Assembly (NCBI GenBank): GCA_039801885.1
Contig: JBDRVN010000011.1
Span: 1 to 37,516, forward strand
Reading direction: 5' to 3'
Source of the DNA: a candidate division WOR-3 bacterium
GTDB taxonomy: Bacteria; Hydrothermota; Tepidihabitantia; Tepidihabitantales; DTDR01
Length of the DNA: 37,516 nt
Positions within the stretch are counted from its first letter, which is position 1; each line of letters opens with the position of its first letter. A program made the position numbers and the translations under genes. The notes beneath the pieces were generated by a model that made no database searches, was not told the origin of the DNA, and saw only the letters and a list, made by a program, of their open reading frames with translations. Shown in pieces: positions 1 through 37,516 of this stretch.

Positions 1-552
1 TGTCTTCTTTCTTAATTCTTTTAAAGAATCAATCTTTTTAAAAGTCTCTTTAATGTAAACAACCATTTGTTCTTGAATTTCTAATGGTGGAATGGGAATA
101 GTTATATTTTTTATATCCTTTTGATTAATGCCGCCTTGGGTAGAGCCATGAAAAAATTTTAAAATTTGTGTTTGGCCAATATCGGAAAATAATATATAAA
201 AAAGGAATTCATCCAAAAGGATATTTGGGTTTTTAACTCGCAAAATAAAGACATGTTCATTAACTGCTACCTTTGGAAAGGGTAAGTCATCTACATAACA
301 TGTTTTTCCCGTTGTTGCTCCATCTTTAACAACTAATATATCTCCTCTTTTAACCTTTCCCTTTTTTAAAGAATCATAAAAATCCTCCGGGATATATCTT
401 AGATTATTCCAATCTATTTTTCCATTTGGTAATAGTTGTTCTCCTCCTAAACTCGGAACACCTTTTTCAACAGAGCCACCTTCAGGACGAATGCCTGATT
501 CAATTTCAACTAATCCGTCGCCTAATTTTTTTAAAGGCCAGTTAAATTTCAT
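1..552 (-). CDS. hsdS: Type I restriction-modification specificity subunit (5' part; runs off the window start)
   Basis: Not in the ORF track. Manual translation from ATG at 552 (overlapping the hsdM stop) gives MKFNWPLKKLGD...KGKVKRGDILVVKDGATTGK...GSTQGGINQKDIKNITIPIPPLEIQEQMV, a target recognition domain followed by the conserved IPxPPLxxQ repeat. The frame is open to position 1. Confidence 0.93.
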   Translation of the reverse strand, partial: MKFNWPLKKLGDGLVEIESGIRPEGGSVEKGVPSLGGEQLLPNGKIDWNNLRYIPEDFYDSLKKGKVKRGDILVVKDGATTGKTCYVDDLPFPKVAVNEHVFILRVKNPNILLDEFLFYILFSDIGQTQILKFFHGSTQGGINQKDIKNITIPIPPLEIQEQMVVYIKETFKKIDSLKELRKKT

Positions 553-2005
553 ATTTTAAATCTTCTTTTATCTCTTTTATTAATTTTTCAATCTCTTTTT
601 CTTTTTCAAAAATTTCTTCTAACAATTGCTCAGGTTCTTTATAAGTGGGTATTTTTATCTTATTAGGATTTTTTGCTGATAAATCATAATCTTTTTTAAT
701 TATTTCTTCTACTTTCACTATCCAACTGTTTTCCGAAATTTCCCTTGCTTGCCATTTTTGAAAAGCCTCTTCTAAATGTTCATCCCTAATTGGATCATTT
801 TTTGAATATTTTTTTTCAACCAATCTTCCATATCTCGTCTTTACCATTCCTAATGGATGTCTATGTTCATAATACCAAATCTCTTTTGTAGGTCTTCCTT
901 TTTCAAAGAATAAAAGATTTGTTTTCGGTCCTACGCCACCTTTGGGTGAAACATTAGCAAATACTCCCGGTGGTAAACTAATTATCGTGTGTAAATTATA
1001 GTTTTCTAAGAGTTCCTTTTTTACTTGTAAATAGGCACGACCGGTTCTAAATAAAACTCCCTCCGGTTGAACAATGGCACATCTACCACCGGTTTTTAAT
1101 TTTTTCATACAAAAATAAAGTGCTGCTAATTCGGTGTCAGAAGTTTTAATCGCAAAAGTCGCCAAAGATCTTTTTGCTGCTTCGCCACCGAAAGGAGGAT
1201 TAGTCATTATAATGTCAAATTTTTTGTCTTCTGGAACAGAGGTAATATCCTCTTCAAAAGTATTTACTTCAATAATATTCGGTGATTCAATTCCGTGAAG
1301 CATCGCATTTAAGGTCCCCACAATTAACGGAAAGGGTTTTAACTCTTGACCATAAAGAGTTTCTTGCAAAATTTTTTCTTCTTTTAAAGTTTTAGATTTT
1401 TCTCGTAGGTATTTAAAGGCTTCAACTAAAAATCCTGCTGAACCACAAAAGGGGTCAAATATTTTTTCACCAATTTTCGGGTCGATAATCCTTACCATAA
1501 GCCTCACGATTGGCCGTGGAGTATAAAATTCACCGGCACCTCCACCTTTTTGAGCGGCTGAATACATCAAAAGTTCTTCATAAGCAATAGAAAGAATTTG
1601 AGTATCTTCGGGATTGGAAAAATCTATTTCATTAATTATTCCTACTATCTCCGCTAAATTATAACCTGATCTCATATAGTTTCTTACTTTACTAAAAATT
1701 GAACCAATCTTTGCCTTTTGCGGTGTACCTGTTAAGTTTGCTAAATAAGGAATTAATTCTTGCTCAACGAATCTTTTTAATTCTTCGCCTGTTAATCTGG
1801 TTACCCAATTTTTCCATTGGAATTTTTCTTCAAATAAAAATTGATAATCTTTATTTAACATTTTCTTTTCTTTTTCTAAATCATCAAATAATTTTAAAAA
1901 TATAATCCAAGATAACTGTTCAATATATTGAATCGGAACTAAACCATCGTCTCTCATTATATCACAACACTTTTCTAATCTATTTTTAAGTTCTTGACGA
2001 TTCAT
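542..2005 (-). CDS. hsdM: Type I RM N6-adenine DNA methyltransferase subunit M
   Basis: GEFYTPR, motif I FDPFCGSAGFL and motif IV NPPF; lies between hsdR and hsdS with overlapping ends. Confidence 0.96.
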   Translation of the reverse strand: MNRQELKNRLEKCCDIMRDDGLVPIQYIEQLSWIIFLKLFDDLEKEKKMLNKDYQFLFEEKFQWKNWVTRLTGEELKRFVEQELIPYLANLTGTPQKAKIGSIFSKVRNYMRSGYNLAEIVGIINEIDFSNPEDTQILSIAYEELLMYSAAQKGGGAGEFYTPRPIVRLMVRIIDPKIGEKIFDPFCGSAGFLVEAFKYLREKSKTLKEEKILQETLYGQELKPFPLIVGTLNAMLHGIESPNIIEVNTFEEDITSVPEDKKFDIIMTNPPFGGEAAKRSLATFAIKTSDTELAALYFCMKKLKTGGRCAIVQPEGVLFRTGRAYLQVKKELLENYNLHTIISLPPGVFANVSPKGGVGPKTNLLFFEKGRPTKEIWYYEHRHPLGMVKTRYGRLVEKKYSKNDPIRDEHLEEAFQKWQAREISENSWIVKVEEIIKKDYDLSAKNPNKIKIPTYKEPEQLLEEIFEKEKEIEKLIKEIKEDLKYEI

Positions 2006-4571
2006 ATATTCCCTCCTTTATTTCATTAAAAATTTGTTGTAATTCTTTTGATTTTAATTTCTCAATAATATTTCTAATACCTCCGTATTTTTTCTCAAAT
2101 TTATAAATTGTAAATACTTCTGGCTTCAATTCTTCTATACCACCAATTCGGTATTGTTCAATTAAATCTAAAACAATTTCTCTTCCCTCTTTTCCAAAAG
2201 AATTAATAAATTCCCTTTTAAATTCAAGCAATGCTTGAGCTCTTTCATCGCGAGTGATAATCGGGGCATCAAAAGCAATATGAGCTAAAACATCAAAACC
2301 GTCAATATCGCTTCTTTTTAATACTACTGAAGAAATAATCTCCGGTGAAATACCCATTTTTAAAAGTTCGTCCAAAAATTTAATCCTTTTTTGATCATCA
2401 ATCCAAATATTTTTTAAATCATCTAATGTAACTTTCTTTTCGAGTATCTTTTCTCTTGAATATTCCTTATATTCAGCCTTTGTTAGCTTCTTGCCGCCTG
2501 CTTCAATTAAAATTTCTTCTTCGGTTTCAATGTATACTAAAATATTCTTAACTTCAATTTTCGCTTTAAATTCTTTTTCCTTAGATAAAGTTATTGTTTC
2601 AACTCTTTTAAATTCGGAAGTAGGTTTAATTTTTATTTCTTTTTTATTATAACCAGATTTCTCCAAAATAAGTTTTAATTCGTTTCTGGGTAATTTTTCA
2701 AAAAATATTACTCCATTATTATCAGAATTCTTAATAATCATCTCGTGCGGTCTTAATATCAAAGTAACACGCACTTCGGGAAGGCATTTTCCAGTTTCGG
2801 CATCAAAGATTTGGGCTTTATAGAAATAATCAAAAGGTCCTTCTAATTCGATTATCGGTATTTCTCGTGGTCTTATTAACTCATCAAAAAGTCGTGTGGC
2901 ACCAGTAAAATCAATTATTCTAAAAAATAATTTATTTGATGATTCGTCAATCCGTGAACCACGACCAATAATTTGGTTAAAAAGAACCACGGAAGATATG
3001 CTCCTTAAAAAAATAATATTTTTAACAGAGGGTATATCCACACCGGTAGTTAACAAATCAACAGTCGTTGCCACTACAGGAATTTGTTTCTCTGAATCTT
3101 TAAAGTTAATTAACTGTGCTATTCCTTCATCATCTTCAGAAACAATTCTCACTGCATAATTAGAATAACCTAAATAAGAAAAATGGTTTTGAATCTCTTT
3201 TTTAACCTCTTCAGCATGTTGACAATCAACGCAATAAATTATTGTCTTATCCATATTCCCATATCTTTCTAAAAGTTCACATATTTTTTCACAAATTACT
3301 TTTGTTCTCTCAGGAACCGTTATTTCTCTCTCAAATTGTGGCGTTTCATAAATTTCTTTTATTTTTATATCTTCGGCTTCCTTTGGAATATAAACTTCTG
3401 CTCCCTTTAATTGGGCTTCTTTTAAGTTTAACCCATTTTTATCTATATTAGTAAAAATTCTTTGAACTAAATAATTTGCTAAATAACCATCTTCTATTCC
3501 TTGCTCAATATTATATTCGTAAACTGGCTCACCAAAACAACGATAATTATCAATATTATCCTCCCTTTTTGGTGTAGCGGTCATTCCAAAATGGATAGCA
3601 TTTTTAAAATATTCTAAAATTTCATACCATCTATTCCAACCGGAACGATGACACTCGTCAATAATTACCATATTAAAAAAATTTGGTTCATATTCTTGAT
3701 AAAGTCTTTTATTATTATATATAGTATACAAAGTTTGATAGGTAGCAAAATAAATATCTCTTTCCTTAGGTACTTCTCCTTCCATAATTTTTGTTCGAGC
3801 ATCTTTAAAAGCACCGAACATATTATAAGCTTGATCTCGCAAAACTTCTGCTCGATCGGTTAAATATAAAACTTTTTTCACCCACCCGCTTTTCCATAAT
3901 TTCCACACTATTTGAGAAGCCACATAAGTTTTTCCTGTTCCAGTTGCTAATGTTAAAAGAATCCTTCTTTTTCTATTTAAAACTGCTTCAATTACTTTAT
4001 TTATTGCAATTAATTGATAATATCTTGGCTCCTTTGTAGGGTCATAATATAAAGGAACTAAAAACGGATTTTTTTCTTTCGGAATCCTTGAAATATCAAT
4101 ATATTTTTCTCTGGTTATATTTTGCCATCGTTCGTAAAGTTCTTCTGGTGAGGGAAATTTATCCAAAGTAGTTTGTCTATTAGTAGAAAAATCAAACTCT
4201 TCAATTTTTCTCCCGTTCGTTGAATAGGCAAAATATACACCTAAAATTTGAGCATACTCTTTTGCTTGAGAAATTCCATCAGCATGATTGGTAAAATAAG
4301 ATTTCGCTTCAACAACAGCAATTGGAAAGGCTCTTTTATAATACAAAAGATAGTCTACAAATCTTTTTTCACCTCTTTTACCAGCGTTTCCTTCAATTAT
4401 TATTTTCCCTTTATTTATATAAAATTCTCTTTTTATATCTTCTTCTTGCCAACCAGATTGATATAAAAGCTGATTAATAATTTTAACTTTAGTATCCTCT
4501 TCACTTATTTTTTCACCCGCCTTTGGTTTGAATCTTTCTTTTTCTTCTTTATAATAAGGTTCCTCGATCAT
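1986..4571 (-). CDS. hsdR: Type I RM restriction subunit R (EcoAI/EcoEI-like)
   Basis: Nuclease motif DYLL...VVEAK, Walker A LATGTGKT, DECH, GMTATP, QIIGRGSR and an EcoEI_R_C-like C-terminus (DGFDVLAHIAFDAPIITRDERA). Confidence 0.95.
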   Translation of the reverse strand: MIEEPYYKEEKERFKPKAGEKISEEDTKVKIINQLLYQSGWQEEDIKREFYINKGKIIIEGNAGKRGEKRFVDYLLYYKRAFPIAVVEAKSYFTNHADGISQAKEYAQILGVYFAYSTNGRKIEEFDFSTNRQTTLDKFPSPEELYERWQNITREKYIDISRIPKEKNPFLVPLYYDPTKEPRYYQLIAINKVIEAVLNRKRRILLTLATGTGKTYVASQIVWKLWKSGWVKKVLYLTDRAEVLRDQAYNMFGAFKDARTKIMEGEVPKERDIYFATYQTLYTIYNNKRLYQEYEPNFFNMVIIDECHRSGWNRWYEILEYFKNAIHFGMTATPKREDNIDNYRCFGEPVYEYNIEQGIEDGYLANYLVQRIFTNIDKNGLNLKEAQLKGAEVYIPKEAEDIKIKEIYETPQFEREITVPERTKVICEKICELLERYGNMDKTIIYCVDCQHAEEVKKEIQNHFSYLGYSNYAVRIVSEDDEGIAQLINFKDSEKQIPVVATTVDLLTTGVDIPSVKNIIFLRSISSVVLFNQIIGRGSRIDESSNKLFFRIIDFTGATRLFDELIRPREIPIIELEGPFDYFYKAQIFDAETGKCLPEVRVTLILRPHEMIIKNSDNNGVIFFEKLPRNELKLILEKSGYNKKEIKIKPTSEFKRVETITLSKEKEFKAKIEVKNILVYIETEEEILIEAGGKKLTKAEYKEYSREKILEKKVTLDDLKNIWIDDQKRIKFLDELLKMGISPEIISSVVLKRSDIDGFDVLAHIAFDAPIITRDERAQALLEFKREFINSFGKEGREIVLDLIEQYRIGGIEELKPEVFTIYKFEKKYGGIRNIIEKLKSKELQQIFNEIKEGIYESSRT

Positions 4572-4603
4572 ATCTATAATAATTAAATTAATTTTTAGAA
4601 AAA

Positions 4604-4630
4604 ATCAATAAAAAATAGTAAATGTGTTAA
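4604..4630. repeat. 27-bp dispersed repeat, copy 1 (probable IS end)
   Basis: ATCAATAAAAAATAGTAAATGTGTTAA; 26/27 identical to 16020-16046, same orientation. Confidence 0.75.
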
Positions 4631-4751
4631 TCATATTTTCAATAAAAAGTTTGGGTCTCTTTTAAACATAGATTAAATCTTCTTCTTGAAAATAAGAACC
4701 CAATATTCCAATTTCTTTTCTCCCATATTTTCCTTTCACTTTATTTATAAC
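4631..4751 (-). pseudogene. Decayed MNT (minimal nucleotidyltransferase)-HepT/DUF86 toxin-antitoxin remnant
   Basis: 4751-4662 reads VINKVKGKYGRKEIGILGSYFQEEDLIYV*, an MNT N-terminal KYGxKEIGIFGSY motif joined to the MNT C-terminal IYV*. An overlapping ATG at 4669 reads MFKRDP/(frameshift)KLFIENM, like a HepT N-terminus, and is cut at the 27-bp repeat. Confidence 0.6.
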
Positions 4752-4982
4752 CTAAATTATCCTTTTGGAAGGTTTAATTATTTATACTTTTTGTTATTAT
4801 CTTTTTCTTAATCCATTTCTCTTTTAACAATAACCATTTCTTTGCCTAATTTTAAAATAATTATAAGAATTTTAAATTAAAGATATTCAAAAAAACCTTT
4901 GAAAATACAATAAAAATAACCTCTAAGGCGATATCCAAGGTGGTATAGTATATAGCCCCCTATCCGAAGGGTAAATTCTATC

Positions 4983-5085
4983 TAAGTAATTAAATTTCAA
5001 TAACTTATATTAATTTTTCCTAAAATAAAAAGTTTCCATACAGGAAACTGAAAAATTGTGTAAGTTATCTAATATCAATAGGTTA
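4983..5085. promoter_or_regulatory. Two 25-bp TAAGT-N15-(A/G)(C/G)TTA dyads (IHF-like sites) flanking a short hairpin
   Basis: Dyads at 4983-5007 and 5061-5085; TATCAATAGGTTA (5073-5085) matches the IHF consensus WATCAANNNNTTR; hairpin AGTTTCC-ATACA-GGAAACT at 5031-5049. Confidence 0.4.
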
Positions 5086-5170
5086 TAAGAATTATCAAAT
5101 TTGACTTAGATAAAATCATTGATTGTCAATATATAAATATAGTTGCTCTCTTTTAAAATATCCTCTAATG

Positions 5171-5416
5171 TCACAATTTTATATCCTCTTTATAAACCAA
5201 TTTAAAAGTATCTTCTCCTAATAAGATTTTTTTTATGGCTTGTTTTACTTCTCTTTCTGTATAATTAGGATTTCTTTTTCTTATACCTTCTTCTAAAAGT
5301 TTTAAGGAAATTTTAGTAAGTTCTAATGATAATTCTAATCTTTTTTCAGGCGGCATCTTTTTTAAAATTTCAATTTGGATTTTTTCCATTTTGGATAAAG
5401 TATCAAGTTTTACCAT
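5171..5416 (-). CDS. Rv0078B-like putative antitoxin (orphan)
   Basis: 81-aa helical protein with pattern DT...IQIEIL++M.PE+RL...ELT.....L..GIR.R.P...E.EV...+...LLG, recognised by eye as the Rv0078B-like family. Confidence 0.6.
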   Translation of the reverse strand: MVKLDTLSKMEKIQIEILKKMPPEKRLELSLELTKISLKLLEEGIRKRNPNYTEREVKQAIKKILLGEDTFKLVYKEDIKL

Positions 5417-5427
5417 AATTTATTTTA

Positions 5428-6831
5428 TCAGAGATATTTTACAATCTTTATATTTTTTACATATCCCAAATTGTTGCGAATGGAAAGGATGGCGATATTT
5501 GGTTTTATATCTTTTAAGGAGAATTGATGAATGCCTTTTTCTAAATAACCGGAATATAGTTCTTTTATTTTTTTGCCCATTAAATCATAAATAGTTAATT
5601 GGTAATAACCGGAAAGAGGAATAGATAGGAAAATCTTATCTTTGGTGATTATTTCTCTTTTCTTTTTTAAATTATTGCTTTCAAGAATTTTTGCTTGGCT
5701 GGTTAGTTTCATTAAAAGAAAGTCATAAGTATAGTTTATGTCGTTTACCGCATAACCACCAACAATTAGATTATCTAAATTATCGGTTGTTATATCGGAG
5801 CCACAGTCATCATAGGAGAAATCGTAAGTTTCTTGCCAGAGCAAATTACCATTAGCATCATAAGAAAGAATGATTAAGTCGTAGTTATCTAAATTGCCGC
5901 CTAAACCAGAAAGATAGATGTTATTTCGCTGATCAATTGCCACACCTAAAGCTTCATCGTAATCGCTGTAATTAAAAGTCCTTGACCACAAAAGATTGCC
6001 ATTTGGGTCGCATTTCAAGAGAAGAAAATCATAATAAGAAACATCACCAGTTAAACCACTAACTAAAATATTATTCTCTTGGTCAACATCAACACTTATA
6101 CCAAAATCAACTGGGGAAAAATCATAGGTCTGCTGCCAAAGAATATTGCCATCAGGATTTAATTTACAAAGGAAAACATCAAAATTATTACCATCACCAG
6201 TAAAGCCGGTTACCAAAATATTTCCGTTTCGGTCAATTTTTGCCCGATAACCAAAATCATAAAGATTATTATCTAATACTATTTCCCATATTAATTCACC
6301 GGTAGGCGAATATTTTTTAATAAAGAAGTCAAAACCTCCTCCATAATAATAACTACCTGATTGATAAACATTATTTTCCACATCTGCTACCACTCCGACA
6401 CCTATTTTATTTTCCTCCATCCTTCGCCATCTCTCAATACCTAAACTATCAAATTTGAAAAGGAAAGAGGAATAATATTGAGGATGAAATTTTTTCTTGA
6501 TTAAATCTTTTAATAAGAATTTTCTAAATTGATAAGTATAACCAGTAAGATAAAAATTTCCATTATTGTCAAAAGCAACACTAATTGCTTCGTTATCTTG
6601 CGGCAAACCAATAGGCACGATTCGGAATAAGTTACCGCTTTGATCGTAAATAACTGCCCAGGGGTCCAAATTACTATCGGTTAAGACAGTTCCCACTTGC
6701 ACAATCTTATCCAACCGCGATGCGACACCAAAACCCATTTCATCAGTAAAAGTATCAAACCATTTTACCCACAAAGTATCAGCAAAAATTATTGAAATAA
6801 AACAAATGAAGATAAATATTTTTCTCCTCAT
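5428..6831 (-). CDS. Secreted beta-propeller repeat (SBBP-like) protein with T9SS/FlgD-like C-terminal domain
   Basis: Signal peptide; repeats of the form D.G..V..D..GNI.V.G.......YD....K.D.NGNL.W; C-terminal IYDLMGKKI...KGIH...IKIVKYL. Confidence 0.8.
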   Translation of the reverse strand: MRRKIFIFICFISIIFADTLWVKWFDTFTDEMGFGVASRLDKIVQVGTVLTDSNLDPWAVIYDQSGNLFRIVPIGLPQDNEAISVAFDNNGNFYLTGYTYQFRKFLLKDLIKKKFHPQYYSSFLFKFDSLGIERWRRMEENKIGVGVVADVENNVYQSGSYYYGGGFDFFIKKYSPTGELIWEIVLDNNLYDFGYRAKIDRNGNILVTGFTGDGNNFDVFLCKLNPDGNILWQQTYDFSPVDFGISVDVDQENNILVSGLTGDVSYYDFLLLKCDPNGNLLWSRTFNYSDYDEALGVAIDQRNNIYLSGLGGNLDNYDLIILSYDANGNLLWQETYDFSYDDCGSDITTDNLDNLIVGGYAVNDINYTYDFLLMKLTSQAKILESNNLKKKREIITKDKIFLSIPLSGYYQLTIYDLMGKKIKELYSGYLEKGIHQFSLKDIKPNIAILSIRNNLGYVKNIKIVKYL

Positions 6832-6862
6832 AGAAAATTATATAACAAAATTTAAGTTAAAG

Positions 6863-8644
6863 TCAATATATCTTGATTAATTTATAAATATTTTTATTTT
6901 TTATAAAGTAAATACCTCTGTTAATTTTCTTGCTATCTATTTTTTTACCAGTAATATCAAAAATCGGGCTTATTCCAATATTTTTGTTATTAAAACCAAA
7001 CAAAGAATTTCCTTGAATAGCCGATTTTTTTTCTTTTATCAAATCTCTTATTCTTTCCCAAATCTCTTTTTTTACTAATATCAAAGAATCAGGATTATTT
7101 GACCAATTATTCCAATCAGTAGCGATTTTATTTATTAGAGATAAATAAGAAGAATAGTCAAGTTCTTTAAGAATTTTTAGGTATTCATAATCTTCAATTC
7201 CATCCCTGATTGTTTTTAATCTTATTGAAGATATTGGTTTATTCATACCAAATTTTGAACCATAATAAATTAAATAACCATCGCCATTATAAATTTTATC
7301 ATCAATTATTACTGTCGGATCTTCATAAACATCCCTCTGCCATTTATCAATTCCCCAATAGACCATTCCTTTGATATCAAAAAGGGAAAATAACCAAAAA
7401 GATACTCTTTTTTCAATCAATGGATAATCTAAAAGCCATTTGGGAGTAAAGGAATCAGTAACGCCTGCCTGATATGCCCATATCTCTTCACCTTTATCTT
7501 TCCTTTCTTTAAAGAAATCTTTGAAATAATAATGGAGACTAAATTTGGGAACCCAAATATCAATTGATGACCGACCAGTTCCATCATCTAATAGTCTTTC
7601 ATCAACTTTTTGGGAATAGAAATTATTAAAGACAATTAAATTCTTTATCTTGGTAAATTTATGAAGGTTATAAGCCCATTCTCTTATTAAATCATAATCA
7701 TGCGGTTTTGGTTCATCAAAAGAATAATCAATTATTTCTTCAAACCCTTTTTTCTCAAAATAATTTGAGAAAACTTCTAAATATTTTTGCCATTGGAAAA
7801 ACAAGAGACCTTGTTGGGCAAATAAAGGAACTTCAATTAGATTTAAATTTCTATTTTGATAATATTCTAAATTATTATCTAAAAAACCAGTAGAATAATT
7901 AACATTAAAATCAGCACTATAAGTAGGTAAAGGTGAGTAATTTGCATTATTATCTAAAATATTATTTATCTCAATCCTTTTTGGTCTGATATCTAAGGGA
8001 ATTGCCGAAGGAGTTATTTTATGGGATAAAGCCTCTTCGTAATAAAGACGAGTAATTAAATATTTATCACAACCTCTGTGCCTTTCTAATATTGGGTTTA
8101 ACCAAAAGACAAATAAGGTTTTAAAAGAAGGGATTTTTTTAATATTTTCTTTTAAGATATTTAATTTTATAGGAATTGTAAAATTTAGATTTTGGGGCGA
8201 TATTTTTACTTTAATCTCACCTTCAATCATTTCTTTTTCTTCATCTTCCGGAATATAAACATCAAACCAGAAAACATTTATTCCTTTCTTTATATTAATT
8301 CTTCTTTCTATCGGTATCAACGGGTCGGGAACCTTTTCGGCTATTTCCGGTTTGCTTTTTCCCAAAGAATGGGAAGGAGTAAGAATGGGAATAAAATATT
8401 CATAATAGATCTTCAAATAAGGAGATAAATCTTTCGTAAAAACAAATTCAATTTCACAATCCTCATCATTTTTTATTCCGATCTGGAAAGATTCATATTC
8501 ATTCCTTAAAAAATATAGTTCTATCGGACTTATATTAAGCCTTTCAATTTGCTTTTCATTAGTAAATCTTTCTAAACTATTTAAAGTAAAAACCTTAAAT
8601 TGATTAAATAGAAGTAAAAAAAGAAAAAAAGAGAATGAGTTCAT
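6863..8644 (-). CDS. Secreted DUF4091 / GH123-like glycoside hydrolase with short C-terminal sorting tail
   Basis: RNEYESFQ, VPDPLIP, FDEP, IDIWVP, GDGYLIY...SSIRLKTIRDGIEDYEYL (DUF4091-like). Start moved from 8662 to ATG 8644, which has a GAGG Shine-Dalgarno (SD) and is followed by a signal peptide. Confidence 0.75.
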   Translation of the reverse strand: MNSFSFFLFLLLFNQFKVFTLNSLERFTNEKQIERLNISPIELYFLRNEYESFQIGIKNDEDCEIEFVFTKDLSPYLKIYYEYFIPILTPSHSLGKSKPEIAEKVPDPLIPIERRINIKKGINVFWFDVYIPEDEEKEMIEGEIKVKISPQNLNFTIPIKLNILKENIKKIPSFKTLFVFWLNPILERHRGCDKYLITRLYYEEALSHKITPSAIPLDIRPKRIEINNILDNNANYSPLPTYSADFNVNYSTGFLDNNLEYYQNRNLNLIEVPLFAQQGLLFFQWQKYLEVFSNYFEKKGFEEIIDYSFDEPKPHDYDLIREWAYNLHKFTKIKNLIVFNNFYSQKVDERLLDDGTGRSSIDIWVPKFSLHYYFKDFFKERKDKGEEIWAYQAGVTDSFTPKWLLDYPLIEKRVSFWLFSLFDIKGMVYWGIDKWQRDVYEDPTVIIDDKIYNGDGYLIYYGSKFGMNKPISSIRLKTIRDGIEDYEYLKILKELDYSSYLSLINKIATDWNNWSNNPDSLILVKKEIWERIRDLIKEKKSAIQGNSLFGFNNKNIGISPIFDITGKKIDSKKINRGIYFIKNKNIYKLIKIY

Positions 8645-8671
8645 AGCCCAGTCCTCAAACAAATAAATTAT

Positions 8672-8700
8672 ATTATACTAAAAATTTATAGATTTGTCAA
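8672..8700 (-). promoter_or_regulatory. Sigma70-type promoter for the DUF4091 gene
   Basis: Perfect TTGACA-17bp-TATAAT on the minus strand. Confidence 0.8.
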
Positions 8701-8710
8701 TATATATAGA

Positions 8711-8971
8711 TTACAATTTCAGTATTAAATAGGTGAGAAAGATAATAAAAAGGGCGGTAAAGGCAGTAATCGCTAAAGAAAAACCAAAGGTTATTTCTAA
8801 AAAACCCAAATTTAAGGTAAAATTAGGAATACCAAATTTTATCGCTTCAAAAAAGAATTTCTTTACCTGCCCTTCCGGAAACAGACCGGAAAGATATAAA
8901 GAGAAGGCACTGCCTAAAACACCGCCGATTAAAATAATAATTATTACAAATGGCACGGTCTTCTTTCCCAT
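8711..8971 (-). CDS. DUF4321 family small membrane protein
   Basis: 86 aa, hydrophobic; IILIGGVLGS and TLNLGFLEITFGFSL patterns; strong SD (AGGAGGT). Confidence 0.65.
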   Translation of the reverse strand: MGKKTVPFVIIIILIGGVLGSAFSLYLSGLFPEGQVKKFFFEAIKFGIPNFTLNLGFLEITFGFSLAITAFTALFIIFLTYLILKL

Positions 8972-8981
8972 TTTACCTCCT

Positions 8982-9971
8982 TCACAAAATTATTTCAATC
9001 TCTCTTTTGCATTTATTACATCTTTTATCTTCTAAACCAATAATTTTAATACGATAATAATTTCTTTCAATTAATAAATTTCCACAATTTGGACAAAAAG
9101 TATCCTGACCAATTTCAAAACCAAAGACATTCCCTAAATAAACATAATAAAGTTTTTCCTTAGCAATATTATATGCCTTTATCAAAGTCTCCTCCGGTGT
9201 CTGGGGAAAAGAACATTTATAATGGGGAAAATATCTTGAAAAATGTAAAGGAATACTTTTCTTTAAATTGCTAATAAATAAAACAAGTTCTTTTATCTCT
9301 TCTTCGGTATCGTTCTTTGTTGGAATAATTAGATTGGTTATCTCAATATGGCAGAAATCTTTACTTATCTCAATAGTTCTTAATACTGTTTTCAAATCTC
9401 CTTTGATAAAATTCTTATAGAAATCTTCTTTGATTGATTTTAGGTCAATATTCATTGCTGAAATATAGGGCAATAATTCTTTTAACGGTTCTTCGTTAAC
9501 CATCCCATTGGTAACTAAAACATTTTTAATATTTTTCTCTTTTGCCAATTTCATTACATCTAATAGGTATTCAAACCAAATAAGCGGCTCAGTATAAGTG
9601 TAGGCAATAAATTCGCATTCTTCTCTTTCTACAATCTTTATTAGTTCTTCGGGCGAAAGATAAATTCCCTTTACGCGGTTCTGGGATATTTCCCAATTCT
9701 GACAAAAAGGGCATAAAAGATTACAACCATAAGTTGCTACGGAAAATATCTCCCTTCCGGGATAAAAATGGTATAAAGGCTTTTTCTCCATTGGGTCAAT
9801 TGCATAAGAAACTACTTCACCATAATTTATTGCATAAAGTTTTCCATCAATATTTTTTCTTCCCAAACAACGACCATATTTATTCTCCGCAATAACACAA
9901 TAATTGGGACAAAGTTCACATTGAACTTTATTATCTTCTAATTTTTTATAATATCTTGCTTCAATCATCAA
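8982..9971 (-). CDS. amrS: AmmeMemoRadiSam system radical SAM enzyme (PFL-activase-like)
   Basis: N-terminal CELCPNYC, DPMEKKPLYHFYPG, radical SAM motif CNLLCPFC-QNWEISQ, AYTYTEP, PLHFSRYFP, C-terminal CPNC...CNKC. Confidence 0.9.
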   Translation of the reverse strand: MMIEARYYKKLEDNKVQCELCPNYCVIAENKYGRCLGRKNIDGKLYAINYGEVVSYAIDPMEKKPLYHFYPGREIFSVATYGCNLLCPFCQNWEISQNRVKGIYLSPEELIKIVEREECEFIAYTYTEPLIWFEYLLDVMKLAKEKNIKNVLVTNGMVNEEPLKELLPYISAMNIDLKSIKEDFYKNFIKGDLKTVLRTIEISKDFCHIEITNLIIPTKNDTEEEIKELVLFISNLKKSIPLHFSRYFPHYKCSFPQTPEETLIKAYNIAKEKLYYVYLGNVFGFEIGQDTFCPNCGNLLIERNYYRIKIIGLEDKRCNKCKREIEIIL

Positions 9972-10873
9972 TAAAAGATTGCTTTATAATCTTTAAAATT
10001 CTCTAATACCTTATTTTTTAACGAATCAGGAATAATTAATAAGGCAGTAGAAAGGGCATCACAGATTATTGCCTTTTTACCAATCACGGTAACTTGCCGG
10101 TGTTTATTTAATGCTCTCTCTGCCTCACCGGTTATTGGATTGATAATATGGGAAAAGATAGTATCGCCAATTTTAAAATAATTGTAATAATCACCGGAAG
10201 TAGCCAAGGCATTTTCTTTTAATTCAATCGTTTCAATTATTTTTTCTTGATTAGGGTCTTTAATCCCAATCCTTGCCTTAAAATCACCAAAAACAATAAT
10301 ATCACCACCGGCATCAATTATCCCTTTTTTAATATTCTTACTTTTTAAAAATAAAACAAGTTTATCAAGGATATAACCAACTGCAATACCTCCTAAATCA
10401 ATCTTTGCTTTTTCTTTTAAGAAAATAGAATCTCCTTTTATTAGATAAACATTTTCACCAATAAATTTCTTTATCTCTTTTATCTCTTCTTTTTTTGGTC
10501 TTTTATAATTTTTATCATAGAATCTCCAAAGTTCCATCAAAGGAGCAATTGTAATATCAAAATAGCCGAAGGTTTTATTTCTTATTTCTTGTGATAAAAA
10601 AATTATCTCTTTTAACTCTTGGGAAAGTTTTGCCTTTTTATTTTGATTAATAAAAGAGAGAGCACTAATTTTATTGAAATATGAAAAGAGCGAGTCATAA
10701 TATTTAACTAAAATAAATACTGAATCAAGATATTTTTCCGCCTCTTCTTTATTTTGGGTAAAAATTTTTATTCTAAAATAACTGCCAAAGACGGTATCAC
10801 TTTTTTCAACAGAAACTTCTTTTTGACAAAAAAGGAATAATAGAAAAAGAAAAATTAGGCGATGGTAAGCCAT
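9968..10873 (-). CDS. apbE: FAD:protein FMN transferase, lipoprotein
   Basis: FDITIAPL, IDLGGIAVGY, DAGGDI, ATSGDY, HIINPITG, DALSTAL. Lipoprotein-type signal ending LFLFC when started at ATG 10873. Confidence 0.9.
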   Translation of the reverse strand: MAYHRLIFLFLLFLFCQKEVSVEKSDTVFGSYFRIKIFTQNKEEAEKYLDSVFILVKYYDSLFSYFNKISALSFINQNKKAKLSQELKEIIFLSQEIRNKTFGYFDITIAPLMELWRFYDKNYKRPKKEEIKEIKKFIGENVYLIKGDSIFLKEKAKIDLGGIAVGYILDKLVLFLKSKNIKKGIIDAGGDIIVFGDFKARIGIKDPNQEKIIETIELKENALATSGDYYNYFKIGDTIFSHIINPITGEAERALNKHRQVTVIGKKAIICDALSTALLIIPDSLKNKVLENFKDYKAIFY

Positions 10874-11664
10874 TCCAATTTTGCCCGATTCCATTCATAA
10901 ATCGGGTGGCCCAATTTAGTATAAAAATTTTTTATCTCCTCTTCACTATAACCAAATAAATCTTCTAAAATCGGACAAAGAACAGACAAGGCATTTTCCG
11001 ATAAAACAGTTCTTTTTGATATATGCCCTAAATAAGGTGAGGGTGAGACGGCAATTGTAAAACCACCATAAACATTCACGTGAAGCATCACGTGGATATC
11101 GGAAGAACCGTCACCAATATAAATTATATTTTCTTTTGGTATGTGCTCTTTCTCAGCAAGATAATCAATAATTGCTGCCTTACCATGACCAGCAGCCGTT
11201 TTTAAAATTTCTACTATTCTTCCCTGCTCATCGTATCTAAATTCTGTCCCGAAAATATTCTCTTCTTTTAAAATTTTATTCATTGATTTCTTAATAATCA
11301 AATCCGGACAAGCGGAAATGACATAGCAAATAAATTCACAATCTTCAATCCCTTGTTCTAAGGTTTTAAATAGAATATCCACATCACTTTTTAATCTCAC
11401 CTTTTCACCAATTTTTAATAAAAAATCTTTTGTTACCCGATTTTTATATTCCGAATCATAAGCCAAAAGATAGGCAAGTTCGCCACCTAATTGAGTAATA
11501 TTTCTATTTCTTATCTCTTTTACTTTATCTAAAAATTTTTCGGGAGGAATTCCTAATTCCAAAGATATTAAAACACCAGTATCATCAAAAGAAAGAGTCT
11601 GGTCAAAATCGGTCGCAAATAAAAACTTCTTTTTAATCTTTCTTTTTTCTATTTTTTTCTTCAC
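10855..11664 (-). CDS. HAD-superfamily (IB-like) phosphatase
   Basis: Motif I DFDQT, motif II ISA, GK and motif IV GDGSSD. Start moved to GTG 11664, which avoids the ferredoxin overlap and follows a promoter. Confidence 0.85.
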   Translation of the reverse strand: MKKKIEKRKIKKKFLFATDFDQTLSFDDTGVLISLELGIPPEKFLDKVKEIRNRNITQLGGELAYLLAYDSEYKNRVTKDFLLKIGEKVRLKSDVDILFKTLEQGIEDCEFICYVISACPDLIIKKSMNKILKEENIFGTEFRYDEQGRIVEILKTAAGHGKAAIIDYLAEKEHIPKENIIYIGDGSSDIHVMLHVNVYGGFTIAVSPSPYLGHISKRTVLSENALSVLCPILEDLFGYSEEEIKNFYTKLGHPIYEWNRAKLEWLTIA

Positions 11665-11669
11665 ACTTA

Positions 11670-11711
11670 ATTTTAAAAAATTGTTGATTTTTTTCAAGTT
11701 TATTATATAAT
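11670..11711. promoter_or_regulatory. Overlapping divergent promoters for the HAD operon and ferredoxin-fhs-trxB
   Basis: Minus strand: TTGAAA(11697-11692)-16-TAAAAT(11675-11670). Plus strand: TTGATT(11684-11689)-16-TATAAT(11706-11711). Confidence 0.6.
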
Positions 11712-11737
11712 TTTTTTTATTAAAAAAGGAGGAAATA

Positions 11738-11929
11738 ATGAAAGTGAGAGTGGACAAAGAACTGTGTACCGGGTGTGAACTTTGTTGTAACACCTGTCCC
11801 GATATTTTTGAAATGCAAGGCGATACTGCCGGTGTAAAAATGGAGGTGGTACCGGAAGCAGCCGAAGATTGTGTTCGCCAAGCTGCAGAAGATTGTCCGG
11901 TTAGCGCAATAATTATTGAAGAAGAATAA
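11738..11929 (+). CDS. fdx: Monocluster [4Fe-4S] ferredoxin
   Basis: CTGCELC...CP motif, acidic, 63 aa, SD AGGAGG. Confidence 0.93.
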   Translation: MKVRVDKELCTGCELCCNTCPDIFEMQGDTAGVKMEVVPEAAEDCVRQAAEDCPVSAIIIEEE

Positions 11930-11946
11930 AATAATTTATTAAATAA

Positions 11947-13593
11947 ATGCTTTCTGATTTAGAAATTGCCCGCAAGGTTAATTTATATTCTATTTATGAA
12001 ATTGCTGATAAAATAAATATTTCCCACGAGTTTCTTTTGCCTTCGGGGAATTTCAAGGCAAAAATCTCTTTAAAATTTTACGAAAAAGTAAAAGAGAACT
12101 CCGATGGTAAATTAATTTTAATTACTGCTATAAATCCTACTCCCTATGGTGAAGGAAAAACAACCACGGCAATTGGTCTTTCAATGGCTTTCTGGCGGAT
12201 TGGTAAGAAATCAATTGTTGCTTTAAGAGAACCTTCTTTGGGACCGGTCTTTGGAATAAAAGGTGGTGCTACGGGTGGTGGTTATAGTCAGGTTTTACCG
12301 ATGGAAGATATTAACTTACATTTTACTGGCGATATCCACGCCGTAACCAGTGCCCACAATCTTTTAGCAACCCTTTTAGATAACCATATCCATTTTGGTG
12401 CCGAACCGATAATTGATGAAAGAGATATCCTTTTCAAAAGGGCAATCGATATGAATGACCGAACACTAAGAACAACTGTCATCGGTTTAGGTGGAAAACT
12501 TAATGGACCAGCAAGAGAAGATGGTTTTATTATTACTGCTGCCTCAGAGGTGATGGCAATCTTATCTTTGGCAACTTCTTTAAAAGATTTGAAGAAGAAG
12601 TTAGCTGATATTTTAGTTGCTTTTAGAAAAGATGGCAAACCTTTTACGGCAGGCGAATTAAAGGCTGATGGTCCAATGGCAGTTCTATTAAGAGATGCTT
12701 TGAAACCAAATATTGTCCAAACAATTGAACACACACCAGCTTTTATCCATACCGGACCTTTTGCCAATATCGCTACTGGTACTTGTAGTATTATCTCAAT
12801 GAAAATTGGATTAAAAATTTGTGATTATTTAGTTGTTGAATCAGGATTTGGTGCTGATTTGGGAGCAGAGAAATTTATTAATATTGTTTCTCGCGTTGGC
12901 AATCTACCGGTCGACGGAGTAGTTTTAGTTTGTACAATTCGGGCATTAAAACATCACGGTTTGGGAGAGGATATAAGAGCATTAAGAAGAGGTTTGGCTA
13001 ATTTAGGAAGACACATTGAAATTCTAAGAAGATTTAATATTCCCTTTGTTATTGCTTTAAATAAATTTACTAATGATAAAAGGGAAGAAATAAAAGTTGT
13101 GCGCGGATATTGTGAATTCCAACAAGTGCCTTTTTGTGTAATTGATGTTTACGAAAAAGGTGGCGAAGGAGCGATTGAACTTGCCCAAGAAATTATTAAA
13201 ATTACTGAGAAGAAAAGCGAAATTAATTATACTTACAATCTAAATGACTCGGTAGAAGAAAAGATTAGAAAGATAGCAACGGAAGTTTATTGTGCCCGCC
13301 AAGTAGTTTTAACTCCAAAAGCAAAAAGAGATATTGAAAGGATTAATGCCTTGGGTTTTAATAATCTGCCAATCTGTATTGCCAAGACCCAATATTCCTT
13401 ATCTGATAATCCTGCCCTTCTTGGTGCACCAACCAATTTTGATATCACTATTAATCAGATAAATATTAATGCTGGCGCTGGCTTCCTTGTGCCGATTGCC
13501 GGTGAAATATCTTTAATGCCGGGCTTGCCCAAAAATCCTAATGCCTTAAATATTGATTTAGACGAAAACGATTATATTATCGGCTTAAAATAG
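11947..13593 (+). CDS. fhs: Formate--tetrahydrofolate ligase
   Basis: PTPYGEGKTT, LREPSLGP, GIKGGATGGGYSQV, INLHFTGD, GFGADLGAEKF, CIAKTQYSLSD, MPGLP. Confidence 0.96.
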   Translation: MLSDLEIARKVNLYSIYEIADKINISHEFLLPSGNFKAKISLKFYEKVKENSDGKLILITAINPTPYGEGKTTTAIGLSMAFWRIGKKSIVALREPSLGPVFGIKGGATGGGYSQVLPMEDINLHFTGDIHAVTSAHNLLATLLDNHIHFGAEPIIDERDILFKRAIDMNDRTLRTTVIGLGGKLNGPAREDGFIITAASEVMAILSLATSLKDLKKKLADILVAFRKDGKPFTAGELKADGPMAVLLRDALKPNIVQTIEHTPAFIHTGPFANIATGTCSIISMKIGLKICDYLVVESGFGADLGAEKFINIVSRVGNLPVDGVVLVCTIRALKHHGLGEDIRALRRGLANLGRHIEILRRFNIPFVIALNKFTNDKREEIKVVRGYCEFQQVPFCVIDVYEKGGEGAIELAQEIIKITEKKSEINYTYNLNDSVEEKIRKIATEVYCARQVVLTPKAKRDIERINALGFNNLPICIAKTQYSLSDNPALLGAPTNFDITINQININAGAGFLVPIAGEISLMPGLPKNPNALNIDLDENDYIIGLK

Positions 13594-14556
13594 ATGTTTT
13601 CTTTATTAGGACTTAATCTAAAAGAACCAAAAGAAGATATTTTATATGATTTGATTATCATTGGTGGTGGACCTGCGGGAATAACTGCTGCCATCTATTC
13701 CGCAAGAAAAAATTTAAATATCTTACTTTTGACAAAAGATTTGGGTGGCCAGATTTTATTAACAAGTGAAATTGAAAATTACCCTGGTTTTCAATATATT
13801 ACAAGTAAAGAATTAGCCGAAAAATTTACTACCCAATTAACCAATTTTCCCCTTTCTTTAGGCTTAGGAATAGAGGTTAATAATATTAAAAAAGAGAATA
13901 ATATCTTTTTGTTAAAAACTACTGATAATAAAACTTATCAAGGTAAAACAGTTATTATTGCTACGGGCAGAAGTCCAAAACCATTAAATTTACCTAATGA
14001 AAAAGAATTATTAGGAAAGGGAGTAAGTTATTGTGCTACTTGTGATGCTCCTTTATTTAAAAATAAAGATGCTGCGGTTATTGGTGGTGGTAATTCAGCA
14101 GTGATTAGTGCTATTGAACTTGCTAAGATTTGTAAAAAAGTTTATCTGATTGTCCGAAGTGAGATAAAAGCCGATTATATCTTAAAAGAGAGATTGAATA
14201 ACTTTAATAATGTAAATATCCTTTTAAAACATTTACCAAAAGCAATTTTGGGAAAAGAAAAAGTTAGCGGTATTTTAGTTTATGACCAGTTAAATAATAG
14301 AGAATACGAAATTCTGGTTGATGGCGTTTTTATTGAAGCGGGTATGAAACCGAATACTGAATTCTTAAAAGGGTTTTTAGATTTAAATGACAAAGGAGAA
14401 ATTATTGTCAATTGTAATTGCGAAACAAATGTGCCAGGTGTTTTTGCCTGCGGTGATTGCACTTCGGTAGAAGATAAACAGATTATTATTGCCTGTGGCG
14501 AAGGAGCCAAGGCAAGTCTAAAAGCCTTTAAATATCTCTTATCTTCTCAATTTTAA
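13594..14556 (+). CDS. trxB: Thioredoxin-disulfide reductase (TrxB/AhpF C-terminal type)
   Basis: GGGPAG, IENYPG, redox motif YCATCD, GGGNSA, GVFACGD. Confidence 0.9.
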   Translation: MFSLLGLNLKEPKEDILYDLIIIGGGPAGITAAIYSARKNLNILLLTKDLGGQILLTSEIENYPGFQYITSKELAEKFTTQLTNFPLSLGLGIEVNNIKKENNIFLLKTTDNKTYQGKTVIIATGRSPKPLNLPNEKELLGKGVSYCATCDAPLFKNKDAAVIGGGNSAVISAIELAKICKKVYLIVRSEIKADYILKERLNNFNNVNILLKHLPKAILGKEKVSGILVYDQLNNREYEILVDGVFIEAGMKPNTEFLKGFLDLNDKGEIIVNCNCETNVPGVFACGDCTSVEDKQIIIACGEGAKASLKAFKYLLSSQF

Positions 14557-15963
14557 CAAATAGACATCAAAACCTTTTCCTTCAATCCAAGTATAACCAC
14601 AAATCAAATAACCATCATTTGTTTGTAACACATCTTCTCCCATATCTTCTTCACTACCACCATAAGTTTTCTGCCATATTAAATTGCCTTGCTCATCAAT
14701 TTTAATTACATAAATATCCTCATTGCCGCTACCAAAAGAACGGGTGAAGCCGGCAATAAGATAGCCGTTATTCGCTAAATCGATAGCAAGACCTTCGTCC
14801 CAATTTGTACCACCATAAGTTTTCTGCCATAATACATTACCGTCACCATCTACTTTTAAAACATAAACATCGTAACTACCATTGCCAAAAGATTGGGTTG
14901 TGCCGCAGATTATAAAAGAATTATCACTGGTTTTCTTTATTGAATATCCCCGTTCCCAATTTGTTCCGCCATAAGTTCTATCCCATCTCGGTTCGCCATT
15001 AAAATTAGTTTTTACCAAATAGACATCTCCACCACCAGCACCATAAGATTCGGTAAAACCACAAATCAAATAACCATCTTCCAATTCTAAAACATCGTAA
15101 AGATAATCATCATATCTACCACCAAAACCATTGCCACCCAATAGATTTCCTTCCTCGTCAACTTTTGCCACAAAAATATTATGATAAGTTGTTGTATCCC
15201 AATATTCATAACCGAAAATTATATAACCGTAGTTATCCTTTGCTGGTCTTATTATACAGCCAAAATCATCGTTATTATTTAAATCAATAACTCTTTCCCA
15301 TATAAAATTTCCACTATTATCCACTTTTATAAGATAGGCGTCATACTTTCCATTTCTCGCATTTGTAGAACCACAAATAAGATAGTTACCATCTCGCGCT
15401 AAAATAATATCATAACCATAACTTATTCCGTTATCTGGACCATATCTTCCTTCCCATAATAGATTTCCATCTCTATCAACTTTTAATAGATAAACCTTGT
15501 GCTCAGCTTCACCAACAATAAAATAACTATTATTTATCTCCTTTATCTTATAACCATATTCCCAACCAGTTCCTCCGTAATTCTTTTCCCATAATTTTTC
15601 TAATGGTCTTTCCGAGATATAAATAGAATGGGGAAAGGACCAATAAGAAATATTACCCTTGATATCTTTTGCTTGTGCTTTTACATAATAAGAATCAGCC
15701 TGAGAAAAAGAATGGGTTATTTTAATCGTCTCGCCACTCTTTATAAAATTAGTCCAATTCGAAATATTTCCATCATCGAAATCAAAACGAAAAGCAACAC
15801 TTTCTTCTTCCGGCTCAAAAGTTGTTGTCTTAAACTCATAAACACTATCAACATAACCGTAAGTGGGTCCAAAAACTTTGGGTGTTTCTGGCGGTTTATT
15901 CTCCTTTTTCTTACACAAGAAGAATAATAAAAAGCAAAATAAAATTAGAAAAATTCTTCTCAT
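14539..15963 (-). CDS. Lipoprotein with PKD-like domain and beta-propeller repeats
   Basis: Signal ending FFLC; PKD-like FRFDFDDG..SNW...H.FS....Y.VKAQAKD; repeated W.KTYGG...D.G..I......GYLI.G.T.SFG.G..DVY..K.D..GN. Confidence 0.8.
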   Translation of the reverse strand: MRRIFLILFCFLLFFLCKKKENKPPETPKVFGPTYGYVDSVYEFKTTTFEPEEESVAFRFDFDDGNISNWTNFIKSGETIKITHSFSQADSYYVKAQAKDIKGNISYWSFPHSIYISERPLEKLWEKNYGGTGWEYGYKIKEINNSYFIVGEAEHKVYLLKVDRDGNLLWEGRYGPDNGISYGYDIILARDGNYLICGSTNARNGKYDAYLIKVDNSGNFIWERVIDLNNNDDFGCIIRPAKDNYGYIIFGYEYWDTTTYHNIFVAKVDEEGNLLGGNGFGGRYDDYLYDVLELEDGYLICGFTESYGAGGGDVYLVKTNFNGEPRWDRTYGGTNWERGYSIKKTSDNSFIICGTTQSFGNGSYDVYVLKVDGDGNVLWQKTYGGTNWDEGLAIDLANNGYLIAGFTRSFGSGNEDIYVIKIDEQGNLIWQKTYGGSEEDMGEDVLQTNDGYLICGYTWIEGKGFDVYLLKLRR

Positions 15964-15996
15964 ATCTCCCCCTTTTTAAAAAATATCTACTTTTAA

Positions 15997-16025
15997 TTGT
16001 AATTATTTCTGTCTATTTTATCAAT
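15997..16025 (-). promoter_or_regulatory. Sigma70-type promoter whose -35 lies inside the 27-bp repeat
   Basis: TTGATA-17bp-TACAAT upstream of the GGGGAG SD and ATG 15963. Confidence 0.55.
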
Positions 16026-16168
16026 AAAAATTAGTAAATGTGTTAAGATGTAGGTATCAGGTTGGCAGGGATTAGAAAATTTCTGGGAAAGGTGGGATAT
16101 ACCTTTAAACTTGTAATTTTCTTCTTAATATAACCAAATAACCCACTGATAGAGTCATTGAGAAAAGA
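16020..16168 (-). mobile_element. Probable IS1595-family transposase 3' remnant plus 27-bp end (repeat copy 2)
   Basis: Minus strand reads NDSISGLFGYIKKKIT/(frameshift)KFKGIS, resembling the IS1595 C-terminal N.IEGFWGY.KR+L.KFKG.S motif. It runs into the repeat at 16020-16046. Confidence 0.45.
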
Positions 16169-16215
16169 ACTATTTTATGTTAAAATATAAAAATTTAATC
16201 GAAAAGACGAATCTA

Positions 16216-16243
16216 TTGACAGTAATACTTTATCAGGTATAAT
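16216..16243 (+). promoter_or_regulatory. Sigma70-type promoter
   Basis: TTGACA-16bp-TATAAT upstream of ATG 16268. Confidence 0.7.
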
Positions 16244-16267
16244 ATAAAGTTAAAAAAGGTATATAAA

Positions 16268-17308
16268 ATGGTAAAAATTAGAATAAAGAACTTTTGGATT
16301 AGGATAATATTGACTTTAATAGTATTGAGGATTATTTTAATAATCGGGTGTAAAAAAACAGACACACTTGTTCCTATAGACTCGCCTCAACTTCCATCGC
16401 GTGGTTTCTTTTTAGGCGTGCTGCCTACTACTGCTCAAAACCAGTCATTTGAAGATGCCTACTCTCAAGCTGCTCAGTATGCAGAATTTGTTCCGGTTTG
16501 GGGCAAACCTACTCCCTTCTACAACTTAGCAACTGATTTAGAGGGAAATTGGGGGCAGATATTTGTCAAACAGCTCATTCGGGACAAAGGAATGTTCCCC
16601 ATAATTCATTTATCATTTATTGGAAATGATATAACTATTGTTACGCCTCCGGGAATACAAAATGCCAGTTTAAGTGATCCAAAATGGAGAGCAGAATATA
16701 AAAAAGCAGCATTAGATGTAGTTAAGGCAGCGCGGCCCCGCTATCTTTCTCTCGGTAACGAAGTTAATAGATGGTATGAAAAATACGGATTAGATGGACC
16801 AAACGGATTCAGACACTTTATAAGCCTTTATGAAGAAATCTACGATGAAGTAAAAAAAATCTCTCCGGAAACAAAAGTATTTTGTATATTTGCCCGTGAA
16901 ATCGTTTCAGAAAATAGAGAAGCAAATTTAGAGGTACTTCGTTTATTCAATCCAAACAAAATGGATTTGCTAATTTTAACTAGTTATCCATATGCTCTTG
17001 GAAAGACCAATCCTTCAATGATCCCTGATGATTATTATTCTAAGGTTGCGGAATATATGCCTGGAAAACCATTTGGCTTCAGTGAAATTGCCTGGCCCTC
17101 TATCGATGCGCTTGGTGGAGAACAAGCTCAAGCTGATTTTATTATTCAAGCAACTACTAAACTCACTATAAATCGAGGAATAAATTTACATTTATTCGGG
17201 TGGCCATGGCTCCACGATCTAAATGAAAATGATGCAGTTGGATTAATCAAAAAGGACAGAACAGAAAAACTTGCTTATACGATATGGAAGAATATATCTG
17301 GAAGATAA
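16268..17308 (+). CDS. Lipoprotein, clan GH-A-like glycoside hydrolase (family uncertain)
   Basis: Lipobox IIGC; putative acid/base motif LSLGNEVN, TSYPY, putative nucleophile motif FSEIAW, C-terminal GL......K.A...W. Confidence 0.7.
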   Translation: MVKIRIKNFWIRIILTLIVLRIILIIGCKKTDTLVPIDSPQLPSRGFFLGVLPTTAQNQSFEDAYSQAAQYAEFVPVWGKPTPFYNLATDLEGNWGQIFVKQLIRDKGMFPIIHLSFIGNDITIVTPPGIQNASLSDPKWRAEYKKAALDVVKAARPRYLSLGNEVNRWYEKYGLDGPNGFRHFISLYEEIYDEVKKISPETKVFCIFAREIVSENREANLEVLRLFNPNKMDLLILTSYPYALGKTNPSMIPDDYYSKVAEYMPGKPFGFSEIAWPSIDALGGEQAQADFIIQATTKLTINRGINLHLFGWPWLHDLNENDAVGLIKKDRTEKLAYTIWKNISGR

Positions 17309-17429
17309 GAAATATCTACCGGGATTCGAAATTTCGTTGGATATATAATCTTTTATCCCCCTTAGCATATCTATCAATAAAATTAATTTATTATGCTACC
17401 AAAAAGGGGATAATTATCATTAGAATTTA

Positions 17430-17936
17430 ATGGAATGGGAAAGAAAGATAAGTAATTTATTTAAACTTAATAGTGATGAAATGTGGCTGAGACATGCTAA
17501 TCCTCTAAGTGTTTATTCCCGTTTTTCTATGCTTCCTCTTTTGGCGATATCTTTTTGGAGTAGGGTATGGTTTGGTTGGCGGTCTCTTATTCCAATAATT
17601 GCTGTTTTATTCTGGTTATGGCTTAATCCCAGAATATTTCCCAAAGCAAAAAGCACTAATAATTGGGCATCAAAAGCAGTCTTAGGTGAACGGGTTTGGA
17701 CGAATCGTAAAGAAATACCTATTCCCAAACATCATCGTACTCTGCCGAATATTTTATCAATAGTTGGACTAATTGGATTTATCTTTTTTATCTATGGTTT
17801 ATATACCTTAGAATTAAGTCCAACAATTTTAGGTGGTATAATAAGTTTTATTAGTAAAATCTGGTTTTGTGACCGAATGGTATGGTTATATGAAGATATG
17901 AAGCATTTACCAGAATATAAAAACTGGCTATATTAA
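17430..17936 (+). CDS. DUF6653-like membrane protein
   Basis: W.RHANP.SVYSR, WLNPRIFP, WASKAVLGERVW, K.WF.DRMVWLY; several TM segments. Confidence 0.7.
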   Translation: MEWERKISNLFKLNSDEMWLRHANPLSVYSRFSMLPLLAISFWSRVWFGWRSLIPIIAVLFWLWLNPRIFPKAKSTNNWASKAVLGERVWTNRKEIPIPKHHRTLPNILSIVGLIGFIFFIYGLYTLELSPTILGGIISFISKIWFCDRMVWLYEDMKHLPEYKNWLY

Positions 17937-17945
17937 TGAACGAAA

Positions 17946-18344
17946 TTATATTTCTCTAATTAACTTTGAAACAGCAAGAAGGGCGGCTTTAATAATTATA
18001 TCGGCAGTTATACTCTCATACACCTTACCATTTAGTTCAATTGTTCGACATTCCGAAGAACCACAAACACTACAACAAGGACTCTTTCCCACTTTTCCTG
18101 AAAGATAATCTTCTATTGGAAGGTTATTAATCAAAATTTTATTTGATTGTAAAGGGTCTTTTTTAAACTCGGAAATAGAAATTTCTTCTTTTTTAAAAAT
18201 TACTTCAATTCCCATAGAAAGAAGAGATTGGGAAAGAAAAGAAACTGCTTTCTCTAATTCCTTATCAGTTTGGTCGCATCTTGGACAGGTTTCGCCTTTA
18301 TAAACCAATCTCTGCCATTTAATTTCTAAAATCTTTTTACTCAT
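17946..18344 (-). CDS. DUF2703 family thioredoxin-like protein
   Basis: WQRLV..GETCPRC..T, SN.ILIN, CCSVCG..ECRT. Confidence 0.8.
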   Translation of the reverse strand: MSKKILEIKWQRLVYKGETCPRCDQTDKELEKAVSFLSQSLLSMGIEVIFKKEEISISEFKKDPLQSNKILINNLPIEDYLSGKVGKSPCCSVCGSSECRTIELNGKVYESITADIIIKAALLAVSKLIREI

Positions 18345-19344
18345 TTAATTTCTTATCTATTAGATAGGTGCCGATTGGGTCAGCGATACTTAAAGTAATT
18401 AAAGTTATCCCCCATTTGGTTCTATCCCAATTTTCAGAAGCAATCAAAACCACTGTTCCCAAAATTATTCCTTCAATCATTCTGGGCGCAAAAGATACCA
18501 ATAAAGCCTTGCCCAAAGATAAATCCCTTTCTTTACTCATTTTATATCCAAAATAATAACCGAGACAACTACCGAGCAAAGAAGAAAGGGCAACAGAATT
18601 TTTATTAAAGAAATCTTTATTCGTCAATAATTCCATTCCTCCTAAAAAGGCTATCGGACTTGTTATTCCTAATCGGGCATATTCCAATTCACAAAAGGCA
18701 TCGCCGAAAGTAATATTTTTCTCTTTAGATAAAATGATTGAACCACAATAACCTTCCAAAGCAGGTAAGAAAGCATAAAGGTGAAACCAATACTTAAATT
18801 TAGGCAAATCTCTTTCATCATAATATTTAATTGTTAACAATTGAATAAAAACAGAATGAGAAATTCCTAAAATATTAAAATTAAGGTATCGCCAGGCATC
18901 TTCCACACCAAATTTAAGTTTCTCACTTAGAAAATAACCACCGATATTTTCAGTAAGGCTGAAAATCAAAGGAAGAGTATATTCGTTTATTTTATTATTA
19001 GGATTCCAAACAGGATTTAACCAAGCCCCACGCCATACACCACCAATTCCACCAAAGAAAGATTGTAAGGGAGTGCCACTTGCTTTTACCTTACGAACCC
19101 GCGAAGAAGCAAAAAAGGAAATTGCCGGTGTCCATAATCCGACAGCAATTGCTAACCTATCTTTTAATCCAAGACCCAAAGGCAATGTCCAAGAGTAAAA
19201 CCCGATACCTAAAACAACCTCCGAAGCAATAAAATAACTTCTATAATTTATCTCTTTTATTGGTTTCTCTTCTTTTAAGGTATCTTCTTGAGAAAATAAA
19301 AAAGTTAAAAATATTAAAAAAAGAAATATTATTTTTACTCTCAT
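18337..19344 (-). CDS. Hypothetical membrane protein with signal peptide
   Basis: 335-aa ORF with a signal peptide, several Gly-rich hydrophobic helices and an overlap with the next gene. Confidence 0.65.
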   Translation of the reverse strand: MRVKIIFLFLIFLTFLFSQEDTLKEEKPIKEINYRSYFIASEVVLGIGFYSWTLPLGLGLKDRLAIAVGLWTPAISFFASSRVRKVKASGTPLQSFFGGIGGVWRGAWLNPVWNPNNKINEYTLPLIFSLTENIGGYFLSEKLKFGVEDAWRYLNFNILGISHSVFIQLLTIKYYDERDLPKFKYWFHLYAFLPALEGYCGSIILSKEKNITFGDAFCELEYARLGITSPIAFLGGMELLTNKDFFNKNSVALSSLLGSCLGYYFGYKMSKERDLSLGKALLVSFAPRMIEGIILGTVVLIASENWDRTKWGITLITLSIADPIGTYLIDKKLNE

Positions 19345-19363
19345 ATTATAAAAAAATAACTGT

Positions 19364-19885
19364 TTAAAAAGTTAAGCCAACCGAAAAACCTCCCCAAGGT
19401 CTTATTTCAAGTTTCTTTATTTGGTTTCCTAAACGATCTCTTTCTTCTTTAAAATTGAAAAAAGGTGTAAAAGACACTCGTAAGAGAACACTTTTTTTTA
19501 TTGGTTGATATCTGTAACCTAAACAACAATTTGGAATAAATTCACTTTTAGCCTCTCCCCAAAAAGAAGAAGCCTTTAACCACATTACGCCTATCCCTGC
19601 TTCAAAATGATGAGAAGAATTATTATCAGTAATAAAATTCAGAGAAATTGGAAAACCATAGCCGAAAAGAAAAAAGGAAGCGCCTATTCTAAATGTAGAA
19701 TTAGTAATAAAGCGATAATCATAATTTAAAGAAAATATTAACCCTTGGCCACCAATTTCAAAGTATACTCCATTACTACTAAAATCTTCAAGAGTATTCT
19801 TCTCTTTTCCTAAAACCTCTGAACCGTAAGTAAAAAAATTTCCAATGCCAATAATTAATAAAAAGATAAAGATATCCCTTTTCAT
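19364..19885 (-). CDS. Hypothetical small outer-membrane beta-barrel protein
   Basis: Signal peptide, alternating aromatic/Gly strands (VYFEIGG, SLNYDY, LGYRYQP) and C-terminal GFSVGLTF. Confidence 0.7.
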   Translation of the reverse strand: MKRDIFIFLLIIGIGNFFTYGSEVLGKEKNTLEDFSSNGVYFEIGGQGLIFSLNYDYRFITNSTFRIGASFFLFGYGFPISLNFITDNNSSHHFEAGIGVMWLKASSFWGEAKSEFIPNCCLGYRYQPIKKSVLLRVSFTPFFNFKEERDRLGNQIKKLEIRPWGGFSVGLTF

Positions 19886-19909
19886 AGAAATAATTTTTAA
19901 GATTAGATT

Positions 19910-20518
19910 CTAACTTAAAATCTCTTGCAATCTCTTATTTACTGCCTCCCAATTGATAATTTTGAAAAAGTTTTCTACATATTTTGCTCGGTCATTTTTG
20001 TAATCTAAATAATAGGCATGCTCAAAGACATCACAGACAAGTAAAATTCTAAACATCGGATAGACATTAGTATTATGTTTTTCTACCTGCATAATAATTG
20101 GTCTATCGGTCTGTTTACAATAAGTTAAACAAGCCCAGCCCGAACCTTCGGTTGTTAATCCTGCTTTGATAAATTCTTTTTTAAACCTTTCAAAACTACC
20201 AAACTCTTTTTCCAATTTCTCTTTTATCACACCTTCGGGAACTTCTTTTGCCTTACTTGGTGAGATAAGATTATACCAGTATAAAGAATGTAAGAGATGA
20301 CCACCAATATTAAAAGAGAGTTCTTTTAAAAGTGCCTTAATATCTAAATCTTGATTCTCTTCTCTTCCCTTATCCAATTTCTCTAAAATCGCATTGGCAC
20401 CGTTCACATATGCCTGATGATGTTTTTCATAATGGATTCTTAATTGCTCTTCGGAAATAATTGGCTCCAAATCTTTAAAAGAATAAGGTAAGGGCGGTAA
20501 TTGATAAAACTTCTTCAT
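19910..20518 (-). CDS. sod: Fe/Mn superoxide dismutase
   Basis: LPPLPY..LEP.IS, HYEKHHQAYV, GGHLLHSLYW, GSGW, DVFEHAYY. Confidence 0.95.
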   Translation of the reverse strand: MKKFYQLPPLPYSFKDLEPIISEEQLRIHYEKHHQAYVNGANAILEKLDKGREENQDLDIKALLKELSFNIGGHLLHSLYWYNLISPSKAKEVPEGVIKEKLEKEFGSFERFKKEFIKAGLTTEGSGWACLTYCKQTDRPIIMQVEKHNTNVYPMFRILLVCDVFEHAYYLDYKNDRAKYVENFFKIINWEAVNKRLQEILS

Positions 20519-20542
20519 TATTCCTCCTTAAATTTTTATTCT

Positions 20543-20968
20543 TTATAACTCCTCTAAAAGGGAAGTAAAAGTATCGTGGTGTTCCTCTTCATCCGCAAGG
20601 ATATTCTCAAAAAGTTTTCTTGTTGTTTCATCATTTTCACTTCTTGCCTTCTCAATTATCTTTTTATAAAGGGTAATAGCATTCTCCTCATCTTTCTTAT
20701 CTTGTTCCAACATCTCTTTTAAAGTATTGCCAACAAAGATTGGGTCGGGTTTGGTTGTTGGTATACCACCAAGATAAACAAGCCTTTCGGCAATTGCTTC
20801 TGCGTGCTTCATCTCGGTAATCGCAATTTTCTTCAACTCATCCTTCACACTAAAACCTTTTACCCCTTTCCATTGAACATGTTGCCACATATATTGAATA
20901 GAAACCTGTAATTCCCGAGCAATTGCTTGATTTAACATATCCAACAATTCCTTTGATACCTTAACCAT
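20543..20968 (-). CDS. Bacterioferritin-like / ferritin-like diiron protein
   Basis: E...QY..Q, EMKHAE (Met at the heme-ligand position), DEENAI..Y, DEEEHH. Start moved to ATG 20968, which has SD AGGAGG. Confidence 0.88.
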   Translation of the reverse strand: MVKVSKELLDMLNQAIARELQVSIQYMWQHVQWKGVKGFSVKDELKKIAITEMKHAEAIAERLVYLGGIPTTKPDPIFVGNTLKEMLEQDKKDEENAITLYKKIIEKARSENDETTRKLFENILADEEEHHDTFTSLLEEL

Positions 20969-21002
20969 TTCTCCTCCTTTTAAGTTTATTTTTGAAAAAT
21001 TA

Positions 21003-21031
21003 ATTATAATAAATTCAAAAAATAAAGTCAA
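21003..21031 (-). promoter_or_regulatory. Promoter for the bacterioferritin-sod cluster
   Basis: TTGACT-17bp-TATAAT. Confidence 0.65.
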
Positions 21032-21090
21032 ATGATATAATATATTGATTCACATCCTTTATATACCAACAGGATATTTAATAATTTTTA

Positions 21091-21118
21091 TTGAAATTTA
21101 TTAAAAAATTATTAGAAT
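21091..21118 (+). promoter_or_regulatory. Promoter for asnA
   Basis: TTGAAA-16bp-TAGAAT, followed by SD AGGAGG. Confidence 0.55.
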
Positions 21119-21145
21119 TTGAAAAAAATAAATTAAGGAGGAAAT

Positions 21146-22276
21146 ATGGTAAAGAAACCAGCCGATTTAGCCGGTCCAGGAATCGGCAGTTATGAAGAGT
21201 TAGAAAAAATTCTACCAAACGACTATTATCCCCTTTTAGACCGAAGGGAAACCCAGAAGGCAATTTTTGCCTTAAAACATTACATTGAAGAAAATCTTTG
21301 TAAAGAACTCAATTTAATGATGGTTACTGTTCCTTTAATTGTTGATGTGGAAAGTGGAGTAAATGATACGTTAGACCGGGATGGTTCCCGCACTCCCATC
21401 CAATTCCATATATCTAACGACAATAACAAACATCCGATCGATGCCCAGGTTGTGCAAGCAGCAACCAAATGGAAAAGATTGGCATTAAAACAATTTGACT
21501 GTAAAGTTGGCGAAGGGATTTGCACTGATATGCGGGCAGTACGAAAAGATTATTTCCTTGACCATGACCATTCTGTTTATGTTGACCAATGGGACTGGGA
21601 ATTGGCGATAACCGAAGAACAGCGAAACCTTAATTTCTTAAAAGAGATAGTCCGAAAAATCTGGAAGGTAATTAAAGGTGCGGAAAGTTATATTCAAGAA
21701 CTTTTCCCAAAATTAAAAACCGATAAATATCCCAATCTGCCTGATGAATTGGTATTTATGCACGCGGAAGATATTTTTGAGCGATATCCTGATTTGCCAA
21801 GAAAAGAAAGGGAAACTAAAATCCTACAAGAATATCCCGCAATCTTTATTATTGGTATTGGCTATCCCCTTAGAAACGGTTATCCCCATGAGTTGCGAGC
21901 AGTTGACTACGACGACTGGATTACGGAAACTGTCTCGGAAGATGGTAGACCGATGCACGGGTTGAATGGTGATATATTAGTTTGGAATCCGGTTACCCGA
22001 CGGAGACACGAATTGACATCAATGGGCATCAGAGTGAATGCGGAAACTTTAAGAAAACAGGCTGAATTCTGTAAGCAGGAACATATCCTCTCTCAACCTT
22101 ATCATCAGGCAATTTTAAATAACCAAGTTCCTCTTTCCATCGGTGGCGGTATTGGTCAATCCCGAACTTATATGCTTCTTTTAAGAAAAGCACATCTTGG
22201 CGAAGTTAGTGTCTCGGTCTGGCCAAAAATTCTAAAAGAGATGTGTGCCAAAAGAAATATCTTTGTTTTAGAGTAA
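21146..22276 (+). CDS. asnA: Aspartate--ammonia ligase
   Basis: KWKR, TDMRAVR, HSVYVDQWDWE, RAVDYDDW, GLNGDI, ELTSMGIRV, SIGGGIGQSR, KAHLGEV. Confidence 0.95.
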   Translation: MVKKPADLAGPGIGSYEELEKILPNDYYPLLDRRETQKAIFALKHYIEENLCKELNLMMVTVPLIVDVESGVNDTLDRDGSRTPIQFHISNDNNKHPIDAQVVQAATKWKRLALKQFDCKVGEGICTDMRAVRKDYFLDHDHSVYVDQWDWELAITEEQRNLNFLKEIVRKIWKVIKGAESYIQELFPKLKTDKYPNLPDELVFMHAEDIFERYPDLPRKERETKILQEYPAIFIIGIGYPLRNGYPHELRAVDYDDWITETVSEDGRPMHGLNGDILVWNPVTRRRHELTSMGIRVNAETLRKQAEFCKQEHILSQPYHQAILNNQVPLSIGGGIGQSRTYMLLLRKAHLGEVSVSVWPKILKEMCAKRNIFVLE

Positions 22277-22341
22277 ATAGTTCTCTTTTATTCAAAGTGA
22301 TAACCTAATATTATTTCTATATAAAGGTTAATTTATTTTAC

Positions 22342-22369
22342 TTGAAAATTTATTTAAGATTTCTATAAT
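22342..22369 (+). promoter_or_regulatory. Promoter of the DUF6754 operon (probably leaderless)
   Basis: TTGAAA-16bp-TATAAT ending 5 nt before ATG 22375; no SD. Confidence 0.65.
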
Positions 22370-22374
22370 TTCTA

Positions 22375-23448
22375 ATGTTTTTATTTCTTCTTTTTACTTT
22401 TATAATTGAGCCGCCAAAAAATGTGAAAGCCATTGACAATCCTAATGATGACGGAAATAAGATTTTAATAACTTGGGAATTATCTCCTTCGGATTCGATT
22501 TTGGATGGTTATGAGATATTAAGAAGAAGTGAAAAAGAAGAATGTTTTTATAAGATTGGTTTTGTTGGTCCAAATAGAAATAGTTTCTTGGATGAAAATA
22601 CCGAAGATAACTTAAATTATTATTATCAAATAGTTGCTGTCAAAGATACAATAAAAGTTTTGTCAGAAATTTCTCAACCAGCAAAAAGTTATCCCCAATG
22701 GTTTAATAAAGGTAAATTAATCATTCTATTGACTTTTTTTCTCTTTGGTTTCTTGATTTTATATTTTATAAAAAGGGCAAGAAAGATTGAGTTGTTTATT
22801 AGAAGGATAGCCGGTTTAAGTGCGGTGGAAGAAGCGGTTGGCAGGGCAACGGAGATGGGCAAGCCGGTTTTATTTGTTCCTGGTTTAAGTGGGATGTCGG
22901 ATGTAGCAACAATTGCGGCATTAAATATCCTTTCGGAAGTTGCCAAGAAGATTGCCCAGTATGATGTGAAATTGATTGTGCCGAATAATGACCCAATCGT
23001 TTATACGGTTGCCCGAGAAATAGTAAAAGAAGCGTATACGAGTATTGGCAAACCTGATGCCTTCAATCCTGATTCAGTATTTTATCTCACCGATTCCCAA
23101 TTTGCTTATGCGGCTGGTGTTGATGGAATAATGGTGAGAGAAAGACCGGCAACCAATTTCTTTTGTGGATATTTCTATGCTGAATCATTAATCTTGGCAG
23201 AAACCGGTGCCCAAACCGGTGCTATCCAAATTGCTGCTACTGACTCAATCACCCAATTACCATTTTTTATTGTTGCCTGTGATTATACTTTAATTGGTGA
23301 AGAACTTTATGCCGCCTCTGCCTATCTTTCAAAAGAACCAATTCTTCTTGGCTCTTTAAAAGGTCAGGATTATGGGAAGTTTTTAATAATCATTATTTTA
23401 ACCTTTCTTTCAATAATTTCTTTGCTTTTTAACTTTGTCATAAAATGA
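22375..23448 (+). CDS. FN3 domain + DUF6754 membrane protein
   Basis: Short signal; FN3-like PKNVKA.D.PND.G.KI.ITW...GYEILR...YYYQIVAV; a TM; then IRRIAGL.A.EEAVGRATEMGKP...AESLILAE.G....AIQIA...LPFF..ACDYTLIGEELYAASAYL; C-terminal TM. Confidence 0.85.
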   Translation: MFLFLLFTFIIEPPKNVKAIDNPNDDGNKILITWELSPSDSILDGYEILRRSEKEECFYKIGFVGPNRNSFLDENTEDNLNYYYQIVAVKDTIKVLSEISQPAKSYPQWFNKGKLIILLTFFLFGFLILYFIKRARKIELFIRRIAGLSAVEEAVGRATEMGKPVLFVPGLSGMSDVATIAALNILSEVAKKIAQYDVKLIVPNNDPIVYTVAREIVKEAYTSIGKPDAFNPDSVFYLTDSQFAYAAGVDGIMVRERPATNFFCGYFYAESLILAETGAQTGAIQIAATDSITQLPFFIVACDYTLIGEELYAASAYLSKEPILLGSLKGQDYGKFLIIIILTFLSIISLLFNFVIK

Positions 23449-24101
23449 AGGTAAGGTTTCCTTTGATTTTGTGTTTAATAATGGGAATAATTGGTATGGT
23501 TGCCTATTATGTTCCCCATAAGGCAGTCCAAAATTTTGATAACGAATTAAGAAATACCGCATTAAGGATTATCTTTGCCTTTTCATTAGTTTTAGGAGTT
23601 GGTAGTATTATTCGCCATCATTGGGAGAAGATAAAAAGAAAGAGGGAGTTTTGGGAATATAGTTATGTAACTTTAATCTCCCTTTTCTTGACTGCCTTTA
23701 TTGGTTTATTTGGCGGTATTGACGGCAGAGGACTTATCAAAATGGAGATTGGTAAATTCTCTTTTGATATTCAGACAATTTATGTGAATATGGCAATTCC
23801 TTTGGGTGCGACAATGTTTTCTTTGCTTGCCTATTTTATGGCATCAGCAGCCTATCGGGCATTTCGCGCAAGAAATTTAGAAGCAATTTTGTTATTAGTT
23901 GCTGCCTTTATTGTGATGCTTGCCTCTGTTCCACCAGTTGCCCGACTGATTCCAAAACTACCTTATATCTCTGAGTGGATTTTAGATGTCCCTAATACCG
24001 CAGCAAAAAGGGGAATGCTATTTGGCATTACATTAGGAGTTTTGTCAACTTCCTTAAAAATATTATTAGGCATTGAAAGAGGTTGGTTAGGTGGTAAGTA
24101 G
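23445..24101 (+). CDS. Multi-pass membrane protein of the DUF6754 operon
   Basis: About 6 hydrophobic segments; TMFSLLAYFMASAAYRAFRAR, WILDVPNTAAKRG, SLKILLGIER; ATGA overlap with the upstream gene. Confidence 0.85.
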   Translation: MKVRFPLILCLIMGIIGMVAYYVPHKAVQNFDNELRNTALRIIFAFSLVLGVGSIIRHHWEKIKRKREFWEYSYVTLISLFLTAFIGLFGGIDGRGLIKMEIGKFSFDIQTIYVNMAIPLGATMFSLLAYFMASAAYRAFRARNLEAILLLVAAFIVMLASVPPVARLIPKLPYISEWILDVPNTAAKRGMLFGITLGVLSTSLKILLGIERGWLGGK

Positions 24102-24927
24102 AAGAATTATCTATTTAATTTTAACATTGGTTATCTTAATTCCCCTTTTAAGACCCTTTAAATTAAAACCACTGCCAATGAAACCAGTTGAGAAACTATT
24201 TTATTATATCAACAATATACCAAAAGATAAGGCATTATTAATCTCGGTTGATTATACACCCGATACCGAAGCCGAATTACATCCAATGACGATTGCCTTA
24301 TTAAAACATGCCTTCCATAAGAAAATAAAAGTTGGTGTCTTGACCCTAACTCTATTAGGTTTGGGATTAGCCGAAGATGCTTTACAAGTTGTTTTAAAGG
24401 AGTTTAATGAAAAGGCAAAAACGAGGGAAGATAGCATTATCTATGGCAGAGATTATGTTTTTCTTGGTTGGCAAACACCACCATTAGTTCCTTTGCTTGG
24501 TATGGGAGAAAGTATTACAAAAGTATTTCCCGTTGATTATTATGGAAATAAAACCGATACCTTACCATTATTAAAAGAGATAAAAAATTATCGGGATGTT
24601 GGTATTGTTGTTTCTATTTCTGGTTCGGCAATACCGATGTGGTATGTTACCTATGCTCAGACAACTTTTGGTGTAAAAGTTGGCGCTGGTTTTACTGCAG
24701 TTTCCGCTGCCGATTATTATCCTTATTTAAATTCCGGACAATTAACCGGCTTACTTGCTGGTATGCGTGGTGGTGCTGAATATGAAGAACTTTTAGAAGA
24801 ACATTTCGGCAAGACAAAAAGAAGAAAGGCAACCGAAGCAATGTCTGCCCAAACTACTGCGCATATCGCAATTATTATATTAATCATTATTGGAAATATA
24901 ATCTATTTTTATAGAAAAAAGAAATGA
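24091..24927 (+). CDS. Membrane-anchored alpha/beta-domain protein of the DUF6754 operon (probable distant DUF6754 paralogue)
   Basis: N- and C-terminal TMs around a soluble domain; DY.P....EL.PM, YGRDYVFLG, TAVSA...YPYL.SGQL.GLL.GMRGGAEYE; GTG start overlaps the upstream gene. Confidence 0.85.
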   Translation: MVSRRIIYLILTLVILIPLLRPFKLKPLPMKPVEKLFYYINNIPKDKALLISVDYTPDTEAELHPMTIALLKHAFHKKIKVGVLTLTLLGLGLAEDALQVVLKEFNEKAKTREDSIIYGRDYVFLGWQTPPLVPLLGMGESITKVFPVDYYGNKTDTLPLLKEIKNYRDVGIVVSISGSAIPMWYVTYAQTTFGVKVGAGFTAVSAADYYPYLNSGQLTGLLAGMRGGAEYEELLEEHFGKTKRRKATEAMSAQTTAHIAIIILIIIGNIIYFYRKKK

Positions 24928-25547
24928 GCACTGATATTTGGGTTTGGATAGCAGCACTTTTAACATTAGGAATTTTCTCTTTCTTATATAAAGATAATCC
25001 CTTTTATCGCTTTTGTGAACATCTCTTTGTTGGTATAACAAATGGTTATGCGATAACTTTCTATTGGCACAGAATTTTAGTTCCCAGTTTGATAAATCCT
25101 GTTTCGCGCGGTGAGAAATTATATCTTCTAATATTTGCCTTTATTGGTGCCTTATATTTTACAAGATTTATCCCAAGATTATCTTGGTTAGTAAGAATTC
25201 CTATCGCCTTTGTTTTAGGTTATGGTGCTGGTGCGGCAATACCAAGAACAATTGAAGCATCAATCATTGAACAGACAAAGGCAACAATCTTACAAAGAAG
25301 TAATTTCCTAAACCTTTTTGATGGCATCTCCTCAATTATTATCTTCTTTGGTGTTATTGCGACAATTATCTACTTCTTCTTCTCAACCGAAAGAAAGGGA
25401 ATACTTAAACATCTTTCCTACTCAGGAATTATCTTTATTATGCTTGGCTTTGGTGCCTCCTTTGGCTATACGGTAATGGCAAGAATTTCCTTACTCATTG
25501 GTCGGCTCACTTTCTTATTAAGAGATTGGCTTGGCATTATAAAATAA
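24924..25547 (+). CDS. Multi-pass membrane protein of the DUF6754 operon
   Basis: LTLGIFSFLYKDNPFYRFCEHLFVG, YFFFS.E, MLGFGASFGYTVMARISLLIGR; ATGA overlap. Confidence 0.85.
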   Translation: MSTDIWVWIAALLTLGIFSFLYKDNPFYRFCEHLFVGITNGYAITFYWHRILVPSLINPVSRGEKLYLLIFAFIGALYFTRFIPRLSWLVRIPIAFVLGYGAGAAIPRTIEASIIEQTKATILQRSNFLNLFDGISSIIIFFGVIATIIYFFFSTERKGILKHLSYSGIIFIMLGFGASFGYTVMARISLLIGRLTFLLRDWLGIIK

Positions 25548-25644
25548 ATTTTACTTTCCCTTCTAATCTTATAAATACTTAAAATTTTTATTAAAATCTT
25601 ATATACCATACTCATTTCTATAAGATACTATATAGGAGATAGTC

Positions 25645-25692
25645 ATAGGGTTATCCCTATCACTATATAAGTCTTTGATATATAAGAACTTA
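25645..25692. promoter_or_regulatory. Short hairpin plus 25-bp IHF-like dyad upstream of the ssrA promoter
   Basis: ATAGGG-TTAT-CCCTAT (25645-25660); TAAGTCTTTGATATATAAGAACTTA (25668-25692), whose minus-strand TATCAAAGACTTA fits WATCAANNNNTTR. Confidence 0.4.
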
Positions 25693-25732
25693 CATATATA
25701 TACCCTCTACCCCTATCAACATTATATTCTTA

Positions 25733-25761
25733 TTGACTTTTTATAGTTTTTGTGCTATATT
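25733..25761 (+). promoter_or_regulatory. ssrA promoter
   Basis: TTGACT-17bp-TATATT with an extended TG, 11 nt upstream of the mature 5' end. Confidence 0.7.
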
Positions 25762-25772
25762 TAATTAGATAT

Positions 25773-26128
25773 GGGGGCGAACGGGTTTTCGACGGAGCGG
25801 ATTGAGGGACTTAGGAGCATGGCGGTTTTCCTCTATTTTGCCGAAAAAAATAGAGGAAAAAACAACTGCCAACACTGGTAGTTACGCACTTGCTGCTTAA
25901 TTGAAAAGCAGCAGCCTCGCTTAGGTTCGCATCCGACCTAAGTTGAGGTTAAGGAATGGATGCTTAAAGCCTTTCTTTTGTTGCCGAAGAAAGACTGGAT
26001 AATAAAGGCAACTGGCAAGGTTCTGCCTGTCGGTTGGCGAAGAACCTTGCGAGATAAATAAACCGACTAACCATGTAGAGCCTAAGTCCGAAACGTTCCG
26101 GACGCGGGTTCAATTCCCGCCGCCTCCA
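25773..26128 (+). ncRNA. ssrA: tmRNA; tag peptide (A)ANTGSYALAA
   Basis: 5' GGGGGCG...TTCGAC pairs with 3' CGCCTCC-A; T-arm GCGGGTTCAATTCCCGC; tag ORF 25868-25900 ending YALAA*; CCA not encoded. Confidence 0.97.
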
Positions 26129-26186
26129 TTATTTTTTTATTTAATCCAAAATAAATTTTATGTGGCGAAAATTAAAAAGTGAGATT

Positions 26187-26482
26187 TTAATAACTATTGG
26201 TTATATTCTTTCTCCTTTCTCTTAGTGGAATGATGCTTTTATCAATATTCCATTCCAATTTTTTATCTCTTTGGTTTTTTATTTTCTCTGATTTCCCGTA
26301 AACTTTTTTTGCCAATAACAACTTATTGGCTAACCAATCTTTTAGGAATTCTTTTGATGTACAAAGGCACATTAGATTTATTATCTAAAGAGAAATATTC
26401 TAAGAAAAATTATTAATTGGTTTAATTTTCGCAACTTTTTATACTCTTTTAATAATAATTCTTGCCCTCTTTTTTAACTTTC
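26187..26482 (-). pseudogene. Possible decayed small gene(s), with weak Phd/YefM antitoxin-like traces
   Basis: Fragments RKVKKEG / RIIIKRV*KVAKIKP in adjacent frames, followed by a 61-aa ORF without SD. Confidence 0.2.
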
Positions 26483-28582
26483 CTAACTTACACAATCACC
26501 GGTAGGACAAGGTCCAGAATAATTTTCGGGAATTGTTAAAAATTCTCCTCTTTCCGGCGGCGTGATGTATAACACTTGTTCTTTTTTGCTTCCGTAACGA
26601 AAGACGGTAATTCCTTTACATTTTAATTGCCAAGCGGTCAGAAATACTTCTCGGACATCTTCTAAACTGGCATTATTTGGTAGATTTACTGTCTTGGAAA
26701 CAGCATTATCAATATATTTTTGGAAAGCACCTTGGATTTTAACTTGGAAGATTGGCGAAATATCCATTGCGGTAACAAAAATCCTTCTTATATCTTCCGG
26801 AATATTTTTAAAATCCTTTATTGAGCCAACCTGGGCAACCTCTTTAATCAATTCGTTAGAATAAAGATTTCTTTCTTTTAAAACTCTTTCAAAATCTTCT
26901 TGGATTTCAAATAATCTCATTCCACCCATAACCTGTCGGATATAAGATAAGGCAAATACCGGTTCAATACCACTAGAACAGCCAGCAATAATACTTAATG
27001 TACCAGTGGGCGCAATTGTCGTTACGGTAGCATTTCTTAATGCCTTAAATTTATTATAGTAAATGCTTTTTTCAAAATTAGAAAAAGAACCCCTTTTTTC
27101 ACCTAATTCACAAGATTTCTTTCTTGCTTCTTCCGTTAAGAATTTGGCAATCTTACTTGCCCAAGTTAAAGCCTCATCACTATCATAGGGAATTCTTAAT
27201 TTTATAAGCATATCAGCAAAACCCATTATTCCTAAACCAATCTTTCTATTCCCTTTGGTCATTATTTCAATCTCTTTTATCGGATATCTATTTATATCAA
27301 TCACATTATCCAGAAAATGAACCGCCAAATGAATTATCCTTCTAAACTCTTCCCAATCAAAATAGGCTTCGCCATTTTTATATTTTACCAATTTCGCCAG
27401 ATTAATAGAACCAAGATTACAAGATTCATAAGGCAAAAGGGGCTGTTCACCACAAGGGTTTGTTGCCTCAATTTTACCTAATTGGGGAGTAGGATTATGG
27501 TGATTAATTTCGTCAATAAAAATTAATCCCGGATCACCGGTTGACCAGGCTTGCGTAACAATTAAATCAAAAACATTTTTTGCTTTTAAATGGCTAACTA
27601 CTTGGTTATTCCTTGGATTTATTAGTTCATACTCTTCATTTTTTAATACTTTCTCCATAAAATTATCACTAACTGCCACCGAGATATTAAAATTGGTTAA
27701 TACGCCTTCTTTTGATTTGGCAGTAATAAATTCTAAAATATCCGGATGGTTGTAGTTTAATATCCCCATATTCGCTCCTCTTCTCTTGCCACCCTGCTTA
27801 ACTACTTCGGTAGCAGCATCATAAACTTTCATAAAAGATACCGGTCCACTGGCAATCCCTTTTGTTGTTTTTACAATATCACCTTTTGGTCTAATTTTGG
27901 AAAAAGAGAAGCCTGTGCCGCCACCTGATTGATGGATTAGTGCCATATTTTTTAATGTCTCAAATATGCTTACCATTGAATCTTCAATCGGCAAAACAAA
28001 ACAGGCAGAAAGTTGTCCCAATTCGGTTCCGGCATTCATTAAAGTTGGTGAATTTGGTAAAAATTTTAATTCGCACATTACTTGGAAAAACTCATCAATT
28101 GTTTTCTTTTCATTTTCTTTATATAATTTGTCAACTTCACCAATTGCTTTAGCGACCCGATAAAACATCTCTTTGGGCGTCTCAATTATCTCCCCTTCTT
28201 CATCTTTTAGTAAATAACGGTTGCGTAAAACAGTTATCGCATTCAACTTCAATTTTAAATCGTCCTTTACACCTAAAATTGTTTTTATCTCCCTAACTTT
28301 ACTTCTCTCTTGCCGATAAAGGATATAGGCTTTGGCAGTTTCAGCATAACCTTCTTCAATTAAAACCCTTTCCACTCTATCTTGAATATCTTCTACCTGC
28401 GGTAAACCTTTTTCAAAATCTTTTTCTAAGATATTTAAAACTTTTTCGGCTAATCTTCTTGCTAAATTTTCTTTGTAAGCATTCGTTGCTCTCAATGCCT
28501 TTTCAATTGCTTTTTCAATCTTCTCTAACTCAAAAGGCACAATCCGACCATCTCTTTTAATTACTTCTTTAATTTTTCCCAT
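26483..28582 (-). CDS. nrdJ: Class II (adenosylcobalamin-dependent) ribonucleotide reductase with N-terminal ATP cone
   Basis: ATP cone VIKRDG, PNSPTLMNAG, SACFVL, GGGTG, TNPCGEQPL, CNLGS, TIAPTG, AVSKTVN and C-terminal CPTGDC; lacks the class I YY pair; no nrdB nearby. Confidence 0.93.
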   Translation of the reverse strand: MGKIKEVIKRDGRIVPFELEKIEKAIEKALRATNAYKENLARRLAEKVLNILEKDFEKGLPQVEDIQDRVERVLIEEGYAETAKAYILYRQERSKVREIKTILGVKDDLKLKLNAITVLRNRYLLKDEEGEIIETPKEMFYRVAKAIGEVDKLYKENEKKTIDEFFQVMCELKFLPNSPTLMNAGTELGQLSACFVLPIEDSMVSIFETLKNMALIHQSGGGTGFSFSKIRPKGDIVKTTKGIASGPVSFMKVYDAATEVVKQGGKRRGANMGILNYNHPDILEFITAKSKEGVLTNFNISVAVSDNFMEKVLKNEEYELINPRNNQVVSHLKAKNVFDLIVTQAWSTGDPGLIFIDEINHHNPTPQLGKIEATNPCGEQPLLPYESCNLGSINLAKLVKYKNGEAYFDWEEFRRIIHLAVHFLDNVIDINRYPIKEIEIMTKGNRKIGLGIMGFADMLIKLRIPYDSDEALTWASKIAKFLTEEARKKSCELGEKRGSFSNFEKSIYYNKFKALRNATVTTIAPTGTLSIIAGCSSGIEPVFALSYIRQVMGGMRLFEIQEDFERVLKERNLYSNELIKEVAQVGSIKDFKNIPEDIRRIFVTAMDISPIFQVKIQGAFQKYIDNAVSKTVNLPNNASLEDVREVFLTAWQLKCKGITVFRYGSKKEQVLYITPPERGEFLTIPENYSGPCPTGDCVS

Positions 28583-28610
28583 TTTATTCTCCTTTTAGAA
28601 TTTTACTTTT

Positions 28611-28638
28611 ATTATAACCGAGTGTTAGTGAATTTCAA
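28611..28638 (-). promoter_or_regulatory. Internal promoter for nrdJ inside the ispG 3' end
   Basis: TTGAAA-16bp-TATAAT, then SD AAGGAG and ATG 28582. Confidence 0.6.
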
Positions 28639-29682
28639 ATTTTCTTCTTTCAAAATAAGGTCAATAAATTTTTTAACAATTTTTTCTCTTGGTTCTTTTT
28701 TTATTATCTTTCCTTTTAGAAAAATTACTCCACTCTTTTTACCAAAGGCAATTCCGTAATCGGCATGACTTGCCTCCCCCGGACCATTAACTTCGCAACC
28801 CATTATGGCAATCTTTATTTTCTTTTTAATATTTAACTTAAAAACCTCTTTTTTTACTTCTTTCACAATCTTTTCTAAATCAACTTCACAACGACCACAA
28901 GTTGGACAGGAAATAATTACCGGTAAATCTTCTCGTAAATTTAAGGCACTTAAAATCTCAAAACCAGCAATAACTTCTAAAATACTCTCACCGGTTAAAG
29001 AAACTCTAATTGTATCGCCAATCTCTTTATGTAATAAGATTCCTATTGCCACTCCGCTTCTTATGCCACCTTCAAAAGGAAGTCCGGTTTCGGTTAAGCC
29101 TAAATGGATTGGGTATTGATAATTTTTATCAATCTCTTCATAAATATTTATTAAACTTAATGGCTCACTAATCTTTGCCGAAATCACTATATCATAAAAT
29201 TTTTCATTTTCAAAGAAATCTAATGTCTCTTTTAATCTATCTAAAATAACCTTTTCAATATCTTTTTCTCTCTCTCTAACACCACCAGCATTCAAACCAA
29301 TTCTTATGGGAATATTAAAATCTTTTGCTACTTTAATTATCTCCTTCCATTCTTTTTCTTTAGTAATATTAAAAGGGTTAATTCTTATTTTATCAGCACC
29401 TACCTTTATTGCCTTGATTGCTAAGTTGTAATTAAAATGGATATCAGCAACAATTGGCATTTTCGTTATTTTTTCTTCTTTTATTTTTCTTAAATTTTCT
29501 ATTGCTTTATCAGTTTTAATCGCTATCCGACAGATTTCACAACCAACCTTTTCTAATTTCTTTAATTCTTTAACTAAACTTAAATAATCTTCGGTTTTAC
29601 ATTTAGTCATTGATTGGACTAAAATCTTTTCCTTACCACCGATTTTTAAATTGCCAATTTTTACAATTCTTTTATTTCTCAT
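28612..29682 (-). CDS. ispG: (E)-4-hydroxy-3-methylbut-2-enyl-diphosphate synthase
   Basis: VQSMT, ADIHF, RINP, PIHLGLTE, IGDTIRVSLT, SCPTCGRC, MGCEVNGPGE. Confidence 0.96.
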   Translation of the reverse strand: MRNKRIVKIGNLKIGGKEKILVQSMTKCKTEDYLSLVKELKKLEKVGCEICRIAIKTDKAIENLRKIKEEKITKMPIVADIHFNYNLAIKAIKVGADKIRINPFNITKEKEWKEIIKVAKDFNIPIRIGLNAGGVREREKDIEKVILDRLKETLDFFENEKFYDIVISAKISEPLSLINIYEEIDKNYQYPIHLGLTETGLPFEGGIRSGVAIGILLHKEIGDTIRVSLTGESILEVIAGFEILSALNLREDLPVIISCPTCGRCEVDLEKIVKEVKKEVFKLNIKKKIKIAIMGCEVNGPGEASHADYGIAFGKKSGVIFLKGKIIKKEPREKIVKKFIDLILKEENLKFTNTRL

Positions 29683-30497
29683 TCAATCTCTAAAGAAATA
29701 TCGATTGCTTTTGGTGAGTGGGTTAAACGACCGATAGAAATATAATCTATACCAGTTTTTGCTATCTCTTCTACATTATCCAAATTAACTCCACCGGAAA
29801 CCTCCAGTTTTACTCCTTTCTTTTTTCTTTTAACTGCTTCTTTAATCTGCGGAACTGAAAAGTTATCAAGCATTATCCATTTGACACCCAATTTTTGAGC
29901 AATCTCAAATTCTTCTAAATTCTCAACTTCACAAATAAAAGGGACTTTTTTCTTACATCTTTTAATCTCTAAGATTGCTTTTTCTAAAGAACCAGCAACT
30001 TTCTTATGATTATCTTTAATCATTATCCCATCATAAAGGGAAAACCGATGATTATAACCGCCGCCAACTCTTACGGCATATTTTTCCAAACTTCTTAATA
30101 AAGGTGTTGTTTTCCTTGTATCAAGAATTTTTACATTATATTTTTTAATTTTATTAACAAACTTGTTTGTTAAAGTAGCGATACCGGATAATCGCTGTAA
30201 AAAATTTAAAGCAACCCTTTCACAAGTTAAAATTGAACCTGCCTTACCAATAATTTCACAAAGCATTTGTCCTTTTTTAAAATAATCGCCATCTTTTAAA
30301 GAGAAAGGAAATTTTACTTTTTTATCATAAGCTAAGAATACCTGTTTAAATATATTAATTCCGCAAAGAATCCCTTCTTCTTTGGCAATAACTTTTGCTT
30401 TTATAATTTTCTTCTTATTTTTTAAATAAAAGGTTGTTAAATCTTTTTTATTAATATCTTCTTTTAAGGCTTCTTTAATTATTTTCTTTAAATCCAT
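29679..30497 (-). CDS. nadC: Nicotinate-nucleotide diphosphorylase (carboxylating)
   Basis: ERVALNFLQRLSGIAT, DTRKT, NHRFSL, KDNH, MLDNF, EVSGG, ISIG.LTH. Confidence 0.96.
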   Translation of the reverse strand: MDLKKIIKEALKEDINKKDLTTFYLKNKKKIIKAKVIAKEEGILCGINIFKQVFLAYDKKVKFPFSLKDGDYFKKGQMLCEIIGKAGSILTCERVALNFLQRLSGIATLTNKFVNKIKKYNVKILDTRKTTPLLRSLEKYAVRVGGGYNHRFSLYDGIMIKDNHKKVAGSLEKAILEIKRCKKKVPFICEVENLEEFEIAQKLGVKWIMLDNFSVPQIKEAVKRKKKGVKLEVSGGVNLDNVEEIAKTGIDYISIGRLTHSPKAIDISLEIE

Positions 30498-30537
30498 AAA
30501 AAAAGAAAAAGGGGAGGGACATTAATTCTCCCTCCCC
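30498..30537 (-). terminator. Rho-independent terminator after the lipoprotein gene
   Basis: Minus strand GGGGAGGGA-9nt loop-TCCCTCCCC followed by TTTTTCTTTTTTT. Confidence 0.8.
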
Positions 30538-30557
30538 ATCCTTTTATTTTAATTTTC

Positions 30558-32375
30558 CTATCGTAAACTTCCGGTATTCCAATTATTTCTTCGCCATCTT
30601 GGCCAAGGTGAATTTGTCAAAGGAGTTCCCGTTGCTCGACCACTAACAACATAAACTCCGTCAGTGGCACCAACATAGATATTACCATCCGGACCGATAA
30701 GCGGTGAAACCAATTCACTCGGTTCCTCTAATTTCTTTGCTGCCGTTGCCAATATTTCCGTGACATCGCAATACCACCTAACTTTTCCTGAATTTTCTAA
30801 GCAATAAAGAATTTCGTCATCCGTATCATAAATATAAAAGATATCGTCTTGGGCAAAGCAAGGAGCACTCTTGAAACTAGCACCAGCAATAGTAACTGGA
30901 TAATTTGATTTTATTGCTCCATTATTTAAAGAAACCGCATAAACCTTTCCGCCATCGGTTCCGAAATAGAGATAATTATCCGGACCTATTGCCAATTGAC
31001 CAACTTCTGTCTCTAAGGTATCTATCCATCTTAAATTTCCATCCGAAGTTAAGGAAATAACAATATTTTTATTAGCTACATAAATATTTCGGTTATTATC
31101 AAGAATTGATGAATTATATTCAAAAGGATTGGTACTGCCAAAATCATAAAGAACGGTTACATTACCACTTAGATCTACTTTTCTCAATTTGCCATCATCA
31201 GCACCAAAAATAATTTCATTATTACCATTTTCTACCGGAGCCGAATTAATCTCAGCACCAATAAATACTTTTCGATGGACTGATTGACCAGAAATATTCA
31301 AAATCACTAAGGTATCCTTGCAACCAAAAGCCGCATAATTACTGAATAGACAAATTGCCGTGGTAATGTCGGTAGAATCGTTTTGTGTTGGATAATACCA
31401 ATAAGCACTAAGGTCATATTTATTTAAAATATGTAAATGGGTACCTACATCATTATTCTCTACCGCATAAACATAACTATTATCGCAAGAAACAGTGCTC
31501 GCAAACCAAGCATCTTCAGTTGCACCCACTAAATTATTTTGCTTTTTCTTCACATCTAAACTCGGTATTTTAAAGAAGTATAAATATCCATAATCAGAAC
31601 AACCAATTCCAATACATTTTTCCTGAGTAGCAGTAACAATAATTTCTGCCGGTGAAGAAAGAAAACCATCTTCTTCATCTGTTTTATATTTTTTAATCAC
31701 ATATCCTTCATCTAAAACAGTAATTGTCAATGCTTGAGAAGTATCCGAAATACCACCTTTTTTATCCTTAGCAATTGCTTTTACATCGTAGGTTTTCGCA
31801 TCTTTAAAACGATAGGTATCAATCACACTGCCACCGGAGGGAACAAAATTACTCCATTTTGATTTCTTACCTTTTTCCCAAATAAATTGAAAGCATACAG
31901 AGTCACCATCCGGGTCAGAAGCAGTGGCGGTAAAATAAAGTAAAGCATTTTTTGCTGTTGAGTTAAATTCACAAGAAATTATCGGTGCTGTAGGTTTTTC
32001 ATTAGATAAAATTTCTAAGGATTTTGGGTCTGACCAATTCTTTTGTAGATTTCCTTTTGCATCCTTGGCGGTTGCTTTTATTTGAAAGGTTCCCGTATTT
32101 ATATACCGATGGGCAACCACTGTTGTTTCACCACTCGCAAAACTTTCTTCCGTAGTATCAACAATTCCGTCTCCCCAATCAACTACATAGTAAATGTCGT
32201 CTTTGTTTGGATCGGTTGTTGACAATGAAATCTCTACTGCTGCGTAGCGATAGGCATTGGTAGGCACATCAATTAATTCTACCTTATTTGGTGGCTTATT
32301 TTTACAACCAATCCCGAAAAGAGCAATTAAAAGAAGAATACTTAAATATAAAAAATATTTCTTTCCTTTAATCAT
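30558..32375 (-). CDS. Lipoprotein with two PKD-like domains and a PQQ/BamB-like beta-propeller
   Basis: Lipobox GIGC; DPNKDDIYYVVDWGDG and DPDGDSVCFQFIW domains; IFGADDGKL, YFGTDGGKVYAV, IGPDGNIYVG repeats; C-terminal SPWPRWRRNNWNTG. Confidence 0.8.
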   Translation of the reverse strand: MIKGKKYFLYLSILLLIALFGIGCKNKPPNKVELIDVPTNAYRYAAVEISLSTTDPNKDDIYYVVDWGDGIVDTTEESFASGETTVVAHRYINTGTFQIKATAKDAKGNLQKNWSDPKSLEILSNEKPTAPIISCEFNSTAKNALLYFTATASDPDGDSVCFQFIWEKGKKSKWSNFVPSGGSVIDTYRFKDAKTYDVKAIAKDKKGGISDTSQALTITVLDEGYVIKKYKTDEEDGFLSSPAEIIVTATQEKCIGIGCSDYGYLYFFKIPSLDVKKKQNNLVGATEDAWFASTVSCDNSYVYAVENNDVGTHLHILNKYDLSAYWYYPTQNDSTDITTAICLFSNYAAFGCKDTLVILNISGQSVHRKVFIGAEINSAPVENGNNEIIFGADDGKLRKVDLSGNVTVLYDFGSTNPFEYNSSILDNNRNIYVANKNIVISLTSDGNLRWIDTLETEVGQLAIGPDNYLYFGTDGGKVYAVSLNNGAIKSNYPVTIAGASFKSAPCFAQDDIFYIYDTDDEILYCLENSGKVRWYCDVTEILATAAKKLEEPSELVSPLIGPDGNIYVGATDGVYVVSGRATGTPLTNSPWPRWRRNNWNTGSLR

Positions 32376-32389
32376 TCCTTCCTCCTTTT

Positions 32390-33391
32390 TTATTTGATTA
32401 CAATTGGTCCATTAAAAGACCCTTTTTCTGGAATACGACGGATGCCACCTCTTCCATCTTCACAATAAAAATAATAAGAATAAAATTTACCTTCTTTCAA
32501 CTTCTTTTTTAATTCATAAACTCCATAATATTTTTCTCCCTTTGCCAATTTCATATCATAGGCAATATTATCAATTACTACTTGAATAATTGCCGGTGGG
32601 TCTCTATCTTCGTCTTTGTAAAAGATAGAGAAGGTAAAATTAGTATTTGGACCGCCTAATTCCGGTTTAACTTTCCAATCGGTTAAAATTGGTGGCCTAT
32701 TCTCTTTTTCATAGACAATCGGACCTGCCAAATACCCTTCTTCCGGTAAGGAAACTTTTTCACCTTTATCATCAATTGCTAAAAAATAATATCCGTGTTT
32801 CATTGGTTCTAATTTTAACTTTGCGATATAAATTCCGTTAGATGGTCTACCTTTATGAAGTTCCATCGGTCTTGCCCGACCATCAACAATTACCATTACT
32901 GCTTTAGGCGGTTTACAATCCGGATCATAATAATCTACTCGAAAAACAAAAATCTTGCCTTCTTCTCCTTCTTCCAAATAGACACCGCCTTTTTCCAATC
33001 TCGGTTTTTTATTTATTTTATGAATACCAACAAAAGGTCCGGTCTTCTCACCGTAACGAGGAAACCGATCAGATTTACCCTTACCATCTTCGCAATAAAA
33101 ATAGTATTTATGTTCGCCCGGTGGTAAAGCTAATCTCTGACTATAATACCAACCAGAAAAAGGACTTCCTTTTTTTAATCTTAAAGCATAAGGAATACCA
33201 TCAACATAAACGAAAATTTTCGCCGGCTTATCGCCATCGGTATCGTAATAATAGACTCTCGCTATAAATGCCTTTCTTATCGTCCCTTCATAAGGAATGA
33301 TCTCACCGTTAAGTAAAAAAGGTTTAGAATTCTCTTGAGAATAGCCTAATAATAAAAATAAAATAAATAAGAAAATTATTTTTTTACCCAT
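32390..33391 (-). CDS. Secreted protein made of three tandem ~100-aa beta-rich repeats
   Basis: Signal peptide; three copies of F...Y.D.D...P..(I/V).V..D.....(M/L).L.KG....G.Y.....L....(H/Y).YYF...D.KG.....P..G...GP.V. Confidence 0.8.
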   Translation of the reverse strand: MGKKIIFLFILFLLLGYSQENSKPFLLNGEIIPYEGTIRKAFIARVYYYDTDGDKPAKIFVYVDGIPYALRLKKGSPFSGWYYSQRLALPPGEHKYYFYCEDGKGKSDRFPRYGEKTGPFVGIHKINKKPRLEKGGVYLEEGEEGKIFVFRVDYYDPDCKPPKAVMVIVDGRARPMELHKGRPSNGIYIAKLKLEPMKHGYYFLAIDDKGEKVSLPEEGYLAGPIVYEKENRPPILTDWKVKPELGGPNTNFTFSIFYKDEDRDPPAIIQVVIDNIAYDMKLAKGEKYYGVYELKKKLKEGKFYSYYFYCEDGRGGIRRIPEKGSFNGPIVIK

Positions 33392-33429
33392 TAATTCCTC
33401 CTTTTAAAATTTTATAAATCATTTATATT

Positions 33430-33458
33430 ATTATACAATATCTTTTATTAAATGTCAA
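33430..33458 (-). promoter_or_regulatory. Promoter of the 33391-30558 two-gene operon
   Basis: Perfect TTGACA-17bp-TATAAT, then SD AGGAGG. Confidence 0.8.
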
Positions 33459-34401
33459 TAAATCCAGTAATTAATTTTAATGGTAAATTACAAGCCTTCC
33501 AAATATAGGGAAACTCTGTTGCTAAATAAATTCTCTCAATTATCTTATTACCAAAAATTTCTTTTAAACTTTTTATAAGTTCTTGATAAATATAAACCCG
33601 AAGAGGTCTTGAATAGCGATATTTTTTATCGGGTGCCAAGACCATTTCAAAAAAGGCTAATTTACTTTTTTTCTCTTTTAAGTATTTATATTGTTTTTTT
33701 GTTAACCGCAAGGCACCAAAACTTATTGAATGAAGCCGAGAAACATCTAAAATTTTAAAAATCTTAAAAAAAATCTCCTGGTAATTAATAATAATATTTT
33801 TTAAGGAATTTATAACTTCCTCATAAGTAATCCCGAAAACTGGATAGATAATAATTGGTTCAAATCGTAAACCGATAAGATAAGAAAGTTCTTGGGCTTT
33901 TTTAATACTTTCAATCCGACTTTCCAAACTGGCAGTATTTTTTTCGAAATTAATAATCGTCTCTTCCGGCAATAAACTTATTCCGTAGATATAAAAAAGA
34001 TTTTTCTTTTTATTTAAAGAAGAAAATTTTAAAATATTATCAGTCTTTGTCCTTAATTCTAAAAAAACTCTTTTATTATATCTTTCCGCAAAAAAGGAAA
34101 TCCTTTCACCTATTCTATCAATAATTTCAATATGATTTTGGCTCAAAAAGGAATCGGTGGTCTCTCCTAAATTAAAATAGAAATTTCTCTCCTCTTCTTT
34201 TAAAAAGAGCTCCTTTAATTCTTGTTCCAAAACTTCCAGATTTTCATAAATCACCGGCTCCCTTGGTGTTTTGGCAAATTGTAAATAACAATATTCACAT
34301 CCTAAAGAACAAGAAGTGGCATAGGAAATAACATATTCACCTAAATCAAATACCCCTTTTCCGTAATCATATTTTTTGATAAATACTATCTTTCTTCTCA
34401 T
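33448..34401 (-). CDS. Spore photoproduct lyase-like radical SAM protein
   Basis: CSLGCEYCYLQ, GETTDS, LELRTK, FEKNTASLESRI, GLRFEPII, PDKKYRY...LR..IY, IYLATE...IW. Confidence 0.8.
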   Translation of the reverse strand: MRRKIVFIKKYDYGKGVFDLGEYVISYATSCSLGCEYCYLQFAKTPREPVIYENLEVLEQELKELFLKEEERNFYFNLGETTDSFLSQNHIEIIDRIGERISFFAERYNKRVFLELRTKTDNILKFSSLNKKKNLFYIYGISLLPEETIINFEKNTASLESRIESIKKAQELSYLIGLRFEPIIIYPVFGITYEEVINSLKNIIINYQEIFFKIFKILDVSRLHSISFGALRLTKKQYKYLKEKKSKLAFFEMVLAPDKKYRYSRPLRVYIYQELIKSLKEIFGNKIIERIYLATEFPYIWKACNLPLKLITGFIDI

Positions 34402-34697
34402 AATTGATTAATTATATTTTTAATCTCTTCTCTAAAGGGAAAATTATCTTCATCAAATTCTAAATCTTGCGGAATTTTATAGTTCTTTAAAATTGCTAAT
34501 TTTCTACTTAAAATCGGATATCTTAAAGAGAAAATAAAAGAGAAAAAAATTTCTCCCTTTCGAAATCTATTCTTATCCAATTTTTTTATCGCTGCCAATT
34601 TCTCTTTTATTAAACTCTCTATCTCCGGATAAAAGATTGACAAGACTTCTATTGTCTCTTTAATAAATCTTTTTTGGGAAAAGGTAAGATGAATCAT
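34398..34697 (-). CDS. Small hypothetical protein translationally coupled to the SPL-like gene
   Basis: ATGA overlap; own promoter TTGAAT-16-TATAAT-5nt-ATG; LRYP.L motif. Confidence 0.7.
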   Translation of the reverse strand: MIHLTFSQKRFIKETIEVLSIFYPEIESLIKEKLAAIKKLDKNRFRKGEIFFSFIFSLRYPILSRKLAILKNYKIPQDLEFDEDNFPFREEIKNIINQL

Positions 34698-34702
34698 TCA
34701 AT

Positions 34703-34769
34703 ATTATAAAGATAACGAAAAGAAATTCAATTTTTATTCTCTTGAAATTTTTAAATAATTGAATATACT
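34703..34769. promoter_or_regulatory. Back-to-back divergent promoters (both probably leaderless)
   Basis: Minus strand: TTGAAT(34730-34725)-16-TATAAT(34708-34703). Plus strand: TTGAAA(34742-34747)-16-TATACT(34764-34769). Confidence 0.65.
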
Positions 34770-34776
34770 TCAAAAA

Positions 34777-36108
34777 ATGATTAAGAAATTTATTTTCAAT
34801 GAAAAAAATTATTATTTATTTTGGCTAATTATTGTGACCTTAAGTTGTATATTCTTTTATATAATGGCAGTAGGAATTCAATACAAAAGAGAAAAACTCC
34901 AAATTGTTCACGGAGCCGACCCAATGTATTACTTCTCTTATGTTAGGTCAATAGCGATTGATTTTGATTTAAATCTTAAAAACGAATACGAATATTTTAA
35001 TATTAAAGAAAAAATCAACCCAAAGACCGGTTACCCAATAAACAAATATCCCGTTGGCTTCCCCTTACTTATTCTTCCCTTTTTCTATCTTACCCATTTA
35101 ATAATTCTTTTTTTTAATTTCCTTGGTTTTAAAATTGTGAGTGATGGCTTTTCTCTTCCTTACCAACTTTCTTTTTGTTATGCGAGTATTTTATATGGTT
35201 ATTTAGGTTTGATAATAACATACCATTTATGTAAAAAGTATTTTTCGCCTTTTATTTGTTTCCTTTCTCTCTCTATTATTTTATTGGCTACCAATATATT
35301 ATATTATTTTTTAAAAGGTCCCTATTATTCTCATTTAACTTCATTTTTTGTGAGCAGTCTTTTTATTCTCTTTTGGTTAGAAACTTTTAAAGAAAGAAAT
35401 CTTTATAAATATTTTCTTATGGGAGTTTTTGGTTCCTTATTAGCAATCATTAGACTACAAGATATCATCTTTCTTTTACTTCCTTTTATTTCTTTTTTAT
35501 ATTTTAAAATTAAAAAGATAAAAGAACTCATTCCTTCTTTAAAGCATATCTTTGCTTTTTTAGTCGGAACGATGCCTTTCTTTTTAATTCAAATGCTTGC
35601 CTACAAAATTATTTTTGGCTCTTTTTTAGCTTATTCCTATGGTGAAGAAAAATTTATTTATGCCTTCTCACCAAAAATATTTCCGGTTCTCTTTTCTTCC
35701 AGACACGGACTTATTAGTTGGCATCCGCTTATTCTTTTTTGCCTTTTGGGACTTTTAATCAGTAATCGCCATCGGATAATCACGCTTTTGCTTTTCCTTG
35801 TCTTTCTAATGCAACTTTATATAATCAGTTCCTGGCATTGCTGGTACTTTGGATATTCTTTTGGTCATAGGGCTTTTATCAGTTCTTTGCCGATATTTGC
35901 TTTTGGTCTATCTTCTTTTATTCATAGTTTAAATAAAAAATTATCATTAAAATATATCTTTTTATTATCTTTGCCTTTTATATTTTGGAATTTTATTATG
36001 ATGTTGGCTTATCTTACTGAAATTATTCCTCCTGATAACTATTTTCATTTTAAAGATTTGATTTTAAATTTAAAAAATATACCTAAACTGATTATCAAAA
36101 AATTATAA
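34777..36108 (+). CDS. GT-C fold (PMT/ArnT-like) membrane glycosyltransferase
   Basis: Many TMs; first loop with D...YFSYVRSI..D.DL.L.NE and KYP.G; LFSSRHGL..WHP; W..WY.G.SFG.R.F. Start moved to ATG 34777. Confidence 0.75.
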   Translation: MIKKFIFNEKNYYLFWLIIVTLSCIFFYIMAVGIQYKREKLQIVHGADPMYYFSYVRSIAIDFDLNLKNEYEYFNIKEKINPKTGYPINKYPVGFPLLILPFFYLTHLIILFFNFLGFKIVSDGFSLPYQLSFCYASILYGYLGLIITYHLCKKYFSPFICFLSLSIILLATNILYYFLKGPYYSHLTSFFVSSLFILFWLETFKERNLYKYFLMGVFGSLLAIIRLQDIIFLLLPFISFLYFKIKKIKELIPSLKHIFAFLVGTMPFFLIQMLAYKIIFGSFLAYSYGEEKFIYAFSPKIFPVLFSSRHGLISWHPLILFCLLGLLISNRHRIITLLLFLVFLMQLYIISSWHCWYFGYSFGHRAFISSLPIFAFGLSSFIHSLNKKLSLKYIFLLSLPFIFWNFIMMLAYLTEIIPPDNYFHFKDLILNLKNIPKLIIKKL

Positions 36109-36118
36109 GGAAAATCCC

Positions 36119-37516
36119 TTATCTAATAATAATTATCTTTTTTATTTTATCCTTCTTAATAAAGTATATCCCTTTCTTTATCTTTTCTTTTTTTATCTCT
36201 CTTCCTAAATAGTCATAAATTTTTATATCCTTACCATAACTCTTTTCCAAATGGTTAATTTTAAGAACTGTGGGAAGTTTTGTTGGAAAGTTAATCTTGA
36301 CTTGTTCGTTAATAGAAGAGAAGGGAGCCGTTCCTAAACTAAAATAGATTCCCTTTTCATAGCCCTCACCAGTAATTTTTAAGGTAAAATCTAAGATTGT
36401 GTCAGCCGGAGGAGAGCTAACAATAAAGAAATAGGGATTTTCGTTATTATTTCTTCTTTCATTAGGTAAGAGATTACCAATATTAAAAATTGATTCGCTA
36501 ATTACACAGTCATTATCTCGGGTTTTTAAAATTGCTCTTATATTATTTCCGGTTTCGTTACCAGAATTTTTTAAAGTTATTGATAATAATATTGGCTCAC
36601 CAACTTCAATAATTCCGTTATTATTTCCTAAAGAATCATTGATATAAAGACTTTCTAAGGTAATAAAGGGCAAAGAACTTCCCAAAGGTGTTTTTGTGCT
36701 TATCTTTATTGCCCGACCAGCAATTATTGTTGCTGCTGTTGGCTGATAACTACCATTAAAAAGATAGGTCAAACCAATCTCACCAAGATTATTCTGAATG
36801 CCCACAGTATTACTTAAAGCATTTGATACCGTATTATATTGAAAGAGAATTTCACCATCACCGGTTGGTGTTGGATAATAATTGGGGTCATAGAAGATTA
36901 CTTCAAATATTTCCCTTTGGTAGGAATTATCATAATGATAGAGATTGTAAAACTCAATTATGAAAGTATGGTTGCTATTATCGTAATATTGGTATACTAT
37001 CGGATCATTTTGCATTCTTCTTACCGTGCTTAAATCATCCCAAAAAGGCGCAATGATATTTGTGGGAATTTGACTATTAGGTAAATATAAATTTTCTCCG
37101 CTCCGATAACTCGTCCTGCCCATTGCCAAAAAACCGTTAGAAGAAATTGATATTGAGTCATAAAAGTTTCCGTAAAATTTAAATCTAAATGGTAAAGGAA
37201 TGGTTACTGTTGTATCATTTGCTTCGGAAACACCTGGTATTTGGGTTCCAATTGTTCTAATATCTATCCAGTTATAAGTTGGTGCGTTACCCGAAGAAAC
37301 ATCCGTATTGTCGTAAAGATAATAACCATAATAATCTGGTCCGGTTGGCAAGGTTGTGCTTGGTTCACCACAAGTTATAACAATTGAAAAGGAATCAGAA
37401 ATTTCGTAAGTATAATCATAGCCTTTTACATATAATTTTAAATGAATCTCCCTACCGGAAAGAACTAATGGCGATAGATAGAAACTAATCGGATCAGAAT
37501 TATTCGTCTTTGTTTG
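36119..37516 (-). CDS. C-terminal part of a large secreted protein, probably C25 (gingipain-like) family, with sorting tail
   Basis: The frame stays open from 37516 (QTKTNNSDP...), so the 37351 start is an artefact. Motifs PTGPDYYGYY.YD.TD, LPF.FKFYG, IAPFWDDL, GNNNG.IE.GE; tail IYDYLGREI...KGIYFI...KIIIIR. The catalytic domain is not in the window. Confidence 0.7.
   Translation of the reverse strand, partial: QTKTNNSDPISFYLSPLVLSGREIHLKLYVKGYDYTYEISDSFSIVITCGEPSTTLPTGPDYYGYYLYDNTDVSSGNAPTYNWIDIRTIGTQIPGVSEANDTTVTIPLPFRFKFYGNFYDSISISSNGFLAMGRTSYRSGENLYLPNSQIPTNIIAPFWDDLSTVRRMQNDPIVYQYYDNSNHTFIIEFYNLYHYDNSYQREIFEVIFYDPNYYPTPTGDGEILFQYNTVSNALSNTVGIQNNLGEIGLTYLFNGSYQPTAATIIAGRAIKISTKTPLGSSLPFITLESLYINDSLGNNNGIIEVGEPILLSITLKNSGNETGNNIRAILKTRDNDCVISESIFNIGNLLPNERRNNNENPYFFIVSSPPADTILDFTLKITGEGYEKGIYFSLGTAPFSSINEQVKINFPTKLPTVLKINHLEKSYGKDIKIYDYLGREIKKEKIKKGIYFIKKDKIKKIIIIR

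Follow-up and report, generated by a model that had tools for sequence, protein, structure and literature searches.

A conserved four-gene DUF6754 membrane cassette in a candidate division WOR-3 bacterium and its genomic association with an actin-fold ATPase

In a 37,516-nt stretch of DNA from a candidate division WOR-3 bacterium (the window), four overlapping genes, g1 to g4, encode the membrane proteins referred to here as subunits A to D. What kind of system does this locus encode, and is it complete in itself? According to the initial annotation it may specify a self-sufficient transporter or channel made of mirror-image halves and free of any ATPase. Our analysis indicates that g1-g4 probably encode a membrane machine driven by ATP rather than an ATPase-free mirror-image transporter. 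The features of the locus are as follows.

22342-22369, + strand: promoter-like site TTGAAA-16-TATAAT; 11/12 matches; ends 5 nt before the g1 ATG
22375-23448, + strand: g1, subunit A, 357 aa; export signal-like N-terminal stretch, FN3, TM, DUF6754, TM; pLDDT 81.5
22399-22689, + strand: g1 FN3 domain, residues 9-105, extracytoplasmic; pLDDT 91-98; profile matches to FN3 chains
22708-22785, + strand: g1 TM helix 1, residues 112-137, followed by the K/R-rich KRARK...RR on the cytoplasmic side
22792-23349, + strand: g1 DUF6754 core, residues 140-325; cytoplasmic six-stranded alpha/beta, Rossmann-like
23356-23427, + strand: g1 TM helix 2, residues 328-351; C terminus outside
23445-24101, + strand: g2, subunit B, 218 aa; polytopic with 6 TM; both termini inside by K+R bias
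24091-24927, + strand: g3, subunit C, 278 aa, GTG start; TM, extracytoplasmic alpha/beta domain, TM
24924-25547, + strand: g4, subunit D, 207 aa; 4 strongly hydrophobic and 2 Gly/Ala-rich segments, C-terminal amphipathic helix

The four genes and their products

The ORFs lie exactly where the initial annotation had placed them, overlapping by 4 nt (g1/g2), 11 nt (g2/g3) and 4 nt (g3/g4), and family-averaged hydropathy identifies all four products as membrane proteins. Whether they share one promoter, as had been proposed, is less clear. A promoter-like site is present upstream of g1, but the scan has a low specificity on DNA this rich in AT and returned 33 such sites vs 21.4 +/- 4.9 in shuffles. 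Thus a single promoter for g1-g4 is plausible at most. The genes are under purifying selection: among the best 40 of 159 strain differences on metagenome contigs, 34 lie within g1-g3, and 31 of these 34 fall on codon position 3. The genes flanking the cassette in the window are unrelated housekeeping genes. Heme (CxxCH), Fe-S and ABC ATPase motifs had been reported missing from the four proteins, and CxxCH, CxxC and Walker-A (GxxxxGK[ST]) patterns indeed occur in none of them; g1, g2, g3 and g4 contain 3, 1, 0 and 1 cysteines, respectively.

g1 belongs to DUF6754 (Pfam PF20539), membership being taken as a whole-model score above the gathering cut-off of 27 bits: it scores 388.7 bits (E 1.3e-116), and the match spans residues 107-349, corresponding to positions 3-246 of the 257 in the model. 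In Pfam no function is given for the family, whose model is restricted to the TM-alpha/beta-TM part of subunit A. Our literature search found no paper mentioning DUF6754 or PF20539 or studying the four-protein unit. Hydropathy averaged over the family shows an N-terminal hydrophobic stretch and two TM segments in g1. The Pfam fn3 match is weak and below the cut-off (E 0.0093); the FN3 domain of the AlphaFold model superimposes on titin FN3 with a VIA Z of 13.8 and an rmsd of 2.1 over 94 aligned residues. Among homologues the accessory outer domains of A are FN3, in one to several copies, or HEAT, and some A subunits (forms of 260-283 aa) have no outer domain at all.

Conservation within the cassette is highest in the cytoplasmic domain of A, where the pairwise identity among 60 sequences averages 67.5% with a minimum of 53%. 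Mean identities elsewhere are 50.7% for D, 50.4% for B, 45.5% for the C domain and, as the lowest value, 29.6% for FN3. About 36 positions are invariant, among them R143, G156-R157-A158-T159-E160, E270, E276, Q285, Q294, F297-F298, D303-Y304 and G308-E309-E310 of the DUF6754 core.

Unlike A, subunits B, C and D are covered by no Pfam or NCBIfam model, g2, g3 and g4 having no match above any cut-off. g2 and g4 had been described as similar-sized proteins with 5-6 TM. Both do have about 200 aa, and family-averaged hydropathy gives 6 TM for g2 and, for g4, 4 strong TM segments plus 2 weaker Gly/Ala-rich ones. g3 has 2 TM (residues 4-20 and 246-277) enclosing an alpha/beta domain at about 45-240, and its AlphaFold model is of high confidence (pLDDT 91.1, pTM 0.88). 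By VIA the structure closest to this outer domain is 1kjn (MTH777; Z 9.8, rmsd 3.3, 140 aligned), followed by TrkA/RCK (9.0), sirtuins (8.0-8.7) and transhydrogenase dIII (8.3); these values are in the range of a common arrangement and the Rossmann-like resemblance is generic only. Moreover, those proteins are cytoplasmic nucleotide binders, whereas the g3 domain is predicted outside. Foldseek with the g3 model returned nothing at E<=0.001. The g3 family is large (5186 representatives of 50%-identity clusters at E<=1e-3). E62, D149, Q217 and E230-Y231-E232 are invariant in C and are kept across paralogues, which speaks against diversified ligand or substrate pockets. Some C homologues carry CARDB or HEAT as outer inserts. 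The FN3, CARDB and HEAT add-ons are scaffold or adhesion modules and not solute-binding folds.

The topology read from the sequence by the initial annotation, with the g1 domain in the cytoplasm and the g3 domain outside, agrees with the family-averaged K+R counts and with the layout of the AlphaFold models. By the same bias the N terminus of g2 is inside and that of g4 may be outside.

Conservation of the cassette and its genomic link to an ATPase

A check on co-conservation showed that the four genes are conserved strictly as a unit. All 20 loci that we fetched from the phylum have the order g1-g2-g3-g4, as do nearly all of a further 80 loci representing more than 10 other phyla; carriers include WOR-3/Stahlbacteria, Eisenbacteria, TA06, Zixibacteria, Cloacimonadota, Latescibacterota, anammox Planctomycetota, Poribacteria and Ignavibacteria. 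Exceptions are truncated contigs, a locus with the order g2-g3-g4-g1 (L122) and loci with extra copies of g1 or g3. The whole cassette is often repeated in tandem, as at L035, L038, L043, L047 and L050. The term A-B-C-D cassette is used here as an operational definition (four homologues in that order on one strand) and does not denote a curated family; it applies to the cassette of the window and to a second complete copy in the same genome (contig C42). Of the 201 genomes of the phylum, 185 contain DUF6754, and each of these has 1-7 matches to it. The cassette is absent from 14/14 model-organism control genomes. E. coli is without the system. In line with the initial view of an undescribed system, we found no match to a characterised transporter family.

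All-against-all clustering of 996 ORFs flanking the cassette in 100 loci revealed three associated families, N1, N2 and N3, and otherwise only unrelated ones. N2 belongs to the GlmL/MutL-type actin-fold (ASKHA) ATPases (PF13941 MutL, E 1e-129 to 1e-130), N1 is its 375-aa partner and N3 is a protein of roughly 100 aa. At 15 of the 100 loci, representing at least 7 phyla, g1 is immediately preceded by N2 and N1, in that order; N3 is found ahead of N2 at 7 loci and also in the genome of the window. This genome has one match to PF13941 (N2, E 5.7e-130) and one to N1 (E 7.9e-133) against two cassettes. N2 and N1 are present but unlinked to the cassettes: the two genes and both cassettes are found on four different contigs, and hence the connection to the ATPase in this genome is drawn from comparative genomics. 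N2 is located here between N3 and an unrelated 124-aa ORF, and no mutase gene occurs within the 11.7 kb read around it.

Across genomes the co-occurrence is nearly perfect. N1 is found in 180 of the 201 genomes of the phylum, mostly as one match, and 15/15 genomes of the genus g42 have neither N1 nor DUF6754; the counts include related genomes, and this absence, confined to a single genus, represents one event. Among 151 Planctomycetota genomes DUF6754 is present in 40, N1 in 38 and MutL in 39. DUF6754 and N1 occur together in 37, DUF6754 alone in 3, N1 alone in 1 (a fragment at a contig edge) and neither in 110; for MutL the corresponding numbers are 38 with both, 2 with DUF6754 only and 1 with MutL only (a weak match). 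By coordinates, N1 lies directly upstream of the DUF6754 gene in at least 23 of the 37 Planctomycetota genomes with both. DUF6754 without detected N1 or N2 occurs in 6 of 185 genomes in the phylum and, in Planctomycetota, in 3 of 40 (N1) and 2 of 40 (MutL), which incomplete assemblies may explain.

GlmL/MutL is an accessory protein of the B12-dependent glutamate (methylaspartate) mutase. N2 shares with it the PF13941 match and the putative nucleotide-binding stretches, but it has an extra C-terminal part of ~120 aa and pairs with N1 and a membrane cassette instead of a mutase. As a GlmL equivalog (NF040745) it is rejected: the homologues at L115 and L125 score 236 and 238.9 bits against a cut-off of 475 (the N2 of the window's genome was scanned against Pfam). 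D-x-G-S-T-T-T-K, D-x-G-G-A-T-T-D and G-S-G-G, which we take to be the ASKHA phosphate and adenosine motifs, are invariant in N2. Judged by these stretches, N2 looks like an active ATPase.

The initial statement that no ATPase is involved is thus correct for the four genes themselves, but the cassette is genomically tied to an ATPase of the GlmL/MutL type encoded elsewhere. This tie to an ASKHA ATPase and its partner undermines the premise of an ATPase-free secondary transporter.

A proposed shared engine and its rivals

A possible interpretation, which we favor tentatively and short of calling it probable, is that the A-B-C-D cassettes are interchangeable membrane units which are served by one ATPase engine, N2/N1, and open a path for cargo. 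In this module A combines an exported FN3 stalk with the Rossmann-like DUF6754 domain, which lies in the cytoplasm and is flanked by two TM helices; the small polytopic proteins B and D would form the membrane core, and C, anchored by a TM helix at each end, has its Rossmann-like domain on the outside. A single-copy cytoplasmic set of N2, N1 and N3, encoded elsewhere in the genome, would serve the module. N2/N1 would bind the cytoplasmic domain of A, and their ATP cycle would shift the TM helices of A relative to B and D. This motion would reach the outer domain of C and open or close the B/D path for cargo. One engine would serve several diverged A-B-C-D units of the same cell, in the way that ECF or ABC importers use a common energising module. 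We infer the contact of N2/N1 with A, the coupling to ATP and the transport output; the high conservation of A's cytoplasmic domain relative to the other parts is as expected if many A paralogues have to fit one cytoplasmic partner. A bolder version, in which the cassette and its N3-N2-N1 partners are a new class of primary-active machine, an ASKHA ATPase (in place of an ABC, P-type or rotary one) grips the Rossmann-like domain of A to power interchangeable four-subunit units, and A and C are very old inverted duplicates relaying the movement across the membrane, seems doubtful to us.

The same module and engine could also have a mechanical output, controlling or assembling an extracellular partner as FtsEX, MacB and LolCDE do. 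Candidates for this partner are an enzyme, an adhesin or a component of the wall or surface layer; the outer domain of C together with the FN3, CARDB or HEAT add-ons would hold it. The N2/N1 linkage applies equally here, and every accessory extracytoplasmic domain found is a protein-binding or spacer module, so that these add-ons fit mechanotransmission at least as well as transport. Likewise, invariant residues common to the C paralogues would be expected of a constant mechanical interface. Yet the stalk is dispensable in the short A forms, no partner gene recurs beside the cassette among the clustered flanking ORFs, and up to 7 copies per genome are easier explained by different cargos. On balance we consider a mechanical output unlikely.

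The ATPase-free model of the initial annotation, an inverted heterotetramer acting as an ion-gradient secondary transporter or channel, draws on the shared layout of g1 and g3. Their AlphaFold models have the same element order, TM-a0-(beta-alpha)6-TM, on opposite faces by charge bias, and the motif pairs reported to align in order do lie on equivalent strands (b1, b3, b5, b6) and in the last TM. g2 and g4 are of similar size with possibly opposite N termini, and the operon itself has no ATPase gene. However, the two pairs are not detectably homologous in sequence or profile comparison: g1 vs g3 gave a BLASTP E of 8.5 and hhalign probabilities of 0.3% (27/26 rows) and 1.0% (60/60 rows), g2 vs g4 a BLASTP E of 0.053 and 2.2%, then 2.7% (60-62-row profiles). 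An inverted-repeat transporter of paralogous halves is not supported by these values, and "pseudo-symmetric" hence describes the architecture only. The (beta-alpha)6 layout is among the commonest folds, and the common order in g1 and g3 may therefore be convergent. Furthermore, the co-occurrence and frequent adjacency with the ASKHA ATPase pair argue against this model, as does the extremely high conservation of a soluble domain in the cytoplasm, for which a gradient-driven carrier would have no use. We regard it as improbable.

Equally improbable is a role as an enzyme or biosynthetic complex anchored in the membrane. DUF6754 would then be catalytic, e.g. on a lipid-linked or envelope precursor, and N2/N1 would activate or repair it, as GlmL-type and reactivase-type ASKHA proteins presumably do for their own enzymes. 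The nearest named relatives of N2 are accessory proteins of enzymes. The identity and the number of invariant positions in the DUF6754 core, many of them acidic and placed at the C-terminal end of a strand (E270, E276, D303, E309, E310), would also fit this reading. On the other hand, Pfam/NCBIfam, profile and pattern searches revealed no recognisable cofactor, nucleotide or catalytic motif; several diverged copies per genome with one N2/N1, and variable outer domains, would be unusual for a biosynthetic enzyme, and the window cassette is surrounded by unrelated housekeeping genes.

A redox-free ion pump like Rnf or Na+-NQR, with N1 taking the place of NqrA/RnfC, g2 and g4 that of the paired 6-TM subunits of ~200 aa and g3 that of the TM-anchored outer domain, has a similar layout and weak, below-cut-off matches of N1 to the RnfC_N barrel-sandwich (E 0.003-0.013) in its favor, but is very remote, given that g2, g3 and g4 have no match to such a family (for g2 and g4, the 25 families matched most often by 62 members of each include no Rnf-Nqr family even at E<=1), that conserved cysteines (1, 0 and 1 in g2, g3 and g4, none invariant) and flavin-attachment motifs are missing, and that homology between g2 and g4 is not detectable.

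Relation to known membrane systems

To our knowledge, the well-studied engines for ATP-driven membrane transport or mechanotransmission are only ABC, P-type, rotary, AAA+ and SecA-like ones. If the proposed coupling of N2/N1 to the cassette is true, it would be an engine-membrane pairing without studied precedent; it would account for a set of conserved genes annotated as "hypothetical" in many uncultured anaerobes, and would correct the routine label "glutamate mutase L" on N2. The four-protein unit comprises thousands of sequence clusters and occurs in most genomes of whole candidate phyla (185/201).

The cassette is not an ABC transporter itself: no ABC family is among the Pfam/NCBIfam matches at E<=1 and no Walker A is present in the four proteins. 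Still, a functional analogy to ECF and ABC importers, in which several units use one energising module, suggests itself. Here too several membrane units face one ATPase set, with 2 units vs 1 engine in this genome and up to 7 vs 1-2 in the phylum, and conservation is highest in the cytoplasmic part that would couple to the engine. In contrast to these importers, the ATPase is of the actin fold instead of the ABC type, and the cassette has no ABC or ECF sequence match. The second functional analogy is that to the type VII ABC systems FtsEX, MacB and LolCDE, which differ in subunit composition and have no sequence or family relation to the cassette. In them, cytoplasmic ATP hydrolysis is relayed to extracytoplasmic domains that hold a partner; the cassette would likewise relay ATP hydrolysis outward.

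Gene structure and predicted architecture

The genes g1 to g4, which encode subunits A to D of what we call the A-B-C-D cassette, form an operon with overlaps of 4, 11 and 4 nt between successive genes. In this the initial annotation was correct.

The operon and its immediate surroundings in the window
22342-22369: near-consensus promoter-like site TTGAAA-16-TATAAT, ending 5 nt before the g1 ATG
22375-23448, + strand: g1 (A), 357 aa
23445-24101, + strand: g2 (B), 218 aa
24091-24927, + strand: g3 (C), 278 aa, GTG start
24924-25547, + strand: g4 (D), 207 aa
25773-26128, + strand: tmRNA gene, 226 nt downstream of g4, tag peptide ANTGSYALAA

The promoter-like site is weak evidence, since 33 such sites occur in 5.7 kb versus 21.4 +/- 4.9 in shuffled sequences. 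As the best -10 box ends just 5 nt from the start codon of g1, there is no space between them to accommodate a ribosome-binding site; either g1 has a leaderless message or its true promoter may be located further upstream. DNA nearly identical to the window is present in hot-spring metagenome runs from at least three studies. Among the strain differences listed inside g1-g3 in metagenome DNA contigs, 31 of 34 fall on codon position 3, and thus these frames are under purifying selection. The operon is a real feature, and its conservation is strong.

The cassette is surrounded by genes for SOD, a ferritin-like protein, AsnA, ribonucleotide reductase and IspG. A DUF6653 protein (17430-17936, + strand; E 1.7e-57) is encoded upstream of the genes for SOD and the ferritin-like protein, as are two ORFs without a Pfam family (18337-19885, - strand), one membrane-like (335 aa) and one, by eye, beta-barrel-like (173 aa). 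The summed contig depth over the 3' part of the tmRNA (~26049-26235) was very high in each of the four metagenome runs, a probable result of contigs from other organisms being recruited to its conserved tRNA-like end.

Pfam DUF6754 matches g1 with an E-value of 1.3e-116, and an fn3 match on g1 stays below threshold. No match above any Pfam or NCBIfam cut-off was obtained for g2, g3 or g4. The four proteins contain no CxxCH, CxxC or Walker A pattern, which bears out the reported absence of ABC ATPase, heme and Fe-S motifs from them. AlphaFold2 models were calculated for g1 (27-row alignment; mean pLDDT 81.5) and g3 (26 rows; pLDDT 91.1, pTM 0.88).

Elements of the AlphaFold2 models
g1, residues 9-105: FN3 sandwich, pLDDT >90
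g1, residues 112-137 and 328-351: TM helices
g1, residues 146-318: helix a0 and six beta-alpha units
g3, residues 4-20 and 246-277: TM helices
g3, residues 48-239: six beta-alpha units, preceded by helix a0, with an insert between a3 and b4

The order of the elements is identical in both models, and the motif pairs that had been aligned by eye land on equivalent elements (b1, b3, b5, b6 and the last TM helix). Topologies were derived from family-averaged hydropathy and K+R counts. By these, g1 has its N-terminus outside, its domain inside (KRARK..RR follows TM1) and its C-terminus outside. Both termini of g3 are rich in K/R and hence inside, which leaves its domain outside. Charge bias thus places the two domains on opposite faces of the membrane, as first proposed. 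g2 has six TM segments with both termini inside; g4 has four clear TM segments and two Gly/Ala-rich ones.

Relatedness within the cassette and to known folds

The proposed homology within the pairs was not borne out. For g1 and g3, BLASTP gave an E-value of 8.5 and hhalign 0.3% with profiles of about 25 rows and 1.0% with profiles of 60-62 rows, the latter covering many phyla; for g2 and g4, the corresponding values were 0.053, 2.2% and 2.7%. As no relationship is detectable, the "pseudo-symmetry" is a resemblance of architecture in one of the commonest folds. It may or may not go back to an ancient duplication.

With the g3 model, Foldseek found no match at E<=0.001. VIA matched it to 1kjn (Z 9.8, rmsd 3.3, 140 aligned), TrkA/RCK (9.0 and 8.4), transhydrogenase dIII (8.3) and sirtuins (8.0-8.7). 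These are generic Rossmann-like domains only, in a Z range that VIA rates as a common arrangement. When the whole g1 model was searched, FN3 chains filled both the Foldseek and the VIA lists, and the comparison in effect covered the FN3 domain. For g2, g3, g4, N1 (the cassette's 375-aa candidate partner) and the DUF6754 part of g1, sequence profile searches of the PDB yielded no relative: g1 matched FN3 only, N1 and g3 gave nothing below E 0.019, and g2 and g4 had zero matches. The ESM Atlas returned only the proteins' own clusters, unnamed or DUF6754. Every alignment member of g2 and g4 was also compared with Pfam at E<=1; the scattered weak matches (at most 15 of 62 members for g2, best E 0.00022; at most 19 of 62 for g4, best E 0.003) were rejected as hydrophobic noise. 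A four-chain prediction (g1 residues 106-357, g2, g3 as the partner, and g4) scored 0.55, 0.57 and 0.58, with 0.00 and 0.00 in the partner-replaced controls and 0.63 in the control in which chain 1 was replaced; these scores count neither for nor against binding.

Distribution of the cassette and its candidate ATPase partner

Of the 201 genomes sampled from the phylum, 185 contain DUF6754 (1-7 matches per genome); none of 14 model control genomes does, and E. coli lacks a homologue. A pattern scan of species genomes for g3 gave at least 544 loci, of which 80 from more than 10 phyla were kept. The order g1-g2-g3-g4 was preserved in all 20 loci fetched from the phylum and is nearly universal among these 80; the four genes are co-conserved, as the initial annotation required. 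Some Planctomycetota, Ignavibacteria and Bacillota possess the cassette. The g3 family, for which there is no Pfam model, comprises 5186 cluster representatives (50% identity) at E<=1e-3 and 1277 at E<=1e-30. The window cassette is one copy among thousands. Whole cassettes are repeated in tandem in 5 of the 20 phylum loci, and the genome itself holds a second one.

Further cassette and partner genes in the same genome
Contig C42, locus L003, 3683-6952: second complete A-B-C-D cassette (381, 232, 273 and 204 aa)
Contig C38, locus L137, 6787-8878, - strand: N3 (101 aa) and N2 (615 aa), single-copy
Contig C3, locus L136, 11783-12910, - strand: N1 (375 aa), single-copy, 107 nt from the contig end

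The subunits A to D of the second cassette are 50, 38, 38 and 50% identical to those of the window copy. By-eye reading of translations suggests that one flanking gene resembles aspartyl-tRNA synthetase and the other encodes a membrane-anchored protein rich in repeats. Elsewhere, an extra g1 (L035, L055, L090, L094, L131) or g3 (L110, L131) stands in tandem before or inside a complete cassette. Given these extra genes, the subunits possibly do not occur as 1:1:1:1, or alternative A subunits may act on one B-C-D set. In one phylum genome (L051), g2 and g3 are 2.2 kb apart. The gap holds, at 3486-5253, ORFs of 229 aa, by eye an IS200/REP-type transposase-like protein, and 239 aa, a repeat protein; on this reading it looks like an insertion, and a fifth subunit was discarded. 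The candidate C-D fusion P0086 was dropped as it has no similarity to g4.

Clustering of 996 ORFs around 100 loci revealed two families, N2 and N1, that in 15 of the loci, from at least seven phyla, immediately precede g1 and share its strand. N2 (~600 aa) belongs to the actin-fold clan, with an E-value of 1e-130 against Pfam MutL/GlmL PF13941. Its invariant stretches DxGSTTTK, DxGGATTD and GSGG are presumably the phosphate-1, phosphate-2 and adenosine motifs of ASKHA ATPases. N1 (~375 aa) has no family; its sub-threshold matches are of biotinyl/lipoyl type and to the RnfC_N barrel, with a KOW-like tail. The small protein N3 lies upstream of N2 in seven loci. Beyond N1, N2 and N3, no conserved metabolic neighbours were present among the flanking ORFs. 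In the genome under study, N2 and N1 sit away from both cassettes.

The co-occurrence of N1 and N2 with DUF6754 is tight. N1 is present in 180 of the 201 genomes of the phylum, and both N1 and DUF6754 are missing from all 15 genomes of genus g42, which, being kin, count as one evolutionary event. In 151 genomes of Planctomycetota, where the system is patchy, DUF6754 occurs in 40, N1 in 38 and MutL in 39. DUF6754 and N1 are found together in 37, DUF6754 only in three, N1 only in one (a contig-edge fragment) and neither in 110; for DUF6754 and MutL, both are found in 38, DUF6754 only in two and MutL only in one (a weak match). By coordinates, at least 23 of these 37 genomes have N1 immediately upstream of a DUF6754 gene. 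Since an ATPase and its partner adjoin or co-occur with the cassette, the claim that the system has no ATPase is wrong or unproven. Five Planctomycetota genomes (G217, G228, G252, G288, G350) carry extra divergent MutL-type genes beside partial N1-like matches, some with in-frame stop codons; these suggest a second ATPase-partner pair that is paralogous or in decay.

Possible function and comparison with known systems

Pairwise identities were determined over 60 A subunits, including paralogues, from many phyla.

Mean pairwise identity of cassette parts
A, cytoplasmic alpha/beta domain: 67.5% (minimum 53%)
A, FN3: 29.6%
A, TM helices: 33-40%
B: 50.4%
C, outer domain: 45.5%
D: 50.7%

A has about 36 invariant positions, many of them acidic residues or glycines at the C-terminal ends of strands. 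N2 and N1, with mean column identities of 61% and 52%, show a similar level of conservation. The pattern is that the cytoplasmic set is conserved and that the membrane and outer parts evolve faster. Such a gradient is what many membrane units fitting one cytoplasmic engine would show.

We tentatively favour the interpretation that the cassette and N2/N1 constitute an ATP-powered modular membrane machine. N2/N1 would bind A at its DUF6754 domain, and their ATP cycle would move the TM helices of A relative to a B/D core. This movement could be passed to the outer domain of C and thereby gate the passage of some cargo. One engine would be common to several cassettes. The data establish the gene structure, the co-conservation, the topology by charge bias, the genomic linkage and the co-occurrence; contact, ATP coupling and transport are inferred from them.

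A less probable, though serious, alternative is that the same engine has a mechanical output instead of transport. The domains carried by long A subunits are limited to FN3, HEAT and a sub-threshold GH85_C-like stretch, nine long planctomycete ones have no Pfam domain except DUF6754, and inserts in C are CARDB, HEAT or unassigned. Every accessory outer domain found is a scaffold module (FN3, HEAT, CARDB), and the invariants of C (E62, D149, Q217, E230-Y231-E232) are identical across all paralogues, both of which speak for a mechanical output. The inverted heterotetramer without an ATPase, as originally envisaged, is improbable: it is partly right in architecture and orientation, and wrong or unproven in homology and in the lack of an ATPase. 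Equally improbable is an enzyme complex. An Rnf/NQR-like ion pump is very improbable, as there is neither a family match nor a conserved cysteine.

Outside subscription journals and supplements, we found no publication on DUF6754/PF20539, PF13941 or GlmL together with ASKHA. The operon belongs to Pfam DUF6754 through its A subunit and has the make-up by which we define an A-B-C-D cassette; by its families and motifs it does not qualify as an ABC transporter or an Rnf/NQR complex, nor, by sequence and profile comparison, as a paralogous inverted-repeat transporter. No characterised kind of system matches it. N2 falls inside the GlmL Pfam family, but two N2 homologues score only 236-239 bits against an NCBIfam equivalog cut-off of 475, and in the genome under study N2 has no mutase context. 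By analogy, the closest systems in function would be importers with a shared energising module and the type VII ABC mechanotransmitters, from both of which the putative machine would differ in that its engine is an actin-fold ATPase.
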